64,000 nucleotides of DNA. Origin: a virus. Below are positions 1 through 64,000 of this stretch, piece by piece; position 1 is the first letter of the stretch, and every line of letters starts with the position of its first letter. The translations under genes and the position numbers were made by a program. The DNA is taken from positions 1 to 64,000 of IMG/VR virus record IMGVR_UViG_3300050821_024084; one strand, given 5' to 3'. The notes under the pieces were generated by a model, which was given only the letters and a program-made list of their open reading frames with translations, did no database searches and was not told where the DNA came from.

Positions 1-648
1 TCATCCGTGCTCGCGCTGCCGGGCTTCCAGCGCTTCCGTGCGCCTGCGGTAGCCCGCGAGCATTCTTTTCATCTCCTCCATTTCTTCCTGAGAGTTCTCC
101 TGGTACGCGCGGGACTGCGTGGACTGATCTTTCAGCATGGAGATCTCCCGGCGGTGCCGTGCTACCTCATCGACCGTTTGCCCCATGATCTGCGTCAGGT
201 AATCGAAGCTCTCCCCGAGGGAGCGCAGCCTCCTGACTTCAGCAGGGGACAGGCCCTCCTCGCTTGTCGTGCGGATTGTCTCCGCTGCCTTGCTCAGCAT
301 TCGCTGGGAACTCTGACGCTCGGCAATGCCCTTCTGCATCTGCGCGACTCCCCGTGCGATCCGGTAGCCCTGCCCGCGTACGACTACGAGCGTGACCTGG
401 TGCTTGTCCTGAAGCTCGTGCGTGATGCGGGAGATTGTCTGGTAGTACGTCGGGCCGAGTGCCTGCGTTCCTATCGCCTCAGCGAAATCCGCATGAGAGA
501 TGACATCTCCCATGCGGACGCTGCTCAGCTCCAGCTGCACGCAGATCCACTCGAAGCCCGCGCGCCACAGCGCGCGCCCGTCGGGCCGCCGGGGGCGGAA
601 GAGCTCTATCTGCCCCCCGCCCCCGTCCTCGTGGTAGTCCTCAGACAT
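1..648 (-). CDS. Hypothetical protein (winged-helix-like N-half, coiled-coil C-half), translationally coupled downstream of the RAMP-like gene
   Basis: 215-aa ORF. Start overlaps the stop of 641-1372. GDVISHADF...VRGQGYRI resembles a helix-wing segment; the C-terminus is heptad-rich. Confidence 0.7.
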   Translation of the reverse strand: MSEDYHEDGGGGQIELFRPRRPDGRALWRAGFEWICVQLELSSVRMGDVISHADFAEAIGTQALGPTYYQTISRITHELQDKHQVTLVVVRGQGYRIARGVAQMQKGIAERQSSQRMLSKAAETIRTTSEEGLSPAEVRRLRSLGESFDYLTQIMGQTVDEVARHRREISMLKDQSTQSRAYQENSQEEMEEMKRMLAGYRRRTEALEARQREHG

Positions 649-1372
649 CGCCGAGGAATTCCGTCTCGACCTTGAAGCGGCCCGCGCCGTTGATGCGGTT
701 GTCGCCGAGGCCCTCGATGAGACCGCACATTTCCGTGATGTCCCGCAGGGTCTCGAAGTCTAGGAGCTGCGGGAAGAACAGCCACTCGCACTCCAGCGTC
801 CACTGCTTGAAGCGGGGGCGGCACCGGGGCACGCGACCGGACACGGTGACCATCGTGATGTCCTGGTAGGCACCGTGCATCGCGTACAGCGCGTGCGGGG
901 ATCGCTCCATGTCCTTGAACACCAGGCGGATGCCCTCACGTCCTGCCTGCGGGTCCCGGAAGTTCAGCGCGCGGTCGATGGAACGGCCTTGCCGGGTGGC
1001 CTTGGCTGCTTCCTTGAAGGCGCGCTTGATGTTCGTCTGCGGCATGACGACGACGAGATCGTCGTTGTCCTCGTTGGCCGGGCTGTCCTCCGTGCTGCTC
1101 GTGTACCCGGGCTCGAAGAACGCCCGGCTGCCGGTGTAAAGCCCGCCGAGGAATTCCAGGCGGGCCATCTCGTGCCGGTCCTCGTCGGTCTTCTTGCGCT
1201 TGGATGAGATCTTCGCGATGGCCTTGGTGTACGGGTCATCGGGGTTGGCGAGCCGGATGTTGTGCATCAGCAGCTCGGTCGTCCCGGTGAGCGTCGTCCG
1301 CGCGTACGCGAGCTTCAGCCGGCCGCCGCGCTTCTCCTGGGTTTCATTCTGCTCAAGAGCTGGGGTAGTCAC
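641..1372 (-). CDS. RAMP-superfamily (Cas7/Csm3-like) RNA-binding protein, solo, no other cas genes
   Basis: N-terminal strand TLTGTTELLMH, central MPQTNIKRAFKEAA (equivalent to IPGSSxKG), RVPRCRPRF..W, and C-terminal Gly-rich loop GLIEGLGDNRINGAGRF..V, the typical RAMP motif order. RBS GGAAGGA upstream. Confidence 0.75.
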   Translation of the reverse strand: MTTPALEQNETQEKRGGRLKLAYARTTLTGTTELLMHNIRLANPDDPYTKAIAKISSKRKKTDEDRHEMARLEFLGGLYTGSRAFFEPGYTSSTEDSPANEDNDDLVVVMPQTNIKRAFKEAAKATRQGRSIDRALNFRDPQAGREGIRLVFKDMERSPHALYAMHGAYQDITMVTVSGRVPRCRPRFKQWTLECEWLFFPQLLDFETLRDITEMCGLIEGLGDNRINGAGRFKVETEFLGDV

Positions 1373-1423
1373 GCGAGTCCTTCCTGCGATGATGAGGTGT
1401 CTTCTGCTTGCCGTAGCTCCCCT

Positions 1424-1429
1424 AGTATA
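1424..1429 (-). promoter_or_regulatory. Putative -10 element (TATACT) for the RAMP-like gene
   Basis: Plus strand AGTATA; the same GGTATACT context recurs upstream of other leftward genes (about 10168, 12769, 18483). Confidence 0.45.
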
Positions 1430-1459
1430 CCTAACTGGGATGGGCTAGGTATGCGCTAT

Positions 1460-1948
1460 GAGGGAGCCTGTCCTTGCCGTGAGAGAGCCCATCCCCTGCG
1501 ATCCTGGCCGATTCCAGCCTAGCCGCGAGGGAGCCTCGCCTATCCCGTTTCGTCTTGTCCTGCTCCTGAGAGAGCCGGTCCTTGCCCGTCCAGTCCTAGC
1601 CAAGCCCTGAGGTAGCCTTGCCCATCCCATCCGTTCCATTCCGTGTCACGCCGTGAGGGAGCCTAGCCCTTGCGATTCCATCCGTTCCCGTCCGCTCCTA
1701 GCCGCTGCGCGCCCTGAGGGAGCCCGGCCTCTGCGATTCTTTGCTATCCGATCCGCGCCGCTTCCGGTCCTATCCCTGAGGGAGCCTAGCCTATCCGGTC
1801 CGATTCTGGACGTTCCGTGCCTAGCCATTCCGTTCCTGTCCTTGAGGTAGCCCTGCCGGTCCTGTCCATTCCGTTCCGATGCGCGTCCTTCCCCGAGGGA
1901 GCCTTGCCCATCCCGTCCATTCCAGTCTGGCCAATCCCCGAGGGAGCC
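1460..1948 (-). repeat. Non-coding array of about 10 units, each made of 5-nt periods (minus strand GG[A/C]-NN) separated by a 9-nt delimiter; putative guide-RNA array
   Basis: Plus-strand delimiter GAG(G/A)(G/T)AGCC at 1460, 1481, 1527, 1568, 1609, 1655, 1716, 1778, 1844, 1895, 1940. Spacings are 21, 46, 41, 41, 46, 61, 62, 66, 51, 45 (8 of 10 equal 5n+1). The intervening DNA parses as NN-tcc/NN-gcc pentamers. Confidence 0.93.
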
Positions 1949-2057
1949 ACGCTACTTCTGCTCGTTCCGCCGCATGCCGGCGTCCCGGCGGGGTGAACGC
2001 TACCGTGCTGCGCTGGTCACCGCAACCGGGGCACGCTAGACTGTCCCTCACAGCACC

Positions 2058-2089
2058 GAGGCCCCCGGCAGCATGCTGCCGGGGGCCTC
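2058..2089. promoter_or_regulatory. Perfect 32-bp palindrome between the array and the primase gene
   Basis: GAGGCCCCCGGCAGCATGCTGCCGGGGGCCTC. Confidence 0.6.
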
Positions 2090-2123
2090 ATCTCGTACTT
2101 TCCACCGTACGCAAGGAGTCTAC

Positions 2124-4733
2124 ATGCCCGTCACGCCGTTCCGCAACTCCGGCCCGGAACCGGTCCCGATGGACACGCCCTTCGAGATCCCCGGCTGGTT
2201 CCGGTTCACCTGGTGCCGGTGGAACCACACGACGCGGAAGGCAGGCAGGGACCGCGACGGGCAGACCCGGATCAGGTACATCAAGAAGTTCGCGCTGGAA
2301 GGGGAAGTCGAGAGCTACGCGTACGGCACGTTCTGCGCGTTCCCCCGCGAGATGGACACCCAGCCGGGTCTCATCTGCGCGCCGCATGCGCGCTTCCTGG
2401 TCGCGGAGTGCGACGACGATGATGAGTTCGATCTCTCCCTGCTCGGAGACAATCCCGTCCCGACCGTGCGGTCCTCGCGAGGGTTCCACTACTACCACGC
2501 GGTCCCGCCGGAGCTGACGCACCTGATGCCAACCGACGGCCCGCTGCCGGGCGGGGATCTCCAGACGGCGGGCTTCGTGCCCGCGCCGGGCTGCACGCAC
2601 CCGTCCGGCGCGATCTACACGCTGGTGTCGGATCATCTCCCGGTAGCGGACGAGGCGATGCTGCTGCGGCTGCGCGCTGCCCGCACCCGGCAGAACGAGC
2701 GCCAGCGGGAGGTCTACCGCGAGCGCGGCGGGACGGGGGGCTACGACGGCTCAGGGATCAACGGGCAGGACGATTACCTGGCGAAGGAGATCTGCTGGAA
2801 GCTCGTCGCGCAGGGCCTGCCGGAGGCCGGGGTCCGGGAGATCTGGGAGCGGGAGGCTGCTCAGCTGCCGCTGGCCGACCCGTCCGATCCTTTCACCGGC
2901 GATGATTTCACCCGGCATTACGCAGGCGCGATGCGGAAGTACGCCCGGATGCAGGAGCGCGAGGCAGCTCCTGTGCGAGCGCTGACGAGCTGGAAGCCTA
3001 TGATAGCGGCTGCTGAGGAGAGCGAGGAAACCGTGACTGACGAGCCGTTCCCGCCGTCGCCGTTCCGTCCGGGCGCGGGCGCGTTCCGCATCAGCGACGG
3101 CCAGGTGGTCGAGGAGGTGCTGCTCCGCAAGGGCAAGGACATCCGGCTGGTCGCGTACTGCCCGATGTATGTCTCGCGGAGGATGTTCGACGACAAGGGC
3201 GAGATCCAGTACGAGATCTCCTGGAAGGCATACGACGGCCAGCTCATGCGCAGCTGCGCGACGGCGGCGGACATCCGCAATCACACCCGGCTCCTGACGG
3301 TGTTCCCGGAGGCTGTGGTGACCTCGACCGAGGCTCCGGCGCTGAGCAGGTACCTCACGAAGTACATCCAGGTGCATGCCGACGTCCTGCATGCGAATCA
3401 GGTGCGGATCGCCACCTCGCTGGGGTGGCAGAGCGGCACCGACTTGTTCGTGTCCGGCGACGGGCGTCCGTGCCAGGTGCAGGACACCGCGAATCTGGGG
3501 CGCTGGATGAGCGGTCATCAGGCATCCGGCTCACTGGAGACCTGGCGGGCGGCTCTGGAGCGCGCGCCGTGGCGGGTGCTCGTGCTGACCGCAGGCGCAT
3601 GTGCTGCTCCGCTGCTGAACATCCTTCAGGTCAATGGCTTCATCGTCAGCAACTCAGGGGAGACCACCCGGGGCAAGACGCGGGCGGCCCGGGTGGCGGC
3701 TAGCGTCTGGGGTAATCCCGAGGAGACTGTGCTCAGCTGGAGCGCCACGCGCGTCGCCCTGGAGCGCTACGCAGCGTCAGCACGAGGCGTGCCGCTCGTG
3801 GTGGATGACTCCAAGCTGGCGCGCACCGGGAACCAGATCGCGGAGATCATCTACCAGATCGCGTCGGGCACGTCGACCAGCAAGTCGGAGCGCTCGGGAG
3901 CGCGGCTCCAGGAGACGTACATCATCCGCACGGTGATGATCACGAACGGTGAGCAGCCGCTGCTGAGCGCGAGTGAGCACAGTGATGGCGGGGCGGCGGC
4001 TCGCGTGATCGAGATCTGGGGGCCTCCGTTCGAGTCTGCGGACCAGGCGGACATGCTGGACAGCGTGGTGACCGAGCATCACGGGCTGGCGGGCGAGCAT
4101 TTCGTGACCTGGCTGCTCGGCCTGGATGCGGAAGACATCCGCGCACGGTACCGGACCTTGCGCGAGAAGACCCAGGCTTCCGCGCAGACGGACGTCGCGC
4201 GCCGGCGGGGCAGTGCGATCGCCGTGCTGCGGCTGGCGGCGGAGCTGGCACATGAAGCTGGCCTCCTGCCGGAGATCGCCGAGGAACACTGGACCGAGAT
4301 CATTGCAGAGCGACCGGGTGAGGAGGGCTCTGATGATCTGCCTCGGGAGGCGCTGGAGAAACTCTGGCGTGAGGTGATGATGAACCGGAACATCTTCTGG
4401 GAGCCCCGTGACGGAGCAGGGCTCGCCTCCCAGGCGGTCCGGGGGCTCATCCCCGCCGGAGGGTTCGCTGGCCGGCTGGAGACTGAGAAGAACTGGGTGG
4501 CCGTCCGCCCGGAGTGGCTGAAGGACTTCCTGAAGAAGCACGGGCATGAGGCGGAGGGTGTCATCCGCAGCTGGGCGGAGCGCGGGTGGGTGGCTCAGAC
4601 GAAAGAGGGGAAGCGCACTATCCCGACACGGATCGCGGGCGGGTCGCCGGTAAAGCTCATCAAGGTGACCGAGCTTCCCGAAGGCGTCAGCAATATCGGC
4701 GAGGATCTTCTGCGAGACAGCGAAGATCTCTGA
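2124..4733 (+). CDS. Bifunctional primase/polymerase (AEP Prim-Pol) fused to a DUF927/Cch-like helicase
   Basis: TVRSSRGFHYY and GFVPAPGCTHPSGAIY Prim-Pol motifs; SLGW, Walker A SGETTRGKT, Walker B LVVDDS, ITNGE, ARVIEI, EHHGLAG helicase motifs; RBS AAGGAG before ATG 2124. Confidence 0.85.
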   Translation: MPVTPFRNSGPEPVPMDTPFEIPGWFRFTWCRWNHTTRKAGRDRDGQTRIRYIKKFALEGEVESYAYGTFCAFPREMDTQPGLICAPHARFLVAECDDDDEFDLSLLGDNPVPTVRSSRGFHYYHAVPPELTHLMPTDGPLPGGDLQTAGFVPAPGCTHPSGAIYTLVSDHLPVADEAMLLRLRAARTRQNERQREVYRERGGTGGYDGSGINGQDDYLAKEICWKLVAQGLPEAGVREIWEREAAQLPLADPSDPFTGDDFTRHYAGAMRKYARMQEREAAPVRALTSWKPMIAAAEESEETVTDEPFPPSPFRPGAGAFRISDGQVVEEVLLRKGKDIRLVAYCPMYVSRRMFDDKGEIQYEISWKAYDGQLMRSCATAADIRNHTRLLTVFPEAVVTSTEAPALSRYLTKYIQVHADVLHANQVRIATSLGWQSGTDLFVSGDGRPCQVQDTANLGRWMSGHQASGSLETWRAALERAPWRVLVLTAGACAAPLLNILQVNGFIVSNSGETTRGKTRAARVAASVWGNPEETVLSWSATRVALERYAASARGVPLVVDDSKLARTGNQIAEIIYQIASGTSTSKSERSGARLQETYIIRTVMITNGEQPLLSASEHSDGGAAARVIEIWGPPFESADQADMLDSVVTEHHGLAGEHFVTWLLGLDAEDIRARYRTLREKTQASAQTDVARRRGSAIAVLRLAAELAHEAGLLPEIAEEHWTEIIAERPGEEGSDDLPREALEKLWREVMMNRNIFWEPRDGAGLASQAVRGLIPAGGFAGRLETEKNWVAVRPEWLKDFLKKHGHEAEGVIRSWAERGWVAQTKEGKRTIPTRIAGGSPVKLIKVTELPEGVSNIGEDLLRDSEDL

Positions 4734-4742
4734 GGAGGGAAA

Positions 4743-4937
4743 ATGTACGACTGGCAGTTCACCTTGCCTGATGGTAACAAGGGGCTCATCGATGCCGAGG
4801 AAATGGGGGACACCACCGTCTGGCATGCCATCATCACATCGGATCCGGGTGACTGGGAGGGAACGCACGGATGGGGTGGCACAGCGGCAGAGCCCCTGGT
4901 GTTCGCGCTTAACAAGCGCGAAGAGAGCATCACCTAG
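4743..4937 (+). CDS. Small hypothetical protein
   Basis: 64-aa ORF with strong RBS GGAGGG. Confidence 0.55.
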   Translation: MYDWQFTLPDGNKGLIDAEEMGDTTVWHAIITSDPGDWEGTHGWGGTAAEPLVFALNKREESIT

Positions 4938-5004
4938 CTAACTCATAGTGAGCGCTCCGCTTCATTAAGTACGAGAGCAGGAGCGGAGCGCTCGAAAAAC
5001 ATCT

Positions 5005-5425
5005 CTGACCTGCATGTACCCCCTTGTACCCCCTTGTACCCCCGCTGTACCCCCCTAAAAATGTCCCTGACCTGCATGTACCCCCTGTACCCCCTTTTCG
5101 GGGATTTTAAGACGCAGGTACGCAGCCGCGTCTTGTTTGTATTCTGTACCCCCTCGTACCCCCTCGTGTACCCCCTCAGCAGGTCCCTGACCTGCATGTA
5201 CCCCCTGTACCCCCTGTACCCCCTAAAAATATCACCCTCGCGTGTACGCGTGCGTGCGTGCGTGCGTGAGGTTGTTCTACGAACGGGGTACAGGGGGTAC
5301 AGGGGGTACATGCAGGTCAGAGGCTTAAGAAGGGGGTACAGAGAGGGGTACAAGGGGGTACAGACACAGAGAGTAAGTAAGTAAGTAACAGAGAGTATAT
5401 ATATATATATATAAGAAAAAAGAAG
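5005..5425. repeat. Putative replication origin: GTACCCC iterons (direct then inverted) plus (TA)n AT-rich tract
   Basis: Many TGTACCCC(C) copies at 5015-5224; CTGACCTGCATGTACCCC x3; inverted GGGGTACA copies at 5285-5361; TATATATATATATATA at about 5396-5413; located immediately after the primase-helicase. Confidence 0.75.
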
Positions 5426-5490
5426 TACATCCTAAGAACTACCCCCCTTGCAGTAAGCTTGAGGGAGGCGGGAGGGCCAGGAGGGAAACC

Positions 5491-5679
5491 ATGAAGAACG
5501 AGCTGATCACGTGCCGCTGCGACCGGTACGGCGACCCGTGCCGGAACCCGGCGACGCAGGAGGACCTGCTCTGCGATGACTGCCGGGGCCGGAGCTGCTG
5601 GTGGATGGCGATTGAGCGGCAGGAGGCGACCCATTTCCTCCCCGCCTGGAACCTCCTCCCGGTCAGTACGCCCGGCTAG
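5491..5679 (+). CDS. Small Cys-rich hypothetical protein
   Basis: 62 aa, CxC..C..CxxC, RBS GGAGGG. Confidence 0.55.
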   Translation: MKNELITCRCDRYGDPCRNPATQEDLLCDDCRGRSCWWMAIERQEATHFLPAWNLLPVSTPG

Positions 5680-5796
5680 GAGCGATTCCCGGTTTCCGGC
5701 TTCAGAATCGCTCCGCAAAATTTTGTTGAAATTTCAAACTCCCATAAGGCTGTTTACGCGCTCGGATCGCTTGCTCTCACCGGGTAAACTGAGTTC

Positions 5797-7041
5797 ATGA
5801 GCACGACAGAGCGCACCTCGCACGGCACCTCGATCCGGGAGACCTGGGGTCCGGCGGTGACGATCGAGGACATCGAGCTGATCCTGGTCCGCGCCGGGGC
5901 GGCGTCCGGGGTGCGGATGCGGGTGCTCGACGCGGTGCGCAAGCACGTCAGCTGGGAGCTCAACAAGCGGATCCGCCCCTGGGGCGATTCTGCGGAGACC
6001 GGGCTGTCCCGGGTGCAGCGCGAGGAGCGGGACGCGCGGCGGGCGCGGATTGCGGCCAGCCTGGAGGACGTCGCCCTGGAGGTGCCCGCAGACGCCCCTC
6101 CGGTTCGCTCTGACGCGTTTTCAGCCCCGGACCCTACCGGAACTACCCCCCCGCCCTCCGAGGCGCTCAGGGACGCTCCCAGGGCCGCTGAGCCCGAGCC
6201 CCGGATCCGTATCCCGCTCCCCGTGAACCCGGAGCCGCTGCCGGATGCTGAGCCGGAGACAGCCGAGCTGGAGGAGATCGACGCGGAGCCGGAGCCTGAC
6301 GACGGCGATGCGGATGACGATGCGGATGACGAGGCGGTCGTCGAGGCGATCCGGGAGCTGCTGGGGGTCACCCCGGACCTGCGCCTGGTGCCGGACCAGG
6401 CCCCCGCCCCGGAGATGCCCTCGGAGAGCTCCCCAGCGGCCCCGGGACCGTCGGAGACCCCCGGACCCATACCGGAGGTACCCCCCGCCCTCCCGACGCC
6501 TCCAGCGCCCGCAGATGAGGCTTCCCGGCCGTCCCCCGGGAACGCGGAGCCGGAGCCCGCCGCTGCGGAGCCCACGGAAGCCACCTGCCGGGCCTGCGGG
6601 GCGGTGAAGCCGCTGGCGGGGTTCCGGCTGGATGACGGCCGCTGGCCGCGCCGGACGTGCCGGGCCTGCGAGGTGATCCAGCGCAGGGAGCGCAGGGAGC
6701 GGGAGCGGCTGCGGAAGACGACGCGGGCGTGCAGCAAGTGCGGCGTGCCCAAGCCCCTGACGGACTTCCGTCTCGACAAGTCCGGCCCGGACGGGAGGGC
6801 ACGGCAGTGCGCGGCGTGCATCCGGGAGCGGGAGCGGGCCTGGCAGGAGCAGCGGCAGAAGGCACGCCTGCTGGAGACGGGGTTCGTGGCGTGCACGAAG
6901 TGCGGGGAGCTGAAAGACCCTCAGACGGACTTCTACCCGAGGCGGCTGAAGAAGGACGGGCGGGCGACGCAGTGCAAGGAATGCGAGAAGGCGTATGCTA
7001 GGAATCACCGGAAGCCGAAGACGGCAGCAAAAGATTCTTGA
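5797..7041 (+). CDS. Protein with acidic/Pro-rich linker and three C-terminal CxxC-x-K..F-x-CxxC zinc-binding repeats
   Basis: TCRACGAVKPLAGF..CRAC, ACSKCGVPKPLTDF..CAAC, ACTKCGELK..DF..CKEC; TAAACT 6 nt before ATG suggests a leaderless start. Confidence 0.7.
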   Translation: MSTTERTSHGTSIRETWGPAVTIEDIELILVRAGAASGVRMRVLDAVRKHVSWELNKRIRPWGDSAETGLSRVQREERDARRARIAASLEDVALEVPADAPPVRSDAFSAPDPTGTTPPPSEALRDAPRAAEPEPRIRIPLPVNPEPLPDAEPETAELEEIDAEPEPDDGDADDDADDEAVVEAIRELLGVTPDLRLVPDQAPAPEMPSESSPAAPGPSETPGPIPEVPPALPTPPAPADEASRPSPGNAEPEPAAAEPTEATCRACGAVKPLAGFRLDDGRWPRRTCRACEVIQRRERRERERLRKTTRACSKCGVPKPLTDFRLDKSGPDGRARQCAACIRERERAWQEQRQKARLLETGFVACTKCGELKDPQTDFYPRRLKKDGRATQCKECEKAYARNHRKPKTAAKDS

Positions 7042-7061
7042 AGATTTTTGCCTGCGGGGGC

Positions 7062-7090
7062 TTGACACACGATCGTAGTCTAGATACCCT
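7062..7090 (+). promoter_or_regulatory. SigA-type promoter
   Basis: TTGACA-17 bp-TACCCT upstream of 7133. Confidence 0.6.
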
Positions 7091-7132
7091 CGTTCACGGG
7101 AACTGAGATCTCAGTTCCCGTGAGGAGGAAGC

Positions 7133-7984
7133 ATGGGGTACGACCGCGTTGTCAGCGCCGCGCTATCTGAGACGCGGAGCAAGTTCGCCCTGGCAGAGGC
7201 GCTAGCCCTGGACATCCCGCCTCGGGGGCAGGGTCGAGCGCAAAAAGACGACTCCATCCGCCAGCATCTGGAGGTGGCGCGTCGGGAGATCATCGAGGCC
7301 GGGGGAGAGCCTCGCAGTCCTGATACACTTGATGTCTATCGTCGTACTGCGCTATGGGCGACGAGGAAATTGAACGGTACCGTTCAATTTCAGTGGGTAG
7401 GGGGCGCGTCGTGGACAGCTCATCGGGAAGCCTACGAGAGTGGCATGTCCATCGAAGAGTTCCGAGGTCTTCCCGATCAGCGCGTGAATACTGCTCTTCG
7501 AGCTGCGGGCAAGGCGAACAAGTATCCTCCCGTCGGCACAATGACCACATGGCCGGGCAAGCAGCAGATAGCCGCTGTGAAGGCGCTTCCTCCTGAGCGC
7601 CAGGCGGAAATAGTCGAAGCGACACTCCGGGATGACCGGGTGCGTTCTCAAGCTTTTGCCATTATCCGTGACGCGGCGTACCAGAATGAGGCGGAGCAAC
7701 GTGCCATTCAGCAAGATGTCAGGCCGATGTCACCCGGAGTTGCAGCTTCTGCTGCTCTGTTGCGTGGGATGGCTCCTCCGCATGCCAGGGCGCTTGGCCA
7801 TCTAGAGCGGGCTTATCAGGACGTCAAGGATGCTATCCGGGAAATTCGTGCTGCCGAAATGACTTCCGAGGAGATGAAGCCTCTCACTCGGGCGCGGGAG
7901 CAGCTGACCGAATCAGTTGCAGAACTCAATTCCGTCATGTACGAAGGAGATTTTAGTGGCCAAGGCTCACCCTATACCGGCTGA
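7133..7984 (+). CDS. Hypothetical protein (lower GC)
   Basis: 283-aa ORF, RBS GAGGAGG. Confidence 0.7.
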   Translation: MGYDRVVSAALSETRSKFALAEALALDIPPRGQGRAQKDDSIRQHLEVARREIIEAGGEPRSPDTLDVYRRTALWATRKLNGTVQFQWVGGASWTAHREAYESGMSIEEFRGLPDQRVNTALRAAGKANKYPPVGTMTTWPGKQQIAAVKALPPERQAEIVEATLRDDRVRSQAFAIIRDAAYQNEAEQRAIQQDVRPMSPGVAASAALLRGMAPPHARALGHLERAYQDVKDAIREIRAAEMTSEEMKPLTRAREQLTESVAELNSVMYEGDFSGQGSPYTG

Positions 7985-8447
7985 GGTGTCCGCTCAGCTC
8001 GTCATGAACGTCCTCGGCGACGAGCCTTACACCATGGATCAGGTAATAGAGCAGATCATCGCTAAGCATGATATCCCCGCCGCTCCTACACGTCACCAGG
8101 TGAGGACAGGGATAAAGTTCGTCAAGGAAAATCTCGAAAACCGGCCGGATTACAAGCTTATCGTAGTCGACCAGCGAGGCACTCTCTCTACGTATAGATT
8201 CGCTCGTGAAGCGGCGGACATGAACAGGTATCTTCATCAGCAGGCAAACAAGTGGATGGGGGAGATGATCAATGTCGGGGTAGCGATGGAAGCCGCCCGG
8301 GACCGGCTCACGAATGGAAGGAGCAAGGACCTGGAGAACCTTCGCCGGTCCCTGATCGGCTTGCTCTACCAGCTCGTATCTCTCTACAAAGAGGAGGAAC
8401 AGCCCGCCGCTGAACGGCGTATCGGGGACCGGCTCGGTTCACGTTAA
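7956..8447 (+). CDS. Hypothetical protein (lower GC), coupled to the previous gene
   Basis: GTG at 7956 after GAAGGAGA; 163 aa. Confidence 0.65.
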   Translation: MAKAHPIPAEVSAQLVMNVLGDEPYTMDQVIEQIIAKHDIPAAPTRHQVRTGIKFVKENLENRPDYKLIVVDQRGTLSTYRFAREAADMNRYLHQQANKWMGEMINVGVAMEAARDRLTNGRSKDLENLRRSLIGLLYQLVSLYKEEEQPAAERRIGDRLGSR

Positions 8448-8468
8448 TATCCGTATCACCTTCTTGAG

Positions 8469-8505
8469 GGCCGGGGAGCAGCATCTCTCCGGCCTTCCTC
8501 CTTTT
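8469..8505 (+). terminator. Intrinsic terminator
   Basis: GGCCGGGGAG-CAGCAT-CTCTCCGGCC followed by a pyrimidine/T run. Confidence 0.55.
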
Positions 8506-8556
8506 ACTCTAGCTCATACCAGGGCCGCAAGTCAACGGGGGGTGTACACTGAGCTC

Positions 8557-9588
8557 ATGGAAGACGAGGAAGAGAAGGACGTCTGCCCCGAGTGCGGCGG
8601 TGAGGTCCGCCTGGTGTTCGTCGGCAAGGACGGCCGGGGCCTGCTGAGCGAGAAGGAGATCGAGCGGCTGCGGGTCAAGGCGGTGGTGGTCTCGCTGGAA
8701 TCGGATCAGGCGGAGCGCTATCTGTCCGGGGATCCGGAGCTGCGGTACGACATCAGGGAGCGCATCCTGAAGTACACCGCGATCCTGCCCGAATCTGAGG
8801 GGGGATGCTGGGTGTGGCAGGCGACTCTGACAACCAGCGAGATCCCCATTATGCGCATCGGGAGAGCCGGAAGGGACATCCGCCGCTGGCTCTGGCTTGA
8901 CGCAGGAGGCCGGATCTGCGATCCGTGGACCATGCTGCGGCCCGTGACGCCGGACCCGGCTCTGCCGCGCTCGTTCAAGGGAACGGTACCCGCCTCGTGC
9001 GGGAAAGGCGGCGGCCGTCGCTGCATACGCCCCCGGCACTGGAAGGCCGAGCCCCGGCATCCGCTGCCGTCCGGCGCGGATCACAAGCCAGGTCGTCCCG
9101 GCGCCGGCCTGCGGGATCCCGACGGGAGCCCGGCGGACATCATCGCCGTGATCGAGATCCGGAATGACCGCTCGTCACATCTGGTAACCTACGACCGGTG
9201 GATACGCGGCGCGATTCACAAGCTGAATTCCGGCGTGACGGAATGCGGCGAGGATGAGTACGGGAATCACGTGTTCGAGCTGGAGCGCGGGATGGTCGTC
9301 TTCCGGAACTCAGAATGGATCAGGAGAACGGGCGAGGCGTCCCGGAAAATTCACGACGAGAAAATGCGGGAATGGAAGAAGATCTTCCCGGGCGACCGGG
9401 AGGAATGGCGGAAGGAAACAGACGGGAATCCGCTGTCGCCTTCGGTTCCTGACATGACGGATGAGCAGCGGATGCGCATGATCGAGCTGCTGATGAGCGA
9501 GATGGGAGGCCGGCCGGAGCAGTCCTGGCTTCCCCGGGAAGCGGACGAGGCGGGTGCGCCTGATATTCCTGACGCATCCCGCCCCTGA
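8557..9588 (+). CDS. Hypothetical protein with degenerate HNH-like segment
   Basis: GGCWVWQA and C..RRCIRPRHW resemble the phage HNH CWxW...CxNPxHL pattern; N-terminal CPECG; TACACT 6 nt before ATG. Confidence 0.55.
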   Translation: MEDEEEKDVCPECGGEVRLVFVGKDGRGLLSEKEIERLRVKAVVVSLESDQAERYLSGDPELRYDIRERILKYTAILPESEGGCWVWQATLTTSEIPIMRIGRAGRDIRRWLWLDAGGRICDPWTMLRPVTPDPALPRSFKGTVPASCGKGGGRRCIRPRHWKAEPRHPLPSGADHKPGRPGAGLRDPDGSPADIIAVIEIRNDRSSHLVTYDRWIRGAIHKLNSGVTECGEDEYGNHVFELERGMVVFRNSEWIRRTGEASRKIHDEKMREWKKIFPGDREEWRKETDGNPLSPSVPDMTDEQRMRMIELLMSEMGGRPEQSWLPREADEAGAPDIPDASRP

Positions 9589-9593
9589 TGATG

Positions 9594-10121
9594 TCACGCG
9601 CTGATGGCCTCGGGCGGGGCGGTGGCAAGCACGTGCTTGCGGGCGTACTCCCGCCCTGCGTGGCGCGCAGCGCGCAGCGTGCGCTCGTCCACGGCACGGG
9701 CGCGGGTAGCTGCCTGGACCGGGGCCGGACGCACAGCCTCCCCGGTCCGGATCTCGCCGGCCACCCCCTGCGCGAATCCCTCGATCGCTGCGCGGGTGGC
9801 CCGCGTGATGTCGTAGGAGTTGGCCGGGGCGGAGCCGGATGCCTGCGCCTGCTTCTGCTCCTTGCGGATCTCGCTGCGACGGCGGGCGGCGAAGTCCTCG
9901 GCTGCCTTGCTGACCTGCTCCCACAGCTCCTCCAGACGGGTGAAGCCGGCATCGGCAGAGACAGTGATCTCGACGGTGACAGGCTGGCCCGAGGTGGAGC
10001 GCGTGGTGCCCTGGGTCAGGCGGGCTTCGGCTCCCAGCGCCGTAGCGAGGGTGTGGTAGGCGTAGGCTCTCGCGACGCCGTGACCTCCGGCAGCGTCGAG
10101 TTCCTTCTGGTGAACGGACAT
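9594..10121 (-). CDS. Hypothetical protein, apparent paralog of 31125-31994
   Basis: 175 aa, RBS GGAG, upstream TATACT. Confidence 0.7.
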   Translation of the reverse strand: MSVHQKELDAAGGHGVARAYAYHTLATALGAEARLTQGTTRSTSGQPVTVEITVSADAGFTRLEELWEQVSKAAEDFAARRRSEIRKEQKQAQASGSAPANSYDITRATRAAIEGFAQGVAGEIRTGEAVRPAPVQAATRARAVDERTLRAARHAGREYARKHVLATAPPEAISA

Positions 10122-10215
10122 CGTGAGTTACTCCTTTGGGGGTGCGGTTATGGTGCCTTGCAATTACAGTATACCCTGTCCCGCACAGTGGTAAACAGCC
10201 TGAGGAAGGAACCGC

Positions 10216-10542
10216 GTGACCCCGCTTGTCATTGCCCTGACCATTACCGGATTTCTCCTGGTAATGGGGCTCGTGTTCTTTGTCCTGTGCAGCAGGAAAG
10301 TGTGGCTCGGGGTGACGCCCTATGAGCTGAGAAAAGTGCGGTGCCGCCATTGCTCCGGCGGTATCCAGGCGCTCCTGACCCGGGAGGACGGCGAGCTGGC
10401 CTGGGGGAAGATCCCGCCGTTCCTGCTCCAGCTGGTGCGAGACGGGGGGGATGACATCCATCGCCCCCCGCTCGCTAACATCCGCAAGTGCTCGAACTGC
10501 GCGGGGATGGGCAGCACGCTCCACCCGAAGGACGGGAGCTAG
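10216..10542 (+). CDS. Membrane-anchored zinc-finger protein
   Basis: N-terminal TM helix; CRHCSGG and CSNCAGMG (DnaJ-like CxxCxGxG). Confidence 0.6.
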   Translation: MTPLVIALTITGFLLVMGLVFFVLCSRKVWLGVTPYELRKVRCRHCSGGIQALLTREDGELAWGKIPPFLLQLVRDGGDDIHRPPLANIRKCSNCAGMGSTLHPKDGS

Positions 10543-11126
10543 AGCGCCTGCGCGGCAGCCTCGATGAAGGCGACGGAACTCTCCGGGAAAAGCGCAGCCT
10601 CCGCCGTGGACTCGAATCGCGTCTCCATTCCCGCGATGCGATGCGGATCCGTGATGAAGAACGGCGGCATGGGATCCATGCCGCCCACGTCGCAGTACAC
10701 TCCGGTGGTGCCGTCCTCGCGCGTGAAAATGCAGATGGTGTCGTTTATTGCCTGGACACCTGCGCGGAACGGGAGAACGCGGATTTCCGTCTCCGGGCGC
10801 TCGGCGCAGTACGTCAGGTGCTCCAGCTGACGCCTGAGAACAGGGATACTGCCGGGACTCCGGCGCAGCACAGCCTCATCCAGGATGTAGAGCGACCGCA
10901 TCTTCGGCATCCGCGCTGCTTGCACGACCTGACGCTCCAGGCGCTTGTCTACGGCTTGCCGCATGAGAGCTTCCTCCTCAGGGAGGGTGGAAGCTGTGAC
11001 TGTCTCAGCGTACTCCCTGGTCTGGAGCAGGCCCGGCACTATTCTCTCGGCGTATACGCGTATTGCTGACAGGCTGGCTTCCATGCCCGCATAGGCGAGA
11101 TAGATCGTGTCCAGCTCTTTGCCCAT
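10539..11126 (-). CDS. Stand-alone DUF5753 domain protein (actinobacterial XRE-associated sensor domain, no HTH)
   Basis: EASLSAIRVY..IVPGLLQTREYA, ILDEAVLRR, RRQLEHL, IRVLPF, ALFPESSVAFI. Confidence 0.85.
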   Translation of the reverse strand: MGKELDTIYLAYAGMEASLSAIRVYAERIVPGLLQTREYAETVTASTLPEEEALMRQAVDKRLERQVVQAARMPKMRSLYILDEAVLRRSPGSIPVLRRQLEHLTYCAERPETEIRVLPFRAGVQAINDTICIFTREDGTTGVYCDVGGMDPMPPFFITDPHRIAGMETRFESTAEAALFPESSVAFIEAAAQAL

Positions 11127-11140
11127 TCCGGTGCTTCTCC

Positions 11141-11731
11141 TTACTTCTTCAGCGTGAGGGTGATCGTGCCCGTCACCCACGCCCTGGCGGTGGCGACCGA
11201 CGGGTTTGCGTTCTGCGACATGTTGCAGGTCCCGTCCTTCAGCTTCGGCATCTTGCCGGAGAAGCCCACGTCAACCTGGGCGGTCCCCGTCGCCCCGGCG
11301 AACCTGCCGGTGCTCTTCGCGCCGTCGATCCTCGCGTTCACGATGGTTGTGTCCGCGATGTCACAAGCGCTCTTCGCCCCGATGTAGGTCAGCCTGCCGT
11401 TCTCCGGGACGGAGGTCACTGTCAGCTCCAGCGTGCCGTTCCTGGTCGGGAATGCGTGCATCTGACCGGGTTCCGGGCCGCTGCCGCCCGGTGTGAACGA
11501 TCCTGCCGTGTCCACGGGACCGGCGTAGCGCAGCACGAACGCGGGAGGATCGACGAGAGCGGCCTTGCCGGCGACGTCCCCCGTGAAGATCTCCGTGGAG
11601 GAGGTGGTCGCCGGGGCGGTGTGAGACGGGCGGGCAGGCGTGACCTTCGCGGGTGACGATGCGGAGCTGCATGCAGCGGTGAGAGCGGCTGCGGCGATCA
11701 CGACGGACGTGCTGATGATGATGGTTTTCAT
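11141..11731 (-). CDS. Lipoprotein
   Basis: Signal peptide with lipobox LTAAC, followed by an S/T/P linker. Confidence 0.7.
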   Translation of the reverse strand: MKTIIISTSVVIAAAALTAACSSASSPAKVTPARPSHTAPATTSSTEIFTGDVAGKAALVDPPAFVLRYAGPVDTAGSFTPGGSGPEPGQMHAFPTRNGTLELTVTSVPENGRLTYIGAKSACDIADTTIVNARIDGAKSTGRFAGATGTAQVDVGFSGKMPKLKDGTCNMSQNANPSVATARAWVTGTITLTLKK

Positions 11732-11788
11732 GTGCGGGTGTGTCTCCTTGAATGATGTGAGAAATACGTGCCGGCCAGCGAGGGGAAT

Positions 11789-12205
11789 CTATTCACCGCT
11801 GGCGTCCATGAGTTCGTCCTCGTCGGCGTCCGGGTGATCTTTGAGATATTTCAGAGCCCGGATGGCACCTTCGGTGGTGTCTATCACATAAAACAGCGTG
11901 TCGGCCTGCTCGTCCGTGATCTCCAGCGCGTCGCGCGCCCAGTACGGGATGAATCCCCGGGTGCCGTCCGGGAGACGGATATTGTACCTGACGTCAATCA
12001 CAGACCCCGCTGGCAGCGAGAACAGAGCCGTCCAGCCGGCGATGCAGGCTGTCGTGCCGCACTCCGGTTCCCGGGCTATCTCGGGGATGAGCTCTCCCGC
12101 GCTGCTGAAGGAGCTGAACCCCCCGTCAATCCAGAGATCCTGATCATGCTGATCCGGCCTGAGGAGAAGAACGTCCAGGATCTTGTCCGTGAGCGTGATG
12201 TTCAT
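11789..12205 (-). CDS. Phage hypothetical protein (CGTTACIAGW motif family)
   Basis: HDQDLW...CGTTACIAGW...ARDALEIT..QADTLF. Confidence 0.7.
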   Translation of the reverse strand: MNITLTDKILDVLLLRPDQHDQDLWIDGGFSSFSSAGELIPEIAREPECGTTACIAGWTALFSLPAGSVIDVRYNIRLPDGTRGFIPYWARDALEITDEQADTLFYVIDTTEGAIRALKYLKDHPDADEDELMDASGE

Positions 12206-12221
12206 GCTGGTTTCCTTCCTG

Positions 12222-12473
12222 TCAGCGGAAGCTTCCGGTCATTGAGTCCAGGCTGCGGAGCCGGGCGCGGCGTGCGTGCGCGGTGTGCGGCACGGGGCGG
12301 GGCTGCGGCTGGCGAGCCGCCTGCGGGTCCTGGTAGCCTCGCCGGCCGGCGTTGCGTATAACCCCGTAGGCGTACATGCGCGTTCCCAGGCGGGCGGTCC
12401 CCCCGACAGCGCGCCCGGCCATCCGGGCCTCGCCGCCGACGATGAGCTTGTCCCATCCGAGTTTCGTGAACAT
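12222..12473 (-). CDS. Small basic hypothetical protein
   Basis: RBS GGAGGAG; 83 aa. Confidence 0.5.
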   Translation of the reverse strand: MFTKLGWDKLIVGGEARMAGRAVGGTARLGTRMYAYGVIRNAGRRGYQDPQAARQPQPRPVPHTAHARRARLRSLDSMTGSFR

Positions 12474-12721
12474 CAGGCTCCTCCTCCGTCACGTGGCGTG
12501 ATCGCTTTTGCTTCTCGGGCGGCTGCTTCTGCGAGGCAGGCCGCGTAGCCCTCGCCATACGCTTCCAGGCGGAACCGGCTCTCCAGACGCACATTCAGCT
12601 CCATGAGGACGTTCTCCAGCGCCTCGCGCCCGTTGTCCCGGACGAGGACGGCGCTGCCCTGCCGTTCCCGGAGGACGTCCTCGATCTTGCGCATGCTCCG
12701 GCGGATCTCATACAGGTCCAT
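12473..12721 (-). CDS. Small hypothetical protein
   Basis: ATG 12721 (MDLYEIRR) after GGAGGAAG. Confidence 0.55.
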   Translation of the reverse strand: MDLYEIRRSMRKIEDVLRERQGSAVLVRDNGREALENVLMELNVRLESRFRLEAYGEGYAACLAEAAAREAKAITPRDGGGA

Positions 12722-12806
12722 GTCTCTTCCTCCCTGCACGGCGCTGCGTAAACGCGCACCGTGCCCTAAGTATACCTTAAGGCACGGTGCTACGTAAACA
12801 GCTAGA

Positions 12807-13298
12807 CTAGGCATAGATGTCCTGAGCGGCCCGGACCGACTGGTCGCAGTCCAGCTGATGCGGCAGCCGGTTCTCCGTGTCGGGCCACAGCACCTGAAGG
12901 CGCGGGACCGGCTCCTCGTACCAGGCGTCCGAGATGCCGAACGGGATTGCTGCGTAGGCGAGGTGCACTTTCTGGAACAGCACCTCGTAGCTATCCGGGA
13001 GCAGCCCCGCCACGCGCTCACCGTCGTGGTAGTGACGACGGTAGTCGCTGATCTGCTCCACGGCCCGGGAGAGGATGTGATGCCCGCCCTCCGGCGGCAG
13101 CCCGACGATCACCAGCTCCGGATGCTTCCAGCTCTTGTGCAGCCCGATGGTGTACGCGAACTGCGGTGATCCGGTTCCCGGGTCGTCGAAGACCCCGACG
13201 CAGTGCCAGCCGTAGCGGCGGACTGATTCTGACACGCCGTGCAGGATCACCTCCTGAGACGGGTGCGTGCAGCGGTCATCATGGGCGTGCGCGGTCAT
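12807..13298 (-). CDS. DUF4262 domain protein
   Basis: VRRYGWHCVGV..FAYTIGL..HPELVIVGLP..LQVLWPDTENRLP. Confidence 0.85.
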   Translation of the reverse strand: MTAHAHDDRCTHPSQEVILHGVSESVRRYGWHCVGVFDDPGTGSPQFAYTIGLHKSWKHPELVIVGLPPEGGHHILSRAVEQISDYRRHYHDGERVAGLLPDSYEVLFQKVHLAYAAIPFGISDAWYEEPVPRLQVLWPDTENRLPHQLDCDQSVRAAQDIYA

Positions 13299-14422
13299 GA
13301 AAAGGTCCTTTCAGGCTGCGGGAGCGCGATTCCTGCTCCCTTCAGGCGCATGCGGATATGCCGGATCAGCACCATCAGGTCGTCACAGTAGACGGACACA
13401 TGATCATAACCGTGCCCGTCGCTTTTCCAGCGATTCGGGTAGTACCCCCCGCCGCATTCATAGAACAGCGGGCACATCCGGCATTCTGCGCAGGGGCCGG
13501 GCGGGGTGAACAGCGGGTGCGCCAGGATCTCGTCAACCGAGTGCGTGCGGATGTTCATCCCGGTGGAGAACACTTCTGTCCCGCCTATGACCCGGAGCGC
13601 GTCCAGGCCCTCGGCGGAGCCGTCCGGCTGGATCACGACAGATTTCTCGTCCGGGGGACGTCCGATGAAGCCAGCTCGGACATCGCGGCCGAGTATCCGT
13701 GACATGAGGATGTGAAACAGCCGGATGTCGGGAGCGCCTTTGTCCAGATACCACGCGTCGAACACCCGTGCGAGCCACTCCCCGGTCCCGGGCTGCGGCG
13801 GATTGTCCCAGGTCGCCAGCGGGAACAGGAAGTCCATGTGCGCGGGTTCCTCGGCACGCAGCGCCCGGTAGACGGTTTCCGGGTCGTTCGAGGGGTCGAT
13901 CACTGCAAGGAGGCCGCCGTACATGTGGCGGAACTCGGGGCGGCGCAGCAGCTCCAGGCCCCGGCGTGTCTCGGCAGCCGACTCGCGCAGGGCCGGGAAC
14001 AGGCGCTTGCGATTTGCCGCGTCGTCACCGTCAATGCTGACCCCGAAGCCCAGCGGGTAGCGGGAGAACTGCCGGAGAAGGTCTTCCGTGAGCAGCGTGG
14101 CGTTGGTCTGCATGCCGTACGTGACCGTGCATCCGGGCGGTACGGCGGAGCGGATCGCGGTCATGACCTCGGTGATCCGCTCCGCCCCCGCCAGGAGCGG
14201 CTCTCCCCCGTGCAGCAGGATGCTCATCCGGTCCAGATCGTGTGTCCGGACGTGCTCAGCTATCTCATGTGCAGCTGCCGCCAGGGTCCCGGGCTCAGTG
14301 AAGAGCGGCTGCCGTCGCCAGGCTTCCTGCTCTTCCAGCTCGTACATGTAGCAGTACGTGCATCTCAGATTACAGCGTGCGGCAAGCTTGAGTATGACCT
14401 CAGCAGCGCGGGGGGGACTCAT
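13295..14422 (-). CDS. fxsB: FxsB-family radical SAM/SPASM peptide maturase (cyclophane-forming)
   Basis: ILKLAARCNLRCTYCYMYE, LLHGGEPLLAG, QTNATLL, GVSIDG, DFLFPLATWDNPP, SPASM CAECRMCPLFYECGGGYYPNRW...SVYCDDL. Confidence 0.88.
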   Translation of the reverse strand: MSPPRAAEVILKLAARCNLRCTYCYMYELEEQEAWRRQPLFTEPGTLAAAAHEIAEHVRTHDLDRMSILLHGGEPLLAGAERITEVMTAIRSAVPPGCTVTYGMQTNATLLTEDLLRQFSRYPLGFGVSIDGDDAANRKRLFPALRESAAETRRGLELLRRPEFRHMYGGLLAVIDPSNDPETVYRALRAEEPAHMDFLFPLATWDNPPQPGTGEWLARVFDAWYLDKGAPDIRLFHILMSRILGRDVRAGFIGRPPDEKSVVIQPDGSAEGLDALRVIGGTEVFSTGMNIRTHSVDEILAHPLFTPPGPCAECRMCPLFYECGGGYYPNRWKSDGHGYDHVSVYCDDLMVLIRHIRMRLKGAGIALPQPERTFS

Positions 14423-14462
14423 GAGAGCAGATCCTTCCGGTGGCCAGAGGAGTAAGGGGAGC

Positions 14463-14696
14463 TCAGCCGGGCAGGGCGGCTGAGAACGTATACGTACCGT
14501 TCCCGCAGGTCATGGGCTCGACGTCTGCGTCGAGGATGCGCTCCAGGGGTGTCTTCCCGGAGCTGAGCGTGTTCAGCGGGTAGATATCGCTGGAGACGAA
14601 GGAGTTCGTGCTCATCTTCCCGGCACGTGCCGTGGCGCGCTCCCCGGGTGCAGCCGAGTTGAAGGTGTAGGCGGACAAGGAGGTGTTGATGCTCAT
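14463..14696 (-). CDS. fxsA: FxsA-like (FxSxx-COOH) RiPP precursor peptide, 77 aa
   Basis: Leader-like TPLERIL, C-terminal YTFSAALPG, plus N-terminal YTFNSAAPG; immediately upstream of fxsB; RBS GGGAGGG. Confidence 0.75.
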   Translation of the reverse strand: MSINTSLSAYTFNSAAPGERATARAGKMSTNSFVSSDIYPLNTLSSGKTPLERILDADVEPMTCGNGTYTFSAALPG

Positions 14697-14770
14697 GGTG
14701 CCCTCCCGGGGCTTGACAGGTGATCTGCGGACTGCTAGCATCATCCTGAGGGGTTTGGCTGCGGTGGTGA

Positions 14771-14802
14771 AGCGGGGCGGCGCGATGAGAGCCGCCCCGC
14801 TT
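14771..14802. terminator. GC-rich hairpin upstream of the RiPP operon
   Basis: AGCGGGGCGG...CCGCCCCGCT. Confidence 0.5.
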
Positions 14803-14824
14803 CTGTCAGTGTAGCCGGTCCGGC

Positions 14825-15193
14825 TCAGACGACCAGCGCCTGGTCCTCGCGGCGGCGGGTGATGTAGTCCTGCCAGGCTTCCGTAAGAGCACGGAAGGCC
14901 AGGACCTGATTCGGGAACGAGCGCCCGATCTCGTCTTTAAAGACGAGGGAGATGTCACCACCCCAGAAGGTGGTGAAGCCCAGATCACGGGCGTCGAACC
15001 GATCCAGCCCGAGCACGGCCCGGCCCCAGTCATAGTCCTCGTACAGCTGGCCGAGCACGCAGTTGCTCGCGCTGTCGATGCTGAGCGTGCCCGGGTCCAC
15101 CTCGTCCATCCAGGCCGGACGGGTCTCGTTCAGGAGCGCGGCTCCGGCCTCGACGCGGGCGGCGTACGGGCTGGGGGGTGCGGCAGTAGTCAT
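14825..15193 (-). CDS. Phage hypothetical protein
   Basis: ARVEAGAALL..PAW..LSIDSASNCVLGQLY; RBS GAAAGAAGGA. Confidence 0.65.
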   Translation of the reverse strand: MTTAAPPSPYAARVEAGAALLNETRPAWMDEVDPGTLSIDSASNCVLGQLYEDYDWGRAVLGLDRFDARDLGFTTFWGGDISLVFKDEIGRSFPNQVLAFRALTEAWQDYITRRREDQALVV

Positions 15194-15659
15194 GAATCCT
15201 TCTTTCCTTCCGGTGGGACAGCGGGCTCCAGCCCGCGCGGGACGCGTGCCCGGAGAGAGGCCGCCGGTGAACGGATCCGGGCACGCGCCCGGACGGGCTG
15301 GGATCCCGTGCTGTTTACAGTATAGCAGGGACAGGCGTCGGGAGCGGGGGGTTCCGGTTTCTTCGGGGGGAAGGAGCGTGCTGACGGCAGCACGGACGAT
15401 CTCCGCCAGCTGGCCGCTGAAGTACCCGCAGTTCCCGAAGCATTCTGCGAGGGCTGTGATCAGCGCATCTTCGTTTTCGGTATAGCCGCTCATGTCCAGA
15501 CCTGAGGCGCTTTCCTCCTCGATATAGCGCTGTGCGCTCTCGAACTTCCAGTTGCGGAGCCGGCTCTCGACACGATCGCTCATAGCCATCGGAGCCGTCC
15601 TCCGTGAGGCCCCAGGCACCACGCGAAGAATATATCCTGGAAGTGCTGTGCGGGGCTCA

Positions 15660-16184
15660 TCACTCCGTCTCCGACATAACTATCATGGCTGCGACAGATG
15701 CTACGATTCCTATGATCCCGATGATCACAAGGGGCAGCCAGATCGCGAGACCGAGGGCGGTGCCTGCCACGGAGCCCTTGCCGGCGGGGATGGAGGCCAT
15801 GACTACCCCCGGCACGATGGCAGCGAGCAGGGAGAAGGTGATCCCCCCGAGCCCGACGGGCAGGAACACCTGCGGCTTGCTCCACGTCACGCGACGCAGC
15901 CGGGCACGTATCCGGGCCTCGGGCGGGGCGTCCGCCGGCACCCCCTCTTCCGCGAGGTCCGCGAGCTGCTTGCGGAGGTCATCCTCCACCTTAGCCACCA
16001 GGATCTTCGCGCGCCGCTGCTCGCCTTCCTCCTCCGTCAGGTAGCCGTGCGCGATGTTGTAGCCGAGCCGGTCGATCGCCTTGTTCCGGTGCTGGTGCCC
16101 GATGCGGCGCTCCGGCTCGATCGCGCGCTGACGCGGGTAGCCCCCGTCTTCGTAGCCGTAGGGGTTGTGGTAGTCCGCTTTCAT
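15660..16184 (-). CDS. DUF1707 (SHOCT-like) membrane protein
   Basis: RIGHQHRNKAIDRL..AHGYLTEEE..R..A...DL...LADL plus two TM helices. Confidence 0.8.
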   Translation of the reverse strand: MKADYHNPYGYEDGGYPRQRAIEPERRIGHQHRNKAIDRLGYNIAHGYLTEEEGEQRRAKILVAKVEDDLRKQLADLAEEGVPADAPPEARIRARLRRVTWSKPQVFLPVGLGGITFSLLAAIVPGVVMASIPAGKGSVAGTALGLAIWLPLVIIGIIGIVASVAAMIVMSETE

Positions 16185-16357
16185 GAGGGTCCTTCCTCGT
16201 GGATGTGATAGTCGTCCGTGGATTCCCCGCACACGCGGCAGGGATGGCTGTGCTCATCTGTGCGATCGCAGTCCGGGCACAGCCCGAAGATCGCACGCAG
16301 GAGACGCGCCCCCGGATCCCCCGGGTCCAGAGGCGGCGTCCATCCTTCTTCCATCTC

Positions 16358-17512
16358 TCAGTTCTCCTCCGCGCTGAACGCGCCCGTCAGCGCGTCGACC
16401 CTGCTGCTGGTGTGCGCGGCGGGGTATGCCCTGGTGAAGTACCGGCACGCCGTGAGCAGCTCGGGCAGGTGGGCGGTGGCCCCCGGTGCAGGGGACCGGG
16501 CTGCGAGGGCTGCGCACGCCAGCAGGGGCGTCCACAGCTGGCGCTGACGGCCGTCCAGTTCAGCGGGCATGATGCCCGGCACGTAGGATTCCGCCAGGTC
16601 CAGCACGATCTCCTGGGCCAGCGGATCCGAGCCGAGGAACTTCATGTGCTCCTGGAGCTGCGGGAGCTGCTCCTTGTCGTGACGGCTGACCGGGGGCGGC
16701 GGCGGGAACACCTTCTCCGTCTCCACCGTGATGCAGCGCTCCAGCAGGTCGTCCAGCTGCTCGCCGCCGGCGGCCTTGAGCAGCACGCTCCGGGCGCACA
16801 GCAGCATCGCGCCGAACACCTCCATCTTCACCTGGGTCATGGACCGCCCGATGCGGCGCACCGCGTCCCGGGTGTACCCGGCAGTGAAGATGGACTGCGC
16901 GTCCACATGCTTGGTCGCCTGCCCGTTCGCGCCGAGGAAGAAGCGGTGCGCCTCGTCGAGGATCACCGTCTTCTGCTCGTTGAGCGCGGCGGCCAGCCCG
17001 TAGATGGTGGGCGACACGTCGATGAAATCCGGGTTGCCGACGAGCGCTAGCCCGAGACGGGCGGCTGCCGACTTGCCGGTGTTCTTGTCCCCGACGAACA
17101 GCCACCGGGGCGTTGCGTCCCAGATCAGCTGACCGGGTTCCGGGGTCTCCGTCTGGCGCTCCCGGAAGTGGGTGTGCATGATCCACGCGGCGTACCCCCG
17201 GACCGCCTCGTCCGGGAGCCGGAGATAGGTGTTCATGCCGTTGCGCATAGCGACCAGGCACTTGTGCATGATCGTGGCGAGTTCCTCGTCCGAGGAGCTG
17301 GGCGACAGCTCAATCACCGGCTGGGTGCTGGCGTAGCCTCGCGGTCCGGCCGGCTCGGCGAGGGTGAGGTTGTCTGGTATAGTGGCTGGGAGCAGGTCCG
17401 CTTGCGGCAGCTTGATGCCCCCCGGGGCGGTGCAGCCGTACCCGTGGAATCGGGAGCGCGGCGGCGCACCGCATGTGCAGGTCCCCGCCGTGGCGAGGGC
17501 TGGTGTGGTCAT
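16358..17512 (-). CDS. P-loop ATPase (DUF3631-associated type)
   Basis: AAWIMHTH, TPRWLFVGDKNTGKS, TVILDEA, AGYTR, RCITV, DGRQRQLWTPLL. Confidence 0.7.
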   Translation of the reverse strand: MTTPALATAGTCTCGAPPRSRFHGYGCTAPGGIKLPQADLLPATIPDNLTLAEPAGPRGYASTQPVIELSPSSSDEELATIMHKCLVAMRNGMNTYLRLPDEAVRGYAAWIMHTHFRERQTETPEPGQLIWDATPRWLFVGDKNTGKSAAARLGLALVGNPDFIDVSPTIYGLAAALNEQKTVILDEAHRFFLGANGQATKHVDAQSIFTAGYTRDAVRRIGRSMTQVKMEVFGAMLLCARSVLLKAAGGEQLDDLLERCITVETEKVFPPPPPVSRHDKEQLPQLQEHMKFLGSDPLAQEIVLDLAESYVPGIMPAELDGRQRQLWTPLLACAALAARSPAPGATAHLPELLTACRYFTRAYPAAHTSSRVDALTGAFSAEEN

Positions 17513-17588
17513 TCCTGAGTGTCCTTCCCTGGGTCTGCGCTGAACGCGCATGCCACGTCAGCGGATGTCCGCTGACGAGCAAACGGGT

Positions 17589-17903
17589 TCAGGCTTTGAG
17601 CGCTTTCCGGATCACGAGCACTTGCAGCATGGACGCCCCGGAGATCGCGAGCGCAGTCGTCCCGAACTCCAGAGGCGGCCAGCCCCCTACGAGCCAGGGC
17701 CGGAAGATGCCGGCTCCGATTGCAGCCAGCCACACGCTGGAGCAGAACGCGCAGCTGATCAGGTCGTACAGCCAGCGTGACCAGGGCTTTTTCCTGCTAG
17801 CGAGCCACAGCCGCAGCGGGGCGCTGATCTTCGCCTGACTGCCGATCTGCGCTACGGTGCCCACGTCGAGGGCGAGCACCGCCGCCTGGACGACGGGGTT
17901 CAC
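17589..17903 (-). CDS. DUF1360-like membrane protein
   Basis: PLR..LYDLISCAFCSSVW; hydrophobic segments. Confidence 0.7.
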   Translation of the reverse strand: MNPVVQAAVLALDVGTVAQIGSQAKISAPLRLWLASRKKPWSRWLYDLISCAFCSSVWLAAIGAGIFRPWLVGGWPPLEFGTTALAISGASMLQVLVIRKALKA

Positions 17904-18229
17904 TTGTCCTTCTCATAGATCTCCGGCGAGCCGCAGCACCAGCCCACCGTCAGCCCGAGATGAGCGTACTTCGCCTCCCAGACCCGGAAGATGTCCTCCG
18001 CCTCGGGGCGGCTGAGTTTCCCCGCCCAGAACCTCGCCTGGGTGACGCGGAACTCCTCCTCGGCTTTCTCGCGCTCGTCTTCCTGCTCCGCGAGCGCGCT
18101 GTCGATCTCCTCCAGGCAGCACGCCACCTCCTCGCTCAGCCCGGGGTTGCGCAGGTCAGCGGAGCTGGCAGGCTCCGTCTCTGCTGATTTCTCCGCTGGG
18201 CGCTTGACGTTTTTCTGGACGTTCTTCAT
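17900..18229 (-). CDS. Protein with Pup (prokaryotic ubiquitin-like protein)-like N-terminal half
   Basis: SSADLRNPGLSEEVACCLEEIDSALAEQ resembles the Pup helix (LxDDVDxxLDEIDxVLEEN); no terminal GGE/GGQ. Confidence 0.55.
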   Translation of the reverse strand: MKNVQKNVKRPAEKSAETEPASSADLRNPGLSEEVACCLEEIDSALAEQEDEREKAEEEFRVTQARFWAGKLSRPEAEDIFRVWEAKYAHLGLTVGWCCGSPEIYEKDK

Positions 18230-18730
18230 GCTCGGTCCTTCCTCCCTCGGGATTGCGCTGAGTGCGCATACCCGCGCACGGCGTGACCGCGCGCGAGCAA
18301 ACGGGCTCAGGGCCGCAGCCACCAGTGGTTGTCTACGCCCAGACCCTGGAGCAGTGTCCGGGGGTCGGAGCCTGGTCCGGTGTCCGCGTTGGGCGCGTTG
18401 CCGTTGCTGAAGCTCTTGTCCATGTGCGATCCTTCCTCGCGGGGGACATAGCAAGGTAAATTTGCTGTTGCGTACGGTACCCAGTATACCCCCTAGGGGG
18501 CGTCCGGCTGTTTACCTGCGGCATTCGGGTGCTCCCGCACGCTGGCGAGACGCAGCTGGAAGCGCCGCGTGCGCCCGGTGTCGGGGTAGGTAACGGAGAT
18601 TTCCACCAGATTAGGCGTGAGAGGCGTTACCGTGATATCGTCACCGGTAACGCCCTCGGGGGCTCCGGGGAAGTACGGCAGGAGCGCGAGGGCGTTCCGC
18701 AGGTACTCCCGGAGCCAGTCATGCAGCGGG

Positions 18731-19045
18731 TCACTGTTCGTCGGGTACCTCCTCCGGTACGCAGGGCTCGTAGGTCCAGCGCTCCAGCGTGTCCTCGGGC
18801 GGGATGGCCTTGTGCCCGATGAGGACGTTGCCGTGCTCGCTCTCGCGTACGACGCACGCGTCGCAGATTACTACCGCGAGATACTCCAGGGAAGCCGCAC
18901 CCGGGCTCGGGTCGTAGACCGTCGAGCCGTAGTTGCCGTGCGCGATGAAGATGAGGCCCGGGTACGGGGCGGAACCGAACCACCCGGGCAGCGCGTTCTC
19001 CATGGTGCGGCGGCAGATGATGCAGAGCACATCGCTGAATTTCAA
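18731..19045 (-). CDS. Phage hypothetical protein
   Basis: CIIC...GLIFIAHGNYGSTVYDP...VICDAC; TTG start overlaps the upstream stop. Confidence 0.6.
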   Translation of the reverse strand: MKFSDVLCIICRRTMENALPGWFGSAPYPGLIFIAHGNYGSTVYDPSPGAASLEYLAVVICDACVVRESEHGNVLIGHKAIPPEDTLERWTYEPCVPEEVPDEQ

Positions 19046-19362
19046 TGGCCTGTCCCCATGGTGACGAACGCCCACGCTACGAATGCCCATGCAGCTATGC
19101 ATATGAGCAGCATGAAGGTGGCTCTTGCGTCTTCCCGCCGCTTCCGCCGCTTCCGCTTGCGCTCTGCTTCTCGCTGTGCGCGGACTCGCTCGCGTTCCTT
19201 GCGCTCCTTCTCGTCCAGCCACGCCGCCACGGCCGGAGTAACGCGCCGGGCGATCTTCTGGTGGTCCTTGCCGGTCTTGACGAAGTGCGCGACGGCCTCT
19301 TCGTAGCGCGCGATCTGCTCGTGCGGGCTAGCCGGCATCAGGCGCTTCGGGTTGAGTCTCAT
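19042..19362 (-). CDS. Hypothetical protein with C-terminal TM helix
   Basis: 106-aa ORF in a coupled operon. Confidence 0.6.
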   Translation of the reverse strand: MRLNPKRLMPASPHEQIARYEEAVAHFVKTGKDHQKIARRVTPAVAAWLDEKERKERERVRAQREAERKRKRRKRREDARATFMLLICIAAWAFVAWAFVTMGTGH

Positions 19363-19741
19363 CGGACGGCCCGTACCTTTCCTGATAGCGGGTGAGCAGC
19401 CTGGCGAGAAAATCCGGGCTGAGCTGCCAGGTGGTCGTCGGCCAGGCTTCCGAGAGGAACTGACCCGAGATGATGTAATCCACGATCGTCATCCCGGCAG
19501 CGCGGGCTCCGTCGATCACGGTGTCCATCAGCGCAGCTTCCTGTGCGATGTGGTCGATCTCCTGCACGCGGAGCCGCTCGTCGCGCAGTACCATGATGAT
19601 GTACTCCGGCAGCGTGATGCTCAGCCGCTCCGCGTAGCCGTAGGCGCTCATCAGTTCGAGGGCGAGCCCGTGGTTGCGCTTCTTGTCCTCATCCCACAGC
19701 TCGTCGGCGAAGCCGGGCGCTATCTCGAACCGGTCACTCAC
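19328..19741 (-). CDS. Hypothetical protein
   Basis: 137-aa ORF in a coupled operon. Confidence 0.6.
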   Translation of the reverse strand: MSDRFEIAPGFADELWDEDKKRNHGLALELMSAYGYAERLSITLPEYIIMVLRDERLRVQEIDHIAQEAALMDTVIDGARAAGMTIVDYIISGQFLSEAWPTTTWQLSPDFLARLLTRYQERYGPSDETQPEAPDAG

Positions 19742-20400
19742 CGGAGCACCTCGTCGTCGGATTGTGACAGGACGATGCCCTTGAGCATCGTCACCTCGGC
19801 TTCGAGCTGCCCGATGCGGGTGTCCTGCTCGCGAGCGATCTCCGTCAGGAGACCGAGGGCCAGCTGGTGTCCCTTGAGCAGCATGTACACCCGGTGGTAG
19901 TCAGGGTCCACTGTTTCCTTCCTCTGTTTTTCAGGGGCCCTAATCCGTTCCCGGGTAGGGCTTGCCGACGCACTTCTCCCCCACCATGGAGGCACGGTGC
20001 GCAGCCGCGAGAATGCCGTGCGTGAGCGCGTACCCCGAGCAGGACGGGGTGAGCGTGCAGATAGCCTGACGCGGCAGACGCCGGTACAGGTGTATGAGCA
20101 GTCTGCTGACCATCTCCCCGGGATCTCCTTCCTGCGTGCTCTCCTGGCACGCTCCGCCGTCCCCGGACGGGAGGTAAGAAAAATCCGGGGACGACGGGCC
20201 GCGTCAGGCGGCGGGAGAAGGTCAGAGGGCGAGAGCGAGGGAAGCGGTCACCAGGCAGCAGGTCATCACGTGCTCGGCTTCCGCCTGGATGCGGGCGGTC
20301 CAGCCTCGCCGGGCGATCAGGCGGCGGACGAAGGCGCAGTTGCCTTCCTCGGTGTAGGGCTCCCGGATCATTCCTAGTCTCCTTGGGTTATAGCCGGTGC

Positions 20401-20808
20401 TCAGCTGTGAACGGTGCTGCTGGTAGCCGCGCAGAGTCCAGGCTTAGCCTCGACTACGTCGCGGTATTCGGCGTTCTTGACGAGCCCCGGGAGCCAGGAC
20501 TCATACGGCCACGGGTTCCCGGTCTCCCACGCGGAAATGCGGTTCCACGAGTTGTACCGGCCGTGCGCCTGCTCCTCCCGTATCTGAGTGATGACGAGCC
20601 GGTGCGCTATCACGTGCTCCGGGCCGACGATCCGGTCTTCCAGACCGGGGTTACGCCCGCCCACTGCCGTAAGATGGATCTTGACCGGGGTGCAGTGACT
20701 CGTGCTGCCTCCGCCGCCTGTCGGGGCGGTGAGTGCACTAGCCGTGCCGGCGCTCGCTCCGACGAGGGTGACGGCTGCCGCCGCCACTGCGAGATTACGG
20801 ATCTTCAC
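20401..20808 (-). CDS. Secreted hypothetical protein
   Basis: Signal peptide ending ASA; RBS AAGGAG. Confidence 0.65.
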   Translation of the reverse strand: MKIRNLAVAAAAVTLVGASAGTASALTAPTGGGGSTSHCTPVKIHLTAVGGRNPGLEDRIVGPEHVIAHRLVITQIREEQAHGRYNSWNRISAWETGNPWPYESWLPGLVKNAEYRDVVEAKPGLCAATSSTVHS

Positions 20809-20886
20809 GTTCTAGTCTCCTTGGGGTAGGGTAATGCGGTGGTGCTACACACCCAGTATAGCACGCCGCACCGTCTTCGCACCCGG

Positions 20887-21296
20887 TCAGCGCGCGGGCG
20901 GGACGTCCTCGCCCAGCCAGTGGCGACGGATCTCACGAGCGATCTCCGCCAGGCTGTAGACATTCTCGTCGTTGAGCACGGTTGCCTCGTAGTCTCCGAT
21001 CACAGGATCGGAAGCGCCCGGTTCCAGCCCGAGGAATTCCACGACCGCATCCGGGAGAGTTCCACTCTCCCCGTCGTAGGTGATGGTGCCGTCCACATCA
21101 TCTTCCTCGACGCGGAGCTCGACGCCGTGCTTGATAGCGGTCAGGCAGGCCACTCCCAGACAGCAGAGTCCCTGCTTCTGAGAGTAGATCCCGTCCTCGG
21201 ATACCTCGGTGCGATGGAGATACCCGGTGGTCTGCGGGTATCTCCTGATTCGAGTTCCTCGACCCACCACCGGACTGCCTGCTCGTTGAACTGCAT
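20887..21296 (-). pseudogene. Frameshifted paralog of 21296-21721
   Basis: MQFNEQAVRWWVEELESG then a 1-nt loss at about 21242 (GGA GA TAC vs GGA GAG TAC in the paralog) before YPQTTGYL...CCLGVAC. Confidence 0.7.
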
Positions 21297-21721
21297 CAGT
21301 GTCCTTCCTTCTCAGGGGCTTCCCCGAGGTACGTCTCCCGGATCGCGCGCGCGATGCGTTCCAGCGACCACAGGTCGACGGCACTGTCGTTAGCGTAGGC
21401 CGCCCGGGTACGGAGCCTGCCCTGATCGTAAGCAAGCTCCGGGTTGCGCATCTCATCTTCCGTCACTCCCAGGAACTCCGCGACCTTCTCCGGCAGCAGC
21501 TGAGTCGAGCCGTCGTAGCTGACAGTCCCGTCGTCGTGGAACTCGACTCTCAGCTCGACGCCGTGCTTCATTGCCGTCTCGCAGGCGACCCCGAGACAGC
21601 AGTACCCGGCCGGGACCCCGTTCGGGGCAGCCTCGGTGCGTCGCAGGCACCCCTTCGTCTGCGGGTACTCGCCGGACTCCAGGTCCTCTGCCCACCAGCG
21701 CATAGCTTCCTGATTTGCCAT
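21296..21721 (-). CDS. Phage hypothetical protein (LESGEYPQ...YCCLGV motif family)
   Basis: WAEDLESGEYPQTKGCL...YCCLGVAC...AND...SLERIA. Confidence 0.75.
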   Translation of the reverse strand: MANQEAMRWWAEDLESGEYPQTKGCLRRTEAAPNGVPAGYCCLGVACETAMKHGVELRVEFHDDGTVSYDGSTQLLPEKVAEFLGVTEDEMRNPELAYDQGRLRTRAAYANDSAVDLWSLERIARAIRETYLGEAPEKEGH

Positions 21722-21793
21722 GATATCCTTCCTCTTGAGGGTTTTCCTCCGTGCGGAGGGAACAGTCAGTGAGCGACTGCTCACTGACCATCC

Positions 21794-22159
21794 TCAGCGC
21801 GCGGCGGGCTTCCAGTCCCCGTCGCTCTCGGCGGCGTGCGCCTCGCAGAAGTGGACGTCGTCCCGGGTGTAGGAACCCGGCTCGGGGCAGTACGGGACGT
21901 CGCACTCCGTGTCCCGGACCTCCACCTCGTCCGCTTCCCATTCGAAAGTGATGTGGAACGTCTTGCCCGACTGCGGAACTGCCACTACGACCGTTCCCGT
22001 GACGGGATTGCGCCGTCGCATGTGCTGACGGGGCCAGCCCACGACGATCAGGCTGGTGCGCACCGTGCCGGAGGTGAAGACGATCTCGTCGCGCTCCTGC
22101 ACGTTGCGCAGCGGCGTGGTGAGCGTCTTCGGGGTCACGATTTCTTCCCAGTTAGTCAT
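21794..22159 (-). CDS. Hypothetical protein
   Basis: 121-aa ORF with C-terminal C..C..CxxH. Confidence 0.6.
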   Translation of the reverse strand: MTNWEEIVTPKTLTTPLRNVQERDEIVFTSGTVRTSLIVVGWPRQHMRRRNPVTGTVVVAVPQSGKTFHITFEWEADEVEVRDTECDVPYCPEPGSYTRDDVHFCEAHAAESDGDWKPAAR

Positions 22160-22448
22160 CCTCCGTGACCTCCCAGCTGCCGATCGGGGTGCCCATCACA
22201 TCCCTGAGCTTGCCCCTGTACCCGGGCGCGAGGCTGCCTGCCAGGTCCTGGTCCATAAGGCCGAGCGCGAAGCGAGCCTCCTCCTCCGGGAATTCTGCTG
22301 CGTCCGGGATGTGAAAGCGGATGCGTACTTCCATCAGTCCTTGTCCTTCCATGATTCGATGAGGAGCCTGACTGCGCGCACCACGATGGAGATGGCAATC
22401 GCCATCTCCACCAGCAATGCTGCGATGAGCAGGTCTTTCAGGATCATT

Positions 22449-22736
22449 TCAGCTGAAGTCTGCACCCCAGGTGCCCGCCTGCACGAATACGAGGTAGCCG
22501 CTCTGCTGCACGATGCGGATGATGTTCCGGGCTGTGTCCTCGCTCTCGGTGCGGAACATCACGGCGTCGTGATCACCGTCAGACATGATTGACCACGTGA
22601 AGTGAGAGGCCACGGGGAGCGCGTCCCGGAGCTGCATGACGCGCCCGTTGATGAGCTCATACCGGCTGAGGTCCCCTAGCGTAGAGGTGAACTCCGGGTT
22701 TCCGCCGGATCCTGCCATGACTATAACGGTGTACAT
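22449..22736 (-). CDS. Hypothetical protein
   Basis: 95 aa; GGGTAAG RBS module. Confidence 0.6.
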   Translation of the reverse strand: MYTVIVMAGSGGNPEFTSTLGDLSRYELINGRVMQLRDALPVASHFTWSIMSDGDHDAVMFRTESEDTARNIIRIVQQSGYLVFVQAGTWGADFS

Positions 22737-22803
22737 GCTTACCCTTCCTTGTCATTCCTCCGTGCGGAGGAGACGCAGCCCGCGTCGTGCGCGGGCGGCA
22801 TCT

Positions 22804-23271
22804 TCACTGCGCGTCGGGGTCGAGGGGGTCCGGGCGGAACTGTGACGGGTCGGGTGCGCCTCCGCCCGGAAGCATCGGCTGGCCGGGGTAGCGGTTGTCA
22901 CTGTCGTGGGCGCGTGCGATGATCGCGTAGGCGTTGGCGATGATCAGGTGCTCCTCCGGGCGGAAGCTGTCACCCATGGAGTCCCAGAACCGCCCGAGCA
23001 GCTCCTCCAGCTGTCCTAGCTCATCCTGGTGCGCTCGCACGGTGCTGCGCGGGCGTCCGATCCGGGAGCCGTTCGCCTTCGCAGCGATTGCTGCGAGGGC
23101 GTGCACGCTTCCCGTGAAGCGGATGGTGGGCCACTGATCGCCGTGGATGCGGCCGAGGATCTCATACGATGCGGTGCCTTTCGGCCCCATCAGCTCCTTA
23201 GCGATGTCATGCAGGGACTCACCGTCCTCGACGATGACCTGCTGGTCGAGATGCGTGATGTCCGTCTTCAT
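22804..23271 (-). CDS. Hypothetical protein
   Basis: 155 aa; GGAGGTAA RBS. Confidence 0.65.
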   Translation of the reverse strand: MKTDITHLDQQVIVEDGESLHDIAKELMGPKGTASYEILGRIHGDQWPTIRFTGSVHALAAIAAKANGSRIGRPRSTVRAHQDELGQLEELLGRFWDSMGDSFRPEEHLIIANAYAIIARAHDSDNRYPGQPMLPGGGAPDPSQFRPDPLDPDAQ

Positions 23272-23275
23272 TCCT

Positions 23276-23701
23276 TTACCTCCCTGGATTTTCCTCTGTA
23301 ACCGATCCGTCCGGGCTGATAATCAGGATGGGCCGCCCGAGCTTCCGCGCATACCGGACCGTGTGCCAGACCCCGGATCTGACTTCCTCATAGGCATGCA
23401 GCGGCGCGGCGATAAGCTCAGCCGTCTCATCCACGATGTGCGTGTTGCGCACCAGGTACGGGAACTGCTCGCGGCGCTCGTCCACGTCACAGTCCGCCCG
23501 GTCGTGCTGCTTGACCGGAGGGTGACCGACGATATGCAGGCCCAGCCTGCGCGCGATGACCCCTGCCTCGTAGTCTGCGCCCACGCACTCTCCGTGATGC
23601 AGGATGACTCTCCTTTCTAGGAGAATCTCTGCCTGCGCAGCCTGGAGCGCGGTCATTCCCTGACCTGTCCCCGTGAAGCCGGTTGCGTGCGAGGGTGTCA
23701 T
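23276..23701 (-). CDS. SLOG-superfamily (DprA/YspA-like) nucleotide-binding protein
   Basis: GFTGT, HHGECVGAD, YLVRNTHIVD, RSGVWHTVRYARKLGRPI. Confidence 0.75.
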   Translation of the reverse strand: MTPSHATGFTGTGQGMTALQAAQAEILLERRVILHHGECVGADYEAGVIARRLGLHIVGHPPVKQHDRADCDVDERREQFPYLVRNTHIVDETAELIAAPLHAYEEVRSGVWHTVRYARKLGRPILIISPDGSVTEENPGR

Positions 23702-23808
23702 CGGCGCTTACCTCCCTGGTGCGTGCATGGTGTATGTAAACAGCATACCAGGGCAGCGCGCGCCATGGTACCCGGTCTGAGCCGTATGCCATGGCGCACG
23801 CAACCGCG

Positions 23809-24117
23809 CTAGCTGCCCGAGGGCTGCTGGTACTCGCATGCGAGCTCTGAGTCACCCCGGAGCTTCGCGACGATCCGGTCGCCCTCTGTGATATCGCGCA
23901 TCGCCGGGACGACGTGCTCGTCGCAGACCCGCGTGCTCTGCGTGTAGCCCCGGTCGTAGACGATCCAGGTCGCGCGACGCGGCTCCTGGTCCGCGAACAG
24001 TGCCGCGTACTGCCGGGCGGCGTCGGCCGTGCTCGTCGCGTCCAGTGTGCAGCGATCCATCAGGGTCATGGGAGACTGAGCCTCCCGCTGCATGAGGACC
24101 GTGATTTCTGTCTTCAT
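23809..24117 (-). CDS. Hypothetical protein
   Basis: GGAGGTAAG RBS; 102 aa. Confidence 0.6.
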   Translation of the reverse strand: MKTEITVLMQREAQSPMTLMDRCTLDATSTADAARQYAALFADQEPRRATWIVYDRGYTQSTRVCDEHVVPAMRDITEGDRIVAKLRGDSELACEYQQPSGS

Positions 24118-24143
24118 TCCTTACCTCCTAAAGTTCGAAAAAA

Positions 24144-24506
24144 CTATCGAACGTCGGCGAGTGTCAGCTCCGGGACGTAGTCCGCGAACCCGGAACCGAT
24201 GCACGTCAGCGTGTGATGACAGCTGCACTCGTAGGCAGCTCCGTATCCGGGCGCTCCGTAGATGCCCCGGAACATCAGCGGCGTCATGTCGACCGGGCAG
24301 AACGGGCCGCCCGGAGCCTGATAGCAGTGCTTCGTGATGAAGTCCAGGTGCCGGGCTTCCTCCGCGAGCTGGCTGCTCCACTCCCGGGTGCATGCTTCGC
24401 ATTCTTCGTGCGTCAGCTCCCAGCACGTGTCGTGCCTGCACTCCGGGTACGAGGGTGAGTCCCAGTACCCGCAGACAGGTCCCTTGTGGCAGGTGTGCTC
24501 GTTCAT
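24144..24506 (-). CDS. Cys/His-rich hypothetical protein
   Basis: GGAGGTAAG RBS; 120 aa. Confidence 0.6.
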   Translation of the reverse strand: MNEHTCHKGPVCGYWDSPSYPECRHDTCWELTHEECEACTREWSSQLAEEARHLDFITKHCYQAPGGPFCPVDMTPLMFRGIYGAPGYGAAYECSCHHTLTCIGSGFADYVPELTLADVR

Positions 24507-24579
24507 GCTTACCTCCTTCAGCCCGTCATCTGGCGGACTAGACCGCGCAGGTCCCGGAGGACCTGCGCGACCTGGACCG

Positions 24580-25242
24580 TCAGGTGTACAGCGGGATCTC
24601 GACGTCCTCCCTTCGCACCGGCTGCGACTGGTAGTCGTAGTCGCGGTGGAGAGAACCCCGGCTGACCGTGCCGAACTGCACGGTGTCCGATCCGTAGATC
24701 TCCCGGAGCTTCGCCTTCATGTCAGCAGACGAGCCGAAGATACCGGCTGCCCCGGTGATCGCGTCTGCCGTGGAGAAGCGGAGCGTGACCGCCAGCGTGT
24801 ACCCGTTCGGGAGCTGCGGGTCCGGCGTGTAGCCGGGCAGTCCCATCCGCCGGAACGCCTCGTTCGCCTCGTCGAGCGCCAGGTTCCCGTTGTTCACCCA
24901 GTACAGCAGGCGAGCACGGATCTGCTTCAGCTCGGCCTGGTAGCGCTCTCCGAGACGCTTCGCCTGCCCGGCGAGGCCCGTCTCGTTGAGCCACTCCGCC
25001 GGGACTGACTCCGCGTCCGTGAGTGCCGGGACGGTCACGGTGTCCTGGTCCTCAGGGAAGCGCTCGCTGATGCCGCGCGCGTAGTTCACCCACGCGCTGC
25101 ACCAGCTCTTCCGGTCCGCGAGCGTGGTCCTCGCGTAGTCCCACAGTGCCTGAAGAGCCGCGTGGAACTGCTCACCCGTGACCGGGGCGTCCAGGTCGAT
25201 CGCCGGGACAGCCGTGGTCTCGGGCGTGCTGTCGTTCTGCAT
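24580..25242 (-). CDS. Hypothetical protein
   Basis: 220 aa; RBS GGAGG. Confidence 0.7.
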   Translation of the reverse strand: MQNDSTPETTAVPAIDLDAPVTGEQFHAALQALWDYARTTLADRKSWCSAWVNYARGISERFPEDQDTVTVPALTDAESVPAEWLNETGLAGQAKRLGERYQAELKQIRARLLYWVNNGNLALDEANEAFRRMGLPGYTPDPQLPNGYTLAVTLRFSTADAITGAAGIFGSSADMKAKLREIYGSDTVQFGTVSRGSLHRDYDYQSQPVRREDVEIPLYT

Positions 25243-25325
25243 ACCTTGTCCTCCTTGGTCCGTGCACTAGCCTCTCTAGCGCACGGCGCACGTCACGAAC
25301 ATGAGCTCGTGACGCACGCGGCGCG

Positions 25326-25583
25326 TTAGGTGACGGTCAGTTTCCCGTTCTTGCGCGTGACGGTGGCGTAATATCTGCGATTCGCGTACGGGTCCGGCCC
25401 GACGACATCGAGAATCACATCCTCGGTGATATCCTCAGCCCGCCAGTTCCCGGCTCCGGGACTGATGCCGCTTGTCGCGTCGAACCAGACGTTCTCCGGC
25501 TCGCTGGCGAGGGCGCGCCGGAGCGCGGCCTTGGACGCGGGCCGGGTGTGACTGATGAACGCTCCGGTGTTGTGTCGTGGCAT
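25326..25583 (-). CDS. Phage hypothetical protein
   Basis: SKAALRRA...VVGPDPY..R.YYATV. Confidence 0.65.
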   Translation of the reverse strand: MPRHNTGAFISHTRPASKAALRRALASEPENVWFDATSGISPGAGNWRAEDITEDVILDVVGPDPYANRRYYATVTRKNGKLTVT

Positions 25584-25730
25584 TGCGTTACCCCCTTAGG
25601 TATATGGGTAGTATGCACTACCGGGCAGGCATGATGCACATGCGCGACCGGGAGCAGCGCGACCACCGCTCCGACCCCGAATCCGATGAGAACCGGGGTC
25701 AGCAGCTCACGCGTCCTGCGGAACATGACG

Positions 25731-25961
25731 TCAGCAGCCCGCCAGCGACGGGTCAGCCTGGCAGACCGACGACGAGATCGCGTCACCGGACGGATTCGCG
25801 ATCGATGACACCTCGTGGATCACCACGATGCCGCCGATGATGCTCAGCAGGACGCCCAGCCCGACGATGATCGCGATGAAGACCGTCGCGTTGCGGGTCT
25901 GCCGGGCGTAGCGCTCGGTCTCAGGCTCCCGGGTGATGACCGGGGTGACTGGTACTGGCAT
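25731..25961 (-). CDS. Small membrane protein
   Basis: TM helix; GGAGGTAAG RBS. Confidence 0.6.
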   Translation of the reverse strand: MPVPVTPVITREPETERYARQTRNATVFIAIIVGLGVLLSIIGGIVVIHEVSSIANPSGDAISSSVCQADPSLAGC

Positions 25962-26041
25962 TGTCTTACCTCCCTAGGTTCGCGTACCTGTCTGGCACAC
26001 GGCACGATGCGTGACCGGTAAGTCACGCATCATGCGGCGCG

Positions 26042-26344
26042 TCAGCTCTTGAGCTTGGCGATCGCGTTCCTCCGCAGGTCCTCGGCGGAGCGCTGCTTGC
26101 GGACGTTGAGCTGCCCGTAGCTGAGGGTGATATCGCCGTGCAGCGCTTCCGCGAGAGCGGTGAACGCCTTGAGGACTGGCGGCGGAACGGCGTCGGGCAC
26201 GTTCGCCCAGGCGACGTTCTCGTAACGCTCGTAGTCGTTCAGGCCGGCGATCGCCGTCGCGATATCGGCCTCGGTGAAGACGCCTTCCTGCACGAGCTGG
26301 TCGGCGTACTGCCCGTTGCTGTCGTATGTGCTGGTAGTGGCCAT
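26042..26344 (-). CDS. Hypothetical protein
   Basis: ATG 26344 after GGAGGTAAG. Confidence 0.65.
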   Translation of the reverse strand: MATTSTYDSNGQYADQLVQEGVFTEADIATAIAGLNDYERYENVAWANVPDAVPPPVLKAFTALAEALHGDITLSYGQLNVRKQRSAEDLRRNAIAKLKS

Positions 26345-26426
26345 TGTCTTACCTCCCTGGGATGCGTGCCTGAGTCCTGGCACACAGCGCGACGCACGTG
26401 CAGATGCACGCACGCCACGCACTGCG

Positions 26427-26669
26427 TCAGTCCCGGACGTTCTTGCGGACCTCCTCCAGCTCCGCCAGCTCCTGCGTGCCGGTGATCGCCTCCAGCCGGA
26501 TCGTGTACCAGCGCGCGGTCTCCTCCTCATCGGGCATGCCGGAGTAGTCGATGCGCTCGTCGAAGAAGCTGACGCTCGTCCCGTCACGCGGGACGCATAG
26601 CCAGCCGCTTTCTTCGAGTGAATCCCGGACGCGGGAGGTCACTCTCTCGATGTCCTCAGGCTCCGTCAT
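26427..26669 (-). CDS. Small acidic hypothetical protein
   Basis: GGAGGTAAG RBS; 80 aa. Confidence 0.6.
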   Translation of the reverse strand: MTEPEDIERVTSRVRDSLEESGWLCVPRDGTSVSFFDERIDYSGMPDEEETARWYTIRLEAITGTQELAELEEVRKNVRD

Positions 26670-27131
26670 TGCTTACCTCCTTCAGTGTGCACGCCTCCTG
26701 GCATGCAGCGCGGGACGCATCCGGTCGGGATGCGTCCCGCGCAGCGCGTCAGGCGCTGGTCTCGTCGTCAGCCGGGGTGGTGGCTGCGACGGGAGAACCG
26801 GGGTACGGCTGCATGTAGTAGTCGGAATCGCGCGTCGCGAGGCTCCGCAGCGCGCGCTGGAGCAGCCGGGTGACGGTGCGCATGGCTCACACCGCCTTGA
26901 TGTAGTCGAGATACTCCTGGATCCCGCTGTAGACCCAGGTGGACAGCACCACCGCGTCCTCCCCGACCCCCACGCTGAGGAACAGGATGATCGTGATCGT
27001 GCTGGTGAACAGGACGCACATGTGGATGTGATACCGCACGCGGATCTTGCGAGCCTCCTCCGGGTCCGGCGGGAGCACCGGATGCAGCAGGCCCTTCGTC
27101 CCCTGCGGGAGACGGACCGGGACCGGGGTGA

Positions 27132-27500
27132 TCACGCGCTCAGCCAGGTCAGCTCGGACGTGCAGACCTCGTAGGTGGCCACGATGTTCGCCGCCCGGGA
27201 CTGGTTCATGTACTCGAACACGTTGTGCAGCGACGCCCCGCCCGCGAACATGTCGTCCACGTACAGGAGCCGGCTGTACGCCGTGCAGTCACCGATCATC
27301 ACGATGTGCGACTGCACGCAGTCGTGCCCGCCCCGGCAGATGAGCATCAGCGGCTTGTTGAGATCCGACGCGAGAGCCGCGCCGAGCGCCACGCCGTGCA
27401 TGTCGCCTGCGGTGACGATCGCATCGAACTTGTCCTGACAGTGCGCCAGGAACACCGAAGCCTTGATCCTGGCATCGGTCAGGGGCTGCCATTCTCCCAT
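27132..27500 (-). CDS. Phosphoribosyltransferase-like protein
   Basis: FDAIV..GVALGAALA..LNKPL, PRPP loop LYVDDMFAGGASL. Confidence 0.75.
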   Translation of the reverse strand: MGEWQPLTDARIKASVFLAHCQDKFDAIVTAGDMHGVALGAALASDLNKPLMLICRGGHDCVQSHIVMIGDCTAYSRLLYVDDMFAGGASLHNVFEYMNQSRAANIVATYEVCTSELTWLSA

Positions 27501-27615
27501 GATTGCTACCTTCCTTCCTTGTCGGGCAGTACGCCGGAGGTCCAGCGCACTAGACCGCGCGCATCCGGGGAGGATGCGCGCGATCTGGCACGTTAGAACC
27601 AGCTTCGCCGGTGAG

Positions 27616-29007
27616 TCAGCTGATAGCCGCCTGGATGTGCGGGCTGATGCGGAGGGCATTGGCGATGACCGTCAGTGCCGGATTGACTGCTGATGAGGTC
27701 ACGAACACGGAGGCATCTGCGACGAACAGGTTCGGTATGTCGTGCAGGCTGCCTTCCGGGCTCACGACGGACGTGCGCGACGAGTGCCCCATCCGCAGCG
27801 TGCCGCACTGATGCGCGACTGCTGCCAGCGGCATCTCGCTGCTGAGCGTGACGTACCCTGCGTGATGCAGGATGCGCCGGATGCGGGACCGGAACGTCCG
27901 CGCGCGAGCCGCGTCCTGCGGATCCCGGGTGACCGAGAGCCGGATGCGACCGGAACTCGTGAGCGTCACGGCGTTGCCCGGACGGGGGCTGTCTTCCGTC
28001 ATGAGCCACAGCCCGAGCGCACGCGAGGCGAGCGCGTCAGTCGCAGCTGACGGGAGATGTGCTGCCAGGCGGGACTCGCCGCGCAGCATGCCTCCGGCCG
28101 GACGTCCGGTCATCTGGAGACTGGAGCGCAGCTCCGGCACGTCGTCCAGCATGACAAGGGTCTTGTGGAACCCCTCGTCCGCCGGGCTCAGGCCGTGCCG
28201 GAGTCCCGCAGGCGGGAAGGCGAGCATCGCGGTGCTGATGTGCGCCATGTAGTTCCGTCCCGCCTGACCGGAGTCCCCGCCCAGACCGGAGCGCAGCAGC
28301 AGCGCCGCTGAGTTCACGGCCCCGGCTGCGAGGACGATAGCTCCGGCGGTGAGCGCGGTGCCGTCCTCCAGGATCACCCGGCGAGCCTGACCGCGCTCCG
28401 CCTCGATCCGCTGCACGCACGCCCCGGTACGGAGCGTGACGCCCGGATGACGCAGAGCCCGGCGCAGGGCTACTGTCTCCGCGTCTGCCTTGCCGAGCAC
28501 CGGGCACGGGAAGCCGTCGCAGCGCGCGCAGCGCGAGCATGCTCCGGCGGTTCCGTCGAGCACGCCCGAAGGCGCGGGCGACGGATGCAGGCCCTTGCTC
28601 GTCAGGACATCCGCGAAGGCAGCGACCGCCGGCACGTGCGGAAGCGCGTGCACGTTGTACCAGCGCTCGGCCTCACGGTAGGCTGGCTCCATGTCCGCGC
28701 AGGTCACCGGCCAGGTCGTGAAGTCGTCCGGAGCGAAGCGGAACAGCGCCGCCCCGTAGAACTTCGTCGCCCCGCCGACGTTGTAGTGCACCTGCGGGGT
28801 GAACGGACGGCCGGCCGCGTCGAGCCAGGGATCTGCGCTCACGTAGCGTGAGCGGCAGAACACCTCCTGCGCGTCCCAGTTCTGCGGCTCGCGGGGAACG
28901 TGCGTTCCCCGTTCGAGGATCAGGATGCGCGCGCCCGTCCGCGCCAGCGCGCGGGCGACCGCTGAGCCGCCTGCCCCGGAGCCGATGATGATGAGATCAG
29001 CGTCCAT
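27616..29007 (-). CDS. GMC-family FAD oxidoreductase
   Basis: IIGSGAGG, LILERG, VGGATKFYGA, CSRCARCDGFPC, LAAGAVNSAALLLRS, HQCGTLRMG, NLFVADASVF...NPALTVIANALR. Confidence 0.92.
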   Translation of the reverse strand: MDADLIIIGSGAGGSAVARALARTGARILILERGTHVPREPQNWDAQEVFCRSRYVSADPWLDAAGRPFTPQVHYNVGGATKFYGAALFRFAPDDFTTWPVTCADMEPAYREAERWYNVHALPHVPAVAAFADVLTSKGLHPSPAPSGVLDGTAGACSRCARCDGFPCPVLGKADAETVALRRALRHPGVTLRTGACVQRIEAERGQARRVILEDGTALTAGAIVLAAGAVNSAALLLRSGLGGDSGQAGRNYMAHISTAMLAFPPAGLRHGLSPADEGFHKTLVMLDDVPELRSSLQMTGRPAGGMLRGESRLAAHLPSAATDALASRALGLWLMTEDSPRPGNAVTLTSSGRIRLSVTRDPQDAARARTFRSRIRRILHHAGYVTLSSEMPLAAVAHQCGTLRMGHSSRTSVVSPEGSLHDIPNLFVADASVFVTSSAVNPALTVIANALRISPHIQAAIS

Positions 29008-29892
29008 GGTGTCTTACCTCCCTAGGGTCGTGCGCCGTCTGGCACACGGCACGCGACACGAGCTGGATGCTCGCATCACATGCTCTGTGTCAGCTGAGAA
29101 TCGTGCCGATGAGAATACCGAGCAGGACTCCGGCGGTCACTGCCTCGGCGGTGATCAGGAGCCTGATGAGCGCGGCTCTCATCGTCACAGGCCGCCGTCG
29201 TCGTCAGCTGCGTCACCGTCGGAGCCGTCCGGGTCCTCGTCGTTCCCGGCGAATCGCATGTCGGGCTGCGGCATGGGCTGACCCGGACGCCACGTGCCGG
29301 CGTTCGTCCTGATATCGTGCATGAAATACCAGGCCACGACGATCATGACGCCGAGGATGACGGCGACCACGCAGAAGTACTGAAGTGCGGTCATGTTGCT
29401 TACCTCCCTTGAGATGTGCACCTCCTGGCGCACAACGCGATCCGCGAGCGGCAGGCTCGCGGGTCACGCACTGCGTCAGGGCCTGTCCAGCTCAGCTGCG
29501 AGCAGCGGATGAGCCGGGGCGACGATGACCTCATACCAGGTGCCGTCTGCCGGATCCTGGAAGTAGAAGTAGGAACGCGGATCGAGATCGCCGTACAGGC
29601 TCAGCTCGCCCTCCTGATCGAACTCGATGGTGGTGAACGGGACGTGATTCCTTTACTATCTCCGCCATCTCATGCCGTCGCTCGATGCGGATAGCATGAG
29701 ATGCGGCGGACGAAAGGTCCAGCAGCGTCTGCGACGCCGCCAGCGTCTCCTCGCTCTGGAGTTCTTCCGGGATCGCCTGTACCAGCGTCCGGAGTGCCTC
29801 GCGTAGATCCATCGCTTACCTCCCTTGAGATGCGTGCCGTCTGGCACGCAGCGCACGCCACGTGACAACTGTCACATGACGCACGCAGCGCG

Positions 29893-30306
29893 TCAGCTGC
29901 GACGATGCTCGTGCTGAGCCGGGCACTGCGCGAGCGGCCACACCTTGTCGGCGTAGCCCGTCCGGAGATGACGGGCGACGTAATCGGCGTTGCCGATATT
30001 GTGGACGATGGTGCCGGCGGCCAGCATCCCGATTCCGGTCTCGCGACTGCAGAATCGCAGCCCGGCAGCCAGCTCGGCCTCGTAGATCCGGGCGCTCCAG
30101 CGCTTGTGATCGGTGAGATAGTCCGCCAGTCCCGCCTCGGCCTGCCCGGCGGTGATGCCGTCCAGATCCCGGAAGGCGTTGCGCCTGAGGATCGTCTCGT
30201 TGACGTGCTGGACGGCCCATGCCCATTCCCGGTCGCCCGTCCAGGTGCCGTTGTCAGCGGCGATCGCCGCAGCGAGCGCGGTCAGCGCGGTATCGCGTCG
30301 GTTCAT
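29893..30306 (-). CDS. Hypothetical protein
   Basis: 137 aa; GGAGGTAAG RBS. Confidence 0.65.
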   Translation of the reverse strand: MNRRDTALTALAAAIAADNGTWTGDREWAWAVQHVNETILRRNAFRDLDGITAGQAEAGLADYLTDHKRWSARIYEAELAAGLRFCSRETGIGMLAAGTIVHNIGNADYVARHLRTGYADKVWPLAQCPAQHEHRRS

Positions 30307-30390
30307 GCTTACCTCCCTTGAGATGCTCGTGCGAGCGCACGGGCAGCACCCCTCGCGAGGTCGCCCCTCGTGAAGGATGCTGCGCGTCTC

Positions 30391-30612
30391 TCACGCAATC
30401 TGGCTGACCGGCCCGCCTCGCGCGCGGACGCGCTGCACGAGCCCGGTGAGATCCTTCCTGGTCTCCCGGCTGACGACCGGCTGGCCGTCCAGGTCCAGGC
30501 AGGTCATCTCTCCGTTGCGATCGGTGATGACCAGGTAGTACCCGTCGTCGATCTCGTAGGTCGTGGTCCCGTAGCGCGTCGTGCGCGCCCAGGTGACCCG
30601 GAATCTGCTCAT
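30391..30612 (-). CDS. Small hypothetical protein
   Basis: 73 aa; GGAGGTAAG RBS. Confidence 0.55.
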   Translation of the reverse strand: MSRFRVTWARTTRYGTTTYEIDDGYYLVITDRNGEMTCLDLDGQPVVSRETRKDLTGLVQRVRARGGPVSQIA

Positions 30613-30778
30613 TCCTGCTTACCTCCTCTGGCTGCGCGGGTATCGCGCAGCACCGCCCGCGACGGATGTCGCGGGCGATGCAACGGTTACCCGCCGGTAA
30701 CTCGCTGTCGCTGATCTCGCCCATGTCGATGAGCATCGCGCGGGCCTCGCCGGCGCGTGTCCTGCGCGACGCTGCGAG

Positions 30779-30904
30779 CTAGAACTCGTCGTCGTCGTCG
30801 TCGTCGTCGCTGCTGAGTCCCGGGTTGCCTGTGTCGAACTGGCGTTCGATTTCGGCCGGGGTGAATCCGGCTCCCTGAAGAGCGTCCCAGCTGGCCGGGC
30901 TCAT
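30779..30904 (-). CDS. 41-aa peptide with poly-Asp tail
   Basis: MSPASWDALQGAGFTPAEIERQFDTGNPGLSSDDDDDDDEF; GGAGG RBS; explains the (GTC)n tract. Confidence 0.5.
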   Translation of the reverse strand: MSPASWDALQGAGFTPAEIERQFDTGNPGLSSDDDDDDDEF

Positions 30905-31124
30905 GACTGAGCCTCCGGCCGGGCGTGCCGTCCGGTGGCGGGAAGCTGAGCCGCCGCGCGGGCGAGCAGCTCCTGCTCCAGCTGGCTGATCCGCTCCAGC
31001 AGCCTCTGACGGCTGACGCCGGCGGTCGTGGTCGTGGTCATTGCCCCTTACCTCCTTACTCTGCGTGATCGGTTGATCACACTAGACCGCTCCGGGGCGG
31101 CTGCCCCGGAACGATCTGGCGTGG

Positions 31125-31994
31125 TCAGGCCGTGACGGCCGAGGGCTCGCGGGCGGACGTGTCCGTGTCCGTGACCTCTTCCGAACTGGTGTTCGATTCC
31201 GGCGCGGGGGCCGGAGCCGGAGCCGGAGCCTCGGCGGGGACCGGGAACCCGAAACCGGGATCGTGGGCGCCCTGGTAGAGGGCCAGCAGCGAGACCGGCG
31301 CGGCGTTGATCTTGAACTTGCGGGTCAGGCCGCCGCGTCGCACCGGGTAGTGCGATCCGAGCCACGCCCCGGAGGCGTCCTCGGCCGCCTGGATGACGGC
31401 GCGACGATCCGCACTGGTGTTCGTATCCGCGACCCGCGAGTCGTGGATCATTTGCGCTAGGCGCACGCCGGTGCGCAGGATGGAACCGCGCATCATGCGC
31501 AATTCGTCGTACGATTTGTACGACGAATTAGTTTTCGAATTCGAACGGTAGTTCGAACCGGCGAGCTTGCCGGCGTCGTCCAGCACTGCACTGACCTGCG
31601 AGAATAGCGCAGCCAGTGGTTTATGAGCACCCTCCGTGACTGCTATACGGAGCGTAACCGGCGACCGATTCGTGCTGTCGTGCGTTGACCCGTCGTAACC
31701 GCCTGCTGCACCGAACGTAGCCGCCGCGATGGCTAGGTGCGCCACGGCACGAGCCGGACCGTTGCCGCTTGCGCCCGGGATCTCCCAGGTGAACTCGGAG
31801 ATTTCGCCCGTGTGTTCGACGGTTGCGGCTAGTAGCGCAGCGTGCATGAGTGCTGACATCTTGTCATCCTCATTGTCACTCTGCGTAACCATGTGGAGAA
31901 GCGATTCAAAAGTCGCGTTCTCGTCCGTAACCGTGTCGTTCTGTGCGGTTGCCGGTGTGGTTGCCGGTGTGGTTGTGCGCTTACGTGATGGCAT
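31125..31994 (-). CDS. Hypothetical protein, apparent paralog of 9594-10121
   Basis: ATG 31994 after GGAGGTAAG; GNGPARAVAH...FGA...SPVTLRIAV. Confidence 0.7.
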   Translation of the reverse strand: MPSRKRTTTPATTPATAQNDTVTDENATFESLLHMVTQSDNEDDKMSALMHAALLAATVEHTGEISEFTWEIPGASGNGPARAVAHLAIAAATFGAAGGYDGSTHDSTNRSPVTLRIAVTEGAHKPLAALFSQVSAVLDDAGKLAGSNYRSNSKTNSSYKSYDELRMMRGSILRTGVRLAQMIHDSRVADTNTSADRRAVIQAAEDASGAWLGSHYPVRRGGLTRKFKINAAPVSLLALYQGAHDPGFGFPVPAEAPAPAPAPAPESNTSSEEVTDTDTSAREPSAVTA

Positions 31995-32120
31995 TTGCTT
32001 ACCTCCGTTGGGTTGTGTTTCATTGCCCGAGCGGGCAACACCGAATACGTATTCCAATCATGATGATTGAAGATTGAAGATTGAACACGTGTTCGATGCA
32101 ATTCGCTGGGAAATGGCGCG

Positions 32121-32378
32121 CTAAGAACGCGCGATAACGCGCGAGTCGACAGAATCGGATATGACATCGGTAATGGCGCTGATTGCGTCTGGATCACCGT
32201 GAAATCGGACGATATAACTGTCCGCAACTTCCCATGAAACCGCGCAATCGAAGATATCGATACCCGCTTCGCGCAAGACCAGCGCAGAAAGCAGATTCGA
32301 TATCTCGTCAGAACTGAAACCGGGAAACAGGTCATTCGGGTCATCGTAAATCACGGTGACACTCGCCATGTCTGGCAT
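32121..32378 (-). CDS. Small acidic hypothetical protein
   Basis: 85 aa; GGAGGTAAG RBS. Confidence 0.6.
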   Translation of the reverse strand: MPDMASVTVIYDDPNDLFPGFSSDEISNLLSALVLREAGIDIFDCAVSWEVADSYIVRFHGDPDAISAITDVISDSVDSRVIARS

Positions 32379-32447
32379 GCCGCTTACCTCCTTGGAATTG
32401 CCCTAGCGGGCAACACGGTGCACACATCGTGCGCACCATGCAATTCG

Positions 32448-32846
32448 CTAGGAACACATGCACGCGCCATTCCTGGCACGCAGCGTACGGCATATCCCGC
32501 ACACGTTCCGGGGGTCACGCATAAACCGCTTGTGATTCCCGGACAGCACCGCTACCGGCTTTCCGGATTCGTTGTAGCTGTTCGGGCGCGTGATTCCGGC
32601 GACTTCTAGTTCCGCTTGCCGTTCCGCAACTTGCGCAATAAAAAGTGCGTACGCCTGCGGCCCCATTTCCTCAAGCAAAGGATGCGGAGGGCGATCGGCA
32701 ATCATGTGCGTCTTTCCAGCGCTACGGCGCTGGAGATTCACCATGCCATTCTCACGCCTGTTGAGCGCAATCTGACCGGCACGCCGCGATGCTTTCCACG
32801 GTTGCGTGATCTTGCTGGCCTTAGGTGCTTTACCTGGCTTTGCCAT
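32448..32846 (-). CDS. Basic hypothetical protein
   Basis: 132 aa; GGAGGTAAG RBS. Confidence 0.65.
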   Translation of the reverse strand: MAKPGKAPKASKITQPWKASRRAGQIALNRRENGMVNLQRRSAGKTHMIADRPPHPLLEEMGPQAYALFIAQVAERQAELEVAGITRPNSYNESGKPVAVLSGNHKRFMRDPRNVCGICRTLRARNGACMCS

Positions 32847-33053
32847 TACTTACCTCCTTGGCGCCCTAAACGAGCAACACAGCGCACACATCGTGCGCGC
32901 CATGCAATTCGTCAGGACTTGCCGGTAAACGGGTGATGATCCGGATAGGCGATATGCCCATCTCTACCACCCCCACCCGCATGCAAGAATGGCAACCGCG
33001 AGGATTGCCGCTATCGCGTAGGCGTGAATGACGTATTTCATTTCCCTTACCTC

Positions 33054-33336
33054 CGTTCGCGGGGGATTATCCGCGCGGAAAGCCAGATGGGCAAGATAAC
33101 TGCAACGCTTGCGCGCTTTTTACGCAATTGCCCGGACTCACTTCGTCCGAATTACGGCAACAACCGAGTCCACCTGACTAACCGTGCGAATACGGGCCAC
33201 ATACGGCAAGCCGCATTAGTGAACCGCACCGCGTTCGCGGGGGATTATCCGCGCGGAAGGCCACGCCAGAATTCAGCGTGGCCAACCGTGCGAATACGGG
33301 CCACATACGGCAAGCCGCATCGGTGAACCGCACCGC
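33054..33336. repeat. Interleaved direct repeats (27 bp x2; about 53 bp x2)
   Basis: CGTTCGCGGGGGATTATCCGCGCGGAA at 33054 and 33232; AACCGTGCGAATACGGGCCACATACGGCAAGCCGCAT..GTGAACCGCACCGC at 33180 and 33284. Confidence 0.8.
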
Positions 33337-34160
33337 ATACCCAAAGGTAGGTAAGGTAAGCAATATGCGTCACTGCCAATGCCATTACGGGGGGTTCATG
33401 TTCCGCGCTGTAAAAGCCGCGCCCGTGCAATTCCACGGGACCTATCTACGGTATCCCTTTCGGGTGTTACCTCACCGTTGGCACTGGTGACCGCCTGGTA
33501 AACCAGGCGGATTAACGCTATTGATTGGCGGAATCGGCCACGGGCCCATGCAGCTTGCGAAACTACCGCGTACCGCATTTCGTGCGCCCACTACGTACCT
33601 TGCATTCTGCCCGCTTATGGCGTGGCCCAACTGCTTGCGCAGCCTGGTTGGACCATAAACGAGGTTTGGCCGACCCCTATGGTGTTATGCATTTCCCCAA
33701 CACGCGGCCTAGGCGAAATGCCCTAGGCGGGGGGCGCGCCCCGTGGGGGCGGCGCGCCGTGCTTTGAATTTGTATTGCACTACACACACTGGTGTAAGGG
33801 CACCGAATTTGTCAACAGCCTGTTGCCATTCTGTTCCCCTTTCGTTATCGTTCTGTTACCTGCGCCCGTTGCGCGCCCCTGTAAGCCACCATAAGCCACG
33901 CGCCGGCGCGCCCTAGTACCTGCCACGGGGGTGTGCCCTACAGGCCCGCAGCGTGGCGCGCAGCGCCGTGCACGGGCACCTAGCGCACGGGCGCACCCGC
34001 CCCTGTGCGTGGCCAGGGTGCGCTGTGCTGGCCTGCCACGGGCAGGCCCATACCGGCGTACGGGTAGCGCCATGCAGGCTGGTACAGGCACCCAGCTGGC
34101 GCGCCTGGTAATAGTTGCTTAGGTTAAGCAACGTTCTGACCAGGCATTATGTGCATGTTA

Positions 34161-34351
34161 GTTAGGTGTGCTAACCATTGTGTGACCACTAGTTAGCACA
34201 ACTAATGGTATTCATTAGCATTGCTAACATGTGTGCGCATGCGCCGGCACGCATATTAGTTAGCAATACTAACGAGCTGGCGCACTGGTTAGCGCGCCTA
34301 ATGATATTTCATTTGCATTGCTAACGATATACGTTAGTTAGTGATGCTAAC
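34161..34351. repeat. Seven 15-bp dyads RTTAG-N5-CTAAY
   Basis: At 34161, 34192, 34214, 34259, 34288, 34311 (imperfect), 34337. Confidence 0.85.
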
Positions 34352-34582
34352 GATCCGTCCGCACGCGTGTTCGAACTATTGTGTACTGATCAGTACACAA
34401 TAGTGGCTTTTTTCGAATTTGTACCCCGGCAATCTACCCCCCGCACCAGCCCCCTCCCCACACCCCCTAAAGCTCGAAAACATTTTCGAATTTTCCACCT
34501 CACCAGCCCCCCCGCCCCATCCTCCAAAGTTCGAAAACATTTTCGAATCCGCCGCACCGGCCCGCCATGCTATGCTGGCCTT

Positions 34583-35077
34583 ATGCACATACGCCTGGCC
34601 GCTGTCACCATCCTCACCGACGCTTCCGCTCGCGTCCTGCTCGGCATCCGAGGACCCGGCACCGGTGCCGGACTCTGGGGTCTGCCGGGGGGTCACTGCG
34701 ACCCTGGCGAGTCTCCGCGCGCCTGCGCCGCGCGTGAGCTGACCGAGGAGACGTCTCTCCGCGCGCACCCGGACGCTCTGACGTTCGCCCTGGTGTCCGG
34801 CCGACCGGCGTTCACCGTCCCGGACACCACCTACATCGAATTCATTTTCGAATGCTCGCGCGTCGCCGGCACGCCCCGGGACACCCCCGAGATGCACAGC
34901 TGGACCTGGTTCTCCCCGGCTGCGCTCCCGCCTGCCGCTGCGATGTTCCCGCCTGCCCGGGGGGTCATCACCGCCTGGCTCCAGGGGGAGCGCTGCGCCT
35001 GGCGGACCGCCTCCGACCCCGCCCTCAATCCCGAACACCAGTTCTACACCGTCCCCGGGCATCAGTCCGGGACATGA
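34583..35077 (+). CDS. NUDIX hydrolase
   Basis: Nudix box GGHCDPGESPRACAARELTEETSL; TATGCT 6 nt before ATG (leaderless). Confidence 0.9.
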   Translation: MHIRLAAVTILTDASARVLLGIRGPGTGAGLWGLPGGHCDPGESPRACAARELTEETSLRAHPDALTFALVSGRPAFTVPDTTYIEFIFECSRVAGTPRDTPEMHSWTWFSPAALPPAAAMFPPARGVITAWLQGERCAWRTASDPALNPEHQFYTVPGHQSGT

Positions 35078-35147
35078 CACACCTGGTTCTGTGACCGGGG
35101 GGTCCAGGGGGGATGCTCCGGCTCTCGTCAGCTCCAGCGCAGACGAC

Positions 35148-35876
35148 TCACGGGTACCTGGTATCCGGCGCACCTGGCCCTGCGTCTGCCGATCGCCGGG
35201 CCAGACCGTAGATCCACTCTCCGGGGTATGCCGGATGCCCGTAGCCGACGCGACCGGCGAGCTCGGTTTTCCTCACATCCGTCCGCCACGGACGAACCGT
35301 CAGCGTGATGACCTCGCAGTCGGCCGCGTCCAGGATAGTCCAGAGCTCAGCTGGCTGATGATACCGGAAGTAGCGCGGGGCTCCGAGCCGGGCGGTCTCG
35401 TACTCGTCGCCGTCGCCGCGACGCGTGCAGAACGCGAAGACCCCGCCGGGCCGGAGGACCGACCGGATCCACCCGAGCGCGATGCGCAGCTCCCGGATGG
35501 TGAAGTGATGCAGGACCGCCGCCGCCAGAACTCCGTCGAATCGATGGTCGACGGGCGGGTCCGTCAGGACATTGATGCTCCAGACGTCCTGTCCCTGAGC
35601 GCGAAGATAGTCCGCGAATGCCGGGGTGACGTCGCTGCGCTGCACGTCCGCGCCGAGCTGTTCCAGCACGCGAGCATCGCGTCCGTGAGCGGAGCCGATC
35701 TCCAGCACGCGCGGACGTCCGGCATCGGGTCCGCCCGACGTGAGCTCCTGACAGAAGTCCGTCAGCCACAAATCATACCAGGGAGGATATGTGACTGAGA
35801 CACTCCGCGCGATGTACGCGGCGGCATGTGCCTGATAGGTCTGAAGAGTGACGACGGACGGATCGGGACTGTTCAT
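35148..35876 (-). CDS. Class I SAM-dependent methyltransferase
   Basis: VLEIGSAHGRDA, FDGVLAAAVLHH, VLRPGGVFAF. Confidence 0.85.
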   Translation of the reverse strand: MNSPDPSVVTLQTYQAHAAAYIARSVSVTYPPWYDLWLTDFCQELTSGGPDAGRPRVLEIGSAHGRDARVLEQLGADVQRSDVTPAFADYLRAQGQDVWSINVLTDPPVDHRFDGVLAAAVLHHFTIRELRIALGWIRSVLRPGGVFAFCTRRGDGDEYETARLGAPRYFRYHQPAELWTILDAADCEVITLTVRPWRTDVRKTELAGRVGYGHPAYPGEWIYGLARRSADAGPGAPDTRYP

Positions 35877-35893
35877 GAGAAGCCTTTCGTCTG

Positions 35894-35909
35894 TAGAACT
35901 GATGTTCGA
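35894..35909. promoter_or_regulatory. LexA/SOS-like box
   Basis: TAGAAC-TGAT-GTTCGA, about 18 bp upstream of the methyltransferase start. Confidence 0.55.
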
Positions 35910-35943
35910 TAACTGCCAGGCGAGCGACCCGGACTGACAGCAG

Positions 35944-36279
35944 GTGGTGCAGGCCCCCGGGACACTGGTCATCGACACCGCCGGCGACATCCTGGCGTTC
36001 AACACACCGTACGGCAACACGACGATGGCCATCGTGCAGTCCGAGTACTTCATGATCTATCAGGACAGCGGTGCGTCGCAGGGCGTGCCGATCTTCACGT
36101 TCAGCAACGGCGTGTATACCGATCCGTTCAGCAACACCATCGGCGGCGGTTTGTTCCTCGGTCAGGTCGGGACGCCGACCACGTCGCCGACTGCGGGCAT
36201 CCAGCTGTACGTGGATGCGTCCGGGAACCTGAAGGCGCTCACGCAGGACGGGAACACGCGGACCATTGCTGCGGTGTGA
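35944..36279 (+). CDS. Hypothetical protein resembling a virion/tail-fibre fragment
   Basis: G/T/S-rich beta-type sequence, PTAGIQLYVDASGNLKA..DG. Confidence 0.45.
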   Translation: MVQAPGTLVIDTAGDILAFNTPYGNTTMAIVQSEYFMIYQDSGASQGVPIFTFSNGVYTDPFSNTIGGGLFLGQVGTPTTSPTAGIQLYVDASGNLKALTQDGNTRTIAAV

Positions 36280-36355
36280 GCGTCAGCGCTTTGTTTCGTG
36301 GACGGATAAGACGTCGTCCTGAGATCTCCTCAGACACCATGCGCACTGACACGTT

Positions 36356-36416
36356 CAGTCTAGCCTAGCCTGTCCTGTCCCATCCTTGTCTTTCCAAGCC
36401 ACTCCCTGAGTTACGC
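36356..36416 (-). repeat. Orphan pentamer-periodic unit of the same type as the 1460-1948 array
   Basis: Plus strand: ca gtc ta gcc ta gcc tg tcc tg tcc ca tcc tt gtc tt tcc aa gcc ac tcc ct GAGTTACGC (delimiter-like). Confidence 0.8.
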
Positions 36417-36666
36417 TGTGTAACTATCGCCTACCTGGCTAGGCGATGCTACCAGTGCGTCCGCTCGTGACGTCCGCGCAGCTGCTCGTCCGTCGGGACG
36501 ACGGGGAGCTTGTCGCTGAGATGCCACAGGACGCACATGCTGGCGAGATCCACTGCGGCGTACAGGAACTGGAACGGGAGCTGTCGCAGGACGAACTCCA
36601 TCAGATCGCCCAGACCGATGAGTCCCTGGATGCCTGCCAGGACACGAAGCAGGAGGATGCGTGCAT

Positions 36667-36921
36667 TCATGATAGCGGAGTGACCTTCCTGGGGGTGGAG
36701 CGCGGTCGGATGGGGATCTGCATCGCTACGATGTCGCGATGCACCTGCGTGTAGCTGACGCCGGTCGCAGCGGCGATGGCACGCATGCTGTAACCGAGCG
36801 CGTACATGCGCTGGACGGTGAGCTGTCGACTCACCTCCCGGAGCCGGACGGTCCAGTACGCGAACGCGGTCGCGTTGCCGTCCGGATAGCCGCGCATCGG
36901 TCCGGCGAGATAGATCTCCAT
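36667..36921 (-). CDS. DUF4406-like N-terminus fused to an HTH-like segment
   Basis: IYLAGPMRGYPDGNATAF then GYSMRAIAAATGVSYTQVHRDI. Confidence 0.55.
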   Translation of the reverse strand: MEIYLAGPMRGYPDGNATAFAYWTVRLREVSRQLTVQRMYALGYSMRAIAAATGVSYTQVHRDIVAMQIPIRPRSTPRKVTPLS

Positions 36922-36937
36922 GCAGCTCCTTCATCGA

Positions 36938-36953
36938 TCGAACTGATGTTCGT
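36938..36953. promoter_or_regulatory. LexA/SOS-like box
   Basis: TCGAAC-TGAT-GTTCGT upstream of 36921. Confidence 0.6.
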
Positions 36954-36954
36954 A

Positions 36955-37644
36955 TCAGTCGAGCATCCAGGTGAGCGTCGCATCCGCGTGCGCGACGGTT
37001 GTGTCGAGTACCGGCAGAGACGCTACTTCAGCCGACAGCAGCAGCCCGAGCTCGGTGCAGCCGAGGATCACGCCGTCGCATCCGGCGGCGGCCAGACGTC
37101 CGGTGACGTCGCGCAGCTTGTCCCGGCTCTCCTCGGAGATAACGCCCCGGCAGAGCTCATCATAGATGATCCGGTCCACCATCTGACGATCCGGCTCGTC
37201 AGGAATCGTGATCGTGAGATCACGTTCTGCGAGCGCATCTCGGTAGAACTGGTGTTCCATCGTGTAGCGGGTTCCCAGCAGTCCCGGACGAGTCATATCG
37301 CGTGTGCGAGCGGCAGCAGTCACAGCATCGGCGATATGCAGCACCGGTATCGCGACTGCCGTCGCGATCTGAGAGTAGACGCGATGCATCGTGTTCGTGC
37401 AGATGATGAGTCCCTCTGCGCCGGCATGCTCCAGATTGCGTGCGCACGTGGCCAGATAATCCCCGGCGAGTTCCCACTGCCCGGACGTCTGGAGATATTC
37501 CACGTTCGCGAAGTCGACCGACAGCACGATGCAGCTCGCGGAATGCAGCTCGCCGAGCCGGGTCCGGACACCCTCGTTGAGCAGACGATAATAGACGGCG
37601 GTGCTTTCCCAGCTCATGCCGCCCAGCAGACCGATCGTTTTCAT
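36955..37644 (-). CDS. Aspartate/glutamate racemase family protein (YgeA/RacX-like)
   Basis: MKTIGLLGGMSWEST..YY, ICTNTMH, LLGTRYTME, VILGCTE. Confidence 0.93.
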   Translation of the reverse strand: MKTIGLLGGMSWESTAVYYRLLNEGVRTRLGELHSASCIVLSVDFANVEYLQTSGQWELAGDYLATCARNLEHAGAEGLIICTNTMHRVYSQIATAVAIPVLHIADAVTAAARTRDMTRPGLLGTRYTMEHQFYRDALAERDLTITIPDEPDRQMVDRIIYDELCRGVISEESRDKLRDVTGRLAAAGCDGVILGCTELGLLLSAEVASLPVLDTTVAHADATLTWMLD

Positions 37645-37662
37645 GAATCCGTCCTTCCGTTG

Positions 37663-37678
37663 TCGAACTGATGTTCGG
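37663..37678. promoter_or_regulatory. LexA/SOS-like box
   Basis: TCGAAC-TGAT-GTTCGG upstream of the racemase. Confidence 0.6.
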
Positions 37679-37845
37679 GAAGCAGGGTCGCTGCGCGACC
37701 CTGCACCCCGCCTGGTAACGCTCGCCGCCGGACCGGCAGCGACATCCCGCGTCCCGGTCTGCGCGAGCAGCCGAGCTTGTGCGCGTGACGCATCTGGCAT
37801 TCCGGGCAGCGTCCGCGCACCCGGAACCAGACCGCCCGGACGCGC

Positions 37846-38289
37846 TCACTCCAGCTGAGCCCGGTCATCCCGGCCTCCTGTCGAACTGATGTTCGTATCC
37901 GGGCCGGGATCGGCCAGGTCGCGATCGCTCCACAGCGTCACCCGGGTCTCGCGCTGCTCCAGCAGCGACGGCAGCCGGTACCAGGCCACCCGGATGGTGT
38001 ACCGGCCCGTTCCCTCCGTCAGGACGGTCCAGCCCCGCACCGTCCGGGGGACGCTCACCTGCGTGAGCGGCATATCCGGGCGCGCGCCCGGTCCCGGGGT
38101 CCGGTCGGAGCGTCCGATGTGAATCCATTCTCCCGAGTACCCGTAGATGTCCGGGTACTTCTCCCGGGTCTGAATCTCCAGGATCCACACATCGTCGCGC
38201 TCGAAAATCAGATCGACGCCCTCGACGTGAATCTCGCCCTGCTCGACCTGGATTTCCCGGTCGGGGGCGCGGGGGATGCCGTCAGTCAT
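37846..38289 (-). CDS. Hypothetical protein
   Basis: ATG 38289 (MTDGIP) after GAGGA. Confidence 0.6.
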   Translation of the reverse strand: MTDGIPRAPDREIQVEQGEIHVEGVDLIFERDDVWILEIQTREKYPDIYGYSGEWIHIGRSDRTPGPGARPDMPLTQVSVPRTVRGWTVLTEGTGRYTIRVAWYRLPSLLEQRETRVTLWSDRDLADPGPDTNISSTGGRDDRAQLE

Positions 38290-38728
38290 GTCCTCGTTCC
38301 TTCCTCTCAGACGTGATTCCGGGGAATGCCGAGCAAGTCCAGCGCCTGCTCCAGCAGATCCTCCGGGTGCATCTCGAAAACAGTTTCGTAGTCGTCGCCG
38401 GCTGTCCGGTGCACGACTGTCTGATCGTTGTCGATCCACAGCACGCAGTCCCGGTCCAGCTTTCCCGTCTCGTACGCGGCATGCAGCTCCGCCAGCGTCG
38501 CATAGCGCATCATGCGTTCCTCCTCCATCACTCAGGGGAGGCCCCGGGCCGGGGCCTCCCCGCCACCTGGCTCCTCCTCACCGGTCACGCCCGTCCCGCA
38601 CCACGGGGACCAGGCGGCCCACGTCGTGCGACCATCCGGCAGCGAGACCGACTGCTCCATCCACAGATGCCCGCGCGTCCAGCAGTCCAGACCCGGAACA
38701 TCCGCCCACAGACCCGCAGGCGCGTCCA

Positions 38729-39085
38729 TCACACCCGCTCCTGACGCTGCGACCAGCGACGCAAACGCTCCAGATCCCGCTCATCCGCCAGCTCGCGCGT
38801 TGCGGCATGCAGCAGCTCCGACCAGCGTCCGCGCTCCTCATTGCAATCCGGACAGCTCAGCGCATAGGCACGCTCCCCGGGCAGATGCAGCAGCGGACGA
38901 CCATCCGGATACCGGGACCGGTCATTCAGATGATCAATCGTCGCGAAATCCGCCGGAGTATCACGCGTGCGACCCGCCATCCGCCGCTCCATGTGCAGCG
39001 CCAGCGGCATCCCGCACCACCAGCACGACGGATCCTCCTCGAACAGCCGGAGCAGTCTGCGACGCATCCGGGAAGTATCCGTCAT
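38729..39085 (-). CDS. HNH endonuclease
   Basis: CWWCG...ATIDHL...LSCPDCNEERG. Confidence 0.8.
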   Translation of the reverse strand: MTDTSRMRRRLLRLFEEDPSCWWCGMPLALHMERRMAGRTRDTPADFATIDHLNDRSRYPDGRPLLHLPGERAYALSCPDCNEERGRWSELLHAATRELADERDLERLRRWSQRQERV

Positions 39086-39212
39086 CGATCCTCCGCATCC
39101 TCATGCGATTCCGTCGTCCAGACCCAGCGGAGGATCTGCACATGCCAGCCCAGCGGACTGCGTCCGGCTCCCAGCGCGACATACCCGGGTGCGGTCGTAT
39201 AGCGACGCCAGC

Positions 39213-39626
39213 TCATGCCGGCTCACTGTGCCAGATGACATGCAGCGGCGGCCAGTCCGTCCAGCGGGGCCGTCCGCGCACCCAGTCACCCAGTATCATG
39301 CGACCGTCCCGGCTCGTCTCCCGGAACGTCCACCAGGTCAGACCGCTGACATGCAGCTCCAGACGTCCGCACTGGAATTCGAGACGATTCGGCTCGCTGA
39401 ACGGAGCATTCAGCCCGGCATGCAGCCACAGACGCGCAGCCCGGGGACGCATGACCGGCGGCACATTCATCATCACGCATGCGCCCCACGGGAACGCAGG
39501 ATTCACGTCGGCATGCAGCTCCAGCCAGCGCGTCCGCACACGGATGCACGGCACCCCCGCGTACGCATCGACGGAGAACACACCTGGTGGTGCAGCGGGG
39601 GTCCGGGGGCGGGGAATATCCGTCAT
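39213..39626 (-). CDS. Hypothetical protein
   Basis: 137-aa ORF in a coupled leftward operon. Confidence 0.5.
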   Translation of the reverse strand: MTDIPRPRTPAAPPGVFSVDAYAGVPCIRVRTRWLELHADVNPAFPWGACVMMNVPPVMRPRAARLWLHAGLNAPFSEPNRLEFQCGRLELHVSGLTWWTFRETSRDGRMILGDWVRGRPRWTDWPPLHVIWHSEPA

Positions 39627-40302
39627 TCGCTCGCTTTCTTCTGTTTCAGGTACCAGGCTTCCAGCAGCTCTTCCGCTCGCTCCAGCTCCTCCAGCGCCTG
39701 CGCGCCGTGCAGCGCGCAGATGACGGCATCCGCCTCGGCCCGGGTCAGCGCCTGCGCATCAGTCCACGTGCAGCCGCTGGAGCTGTGCGGAGGCGGATGA
39801 CCCGGCTCCTGCGTGCAGATCGCGCCGTGCTGACAGAACGACTGACAGCACAGCTCATCAATCAGTCGCACTCCGGATTCTCTTCCCGCTTTCCCGCCGC
39901 GCGTCGCGCACGCGACAACGGACCCGGCTGATTCGGATTCGGCTGATGCCATCGTCGCGACCGCGACCCGTCATCCCGGTGCAGCTGCCGCAGATACGGC
40001 TCTATCTGCCGGTACGCGCTCGCGCGCCAGCGACCCGGATTGCGACGACTCATTCCTCCTCCTCATAGAACGGCAGCGGCGCGAGCCAGTAGTACACCGT
40101 GATCCCGCTGCGCTCCCGGCTACGCGACTCCCCCGCCTGCGACCCGTCCGGATACGACGCTCGCCAGACAATCTCATCCTGACCCGTCAGCCTGCGGATC
40201 TCATTCGCACGCCGACGAGCTGCCCCGGGCGATCCGCAGACACACAACGTCACCGGATCGCCATACGCGCCGATCTGCTCCGACAGCGTCCACACCGTCC
40301 GG

Positions 40303-40617
40303 TCAGACATCAGCATCACCTGGTCCCGGCCGGGGGTCCGGGGGAAGCAGCATCTCTGTCTGCATGCGACGCAGCTGCGACGCCGACCGGGGACGCACGG
40401 GGATGACCGTCCCCAGCAGCCGGAACTCCGCCGGATACGCGCGCGCAGCCGCCTGCGCCAGGATCATCCGCTGCACCACGTGAATCGCCGCACGCGCCTC
40501 CGCCAGATCCCCCTCGCGATTCGGACCCTGAGGGACCAGCAGCTCCAGCCTGGTGTAGCAGCCGCCCAGCTCCTGCACCAGCGCACGCTCAGCCGGGGTG
40601 AGCACGTCATCCGTCAT
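40303..40617 (-). CDS. Phage hypothetical protein
   Basis: 104 aa; RBS GAGGAGGAG. Confidence 0.6.
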   Translation of the reverse strand: MTDDVLTPAERALVQELGGCYTRLELLVPQGPNREGDLAEARAAIHVVQRMILAQAAARAYPAEFRLLGTVIPVRPRSASQLRRMQTEMLLPPDPRPGPGDADV

Positions 40618-40816
40618 GACTCCTCCTCAGAGATCAGCCAGTCACGCAAGCGCCGGATCTCCCGGACCAGCGCCTCACTGTCCACGTACGGCTCGTGCAC
40701 GTGCGAGCACTGCGGGCGCTCCGGCTCCGGCAGCAGGTCACCTGCATGATGCATGTGATGAGCCGCCGTCCAGCGCTCCAGCCGGGCTAGCACCTTCGCG
40801 GCGAGATCCTTCTCAT

Positions 40817-41368
40817 TCATCCGGCTGGCCCGTCGAGATAATCCCAGACCTGCTGATCCGGATCCGGCCCGACCTGCCGGTCCTGACCCCAGTCAGGTTC
40901 CGCCTCGGCGGCGAGCCGGGGAGCCGGATTCGGACGATGCGCATCGTCGCTGACCGACATGTCCTCGCCAGGATCATCGGCAAACGGCCAGCCCGCATCC
41001 GGGAAATGCTCCTGCATCCACTCCGGCGTGACCGGGATGTGCCCGACGGACTCGTCCAGCTTCCACGTCCCGAATCCCGAGGCCATCCACTGACCCAGCC
41101 GGTGCAGCTGATGTCCCAGCGACCGGTCCGCGATGCCGTGCTCATCACGCGGACCCCAGCGCACATGCCACAGCCAGTCCGGCGGACCGAGCAGCAGCGA
41201 GCACACCGGACCGGAACGCTCCGGCGTGCAGCGCCACTCCAGGATGCCCGCCCCGATCTCCTCCAGCAGCAGCGCGTGCAGCGGCTGATAGTACAGCTCG
41301 ATGGTCGTGCCGCGATCCTGCTGATGCGTCAGCCGGGCACGCAGGATGCCGCCGTTGTTATTGCTCAC
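40817..41368 (-). CDS. Hypothetical protein
   Basis: 183-aa ORF, coupled. Confidence 0.55.
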   Translation of the reverse strand: MSNNNGGILRARLTHQQDRGTTIELYYQPLHALLLEEIGAGILEWRCTPERSGPVCSLLLGPPDWLWHVRWGPRDEHGIADRSLGHQLHRLGQWMASGFGTWKLDESVGHIPVTPEWMQEHFPDAGWPFADDPGEDMSVSDDAHRPNPAPRLAAEAEPDWGQDRQVGPDPDQQVWDYLDGPAG

Positions 41369-41718
41369 CTGTCACAGCTCCCCGGGATGTCGTCGTCATG
41401 CAGCTCCGCGAGAATCTCCGCGAGCCTGGTCGTCCCCTCCGGGGTCCGGGGATCCGCCCGGACGGTCCGCCAGGTCACCTTCCCCAGACCCCGGGGCAGC
41501 TCCTGACCCGGCCGGAGCACCGTCACGACGGGCTTCTCCAGCATGATCGCCAGACCCAGCTCCACGCAGAACCTCACATCCGGGGTGGTCTCCGGCACCA
41601 TCAGCACCACGTACCGGGACGTGGTCATGGCAGGCAGCGTCTTCACCTGCACGTGGGAGACAATAGCCTCCCACTCCGCCCGCTCCTGCGGGGGCAGCTC
41701 GTCTATCCAGCTGGCCAC
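41365..41718 (-). CDS. Hypothetical protein (nucleoside deoxyribosyltransferase-like ELG motif)
   Basis: FCVELGLAIMLEKPVV. Confidence 0.5.
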   Translation of the reverse strand: MASWIDELPPQERAEWEAIVSHVQVKTLPAMTTSRYVVLMVPETTPDVRFCVELGLAIMLEKPVVTVLRPGQELPRGLGKVTWRTVRADPRTPEGTTRLAEILAELHDDDIPGSCDR

Positions 41719-41804
41719 CGGACTCCTTCCTGTTCCTGCGCGCCGGGCGCGCGCTTACCGCCAGCTTACCACCCGGGGCCGCATGCGGGGCGGTAAAAAT
41801 AAGG

Positions 41805-41834
41805 TTGCGCGGCAGGGGGCGCGGGGGGTATAGT
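41805..41834 (+). promoter_or_regulatory. Promoter for the ncRNA/tRNA cluster
   Basis: TTGCGC-18 bp-TATAGT. Confidence 0.55.
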
Positions 41835-41954
41835 CAGACCTGTGACCGCAGGGAAGTGCAGTTTCCTTCCGTGTGTCCCAACCGAAGAGAAGCGGCTCCC
41901 GGCGGTCACGTGAAACTTGAGAACTCAACTGACGCATCACATAAGCTCTCCTCC

Positions 41955-42090
41955 GATGCGCAGGCAGGCGGGTACTTCGGCAACGCACATGTCTCAGGAA
42001 CATGCAATTCCTGGTTCAAGCCCAGGTCGGCGCTCCGGCGTCGATAGCGTAATTTCCCCGCAAGGGGAGTCCCGCAGCCGCTCAGTTCAC
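41955..42090 (+). ncRNA. Y-RNA-like (YrlA-type) tRNA mimic, copy 1
   Basis: 5' GATGCGCAG..GCGGGTACTTC and 3' CCCGCAGCCGCTCAGTTCAC; T-arm CCTGG-TTCAAGC-CCAGG followed by a loop-closed acceptor-like stem TCGGCGC-TCCG-GCGTCGA. Confidence 0.65.
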
Positions 42091-42140
42091 GGAGGAGACC
42101 CCCGGATCCTCGCAAGGGGGTCCGGGGGACGAGCCTCTCC

Positions 42141-42259
42141 GATGCGCAGTCAGCGAGATACTTCACTGGTAATGAAAAGGTTACAGGTTCGAGTCCTGCC
42201 ATTCCTCTCGGGGAATGTAGCTCAAATGGAAGAGCATTTCTCGCAGACGATCAGTTCAC
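42141..42259 (+). ncRNA. yrlA: Y-RNA-like (YrlA-type) RNA with circularly permuted tRNA domain
   Basis: Order is anticodon-like arm TTCA-CTGGTAA-TGAA, T-arm CAGG-TTCGAGT-CCTG, acceptor CATTCCT-CTCG-GGGAATG, D-arm TAGCTCAAATGGAAGAGC, inside the shared GATGCGCAG/CAGTTCAC frame; Ro60 gene 3 kb downstream. Confidence 0.8.
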
Positions 42260-42406
42260 GGAGAGGACCTTACTGCGCGATCCCGTCCCGTCCATCACAA
42301 TGCGGGCACCTGTTTCAGCGGGATCGCGTTTAACGTCCGGCGCGCAGCAGACGGGGTTTTTCTGAGGGGTTAGACCTCGCCTGCGCGCCGGATCACACGT
42401 CAGCCA

Positions 42407-42475
42407 GATGCGCAGCATGCGGGTACTTCGAGTTGCGGAAAGCTCACCATCTGTCCCGCGTGCGACCCGGTACAC
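42407..42475 (+). ncRNA. Short Y-RNA-like copy lacking the tRNA domain
   Basis: GATGCGCAGCATGCGGGTACTTC...CCCGCGTGCGACCCGGTACAC. Confidence 0.5.
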
Positions 42476-42487
42476 TGGCTGACCCGG

Positions 42488-42563
42488 CGCGGGGTAGAGG
42501 AGTTCGGTCGTCCTCGTGGCGCTCATAACGCCGAGATCGCAGGTTCAAATCCTGCCCCCGCTA
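42488..42563 (+). tRNA. tRNA-fMet (CAT), CCA not encoded
   Basis: CGCGGGG/CCCCGCT acceptor with C1:U72 mismatch, anticodon loop CTCATAA, T-arm GCAGG-TTCAAAT-CCTGC. Confidence 0.92.
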
Positions 42564-42565
42564 CG

Positions 42566-42605
42566 AGATCCTCCGCGTCTTCCCTCCGGGGGACGCGGGG
42601 GATCT
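42566..42605 (+). terminator. Hairpin after the tRNA
   Basis: AGATCCTCCGCGTC...GACGCGGGGGATCT. Confidence 0.5.
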
Positions 42606-42624
42606 TCCACCCAGGAAGGATGTC

Positions 42625-42843
42625 ATGCCACCCAAGCGAAGCAAGAACACTGTCGCCAAGGCGACCCGTGCTGCCAGCTGGGCACGCGGCAAGGAGCGCA
42701 GCCAGCGGCGGATCTCGGAGCAGACTGCGGCCGCGCGACGCAATCGCGAGACCCGCGCAGCGGGCCTCGCCACCCCCTGGCAGCAGGCACGCGCCGTGCG
42801 TCGCGCGCGCCGGGCCGAGGAAAGGAACGCAGCGAATGACTAA
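42625..42843 (+). CDS. Small very basic protein
   Basis: 72 aa Arg/Ala-rich; RBS GGAAGGA. Confidence 0.55.
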   Translation: MPPKRSKNTVAKATRAASWARGKERSQRRISEQTAAARRNRETRAAGLATPWQQARAVRRARRAEERNAAND

Positions 42844-43180
42844 GACGGATGCAGCGGCAGCAGCCCGGGAGATGCTCCGGATGCTGGACGACGGCCGGGG
42901 CTGGTGCAAGCAGACCTACTTCCGGCGCATCAAGGACCCGGATACCGGGCAGCTCGTGGGTCAGTACTGCCTGCAAGGGGCGCTGCATAGTCTGCTGGGC
43001 GTGCAGACCTGGGCAGCCGTGGACACGAGGAACGCGATTGTCAGTATCCTCGCGGAGCAGTACCCGGAGCGTCTCGACCCGCGATGGCTCACGATCCCCA
43101 GCTTCAACGATCACGAGGCCACCACCTGGGACGACGTGCGCGTCGTCCTGGAGAAGCTCGTCGCACGGGAGGACGCGTGA
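42836..43180 (+). CDS. Tandem paralog 1 (DUF6197-like)
   Basis: GWCK..YCLQGA..EQYPER..FNDH..T..DV..VLEK. Confidence 0.75.
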   Translation: MTKTDAAAAAREMLRMLDDGRGWCKQTYFRRIKDPDTGQLVGQYCLQGALHSLLGVQTWAAVDTRNAIVSILAEQYPERLDPRWLTIPSFNDHEATTWDDVRVVLEKLVAREDA

Positions 43181-43527
43181 AGCGGAACCCGCACGTCGCG
43201 GAGGACATGCTCGCGTACCTGGGCGACCCCGGGCACTGGATCCAGGGCAGGTACGAGATGAGGGAGCAGCGCTGTCTGCTCGGAGAACACGGCGCAGCCG
43301 CCTACAGCAACGCGAATCACTGGGCCGGACGCACGCGGCGACCCGGGAATTCCCGGCTGCTCAGGCAGCTGGCGAGCATCATCCAGGAGCAGTACCCGGA
43401 ACGTCTTGAGTGCCTGCGCGGCATCGGTGAGGTCATCGCGGGGTTTAACGATCACCCGGAGACCCGGCATGCCGAGGTTGTTGCCGTGCTGGAGAAGCTC
43501 GTCGTCCGGGAACAGGAGGACGCGTGA
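43177..43527 (+). CDS. Tandem paralog 2 (DUF6197-like)
   Basis: HWIQG..CLLG..EQYPER..FNDHPET..VLEK. Confidence 0.75.
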   Translation: MKRNPHVAEDMLAYLGDPGHWIQGRYEMREQRCLLGEHGAAAYSNANHWAGRTRRPGNSRLLRQLASIIQEQYPERLECLRGIGEVIAGFNDHPETRHAEVVAVLEKLVVREQEDA

Positions 43528-43889
43528 CTGAAACGAGGACGGAGCACGCTCAGATCGCCCGGGAGATGCTCGATCTGCTAGATGAGGGACGCAGCTGGCT
43601 CAAGGGCAGCGTATCCGATGCGAGCCGGCAGCGTCGCTGCGTGCTCGGCGCGTATCAGCGAGTGATCGAGCTGCGACGGGGGGTCTGGGGGGGTGACTGG
43701 TGGACACCGTTCGTGGCGGCGCTGGAGCAGACGGTACATGAGCAGTACCCGGAGCGCACGCGACGTGCCGCCTCCTTGTTCTGGGCGAACATGATTGATC
43801 CGGCAGCGATCAGCTGGTTCAATGACCATGAAGACACCACCTGGGATGATATCCGGGTGGTGCTGGAGAAAATGGCGGTGCAGGAATGA
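43524..43889 (+). CDS. Tandem paralog 3 (DUF6197-like)
   Basis: SWLKG..CVLGA..EQYPER..FNDHEDT..VLEK. Confidence 0.75.
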   Translation: MTETRTEHAQIAREMLDLLDEGRSWLKGSVSDASRQRRCVLGAYQRVIELRRGVWGGDWWTPFVAALEQTVHEQYPERTRRAASLFWANMIDPAAISWFNDHEDTTWDDIRVVLEKMAVQE

Positions 43890-44257
43890 ACGAGACGGAA
43901 ACCGAGATCGCGGTGCTCCGGGAGATGCTCCGGTGGCTGCGCGATCCGGAGCACTGGGTCAAGAAATCGTACATGAGCCTGGGGCGCATGTGCCTGACGG
44001 CTGCTCACGGGTCGATCTGCTATCAGAATCCGTTCTACTGGATGACCTGGCGTGACGGGGAAGGACCCTCACTGTCGCTCCGGACGCTGGCGGACGTCAT
44101 CCGGGAGCAGTACCCGGAGCGGGCACCCGTGCGGCAGGGTCCGGGACTGCGGCCGGCAGGGGAGATCGTCCTGTTCAACGATCATCCGGACACCGTGCAC
44201 GCCGATATCATCAGCGTGCTGGAGAAGTCCATCGCGCGCCTGGAGGAAGCCGCATGA
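43886..44257 (+). CDS. Tandem paralog 4 (DUF6197-like)
   Basis: HWVK..CLTAA..EQYPER..FNDHPDT..VLEK. Confidence 0.75.
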   Translation: MNETETEIAVLREMLRWLRDPEHWVKKSYMSLGRMCLTAAHGSICYQNPFYWMTWRDGEGPSLSLRTLADVIREQYPERAPVRQGPGLRPAGEIVLFNDHPDTVHADIISVLEKSIARLEEAA

Positions 44258-44610
44258 CCATCAAGGACGAGGCGGAGCAGATGCTCCGGGTACTGCCCGG
44301 TCCGGGACAGTGGATGCGCTGCGGATTCTCCTCCGGTTCGCGTCGGTGCCTGATAGGGGCGTATGCTCAGGCAACCGGGGACATTGCTATGGATCTGGTG
44401 TGGGGTCGCACTCCCTCGCGATGCGAGGAGATCCCGTATCTCCAGCTCCTGGCGGGCATCATCCGGGAGCAGTACGCCGAGCGCGTGGCGCTCTGCGAGG
44501 ACGTGACCAATACGATCATGGGGTTCAACGACAGCGCGTGCACCCGGTACGCGGATGTGCGCGTCGTGCTGGAAAAAGCGCTCGTGCGAGCGCAGGAACA
44601 GGAAGAGTGA
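44254..44610 (+). CDS. Tandem paralog 5 (DUF6197-like)
   Basis: QWMR..CLIGA..EQYAER..FND..VLEK. Confidence 0.75.
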   Translation: MTIKDEAEQMLRVLPGPGQWMRCGFSSGSRRCLIGAYAQATGDIAMDLVWGRTPSRCEEIPYLQLLAGIIREQYAERVALCEDVTNTIMGFNDSACTRYADVRVVLEKALVRAQEQEE

Positions 44611-45239
44611 TGACAGAACCAGGCTATGCGCACTACATCGGGCTGTTCGACCGGTCCGGATCCATGGACGGCATCCGGGAAGAAACCGAGAACGGCATCC
44701 GGGCGTTCTTCGATCAGCAGCGCGATCTTCCCGGCAAGGCGACGGTATCCGAATACCAGTTCGATTACGAGCCGGAGCTGATATGCAGCTTCGAGGACCT
44801 TCTCAATCTGCGACCCTACAAGCTCGCGCCGCGCGGCAGCACAGCGCTCCTGGACGCCATCGGCTACGTCCTGGATCATGAGGGACGCAAGCTGGAACTC
44901 CTGCCGGAAGAGATGCGACCCGAGCAGGTGTTCTTCCTCATCGCTACCGACGGGAAGAACAATTCCTCGCGCAACTTCGGGCTCACGGACATCCGGGCCA
45001 GGCTCCAGCATCAGCAGGACGTGTACAAGTGGGAAATCGTGTACATGGGCGCGAACGTGGACGCCTTCGAGGAGGGGAATGCCATGAGCATCCCGAGCAC
45101 CAGCACGCTCCAGTACGCGAACACCACGACAACGGAGGCATACAAGATGTCCGGCGGGGCGGTGCGACGCAGCCGGATCAGCGGACAGTCCGTCAGCTAC
45201 ACTCCGGAAGAACGCGAGCAGGCGAAGGGCGAGTCCTGA
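44610..45239 (+). CDS. vWA domain protein
   Basis: MIDAS DRSGSM, PRGSTALLDAIG, IATDG.NNSS, YMGAN. Confidence 0.85.
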   Translation: MTEPGYAHYIGLFDRSGSMDGIREETENGIRAFFDQQRDLPGKATVSEYQFDYEPELICSFEDLLNLRPYKLAPRGSTALLDAIGYVLDHEGRKLELLPEEMRPEQVFFLIATDGKNNSSRNFGLTDIRARLQHQQDVYKWEIVYMGANVDAFEEGNAMSIPSTSTLQYANTTTTEAYKMSGGAVRRSRISGQSVSYTPEEREQAKGES

Positions 45240-45346
45240 TCCGCCCCTACGTCGAATGGCCACGCGCAGTAATCGACGGACGACGGATCCGCCGGGTGGA
45301 AGATGTCGATCTTGCACCCGGCGGTCCGCTTGCAGAAGGGACTACG

Positions 45347-46228
45347 ATGAAACTGAATCAGCCAGGGACCCGCGCGGGACGCGGACCTCTGGCAACGGAA
45401 ACCGTCAGCTCAGTCAAGACGCACGAAGACGGCACCGGCTATCAGCGCGATGAGCGCTCGCAGCTGTTCCTGCTCGCCACCACGACGTTCGCAGGCGAGG
45501 GCAGCTTCTACGAGAGCGCTGCCGTCAGCGACGAGCGACTCAAGACCCTGACGCGCACGCTCGCGATCACGACGGACGGCTGGACGTGGCTCTGCGGATT
45601 CCTGCCGTGGCTGCGGAGCGACGGCAGCATCCGGACTGCATCGCTGATCTGCGCCGCCGAGGCGGTAGCGGCCCGGATCGCGGAACGGAAGCGTCTGCTT
45701 CGTGGGGAACCTGCGACCGGAAGCTACGAGATTCTCGACACGCAGGGTCCGCCCCTGACGCACCGGCAGCTGATCGCAGTCGTCTGCCAGCGCGCCGACG
45801 AGCCCTGCGAGATGCTGGCTTATGCGCTGGGGGTCTGGGGGCGCGCGCTGCCGCTGCCGGTCAAGCGAGGCATCGCTGATGCAGCGGTGCGGCTGTGGAA
45901 CGAGGCTGCCGCGCTGCGCTGGGACAAGCCGGGGAACGCGGTGCGCTTTGCCGACGTACTGGAGCTCTGTCACCCCCGGACCGGAGCAGACTGGCAGAAT
46001 GTCATGTTCCGGGATCTGATCACGGAACGCAAGGGCCGGGACGACTACGAGCCGGACCGGCTGCTCCGCAAGGTGCGAGCACGCTGGCTGCTCAACCAGC
46101 AGCAGCCCGCCGGACGACACGCCATCGCGCGGCACGCGCTGGACGGCGACATGCAGGACCGGAAGCTCATCGACGACGCGGCAGTCGGTCAATGGGAATG
46201 GACACGAAGCTGGCTGGGTGAAAGGTGA
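45347..46228 (+). CDS. rsr: Ro60/Rsr TROVE protein, N-terminal part
   Basis: THEDGTGYQRDERSQLFLLA, FYE, WLRSDGSIRTAS, QRADEPCEMLAY, PLPVKRGIADA, RFADVLELCHP. Confidence 0.88.
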   Translation: MKLNQPGTRAGRGPLATETVSSVKTHEDGTGYQRDERSQLFLLATTTFAGEGSFYESAAVSDERLKTLTRTLAITTDGWTWLCGFLPWLRSDGSIRTASLICAAEAVAARIAERKRLLRGEPATGSYEILDTQGPPLTHRQLIAVVCQRADEPCEMLAYALGVWGRALPLPVKRGIADAAVRLWNEAAALRWDKPGNAVRFADVLELCHPRTGADWQNVMFRDLITERKGRDDYEPDRLLRKVRARWLLNQQQPAGRHAIARHALDGDMQDRKLIDDAAVGQWEWTRSWLGER

Positions 46229-47204
46229 CATGGAACCAGATCGCCCCCCGGAGCTGATTGAAGGGCCGGGGGTGCAGGGGGAGCCGAAGGAGCTGCGCTC
46301 TGCCCTGCGCCTGACTCCTGCCGAGCAATGGCAGCTCATGATCCCGCAGATGGGCTACATGGCGCTACTGAGACAGCTGCGCGCGTTCGACAAGGCCGGA
46401 ATCCCGGAATCCGTCGCGAACAAGGTCGCGCAGCGGATTGCCGATCCCGCGCAGGTCGCACGCTCGCGACAGCTGCCGTTCCGGTTCTACTCGGCGTACA
46501 TCAACGCGCCGTCGCTCCGCTGGGGGCAGGCACTGGAGCAGGCTCTCCAGGCGTGTCTCCCGAATGTCCCCGAGCTGCCCGGCCGGACGCTGATCCTGAT
46601 CGACACCTCCGGCTCGATGGAGAGCTTCCTCTCCGAGCGACCCGACTCCCGGCCCCGACGGGGGAAGGGCCGCCGGGGCGGCAGCCCGGACGAGCCGCCG
46701 CCCGTCCGGCCGATGCGCGTCCAGGCAGCCGCTCTGCTCGGGCTGGCGCTCGCGCTGAAGAACCCGGAAGCTGTAGATGTCTGGGGTTTCGCTGACGGGC
46801 AGTTCCGGGTCACGGGCATCGGGCCGGGTCAGTCCCTGCTCAAGGCGGTGGAGGCGTTCAGCCGGTGCACCGGCAACGTCGGGCATGGTACGCAGATCGC
46901 GCTGGCGGCCCGGATGTGCTACGGCGCGCACGACCGGGTGTGCATCTTCACGGACATGCAGACCTTCGGGCCGGGCGGAGGATTCGGCTTCTACAGCTCC
47001 TACGGCGTCGGGGATGTCAGCGCGGCGGTGCCTGCGCGGGTGCCGGTCTACGCCTTCAACCTGGCGGGCTACGAGGCGTCGGCTATGCCCGTCGGCGGGG
47101 GCAACCGTCACGAGCTGGGCGGTCTCTCGGACGCGACGTTCACAATGATCCCGGTTATCGAGGCCGGGCGCTCGGCGCGCTGGCCGTGGGAACAAGCAGC
47201 ATGA
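46218..47204 (+). CDS. rsr: Ro60/Rsr C-terminal TROVE plus vWA part
   Basis: WQLMIPQMGYMALLRQLRAFDKAG, VARSRQLPFRFYSAY, TLILIDTSGSM, HDRVCIFTDMQ, YAFNLAGY, GGLSDATF. Confidence 0.88.
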   Translation: MKGDMEPDRPPELIEGPGVQGEPKELRSALRLTPAEQWQLMIPQMGYMALLRQLRAFDKAGIPESVANKVAQRIADPAQVARSRQLPFRFYSAYINAPSLRWGQALEQALQACLPNVPELPGRTLILIDTSGSMESFLSERPDSRPRRGKGRRGGSPDEPPPVRPMRVQAAALLGLALALKNPEAVDVWGFADGQFRVTGIGPGQSLLKAVEAFSRCTGNVGHGTQIALAARMCYGAHDRVCIFTDMQTFGPGGGFGFYSSYGVGDVSAAVPARVPVYAFNLAGYEASAMPVGGGNRHELGGLSDATFTMIPVIEAGRSARWPWEQAA

Positions 47205-47550
47205 CGCGCGGGGACCGCTATACTGTAAGCAGCATGCGGTCCCCGCATTATGAGGAGGAAAGCAGTGATCCAGGACATCGAGACCACCCCGCTGCGCGGC
47301 AGGCGCGTGATCTGGACCGGCAGCAATCAGGATGAGATGCGCGAGGTGGCGGGCTACCGGTTCCAGGGCGTGTGGGAGTCCATGGCACTTGTTGCCAGCA
47401 TGGCAGGCGATACTACGCATCTGCCCGTCGGCTGGGCGGTGCAGGTCTTCGAGAACGGCAACTGGGTCTCCGGGCCGGAAGTCACGCTGAGCGCTTACAC
47501 GCAGCTGCGCGTCCCGCAGGACGCATGACCGGCACTCAGGAAGGAACCGA

Positions 47551-48042
47551 ATGAAAGACGCTAACACGGCGGTGGTGCTCGATCTGGATAGCACGCTTGC
47601 CGACGTCCGGCACCGACGTGGTCTGCTGCCGCTCGTGAATCCGGCGAGCACCTGGGAGGAGTACTCGCTCGCCTGCGACGGCGACAGCCCGATCCCGGAA
47701 ACATTCGCCCTGATGAACGCGCTGTGGCCGCTGCATCAGATCCACATCATCAGCGGGCGGCACGAGATCGCGATGGACAAGACGGTGCGCTGGCTGGCGC
47801 ACTGCCGGGGCCGGTACGACTTCCTCCAGCTGCGCACCGACGGTGGTCAGGGGGGATGGACCGCCAACGGCCGGTTCAAGGTCGACTACATCTCGCAGCT
47901 GGAAGATTCCGGCGTGCGTGTCCTGCTGTACGTGGAGGACTACCCGGATGTTGTCCAGCAGGTCCGGGTCGAATGCGAGATCCCGGTCCTGCATGTCCGC
48001 ACGGCCAGTGCGGAGGACAACATCCCAGATCCGGGCCGGTGA
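47551..48042 (+). CDS. HAD phosphatase, polynucleotide kinase/phosphatase (PseT) 3'-phosphatase type
   Basis: VVLDLDSTLAD, D.PI, IISGR, TVRWL, FKVD, YVED. Confidence 0.8.
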   Translation: MKDANTAVVLDLDSTLADVRHRRGLLPLVNPASTWEEYSLACDGDSPIPETFALMNALWPLHQIHIISGRHEIAMDKTVRWLAHCRGRYDFLQLRTDGGQGGWTANGRFKVDYISQLEDSGVRVLLYVEDYPDVVQQVRVECEIPVLHVRTASAEDNIPDPGR

Positions 48043-48045
48043 CGC

Positions 48046-48408
48046 GTGATCTGGTGCTTTCTCTCGGTGCTCCAGGTGGGTGTCTACGGCTGGTTTGCGC
48101 GCTGCCAGATGCAGGATCCGGGAAGCTATCGAGCGTGGGTGGCTGACGGGGCAGCGTCGATTGTGACGCTGGGAACCGGGGTTGCTCTCAGTACCACCGG
48201 TTACCCCCTGCTGCGTGTCTACGGCGCAGGGATGGCCTTGTTCGCGATATTCCTGCTCAGGCGCTGGTGGAAAAAGCGCCCGCCGCGTCAGCGCACGGGC
48301 GCTGGCGCTCTGCTCGGCGCGAAGTCTCGCGCGATGCGCGAGGCCGTGCTTCGCAAGATGCGTGAGGCCGGGGACGGTCTGCGACGGCCCCTGCCGGTGC
48401 CCGCGTGA
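48046..48408 (+). CDS. Membrane protein
   Basis: Three hydrophobic segments and a basic tail. Confidence 0.55.
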   Translation: MIWCFLSVLQVGVYGWFARCQMQDPGSYRAWVADGAASIVTLGTGVALSTTGYPLLRVYGAGMALFAIFLLRRWWKKRPPRQRTGAGALLGAKSRAMREAVLRKMREAGDGLRRPLPVPA

Positions 48409-48744
48409 GCGCGGCGGCTACCGGTCTGCTCGCGCTCATTGCATGCCTGACGCTTCGCTACGGCCTGAACCTGATCCTGTCTCGCAGGGAGCTGCGCAGA
48501 CGCGTGCTGGATCTGTGCGATGCGGTGGTGCGGGGCCTGAATGACAGGGAGAATCCAGACGGGGCGCCCGTGCAGGGCGTGACGCATGTGGTCAAGACCA
48601 GGACCCGGCCTGCCTACTGGATAGCCGTCCGCGCGGCACGCGGACGTCCCGTGCATGTCTGGGGCGGCTGGACCTGGCATGCAGATGTAACACGCATCAC
48701 GCCGGACGTCGTGCAGAAGAGAAAGCGAGTGCTATAGTAACCAC

Positions 48745-49359
48745 GTGACGGATGATCTGCACGCGCAGCTCGCGGACTGCATTACGCAGATCATTCCTGT
48801 CGTCCGGCAGCTTCAGATGGCTATGCTGCGTACCTCCGTCCCCGCCGGGACGGGGGTGCGCGTGCATGCGGGGACTGGCAGCCGACCCCCCTGGAATGGC
48901 GCGGCGGCTCTGACCGTGCTCGAATTGCATGCGCTGGTCCGCGCCCTGGAAAAGGAGCTGCGCGACGCACGCGGACTGTCCGCGCGTCTGCGCGGCAGCA
49001 GCGACGCGAATACCGAGGCGGCCCTGAACGCCATTCCTGATCTGCTGACCGCGCTGCCCGTCCCGGAGGGAGCGCGCGTGCTGCGCGTGCTGACACGCTG
49101 GCTGCGCGGCGCACGGACCGTCCTGGGGGATCTGGAGCTGCCGCGCCGGCTGCCGCGTGTCAAGGGCGCAGGTGAGCCGCGCTGTCCGTTCTGCACATTC
49201 CAGACTCTGCGGATGTGGGCGCTGGAAGGCATTGTCCGATGCTTGAATCCGGTGTGCACGGATGCAGAAGGGCGGCATCCCGTGGCGAGAATGGAATTCA
49301 GCTCCTTTACCGGGGAGCTGGAGCTTATCTGGCAAGATGGAGGGGTAGGACTGTCATGA
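48745..49359 (+). CDS. Hypothetical protein with zinc ribbon
   Basis: GSRPPWN...RCPFC..TL...VRCLNPVC. Confidence 0.65.
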   Translation: MTDDLHAQLADCITQIIPVVRQLQMAMLRTSVPAGTGVRVHAGTGSRPPWNGAAALTVLELHALVRALEKELRDARGLSARLRGSSDANTEAALNAIPDLLTALPVPEGARVLRVLTRWLRGARTVLGDLELPRRLPRVKGAGEPRCPFCTFQTLRMWALEGIVRCLNPVCTDAEGRHPVARMEFSSFTGELELIWQDGGVGLS

Positions 49360-49592
49360 GAACCTTCCGGGGCTACCGGCCCGCCCCGCCGGAGGAGTAC
49401 ACGGCGAAAGGCATCACCAATAATGGCGAGATGCCCGACTACGAAGGCATCATGTTCAGCGACGGGACGCTGTGCGTGCGCTGGCTGACGCAGTACCGGT
49501 CGCATTCAGTGTGGGAGAGCTGGGAAGCGTTCTACCATGTGCACGGGCATCCCGAGTACGGGACCCGGATCGAGTGGGACCGTGAGCGCTGA
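49356..49592 (+). CDS. Small phage hypothetical protein
   Basis: EGIMFSDGT..VRWLT..SHSVW...HGH...TRIEW. Confidence 0.6.
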   Translation: MRTFRGYRPAPPEEYTAKGITNNGEMPDYEGIMFSDGTLCVRWLTQYRSHSVWESWEAFYHVHGHPEYGTRIEWDRER

Positions 49593-49594
49593 TC

Positions 49595-49846
49595 GTGAGC
49601 TGGTCCGGATGCGAGCTGCCGCTGATTGACGGCGACTGGCAGGGACTCTGGACCACAGCCGAGGCGGCGGCGCTGCTGGGGCCGCCCGTGCTGACCGAGC
49701 GTCAGGTCCGGGAGATGGTCCGTCAGCAGGGGGTGCGTCCCGCCGGACGCCGGAAAGACAGCGGAGCGTCCCGGCGCTACCTGCGCGTCTACCGGGTACC
49801 GGAGCTTATCCGCGCCTACGACGCGTTGGCGACGCCCGCCGCGTAG
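49595..49846 (+). CDS. Small HTH-like DNA-binding protein
   Basis: LWTTAEAAALLGPP.LTERQVR...RVY. Confidence 0.55.
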   Translation: MSWSGCELPLIDGDWQGLWTTAEAAALLGPPVLTERQVREMVRQQGVRPAGRRKDSGASRRYLRVYRVPELIRAYDALATPAA

Positions 49847-50106
49847 CCAACCGGTCAGCCTCGCAAGAAGCGAGGCTGCTACCTGCGGAAACAATAATTT
49901 TTTGCGTTTTGCTGCGGCGCGGTTGCTACCGCTGTAAAGTACGTGGCATACTAATGCCAACGGGCGAGCTGTCTTTGCTGCCGGGTTGGCGTTAGTGCCA
50001 GGCCCCGGCCGCAGCGCATCTGCCCTGACCCTGCCGACAGCAGCGGAACTCCCGGGACGCAGAAGTTCCCGCGCAGCGCGCGGGAACTGACCAGGAGCAT
50101 CCACGG

Positions 50107-50823
50107 ATGTCGGTACTGCGTGTTTCCAGCGTGACGGCCGGCCTCGCCAGCATCCTCATGATGGCGATGGCATTCGCAAGTTCTCCGGCTCACGCAAGCG
50201 TCCGGCCACAGACTGCGGTGCACACCACGACCCTGGACGTCCAGGGGGTGCAGCGCGACCGGACGAGCTTGTCAGCAGGTCCGCATGTGAAAATCGTCGT
50301 CAGCGGTAACACGCTGAGCGGCATCGCTGAGCAGAAGTACGGCAATCCGGCCTGCTGGCCGGGTGTCTACGATGCGAACAAGAAGACGATCGGGTCCGAC
50401 CCGGACGTCATCACCGTCGGGGAGCGGCTGACCCTGCCCGCTGCCTGCGACACCACCCCGCCCGTTGAGGTGACCGCCGTCGTGAAGAAGACGGTCCCGG
50501 TGCACAGCGGCGCGACGGAGACTGTATCTGCGGCCAGGAGCGGCAGCTTCTACGCAGACGTCCTGACCAGAAGCCAGGTCGAGGCGCTGTGGGAGGACGA
50601 GGGCGGTCCGGCCGGTGATGCGGTCGAGGCGGCGGATATCGCCTACTGCGAGTCCGGCTGGAACCGGTTCGCTTACAATCCCTCGGGAGCGACGGGCATC
50701 TGGCAGATCCTGGGCGCTGTCGCACCCGGGAACCTGACCGACCCGTACGTCAACGCCCGGAATGCAGTCGTGAAATTCGACAATGCCGGGCATTCCTTCG
50801 CGCCATGGGTGTGCAAGGCGTAA
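50107..50823 (+). CDS. Secreted LysM plus lytic-transglycosylase-like protein
   Basis: Signal peptide; LysM VVSGNTLSGIA...VYDAN..IG.DPDVI.VG.RL.LP; lysozyme-like AYCESG.N..AYNPSGATGIWQI. Confidence 0.85.
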   Translation: MSVLRVSSVTAGLASILMMAMAFASSPAHASVRPQTAVHTTTLDVQGVQRDRTSLSAGPHVKIVVSGNTLSGIAEQKYGNPACWPGVYDANKKTIGSDPDVITVGERLTLPAACDTTPPVEVTAVVKKTVPVHSGATETVSAARSGSFYADVLTRSQVEALWEDEGGPAGDAVEAADIAYCESGWNRFAYNPSGATGIWQILGAVAPGNLTDPYVNARNAVVKFDNAGHSFAPWVCKA

Positions 50824-50915
50824 CAGGGTTACGCTCGCAGGGCGAGCGCACCTGGTACAACTGAATACGCCGCACACCCTCGCAGGACCCGGTACTCTGT
50901 GCCGGGTCCTGTGCT

Positions 50916-51617
50916 ATGCTCAGGAACGTGGATAAGATCGAGCGCGTGAAAATCACCCGGCTGAAGCCATTCCCGGGTAATCCCCGCCGGGGGAACACGG
51001 AGGCGATCGCCGCCTCCTTGCAAGAGCACGGCCTGTACAAGCCGCTCATCGCGCAGCGCAGCACCGGGCACGTGATGGTCGGGAACAACACGCTGGACGC
51101 CGCGCAGCAGCTCGGCTGGACCGAGATCGACGTCATCTACAAGGACGTCGACGATGACCGGGCGCAGCGCATCATGCTGGTGGACAACAAGACCAGCGAC
51201 GAGGCCGACTACGACATGGTGCTGCTGTCAGTCCTCATAGACGCGCTGGAAAATGACTACACCGGCACCGGGTACGACCCGGAAGAAGCCGAGCAGCTCA
51301 TCGCCCTGCGGCATGCGCTGGCAGCCGACGGGGAAGCCGCCGATGAGCTGATCGAGCTGACCGAGGTTCCCGCGACTGGCGCGGCCTACGCCGAGACCCC
51401 GTATCAGGAAGCCGCCCGTGCCGAGCGGCAGGCCCAGCAGACCCCCCGGCAGATCGCCGGGATGCGCGAGATCTTCCTGGTGTACCCGGAAGATGAGCAC
51501 CGGGAGGTCACGGAGCTGCTAGCTCAGCTCCGGGAGGCGTGGGGGGAGGACATCCGCGCGCCGCAGATGGTGCTCCGGCTGCTGCGAGAAGCTGTCGCAG
51601 CCCTGGCTGTGCGGTAA
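50916..51617 (+). CDS. ParB/Srx N-terminal domain protein
   Basis: LKPFPGNPRRGN..AIAASL.EHG..KPL...VMVGN...AAQQLGW...LVDNK. Confidence 0.85.
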   Translation: MLRNVDKIERVKITRLKPFPGNPRRGNTEAIAASLQEHGLYKPLIAQRSTGHVMVGNNTLDAAQQLGWTEIDVIYKDVDDDRAQRIMLVDNKTSDEADYDMVLLSVLIDALENDYTGTGYDPEEAEQLIALRHALAADGEAADELIELTEVPATGAAYAETPYQEAARAERQAQQTPRQIAGMREIFLVYPEDEHREVTELLAQLREAWGEDIRAPQMVLRLLREAVAALAVR

Positions 51618-51627
51618 GCTGGGGACC

Positions 51628-52536
51628 ATGCAACTAGGAATGCAGGTCAGCGAGCTGTGGGACGACTACGTCCGGTTTCACCGGCTCGCTCTGGAAACTC
51701 GTGACGTGGATCCCGTCTACCCGGTGCTCCGCCGGATATGTGACACCCAGGACTGGAGCACCGAGAAACGCGTTCAGGCGGTGCTCGCGCATGTCACGTA
51801 CTACGATCTCGGCTCCGCGCTGCTGGCGCTGGAGACCGGCGACTGGCGCAAGCGCCCGATGGGCACGGAGCGTCGCAATCTGTTCCCGGACGAGCAGCTG
51901 GGCAAGCACCTGATCTCGACAGAGAAGGAAGTCGTTTTCTACGGCGGATACGTGCGCTGGCTCGGGGACGATCTGTCCGGCACGGACCGTCAGGGCAACT
52001 GGCGCATCGTCACCGAGCGGCTGCTGCGCGTGCACGGCAACGGTCGATGGGCCGCGTACAAGACATGCGAGATGCTCGCGGAGATCGCGGATTTCCCGCT
52101 CGACGCCCCGGACATGGGGCATGCCTACTCCACCGGTCCCCGGCAGGGCCTGAATCTGCTGTATCCCGCTGCGCGTCTGGTACGCGGCATGCGCCCGGAC
52201 GCCATCAGCGCGCTGGACGCCTACAGTACCCGGCTGTGCGCCCGGCTGGAAGATGCGGGACTCCCGGCGCGCATCGCCCAGACCGAGACCACGCTCTGCG
52301 ACTTCCACGGTCTGGTAACAGGCCGGTACTACGTCGGGCATGACATTGATCTCATGCAGAAACAGCTCCTGAAGGCGGGGGAGGCCGGGGGGGATCTGGT
52401 GGAAGCAGCCTGGCGCGCACGGCTGGCGGTACTGCCGGCGAGCTACCTGGGGGAGGTAGGCCGTCGCTGGGAGGGACCGGACCGGCTGCGCAAGCTGGCG
52501 TACCGGCGCACGGGGGAGATCCTCACGCGTGACTGA
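51628..52536 (+). CDS. Amino acid:DNA transferase (aGPT-Pplase-like, HhH glycosylase fold)
   Basis: DVDPVYPVL, GTERR, GNGRWAAYKTCEML, GPRQGL, ETTLCDF...GRYYVGHDID. Confidence 0.8.
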   Translation: MQLGMQVSELWDDYVRFHRLALETRDVDPVYPVLRRICDTQDWSTEKRVQAVLAHVTYYDLGSALLALETGDWRKRPMGTERRNLFPDEQLGKHLISTEKEVVFYGGYVRWLGDDLSGTDRQGNWRIVTERLLRVHGNGRWAAYKTCEMLAEIADFPLDAPDMGHAYSTGPRQGLNLLYPAARLVRGMRPDAISALDAYSTRLCARLEDAGLPARIAQTETTLCDFHGLVTGRYYVGHDIDLMQKQLLKAGEAGGDLVEAAWRARLAVLPASYLGEVGRRWEGPDRLRKLAYRRTGEILTRD

Positions 52537-53404
52537 CGGCTGGACATACGGCGTCGAGCTGGAGTGGCCGGATGTTGACGTCCGGACGGAGCTGCCGGAC
52601 GAATGGGCGTGGTCAGCCACGGACTACACCGTGGTCAGTTCCGACGGCATAGCGAACGATCCTAAACGCGAGCTGATCCTGCACGGCGGGGAGCTGAACT
52701 CCCCGGTGTGCCGGTCGCCGGAAGAACTGAGCGAGCGCAGCCTGGAGCTGGCCGAGCTGCTCCGGCCGGGCCGGAACTACCGCTCCAATCTGCATATCCA
52801 CCTTGCGATGCCGGAGCTGGAGAACCTGGAGCTGCTCAAGCAAGCAGCGGATTTCACCTGGCGTGAGCTGCCGCGCACGCTGGAGGTCATGGATCCGCTG
52901 CGGATGCTGCTCAACGGCCTGACTGATACTGATGAGATTGCCGGAGCGGAGAAGCGGATGGCGCATTCTGCGCGGTCCCGGCACTACTTCACCAGCCGGA
53001 CGCGTCACCTGATGCGGATGCAGGCCCGGTCGCGAGAGGAATTCCTCCGGGCGGAAGTGCCGCTGCGCAAGCGCGACGGTGCGCCGCAGTGGCAGCTCGC
53101 CCCGCGCGAGGCGGTGAACTTCCGGTCGCTGCGCAAGCACGGGACCGTGGAGTTCCGGTTCTTTGCCGGGGATGACCGGGGCCACGGCGTGCGGGCAGCG
53201 GCGAGCTTCGCGCGGGACTGGATGCGCTGCGCCTGCGAGGACAATAAGGGCTTCGAGGTGCCGTACTGGGATGAGCTGCCGGTGCAGCTCCCGTTCGAGC
53301 TGCGGCTTGAGCGGGGCTGGGCCTGGACCAATCTCCAGCACAATTCGCGTGACACGGTTCGACAGCGCCTGGCTGATATGGGTAAGCTGGATGCATGTAC
53401 GTGA
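52529..53404 (+). CDS. Amidoligase-family enzyme
   Basis: TYGVELEW, GGELNSP, NLHIH, VNFRSL.KHGTVEFRFF. Confidence 0.8.
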   Translation: MTDGWTYGVELEWPDVDVRTELPDEWAWSATDYTVVSSDGIANDPKRELILHGGELNSPVCRSPEELSERSLELAELLRPGRNYRSNLHIHLAMPELENLELLKQAADFTWRELPRTLEVMDPLRMLLNGLTDTDEIAGAEKRMAHSARSRHYFTSRTRHLMRMQARSREEFLRAEVPLRKRDGAPQWQLAPREAVNFRSLRKHGTVEFRFFAGDDRGHGVRAAASFARDWMRCACEDNKGFEVPYWDELPVQLPFELRLERGWAWTNLQHNSRDTVRQRLADMGKLDACT

Positions 53405-53805
53405 TGGTCGTCTGCGCCGGGAATGTCGCTCGCAGTCCTGCGCTGGCCTGCCTGCTCCAGGCGTCCCGGGCGGATCTGCGAGTGGAATCAGCTGGCGTCG
53501 GCCGCAAGGCTGTTGCCGGCCTGCGGATGAAGAAGCCGATGCGCGGGCTGCTCACGCAGGCGGGCTACGCGGAATTCGCGCAGGCGCATCGCAGTCGGCT
53601 GATAGCCGATCTGCCAGAGCGCCCGGATCTGTGTATCGCGGTCGGTGTCCCGCAGATGCGACGCCTGGAAGAGCTGCTGCCGGACGTGCCCCGGCAGGCG
53701 TGCGATCCGCTGATTCCTGACCCGGCCTACGGAGATCAGGTCTCCTACGACCGGGCCTGGACGTGTATCCTGGAGAACGCCGCCCGGCTGGCGGTGGCCC
53801 TGTGA
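53395..53805 (+). CDS. Low-molecular-weight phosphatase (LMW-PTP/ArsC fold)
   Basis: VCAGNVARSP, SAG, IPDPAY. Confidence 0.85.
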   Translation: MYVMVVCAGNVARSPALACLLQASRADLRVESAGVGRKAVAGLRMKKPMRGLLTQAGYAEFAQAHRSRLIADLPERPDLCIAVGVPQMRRLEELLPDVPRQACDPLIPDPAYGDQVSYDRAWTCILENAARLAVAL

Positions 53806-54638
53806 AGCTTATCGTGGTGGGGGCAGGCATCGCCGGGTCGGCCCTGTGCCAGCTCGCTGAAGAGCGCGGGCACGACGTGACGCTGGTGTCGGACGGCGTG
53901 CCGGACAGCCTGGCGGCGACGGCGGTGCTGCGGCGCGGTTACCATGCGGGCAAGCCGGACCAGCTGGCGGCCCTGGACTACGCCCTGGACTGCTACCAGC
54001 GGTGGGGGGTGCCGGTGCGCCGGGGCGGGCTAGGGCAGAGCTACCGGCGGCTCGGGGATGAGCCGGTGGCAGATGAGGACTGGCTCCTGCTGGACCCCGC
54101 CGCTCCGCTGGCGGAACCCGACGTGCGCGCTGAGATCCTGACGGTGAAGAACGGGACGGCGTGGCTCGGGGCGGGCCGGTCGCTGGAAGGCGATGCTGTT
54201 GTTGTCGCAACCGGTGCCCGGGAGGGCAATCTCCAGGCGACAGGGAGCGTCACCTGGGGCGTCACCCTGGTGCACAGCCATCCGGAGGCGCTGCGCGACG
54301 AGCAGATCCGCATCTACCAGTGGGCCCCGTACCGGACGATCGTCGCCGGGGTAGTGAACGGGGAAGCCCGGGTGGGCTCGTCATCGGCCCGGAGCCCGGA
54401 TGCGGCCCGGAACCAGATGACCAAGATGCTGGAGAAAGCCTGGGGTCTGGGCTGGCTGACCACGCGAAAAAGCTGGGGCGAGGTGCTGGGCGCGCGACTG
54501 AAGACCGAGCAGCTGTCCTGGCGGGATCCTGAGGACGGGGCCTGGCGGCTGGCCGGGTTCCACCGGACCGGCTATGCGCTAGCTCCGGCTGCGGCACGTG
54601 ATCTGCTGAGCGAGATCGAGTTGACGGTCAGCGGGTAA
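53802..54638 (+). CDS. FAD-dependent oxidoreductase (DAO/glycine oxidase-like)
   Basis: IVVGAGIAG, VVVATGA, G.R, GFHRTGYALAP. Confidence 0.8.
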   Translation: MKLIVVGAGIAGSALCQLAEERGHDVTLVSDGVPDSLAATAVLRRGYHAGKPDQLAALDYALDCYQRWGVPVRRGGLGQSYRRLGDEPVADEDWLLLDPAAPLAEPDVRAEILTVKNGTAWLGAGRSLEGDAVVVATGAREGNLQATGSVTWGVTLVHSHPEALRDEQIRIYQWAPYRTIVAGVVNGEARVGSSSARSPDAARNQMTKMLEKAWGLGWLTTRKSWGEVLGARLKTEQLSWRDPEDGAWRLAGFHRTGYALAPAAARDLLSEIELTVSG

Positions 54639-54656
54639 TCTGCTAGTCTCGGGTAT

Positions 54657-55244
54657 GTGTACCTGGTATACCTGACGGGAGCGCCTGCGACCGGGAAATC
54701 CTCGCTGATGGCCCGGCTGACGAACGGTCTCACGCGCGTGCCGCAGCTGGCAGACGGCGTGGTTCCGTACGAGGAGCTGCTGGCTCCTGACGGGCGGATG
54801 ACCGGTGTGGAGCTCGGCAAGCGCCGGGAGCGATTCTCCGGCACGGACGCGATGGCGTACAGCATCATGCCGAAGGTCTGCGCCTGGGTGGAGCGCTCCA
54901 TGCGCGAGCTGATGCTGGGCGAGGGCGATCGCCTGTCCAGCATGAAGTTCCTGACTGCTGCTGAGAAGGCGGGCTACGAGATACATCTCGTGCATCTGAG
55001 TGCCCGGCAGTCCGTGCTGGACGAGCGCTGCGAGGCACGAGGAAGCCGCCAGTCCCGGCACTGGCGCATCGGGCGCGTCACGATGGCTGTCCGCCTGGCG
55101 GCTCACGCAGAAGCTGCCGGGCACACGGTGCACACGCTGGATGCCGAGCGCCCGCTTGATGAGCTGGTGCGTGAGATGCGGGAGCAGATGCCGTTCCTGC
55201 TGGAACTGGGGAACGCCGATGATCCGGTTGCGACTCGCCACTAG
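54657..55244 (+). CDS. P-loop kinase, 5-hydroxymethyluracil-DNA kinase type
   Basis: YLTGAPATGKSSLM, ELGK....FSGTDAM, LGEGDRL, RC..RGS.Q. Confidence 0.78.
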   Translation: MYLVYLTGAPATGKSSLMARLTNGLTRVPQLADGVVPYEELLAPDGRMTGVELGKRRERFSGTDAMAYSIMPKVCAWVERSMRELMLGEGDRLSSMKFLTAAEKAGYEIHLVHLSARQSVLDERCEARGSRQSRHWRIGRVTMAVRLAAHAEAAGHTVHTLDAERPLDELVREMREQMPFLLELGNADDPVATRH

Positions 55245-56529
55245 AGTAGCAGATCGCGTTATCAAGGAAAAGCTCGAAGGCTATACCCTAGGTGAGCAGG
55301 ACTATGACGTCCTGGTGCGCGGGAAGGCGCTCGTGCGGATGCCGGACGGACGTCCGCTGCTGTGCTATCTGCCGGGCGTCCTGAAAGAGACCCAGGAGCG
55401 CGAGGGCGTCTACGATATTCTGCATCCGCTGTACACGCACATGACCAACAACCGGGGCGCGGCCAGCGGGACGCGGAGGATCGTCCGGGGGTCCGGCGAG
55501 AAGACCGGCAAGCGCAGCGATGCGATGTCGGTGGCCTCGCCGTTCATCGGGGCGGCAGATCCCGGCGGGATCTACCGGTACTGCCGTCTGACAGAATGGA
55601 CTGGCAGTCATCTCCCGCAGTGGGAGGCACTGCATCCGTATCTCCGGGAGATCGCGCATCACTTCGAGCAGCAGATCCCGGATCGGCATGCCGTCCAGAT
55701 GGAGTACGTGCAGCGCACCGACCACGCCTGGGTCGTGCCGGGAACGCCGTTCACCACTATCACCGTCAACAACTCGTTCGCGACGGGCGTGCACAAGGAC
55801 GCCGGGGATCTGGAGACGGGGTTCTCCGCGCTGTCCTGCCTGCGTCAGGGCGACTACGAGGGCGGCGTCCTGGTGTTTCCCGCGTATCGCATCGGGGTAG
55901 ACATGCAGGACGGGGATCTGCTGCTGATGGACGCGCATCAGTGGCACGGCAACACCCGCATGATGTGCGGCTGCGGGGAGCCTATCCAGCGGCGGTTCTG
56001 CGAGACGTGCGGGGCTGAGCGGATCAGCGTGGTGTGCTATTACCGGACTAAGATAGCCGACTGCGGCACCCCGGAAGAGGAACTGGAACGCGCCGTGACG
56101 GACACGGAGCGCCGGTCAGGACTAGGAGACGAGCTTGATGAGCGGGACACGAACTCAGACCCTGCAAGTGGACTCCCGGGCGCTCCAGCGGTACGTGCAG
56201 GGGATGACCTACCAGCAGATAGCGGACGCGGAGCAGTGCTCCGAGCAGACAGCTCACATCCGGGTCCGCCGGGCGATCCGGAACCAGTACCGGCTGGAAG
56301 CCGACGAGCTCCGCGTCGTCGCGGACGAGCAGCTCAGCTTCCTGACCCGGCAGCTGACCGCGCTGATCCACAAGAAGTCCTACAAGATAGCGCCCAACGG
56401 GAAGATCGCCGTTCACCCGGAGACCGGGGAGCCGCTGGAGGACTACAGCGAGCAGCGGATGACCGCGCTGGCGCTGCTCAAGGTGGGCGAGTCCCGGCGC
56501 AAGCTGCTCGGACTCGACCAGCCAGTTAA
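55219..56529 (+). CDS. TET/JBP-family 2OG-Fe(II) dioxygenase
   Basis: NRG.ASG, YCRLT, PFTTITVN..F.T.VHKDAGD, GDLLLMDAH.WHGNT, RISVVCYYR. The C-terminal ~130 codons overlap terS and may be non-functional. Confidence 0.85.
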   Translation: MIRLRLATRVADRVIKEKLEGYTLGEQDYDVLVRGKALVRMPDGRPLLCYLPGVLKETQEREGVYDILHPLYTHMTNNRGAASGTRRIVRGSGEKTGKRSDAMSVASPFIGAADPGGIYRYCRLTEWTGSHLPQWEALHPYLREIAHHFEQQIPDRHAVQMEYVQRTDHAWVVPGTPFTTITVNNSFATGVHKDAGDLETGFSALSCLRQGDYEGGVLVFPAYRIGVDMQDGDLLLMDAHQWHGNTRMMCGCGEPIQRRFCETCGAERISVVCYYRTKIADCGTPEEELERAVTDTERRSGLGDELDERDTNSDPASGLPGAPAVRAGDDLPADSGRGAVLRADSSHPGPPGDPEPVPAGSRRAPRRRGRAAQLPDPAADRADPQEVLQDSAQREDRRSPGDRGAAGGLQRAADDRAGAAQGGRVPAQAARTRPAS

Positions 56530-56662
56530 GCACCGGGTGGAGATCACCGACAAGATGGACTCCGAGATCGAGCGCCTGGCGCAGGATCTCGCTGCGAACG
56601 GCGCAGGCGAGCCGGTGCTGCCGGAGCTACCTGCCGGGGTGACGTCCGGTGACGGAGACTGA
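56138..56662 (+). CDS. terS: Terminase small subunit
   Basis: HTH GMTYQQIA, RRKLLGLDQP; directly upstream of terL. Confidence 0.75.
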   Translation: MSGTRTQTLQVDSRALQRYVQGMTYQQIADAEQCSEQTAHIRVRRAIRNQYRLEADELRVVADEQLSFLTRQLTALIHKKSYKIAPNGKIAVHPETGEPLEDYSEQRMTALALLKVGESRRKLLGLDQPVKHRVEITDKMDSEIERLAQDLAANGAGEPVLPELPAGVTSGDGD

Positions 56663-59390
56663 CGAGCCTCCGGAGCTCCCCCCTAACTGGCGGGATCTCG
56701 GTCCTGATGCCAAGCGCGTGCTGCTGCACAAGCTGCGCGGCATGGCGGTCAGCAAAGGACTGGGCGGACCTCGTGAGTGGCGGTCGAAAGCGCGGCCCAA
56801 GCAGCTGCCCCCGAGTGACCCAGCACATCATCTGCCGGACGGTAACGGGTTCAGATGCGGATGTTCCGGTCCTGATGAGAACTGGAATATCTGGATGTTC
56901 ATGGCCGGCCGGGGGTGTGTTGCCGGGCATACGCGCATCTGGCTACCGCTGGAGAACCGGTTCGAGCGGATCGATACGCTAGTCCGTCAGGGAGAGGCCG
57001 TCATTGTCCTCTCCCTGACGGAGAATGGCGCAGAACCACGTCAGACTGACGGGGCTCCTTTCATCGGGGGCGTGGCAGAGCTGTATGATGTGCTGACTTC
57101 GGACGGCAACCGCATCACGGTGACTGACCGGCATCGTTTCCTGACTCCGCAAGGATGGCTGCCACTCGCTCGCGTGCACGTCGGACAGCTTCTTGCCGGA
57201 GGCGCTCCCGCTCCTCCGCAGGAAGCTTCTTCACACCGGTCAGGGTGGCGTGAAGATGCTCGGAATTGGCGGGGAACACGCGAAGATTCTCCGGACGATT
57301 ATCCGAGGTATCCCCGTTCACATGATCAACTACCTCGTCAGGGGACAGGCAGCGTCCTAGCACCTGCTCCATCACGAGTCGATGCTGCCGGACATACCCG
57401 AGATTATTCATGTGAGGATGATTTCTCATCTTCACGAGAATGTAACCGTCCTCGTCGACTGCATAGCCTCCCTTCCAGAAGTAGTTATGCTCGGGACGCG
57501 CTTTCGCCTCTAGACACGGAAGTCCGAGTTCTATCAGGCGTGAGCGAACTGTCTCTGCGTTACAGCCGAGGATGGCTGCCATTTCCGTGCATGTCATCTG
57601 CTGGGCATGCAAGTCGCGGAGCTTATCAGTGTCTACAGGCATGCGACTGCCCTGAGACATGCGCTTGCGCGACAGGTCAGAAGCCCTATGCCCTCGCAGC
57701 TGCACCCCGGCACGTTGCAGAGCGCGTCCTACGGTCTGATAACTTGTTCCGGTTGTCTGAGCAAGGTCTTTCAGCGGCTCTCCTTCCTGATAGCGCCGGA
57801 TCAGGTCCGGAAGAAGATCTGACGGTATCTTGGAGTACTCTCGGCTCGGCATGTGAGCATGGTATCACGTGGACGAGAGTACGGTCGGTCCGGTCTGCGG
57901 GAACAGGATGGTTTTATGACCTGACTGTCCCTGGTGCAGAGAATTATGCGGCGGAAGGTCTCTGGCATCACAATTGCGGAAAAACCTGGTCGGGCGCTAA
58001 CTGGATAATTGAACAGGCGCTCCGGAACCCGGGAACGATGTGGGCGGTCGTTGCCCCGACATTCCGGGATGTCCGGGTCACGTGCTTCGAAGGCCCCTCC
58101 GGGATTCGACGTCTTCTTCAGCCTGGTGAGGAAGATCAATGGCGCAGGAATGAGCTGCGCCTGGATCTGGTGAATGGCTCCGTTATTTACGGGTATTCGG
58201 CTGACCAGCCGGAACGATTGCGCGGATCTAACCTTTCCGGGGCGTGGGTAGATGAAATGGGGAGTTTTGCGTATGAGGAAACCTGGTATGAGGGACTAGT
58301 CCCTGCGCTACGTATCGGGGAACATCCCCGTGTCATGGTCACCACGACTCCGCGCCCGACGAAGCTCATCCGGGATCTGTACTCGCGTCGCGACGGCACC
58401 GTTCACACCACCACGGCCTCCACCTGGGAGAATGCGGCCAACCTGTCGGCTGCCGCCCTCGATGAGCTCAAGCGCCGGTACGAAGGCACCCGGCTGGGCC
58501 GTCAGGAGCTTGAAGGCGTCCTCCTGGAGGATCTGGAAGGCGCGCTGTGGCGGCGCAGCGATATCGACGCTGCGCGAGTCAGGCCGGAGGACGTGCCAGA
58601 TCTGGCCCGCGTGGTGGTGGCGATCGACCCGGCGATGAGCGCCGACGAGGATGCTGACGAGACGGGCATCATCGTGTCCGGGGAAGACGGGCGCGGCCAC
58701 GGGTACGTCCTGGCGGACTGGTCGATGCAGGGCACGCCCGAGGCATGCATGCGGCGGGCTGTCCAGGCGTACAAGCACTACAACGCGGACTGCGTCGTGG
58801 CTGAGGTCAACAACGGCGGTGACTTTATCGGCACGGTGCTGCGCACCGTCGATCCGAATCTGCCCTACCATCAGGTGCGGGCCTCGCGCGGGAAGGCGAT
58901 CCGGGCAGAGCCTGTGTCGTCACTGGCGGAGCAGCACCGGCTGCATCACGTGGGGAACTTCCCGGAGCTGGAAGATCAGCTCTGCTCATTCGTCCCGGGA
59001 ATCGCCGGGCCGTCCCCGGACCGGCTTGACGCGCTGGTCTGGTCAGTATTCGAGCTGAAGAGCTTGTCGCAGTCCAGCTGGCTCTCCGCGTACGGAGCCA
59101 TCCGCTGCACGCAATGCGAGATGGCGTTCCGGGGCTCGGCGACGTGCCCGCGCTGCGGAGCAGATGCACCTGCATCGCCTGACGGGGGAAGCTTCTCCCC
59201 GGAGGGGGCGGGGGAGGATCGCAGCATGGGCGGCTGGGCCTCGGTGTACCGGCTGGCCAGGTGCAGCAAGGGACACGTGTACTCTGAGCGGTCCGGTGGC
59301 TGCCCGCAGTGCCGGTCCGGCGGCCTGGACTGGCTGCGCGCGCACGGCAAGCCCGGTGGACAGGCAGGTTCCGGGGCGGTAAGCTCGTAG
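56649..59390 (+). CDS. terL: Terminase large subunit with intein in Walker A
   Basis: AGRG|intein|CGKT, VVAPT, RLRG, AWVDE, TTTP, GRQEL, VVAIDP, EVNNGG, RGKAIRAEP, SPDRLDALVW. Confidence 0.95.
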   Translation: MTETDEPPELPPNWRDLGPDAKRVLLHKLRGMAVSKGLGGPREWRSKARPKQLPPSDPAHHLPDGNGFRCGCSGPDENWNIWMFMAGRGCVAGHTRIWLPLENRFERIDTLVRQGEAVIVLSLTENGAEPRQTDGAPFIGGVAELYDVLTSDGNRITVTDRHRFLTPQGWLPLARVHVGQLLAGGAPAPPQEASSHRSGWREDARNWRGTREDSPDDYPRYPRSHDQLPRQGTGSVLAPAPSRVDAAGHTRDYSCEDDFSSSRECNRPRRLHSLPSRSSYARDALSPLDTEVRVLSGVSELSLRYSRGWLPFPCMSSAGHASRGAYQCLQACDCPETCACATGQKPYALAAAPRHVAERVLRSDNLFRLSEQGLSAALLPDSAGSGPEEDLTVSWSTLGSACEHGITWTRVRSVRSAGTGWFYDLTVPGAENYAAEGLWHHNCGKTWSGANWIIEQALRNPGTMWAVVAPTFRDVRVTCFEGPSGIRRLLQPGEEDQWRRNELRLDLVNGSVIYGYSADQPERLRGSNLSGAWVDEMGSFAYEETWYEGLVPALRIGEHPRVMVTTTPRPTKLIRDLYSRRDGTVHTTTASTWENAANLSAAALDELKRRYEGTRLGRQELEGVLLEDLEGALWRRSDIDAARVRPEDVPDLARVVVAIDPAMSADEDADETGIIVSGEDGRGHGYVLADWSMQGTPEACMRRAVQAYKHYNADCVVAEVNNGGDFIGTVLRTVDPNLPYHQVRASRGKAIRAEPVSSLAEQHRLHHVGNFPELEDQLCSFVPGIAGPSPDRLDALVWSVFELKSLSQSSWLSAYGAIRCTQCEMAFRGSATCPRCGADAPASPDGGSFSPEGAGEDRSMGGWASVYRLARCSKGHVYSERSGGCPQCRSGGLDWLRAHGKPGGQAGSGAVSS
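56916..57974 (+). mobile_element. Intein (353 aa) in terL
   Basis: Starts CVAGHTRI, block B ITVTDRHRFLT, ends YDLTVPGAENYAAEGLWHHN followed by +1 Cys. Confidence 0.92.
57115..57852 (-). CDS. HNH homing endonuclease encoded antisense within the terL intein
   Basis: Two HTH repeats, NYFWKGG...GYILV...HP...GYVRQHRLVME..LGR.L...EVVDHVNGD.SDNRPENL. Confidence 0.88.
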   Translation of the reverse strand: MPSREYSKIPSDLLPDLIRRYQEGEPLKDLAQTTGTSYQTVGRALQRAGVQLRGHRASDLSRKRMSQGSRMPVDTDKLRDLHAQQMTCTEMAAILGCNAETVRSRLIELGLPCLEAKARPEHNYFWKGGYAVDEDGYILVKMRNHPHMNNLGYVRQHRLVMEQVLGRCLSPDEVVDHVNGDTSDNRPENLRVFPANSEHLHATLTGVKKLPAEERERLRQEAVRRARERVAAILAESGNDAGQSP

Positions 59391-59391
59391 C

Positions 59392-59634
59392 ATGCCGCTT
59401 CACTTCACTCCGCAGGACCGGGCCGATGCCCTGGATCTGTTCATGAAAGGCAAGGCATGCGAGCACTGCGGCGGCGTGCATCAGCGTGCCTGCCCGCGCG
59501 TCCGTGAGCTGGAATGGAACGACAAAGGCCAGATCCGGCGCGTGGTGTACTGGGCCGACGCGGAGTGGCAAGGGGCGCGGGAGTTCATCACCTGGCCGGA
59601 AGACTGCTACGAGGAGGACGAAGACGATGAGTGA
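59392..59634 (+). CDS. Small hypothetical protein
   Basis: CEHCGGVH..ACPRV; 80 aa. Confidence 0.6.
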   Translation: MPLHFTPQDRADALDLFMKGKACEHCGGVHQRACPRVRELEWNDKGQIRRVVYWADAEWQGAREFITWPEDCYEEDEDDE

Positions 59635-59790
59635 CGACGCGCCCGTGTTCCCCCCGATGATGCAGGCTGCCGTCGCGATCCATGAAGCGTTCCTGGCGTA
59701 CGTGGAGGCCGGGTTCACGCGTGATGAGGCGCTGAGGATTGTCGTCACGCAGATGAGCTGGTTCAGGCCGCCGCTCCAGCCGGAGCCAGA

Positions 59791-60123
59791 ATGACCAGCG
59801 CGGGAGGCGCGGTCACGATGTCCCGGCTGTCGCTCCAGTACGTGTCCGTCCCGGTGCAGGCGTACAAGGGGGGCACGGTCTACAATCCCACGAATGACGT
59901 GGTGGAATTCGCCTTCGTACAGAATTACGGGACGGTGCCGTCCAGCTGGGCGGCGGGCAGCTGGGTATCGCAGCTGAATTACACGTATCCGTATGCGGCT
60001 CAGTGCCTGGTGGGGCCAGGCGGGGCGACGGCACCGACCACGGGGGTTTACAACATCTGGGTGCAGATCCAGGACGATCCGGAAGTCCCGGTGTTCATCG
60101 CCGGTCAATTGCAGATCATATGA
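59791..60123 (+). CDS. Hypothetical (probable virion) protein
   Basis: CLVGPGG...GVYNIWVQIQDDPEVPV. Confidence 0.6.
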   Translation: MTSAGGAVTMSRLSLQYVSVPVQAYKGGTVYNPTNDVVEFAFVQNYGTVPSSWAAGSWVSQLNYTYPYAAQCLVGPGGATAPTTGVYNIWVQIQDDPEVPVFIAGQLQII

Positions 60124-60139
60124 CGGGAAGGGGGCGGGA

Positions 60140-63100
60140 ATGGCGCGTCGCTCCACGCTGATGGCCGCGAAGTACATGCCGGGCGCGGCGTCCCCGACCT
60201 CCGCCCCGCAGAATGCGGGGGCTCCGTACTACGGGCTCGTGTCACCGCTGGCACAGCAGCTCGCGAATGAGCGGGGCTATTCTAATTCCTACGGGCCGTT
60301 CCTGCCGAGGCCCGCGCAGACATTTACTGAGGGCGCATTCGGGCCGTTCAGCCCGATTCTCCCGGTCCCGGTAGATGCGCCTCCCGTCGAAGACGGGCTG
60401 CCGGATCCCCGGCTGTTCGAGTACCAGGTCGGGTGGAACCTGCCGGTCGGGCAGCCGGGGACCGAGGGTCTCAAGCTAGTGGATTTCGCTACGCTGCGCA
60501 CGCTGGGGGATCTGTACTCGGTCGCGCGGGCGTGCATCGAGAAACGCAAGAACGAGATCACCGGCCTGGACTGGGATATCGTGCCGACGCACGAGGCGTC
60601 CAAGGCGTACCAGGGCGACCGGAAGGCCAACCGGGATCTGGGCGAGCGCATCGCCAAGGCGAAGAAGTTCTTCCGGCAGCCGGACCCGGACTACTTCTCG
60701 TTCGGGGAATTCCTCACTGCCGTGCTGGAGATGGTGTTCGTCTACGACGCGCTGTCTATCGTGCTGCGGCCTAAGCGCGGTAAGGGGATGGGCAAAGGGC
60801 TGCTCGGGTCGGATCTGGACTGCCTGGAGCTAGTTGACGGAGCCACTATTCGCCCGCTTTTGGGAATGCACGGAGAAATTCCGAGGCCGCCCTGCTATAG
60901 CGAGGACACGGAAATTCTCACCCGGGGCGGCTGGAAGCTGTTCAGCGATCTCAAGGGAACAGAAGAAGTTGCTACCCGCTCGAAAGACGGTGTGTTTGAG
61001 TGGCAGCGGCCCACGCATTACGTGAATGAGGCGTACACCGGTCCGATGGTGCAATTCTCCGGTCGCACTATTGACTGCCTGGTAACCCCTGATCACCGGA
61101 TGCTCACGACTGTAGGTCCTGACGGCTGGTCCGAGGCTAGCCGGGTGCGAGACAGTAAAGGACGGATCTGCGGTCATGCAGACGGTAAGGACGGGACTCA
61201 GCGGGAATGGATCACATCGGCGCAGCGTCTCCTGGAAAGAAAGCAGGCAGGCGCAAAAAAGGATGACCGGCTGGTAGCTGTCAGCTCGTGGCACGGGCGC
61301 GAGCTGCGGAGTGCCACGTTTACCGTCACGGGCCAGGTGTTTCGGTGGGACGATGGTGATGTGCATCGTGCAGAGGGACCGGAAATCCCTGCGGATGTGC
61401 GGGATCACTCAGTAGAGATGACGGGTGATCAGTACGCGGCCTTCATGGGCATGTACCTGTCTGAAGGCGGTCTCATCCACGACAGAGAAAAGCACGGCTA
61501 CCGGATTACCATCAGCCAGACCGCGAACGGAAAGGGAATCGCGGAGTACGGACAGCTTATCCAGGAGCTATTCGGTGATCTTCGGCGAGGCTCTGGCGGG
61601 TGGAATATCTGGAGGAAGGCGCTGTGGCGGTACTGCCATCAGTTCGGATACGCACCGGATAAGTTCGCGCCACCCGAAGTGCTTGATATGTCGCGGCGTC
61701 AGCTCAAGATATTCTGGAGGTACTACTGGCTAGGCGACGGGCATACGGAGCACACACAGGAGCAGGAAGTCGTGGCGACCTCCAGCTGTCTGATGGCGGG
61801 CGCGTTCCAGGAAATCATCCAGAAACTCGGGTACTCATCATCTGCTCGCCCTAGTGGTGATGGCTATTATCGCTTGCGTACACGGAAGACTGCCTATCCC
61901 GGGTATAACGCTAAGCAGGCTGATTACTCGGGGCGTGTTTACTGCGTGACGGTGCCGAATGGTATTGTTTATGTCCGGAGGAATGGCCGGGCGGTGTGGT
62001 CAGGAAATTCGCCCGCCTACCAGCAGTACCTTTACGGCGTGCCGCGCAGCGACTACATGACAATGATCACGCAGCGGGACATTGATGAAGGCGGCCTGGC
62101 CGGATCCGAGATCCAGTCGTTCACGTCGGATCAGCTGCTGTACCTGCGCACTACTCCCCGGCGCTGGACGCCGTATGGCTTCGCTAACCTGGAGCAGTCG
62201 CTCATCCCGGTGCTGACGGGGCTGCAAAAGCAGGCGTATCAGCTTGATTATTTTCGTGAGGGATGCTATTCTCCGGACACTGAGATTCTCACGAAAGATG
62301 GCTGGAAGCTCTTCCCGGACCTGACCTACGACGATGAGCTTGCTACTCGAAGCGAGCAGGGAGACTTCCGCTGGCATCGACCGGAAGCCATTCTTTCGTA
62401 CGACTTCGACGGGGAGCTGCTCGCTTTTCAGAGCAAGGCAGTAGATCAGCTTGTGACACCTGGTCACAGGATGATCGTGCAGCACCTGCCATCCTACGTG
62501 CGTGATCACCCGGCTACTCCGGAACATGGCTGGCACGTGCGGCTCGCGAAATATTTCGCCGAGCATCCAAGCGCCCAGTTCCAGATGCCGGCGACGTCTC
62601 GCTGGACAGGACCCGAGCCGGAGTACCAGGAAATCGACACCTGGCGCAAGGTCAAGCGGCAGTATGGTACGGAGAAGGCCATCACGTGGCTCCGCGAGCA
62701 CCTGGTGCCGGGTGAGTGGGCTCCGTCTGCGCAGGTGCTCAAGTCTGCTCAGGCAGCAGGCGTCGGGAGAAACTCTCTTGAGCGTGCGAAAGACGTGCTC
62801 GGGATACAATCACGACGCGTCGGCAGCACGCGCTCCGGAAGGGGAGTTTCTTTCTGGGAGATGCGTCTTCCTGCTGAAGACCTGGCTGTGCTGGAGCGCG
62901 CAGAGGAAATCCGTACGGGAAGCCGCCGGATCCCGATGAAGGAGTTCTGCGGGCTCCTTGGCCTGTATATCTCAGAGGGCTGGGTGCGATCAGATCGTAA
63001 TGATGTACTCATTGCCCAGCATGCGGATAATCCGCGTATCGAGCGTATTCGCGAGATACTGGACAGTACCGGGCTGCACTGGAGCTATCAGGAATCGAAC

Positions 63101-64000
63101 CAGAGATTCGCGGTGTGCAGCAAGGACCTCGCGCGCTGGCTTCGGGATAACTGCCCGGGACGGGCATGGGAGAAGCGCATTCCGGTTCGGTTCAAGAACC
63201 TCGGCCCGGAATGCCTCGCCGCTCTGATGGAGGGTCTGACACTCGGAGATGCGCATCTCGGCCCAGCTGGTCAGCGTTACTACACAACGACAAGCCCTGG
63301 TCTTGCAGACGATGTGCAGGAGATTTTCCAGAAGCTCGGGTGTGATGCCTGGATTCGCCAGACGAAGATGGAGAAGTATTTTTCTGGTGAATACGGTGAG
63401 ACTCCGTATGGCGGTCACGCGCGACGGCAGATGTATGTCGTCCGGGAACGGATGCAGGATGCTCATATGGTTCCTGCGCCTGTGCCTGTTTCGTACACCG
63501 GAAAAGTCTGGTGCGTGACTGTCCCCGGTGGGGTGGTCTATGTCCGGCGGAATGGTCGCGCTATCTGGTGCGGGAATACTATCCCCGGCATCTATATCAG
63601 CCCCGGGGACCCCAACATGACCCCGAATCAGATCCGGGAACTGCAAGACGCCCTGAACGCGATTGCCGGGGACCCCGCCTGGCATCACAAGGTCATCGTG
63701 CTGCCGCCCGGCTCCAAGACCGAGCCGCAGCGCCCGGTGGATCTCGCTGACCAGTTCGACGAGATCCTGATGACTGAAGTCTGCATGAACTTCGACATCA
63801 ACCCGATGGACCTGGGCATCGTCCCCAAGGTCAGCACTGCCGTCTCGCCGTTCGCGGCGCGTGAGATGGCGCAGGCATCCAAGACGGTGCACGAGCGGAC
63901 CGCGACCAAGCCGCTGCTGAAGTTCCTCTGCAACATCTTCGACTCCATCCTGCATCGCGTCTGCGGTCAGGATGATATGAAGTTCACGTTCGAGGGCCTG
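60140..64000 (+). CDS. Portal protein (truncated by the window end) with two inteins
   Basis: ATG 60140. YSVARACIE.R..EI.GLDWDI, YDALS, LELVDGATIRP, AYQQYLYG, QLLYL...PR.WTPYG..LEQ, QLDYFREG, KPLL motifs stay in one frame; follows the terminase. Confidence 0.88.
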   Translation, partial: MARRSTLMAAKYMPGAASPTSAPQNAGAPYYGLVSPLAQQLANERGYSNSYGPFLPRPAQTFTEGAFGPFSPILPVPVDAPPVEDGLPDPRLFEYQVGWNLPVGQPGTEGLKLVDFATLRTLGDLYSVARACIEKRKNEITGLDWDIVPTHEASKAYQGDRKANRDLGERIAKAKKFFRQPDPDYFSFGEFLTAVLEMVFVYDALSIVLRPKRGKGMGKGLLGSDLDCLELVDGATIRPLLGMHGEIPRPPCYSEDTEILTRGGWKLFSDLKGTEEVATRSKDGVFEWQRPTHYVNEAYTGPMVQFSGRTIDCLVTPDHRMLTTVGPDGWSEASRVRDSKGRICGHADGKDGTQREWITSAQRLLERKQAGAKKDDRLVAVSSWHGRELRSATFTVTGQVFRWDDGDVHRAEGPEIPADVRDHSVEMTGDQYAAFMGMYLSEGGLIHDREKHGYRITISQTANGKGIAEYGQLIQELFGDLRRGSGGWNIWRKALWRYCHQFGYAPDKFAPPEVLDMSRRQLKIFWRYYWLGDGHTEHTQEQEVVATSSCLMAGAFQEIIQKLGYSSSARPSGDGYYRLRTRKTAYPGYNAKQADYSGRVYCVTVPNGIVYVRRNGRAVWSGNSPAYQQYLYGVPRSDYMTMITQRDIDEGGLAGSEIQSFTSDQLLYLRTTPRRWTPYGFANLEQSLIPVLTGLQKQAYQLDYFREGCYSPDTEILTKDGWKLFPDLTYDDELATRSEQGDFRWHRPEAILSYDFDGELLAFQSKAVDQLVTPGHRMIVQHLPSYVRDHPATPEHGWHVRLAKYFAEHPSAQFQMPATSRWTGPEPEYQEIDTWRKVKRQYGTEKAITWLREHLVPGEWAPSAQVLKSAQAAGVGRNSLERAKDVLGIQSRRVGSTRSGRGVSFWEMRLPAEDLAVLERAEEIRTGSRRIPMKEFCGLLGLYISEGWVRSDRNDVLIAQHADNPRIERIREILDSTGLHWSYQESNQRFAVCSKDLARWLRDNCPGRAWEKRIPVRFKNLGPECLAALMEGLTLGDAHLGPAGQRYYTTTSPGLADDVQEIFQKLGCDAWIRQTKMEKYFSGEYGETPYGGHARRQMYVVRERMQDAHMVPAPVPVSYTGKVWCVTVPGGVVYVRRNGRAIWCGNTIPGIYISPGDPNMTPNQIRELQDALNAIAGDPAWHHKVIVLPPGSKTEPQRPVDLADQFDEILMTEVCMNFDINPMDLGIVPKVSTAVSPFAAREMAQASKTVHERTATKPLLKFLCNIFDSILHRVCGQDDMKFTFEGL
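60893..62008 (+). mobile_element. Intein 1 in portal (LAGLIDADG, 372 aa)
   Basis: CYSEDTEILT..., VTPDHRM, FMGMYLSEG, YWLGDG, ...VRRNGRAVWSGN followed by +1 Ser. Confidence 0.9.
62264..63577 (+). mobile_element. Intein 2 in portal (LAGLIDADG, 438 aa)
   Basis: CYSPDTEILT..., VTPGHRM, LLGLYISEG, LTLGD, ...VRRNGRAIWCGN followed by +1 Thr. Confidence 0.9.

Follow-up and report, generated by a model that had tools for sequence, protein, structure and literature searches.

Introduction

Canonical mobile inteins carry their endonuclease as an in-frame domain, and in collaborative homing free-standing homing endonuclease genes (HEGs) move together with introns. Other arrangements of splicing element and nuclease have been described. 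Antisense LAGLIDADG nucleases are known from inteins of Synechocystis DnaX and a Chloroflexus SpoVR-like protein (Gorbalenya, 1998; Gogarten, 2002; both as cited in Gosselin, Arsenault and Gogarten, bioRxiv 10.1101/2025.01.02.630785), and the same preprint describes antisense LAGLIDADG and VSR-like nucleases in the inteins of actinophage TerL and other proteins, with HNH appearing only as an in-frame domain. These published separate-gene composites were reported as rare. HNH genes hidden in another frame occur in the ShiLan-type insertions of phage DNA methylases (Arsenault, Gosselin and Gogarten, 2025, Genes 16:178, PMC11855218), P-loop inteins at the "classic" K/T site are found in mycobacteriophage TerL (Kelley et al., 2016, mBio, PMC5050341), and fractured genes have split inteins with a free-standing homing endonuclease (HEN) between the two halves (Dassa et al., 2009, as cited in the preprint). 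In the searchable literature we found neither an antisense HNH gene in an intein nor any account of the composite element described below.

Here we analyze a 64,000-nucleotide stretch of viral DNA (hereafter the window; positions 1 to 64,000 of IMG/VR record IMGVR_UViG_3300050821_024084), whose large terminase gene contains an intein with an HNH gene on the opposite strand. The layout has been published for other nucleases; the present element is its HNH counterpart, which is common in uncultured phages. It shares with the antisense-HEN inteins the position of the HEN gene in antisense between the splicing blocks, an open host frame, an in-frame middle part lacking recognizable structure, TerL as a frequent host, and a proposed origin in which a free-standing HEN entered an intein; a preliminary description of the locus, made from the letters alone, had noted such alternate-frame endonucleases in actinophage inteins, and the preprint (bioRxiv 10.1101/2025.01.02.630785) bears this out. 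It differs from the published LAGLIDADG and VSR-like cases in that the nuclease is of the HTH-HTH-HNH_3 type and belongs to a large family in which phase, start offset and stop offset are all fixed. The ShiLan insertions likewise hide an HNH gene in another frame of an insertion that is open in the host frame, and their HNH core is related to ours (49–51% identity over aa 121–193), but the ShiLan gene lies out of frame on the same strand with no detectable splicing domain, whereas the window gene is antisense within a complete intein. The mycobacteriophage TerL inteins resemble that of the window in being class-1 elements within the P-loop of the ATPase, present in some related alleles and absent from others; the window insertion, at G/xGK[ST], is two residues upstream of their K/T site. 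As in fractured genes and collaborative homing, splicing element and nuclease are separate products moving together, and the nuclease is a separate antisense gene in place of the in-frame domain of canonical mobile inteins. Unlike in fractured genes, the host gene is unsplit and one 913-aa frame runs through the nuclease gene, so that a split intein is ruled out.

A Walker A Intein in a Terminase Gene

The terL precursor was called as an open reading frame at 56649–59390 on the plus strand, encoding 913 aa with the intein included, and matches the PHROG terminase large subunit family at 1e-31. Its N-extein (56649–56915, 89 aa) ends in FMAGRG, the first half of Walker A, and its C-extein (57975–59390, 471 aa and stop) begins with CGKT and contains the TerL ATPase and nuclease domains, with Pfam matches to Terminase_6N (1e-19) and Terminase_6C (1e-13). 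Matches to the TerL proteins of cultured phages all begin at residue 444 or at residues 421–423, and no close relative of terL was found among GenBank phages at the DNA level. The element is located in a provirus. The host gene is a prophage DNA-packaging gene whose ATP-binding loop is interrupted by an intein.

The intein is placed at 56916–57974 (plus strand, 353 aa) because the frame reads FMAGRG/CVAGHTRI at one junction and LWHHN/CGKTWSG at the other (the slash marks the junction), which splits Walker A between AGRG and CGKT. It has the class-1 features C1, T70-x-x-H73 and H352-N353, followed by the +1 Cys of CGKT, and among 47 intein relatives C1, H73 of block B, D335, G348, H352 and N353 are invariant. 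Pfam Intein_splicing matches at 4e-12, above its gathering score, and only at the two ends of the intein. These are the N-terminal splicing domain at 56916–57215 on the plus strand (intein aa 1–100), with block A and the block B motif TDRH at terL aa 159–162, and the C-terminal splicing domain at 57849–57974 on the plus strand (intein aa 312–353), with blocks F and G and the ending FYDLTVPGAENYAAEGLWHHN. AlphaFold2 models both ends as beta-rich, the N-terminal domain in beta strands with pLDDT of 93–98 and the C-terminal domain with pLDDT of 94–98, and the two parts are predicted to form a HINT fold. Junctions, Pfam match, invariant residues and model confidence agree with the preliminary description of a Walker A intein with normal splicing blocks. 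We infer protein splicing from an insert that divides Walker A in an essential gene and from a predicted spliced product identical to the natural empty allele AGRGCGKT.

Between the two splicing domains lies a translated spacer of about 210 residues (57216–57848 on the plus strand, intein aa 101–311), whose opposite strand encodes the body of the HNH gene. It is rich in Ser, Arg and Ala, contains no stops, has no Pfam or PHROG match, and is predicted to be disordered (AlphaFold2 pLDDT 40–55, no secondary structure). Some 240 codons of non-protein sequence kept free of stops had been proposed for this region; the plus-strand middle is indeed not a conserved protein, and its extent is corrected to the roughly 210 codons of the spacer.

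Among close alleles the insertion is polymorphic. The seven closest extein homologs (73–78% identity) have an uninterrupted AGRGCGKT, and one allele at 76% identity (P0126) has an intein at the same site. This presence/absence pattern at one exact site among close alleles is that of a putative homing intein.

An HNH Gene on the Minus Strand

The minus strand of 57115–57852 encodes a predicted homing endonuclease of 245 aa and a stop, organized as two HTH units (aa 14–47 and 75–109) followed by an HNH_3 core (aa 125–205), in accordance with the HTH-HTH-HNH endonuclease first proposed at these positions. Pfam supports both parts, with HNH_3 at 3.5e-12 (46.2 bits against a cut-off of 24.8) and HTH_58, and PHROG HNH families match down to 5e-24. 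Across 46 homologs there is no variation at the core residues D176, D181, N185, N189, N196 and H199 and almost none at H177, and the window gene is intact and of full length with all invariant catalytic-core residues present. The AlphaFold2 model has an overall pLDDT of 83, and strands and a helix with pLDDT above 90 at aa 130–204. A whole-chain Foldseek search with this model returned nothing at E<=0.001, with I-HmuI (1u3e) at rank 39 and a probability of 0.57, probably since a multi-domain model defeats a whole-chain search; a profile search of PDB sequences matched the HTH part only (2lvs at 1e-6).

Start signals were looked for by inspecting the alignment of HNH upstream regions by hand. 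A putative extended -10 box, TGaTACCAT, occupies 57859–57867 on the minus strand and ends 6 nt upstream of the HNH ATG (57852), inside coding sequence just upstream of block F. The pattern TAnnnT recurs at -12 to -7 of the HNH start in 15 of 16 close relatives, and the TACCAT and ATG of the window stand at the family positions. The conserved bases fall partly on wobble positions of the host frame and the host peptide varies there; since the box overlaps a coding sequence and the comparison is among relatives, its conservation could be partly inherited. More distant relatives have a GGAGG-type Shine-Dalgarno sequence in place of the box. Upstream of the window ATG there is no Shine-Dalgarno sequence, and a consensus sigma-70 scan of 56500–58500 gave no promoter, its TTGACA/TATAAT model being ill-suited to a high-GC actinobacterial host. 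Expression of the HNH gene thus rests on a leaderless model, and the box most likely reads as the promoter of a leaderless antisense mRNA.

Two Reading Frames over the Same DNA

Over 57115–57852 the terL frame has no stops and the other four frames have 6–17 each. When the HNH gene was shuffled synonymously, a mean of 5.6 stops appeared in the terL frame and the observed zero had a probability of 4e-4, which bears out the earlier proposal that selection holds this frame open. At 76 related loci zero host-frame stops were likewise observed against a mean expectation of 4.3 per locus. Of the two frames, the minus one has the protein-like codon composition, with GC1/2/3 of 0.69/0.44/0.60 in the HNH region; the terL frame there has a GC3 of only 0.44, against 0.71–0.77 in the exteins.

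Selection was gauged from codon-position divergence and a comparison of identity in the two frames, in place of formal dN/dS. Divergence at HNH codon position 3 is about three times that at positions 1 and 2, a sign of purifying selection in this frame. It holds for the window itself, with d3 reaching 0.56 and d1 and d2 both near 0.2 when compared with relatives L004 and L006. Over the same DNA the HNH-frame identity exceeds the host-frame identity in 2767 of 2767 pairs (0.64 vs 0.34 for the window and L004). Substitutions keep to the codon periodicity of the HNH gene and switch to that of the intein solely in the part of the HNH tail that covers block B; the final 25–35 HNH codons run over the functional N-terminal splicing domain. 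In this doubly constrained zone (57115–57192, both strands), HNH codons 221–245 and the stop lie over intein aa 67–93 (terL aa 156–182) and the intein frame dominates substitutions: d1/d2/d3 of the HNH frame flip from 0.3/0.3/0.6 to 0.15/0.41/0.21, and host-frame codon periodicity returns at terL aa 157–181. What selection maintains is the HNH protein, both halves of the splicing domain and, over the length of the HNH gene, a host frame free of stops; the plus strand of the spacer is unconstrained apart from the absence of stops.

Distribution and Age of the Composite

An alignment-based scan of IMG/VR and GTDB genomes found the same composite of intein and antisense HNH gene at about 80 loci; a single-protein scan of viral contigs had found 2 loci only. 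More than 250 protein clusters carry it, and the layout cannot be called rare, as had been thought. Its host proteins match Terminase_6N, Terminase_3, AAA_34, SNF2, AAA and DNA_pol3_delta2, comprising two terminase families, Strawberry-notch-like and SNF2 helicases, AAA ATPases and a clamp-loader-like protein, so that the composite spans at least six P-loop protein families as well as several bacterial phyla. Because the unit occurs in all these protein families, the HNH gene travels with the intein and not with terminase function. Cultured carriers are Pectobacterium phages, of which Ymer was checked for the layout; its terL precursor is annotated as "hypothetical protein".

The geometry is strongly conserved. 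Out of 80 loci with an open antisense host frame, 79 have the relative phase of the window, and about 70 loci share the junctions G/C...HN/[CST]GK[ST], with NY.AEG..HHN/[CST]GK[ST] at the C-terminal end. The HNH start offset is 122 nt in 11 of 21 tabulated relatives and the stop offset 199 nt in 6 of 21. Such a fixed phase with fixed offsets argues that the composite is old and spreads as one unit, and makes it unlikely that an HNH gene invaded a mini-intein recently in the window phage, as first suggested. The composite may have begun when an HNH gene invaded an intein or when an in-frame HNH domain was inverted. Intein halves were absent around the non-embedded HNH relatives, save for two cases at contig ends (L063, L095). 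In a FastTree tree the deep branches are weak, and the topology is compatible with a single origin of embedding while not proving it. We give an even chance to the broader reading that the composite is one old element of single origin, with its own embedded start signals and one fixed phase kept down to about 30% HNH identity, that has moved among at least six P-loop NTPase families in phages and elements of several phyla, presumably through HNH recognition of Walker-A-coding DNA.

Proposed Mechanism and Alternatives

We consider it highly probable that the locus is a two-strand selfish element, made of a Walker A intein on the plus strand and an independent HNH gene on the minus strand. After translation, the small HINT halves (intein aa 1–100 and 312–353) would fold together and excise the whole 353-aa insert, including the disordered spacer of about 210 aa, restoring AGRGCGKT. 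The HNH gene would be transcribed as a leaderless mRNA from the TGnTAnnnT box inside the C-terminal coding part of the intein, and its product would cut or nick an intein-less terL at or near the Walker-A-coding DNA. Repair templated by the intein-bearing copy during co-infection would next transfer the intein along with the HNH gene, which amounts to homing. The anatomy of the element, the selection on both strands, the modelled folds, the layout conserved throughout the family and the empty-site alleles are established by the present analysis; transcription, splicing, the activity of the nuclease and its target site are inferred.

The element might instead be a relic late in the homing cycle, in which the antisense HNH gene of the present prophage is silent or inactive and the intein lingers as its precise loss is hard. 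A provirus setting, where co-infection may be rare, would suit such a state, and the HNH gene bears an internal stop in 4 of 80 relatives whose host frame is still open, so the nuclease can decay while the intein stays. The window copy may also have suffered a recent missense inactivation. We nevertheless regard the relic state as improbable, in view of the intact frame with its complete catalytic core, the -10 box and ATG at their family positions, and the purifying selection that includes the window lineage. HNH proteins assist packaging-linked DNA cleavage in HK97-like phages, and the gene might accordingly be a terminase-associated helper of packaging, nested in terL for co-regulation. Its place within terL fits this idea, and HNH genes adjoining terminase genes are common in phages (PMC3592412). 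Yet the unit is also found in helicases, AAA ATPases and a clamp-loader-like protein, the nearest named HNH relatives are free-standing or hidden homing-type genes such as that of the ShiLan methylase insertion, and the closest terL alleles lack the HNH gene, which shows it to be dispensable for packaging. We rejected assignment to the packaging class on these grounds and hold a helper role to be very doubtful.

Two further readings concern the insert itself. The open frame would be explained if the plus-strand middle had a function of its own, either as a new domain read in frame or as a linker subject to regulation. Every precursor molecule does include it in translated form, and it shows a weak plus-frame identity of 0.19–0.34. 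This residual identity is, however, no more than constraint on the overlapping HNH gene would by itself produce. Among the host codon positions of the spacer the second varies most, and neither fold nor family match was obtained; we hold this reading to be even less credible than a packaging role. Least likely of all is that the insert is an intron, or a non-splicing ShiLan-like insertion that is open in frame by chance. Insertions with a hidden HNH gene and no splicing domain do exist (PMC11855218), and one relative in a methylase (L097) lacks an intein signature, but the window insert has all intein blocks and a confidently predicted HINT fold, matches no Rfam intron family (the sole hit has E=0.32), and, if kept at 353 aa inside Walker A, would wreck the ATPase.

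Implications

Inteins are thought to gain mobility by capturing free-standing nucleases, and separate-gene composites are the missing intermediates of this process. As the two-strand family described here shows, stability, abundance and wide mobility are all open to a composite of this kind. The family is also a clean natural case of antisense dual coding, where freedom from stops is all that one strand requires. In annotation, gene callers miss the HNH gene or leave the terminase unnamed. The cultured Pectobacterium phages bring splicing, antisense expression and homing within reach of direct test, and the HNH nucleases are candidates for enzymes that act site-specifically on conserved P-loop DNA. 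If the composite is indeed a single old element, no other known instance of long-lasting antisense dual coding in a selfish element would be as abundant, and the family would be a natural model of how inteins gain nucleases.

Organization of the terminase intein and its antisense gene

The source record is a 101-kb IMG/VR provirus of 65% G+C, of which the window is part. Its large terminase subunit (terL) is encoded by a precursor ORF of 913 aa (56649-59390, plus strand; Pfam, PHROG), in which Terminase_6N and Terminase_6C cover residues 443-801 and the PHROG terminase families agree. An intein of 353 aa (56916-57974, plus strand) is inserted between ...FMAGRG and CGKTWSG...; it begins with Cys, ends with His-Asn, and matches Intein_splicing (Pfam, 4e-12) only at its two ends. 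On the minus strand lies a 245-aa ORF (57115-57852), the one HNH copy in the provirus, with HTH_58 and other HTH models (Pfam) at its N-terminus, HNH_3 at residues 156-196 (46 bits against a cut-off of 24.8), and a best PHROG HNH family match of 5e-24. The ORFs, Pfam and PHROG thus bear out the preliminary description, coordinates included, of a terL intein with an antisense HTH-HTH-HNH gene. Upstream of the terminase genes, a P-loop nucleotide kinase is found at 54657-55241 on the plus strand (Ploopntkinase3, 2e-33). The portal gene directly downstream of terL (60140-64000, plus strand; weak Phage_portal match, Pfam) holds two related inteins starting with CYSEDTEILT and CYSPDTEILT, together with an in-frame LAGLIDADG_3 match (5e-14), so that one phage holds canonical inteins with in-frame homing endonucleases (HENs) beside the antisense-HNH intein.

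The AlphaFold2 model of the intein (47 intein sequences) shows beta structure at residues 1-100 and 312-353 (pLDDT 93-98) and no secondary structure at residues 101-310 (pLDDT 40-55), and the spacer is rich in Ser, Arg and Ala. The HNH protein (46 homologs, mean pLDDT 83) is modeled with three-helix units at 14-47 and 75-109 and a strand-strand-helix core at 130-204 (pLDDT >90). Its N-terminal half is similar to tandem-HTH proteins such as 2lvs, and a Foldseek search with the whole model gave no significant match. Residues C1, H73, D335, G348, H352, and N353 are invariant across the intein alignment, as are D176, D181, N185, N189, N196, and H199, and nearly H177, across the HNH alignment.

Selection on the two strands

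Within 57115-57852 the terL (host) frame contains no stop, against 6-17 in the other four frames. Synonymous shuffling of the HNH gene, with protein and codon usage kept, yielded a mean of 5.6 terL-frame stops and none in 0.04% of trials; codons redrawn from extein usage gave 4.8, with P(0)=0.004. First codon positions of the two frames coincide, a host-frame stop arises only where an HNH codon NTT, NTC or NCT precedes a codon with initial A, and the at-risk HNH dipeptides (36/36) all evade such combinations through synonymous choice. G+C at codon positions 1/2/3 of the HNH frame is protein-like (0.69/0.44/0.60), and host-frame GC3 over the HNH region falls to 0.44 from 0.71-0.77 in the exteins.

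Homologs of the HNH protein form more than 250 clusters, many of them 50-67% identical over full length, and 107 loci encoding such relatives were fetched from IMG/VR and GTDB genomes. Divergence per codon position, measured on HNH-guided codon alignments, is approximately three times higher at HNH position 3 than at the first two positions (0.14/0.13/0.43 among pairs 75-90% identical; 0.23/0.20/0.56 between the window and a relative, L004). Since the third position of an HNH codon falls on the second, most divergent position of a host codon, the plus-frame peptide is not conserved as protein. The same DNA compared with L004 gives an identity of 0.64 in the HNH frame and 0.34 in the host frame, and the HNH frame is the better conserved in 2767/2767 pairs. 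The dual coding proposed earlier, with the terL frame forced open, is therefore upheld by both the missing stops and this comparison.

The HNH-type periodicity spans HNH codons 1 to ~215, and the last 25 codons flip to 0.15/0.41/0.21. This tail overlies terL residues 157-181, where block B of the intein (TDRH) and the strands that follow are encoded, and its striking conservation (AILAxSGNGAGQSP) stems from the overlapping intein rather than from nuclease function. Selection was thus visible in both frames across homologs, and the alignments indicate that double-strand constraint is limited to ~25-35 codons, with the remaining plus frame over the HNH gene merely held open. The middle of the plus strand, previously regarded as non-protein, fits that view in being an open frame without structure, except for the stretch over block B.

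Putative start signals of the HNH gene

Upstream of the HNH ATG (57852) no Shine-Dalgarno sequence was found and a sigma-70 consensus scan for a promoter was empty, while TGaTACCAT occurs at -15 to -7. When 16 relatives are aligned on the end of the intein, TAnnnT is present at -12 to -7 of the HNH start in 15, and 11 of the closest have their start codon at a distance of 122 nt from the intein C-terminus. The conserved box bases are partly host wobble positions, and the host peptide there differs (EHGITW, LDCIAW, MDDTRW and so on). More distant family members have GGAGG-type ribosome-binding sites in place of the box. In actinobacteria, as in the transcriptomes of Mycobacterium and Streptomyces, leaderless genes are typified by a -10 TAnnnT approximately 6-7 nt before the A/GTG start. 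The conserved box is suggestive comparative evidence of HNH expression, short of proof.

A widespread family of antisense-HNH inteins

The layout had been thought rare, but it is common: in 80 loci a single open antisense frame (500-2900 aa) spans the whole HNH match, with the same relative phase as in the window in 79. Across 76 loci the host frame has 0 stops over the HNH gene, where 4.3 per locus would be expected on average. Junctions of the form G|C(V/I/L)xGxT...(H/N)HN|[CST]GK[ST] are seen in ~70 loci, with inteins of 272-398 aa. The C-exteins belong to Terminase_6N (25), Terminase_3 (17), AAA_34/Strawberry-notch-like giant proteins (5), AAA (2), DNA_pol3_delta2 (1), SNF2 (1), and DEAD (1). 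Sources include MAGs labelled Kineosporiaceae, Mycobacterium, Tepidisphaeraceae, Acidobacteria, Leptolyngbyaceae, and Peribacteria, and a Polaromonas isolate. Six loci from IMG/VR and a Polaromonas sp. CG9_12 contig (L015, L016, L086, L092, L045, L032) have ORFs >2800 aa, open over the entire fetched locus, that encode Strawberry-notch-like polyvalent proteins (LPD1, AAA_34, Helicase_C_4) and hold an intein with antisense HNH of the window type at the junction HHN|TG(V/L/I)GKG.

The cultured Pectobacterium phage Ymer (L110, OP748252.2, record 2451-4715) has a portal-adjacent gene of 754 aa, annotated "hypothetical protein," which is probably a terL precursor; its junctions (...VAGFG|CVHPHT...HIHHN|TGKSQT) are of the family type and it bears an unannotated antisense HNH ORF of 232 aa. 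The same kind of HNH match occurs in six more Pectobacterium phages and in Dickeya phage Setonix. Four loci have a stop within the HNH gene and an intact host frame, as predicted for the decay phase of the homing cycle.

The preliminary description had an HNH gene invading a mini-intein; the family points to an old composite that was inherited rather than newly formed in this phage. Free-standing HNH relatives, beside which no intein halves were found, are scattered with weak support across a FastTree tree that is compatible with a single origin of the embedding, though it does not show one. On a Woesearchaeota MAG contig (L097), an HNH relative lies antisense and in the same phase within an N6_N4_Mtase ORF that has no intein signature, and it may be the antisense counterpart of the non-splicing insertion of ShiLan type, a hidden HNH in a phage methylase.

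Empty and occupied terL alleles

Among the alleles retrieved with the C-extein as query, seven of 553-580 aa (73-78% identity) carry an uninterrupted Walker A, AGRGCGKT, exactly the product predicted from splicing of the window terL. In one allele of 931 aa (76% identity) this site is occupied by an intein, and further alleles have inteins elsewhere. Phage TerL matches in GenBank all begin at window residue 444 (intein-less) or at 421-423, within intein block F/G; judging from the latter start, this Walker A site is probably intein-occupied in Streptomyces phage mu1/6 (H44/H45) and Dinoroseobacter phage R26L (H43) as well. Three alleles 66-74% identical to the window terL (P0129-P0131) have an intact AGRG(C/T)GKT, yet are 823-851 aa long with Intein_splicing matches, so these close relatives have their intein at a different terL site. 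The terL gene of the window's lineage is a multi-site intein target.

Relation to known systems

Inteins inserted in the P-loop of TerL were reported at K|T and at a site displaced from it by one residue (Kelley et al., 2016; PMC5050341). The window intein is inserted farther upstream, two residues before K|T. Antisense LAGLIDADG HEN genes within inteins are already published (Gorbalenya, 1998; Gogarten, 2002; both as cited in Gosselin, Arsenault and Gogarten, bioRxiv 10.1101/2025.01.02.630785). The same preprint describes actinophage inteins in which the nuclease is antisense, of LAGLIDADG or VSR-like type, or in one case EndoVII-like and out of frame, and it lists HNH only as an in-frame domain. 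Hidden HNH genes in phage methylases lie on the same strand, out of frame, without a splicing domain (PMC11855218), and their HNH core is 49-51% identical to that of the window. The full-text literature searched, which many subscription papers fall outside, yielded no description of an antisense HNH within an intein.

The original observation is confirmed and its interpretation largely right. For the window element itself, we infer that the HNH gene is expressed, that the intein splices, and that the nuclease cleaves DNA. The element is the HNH type of an antisense-HEN intein layout already known with other nucleases.
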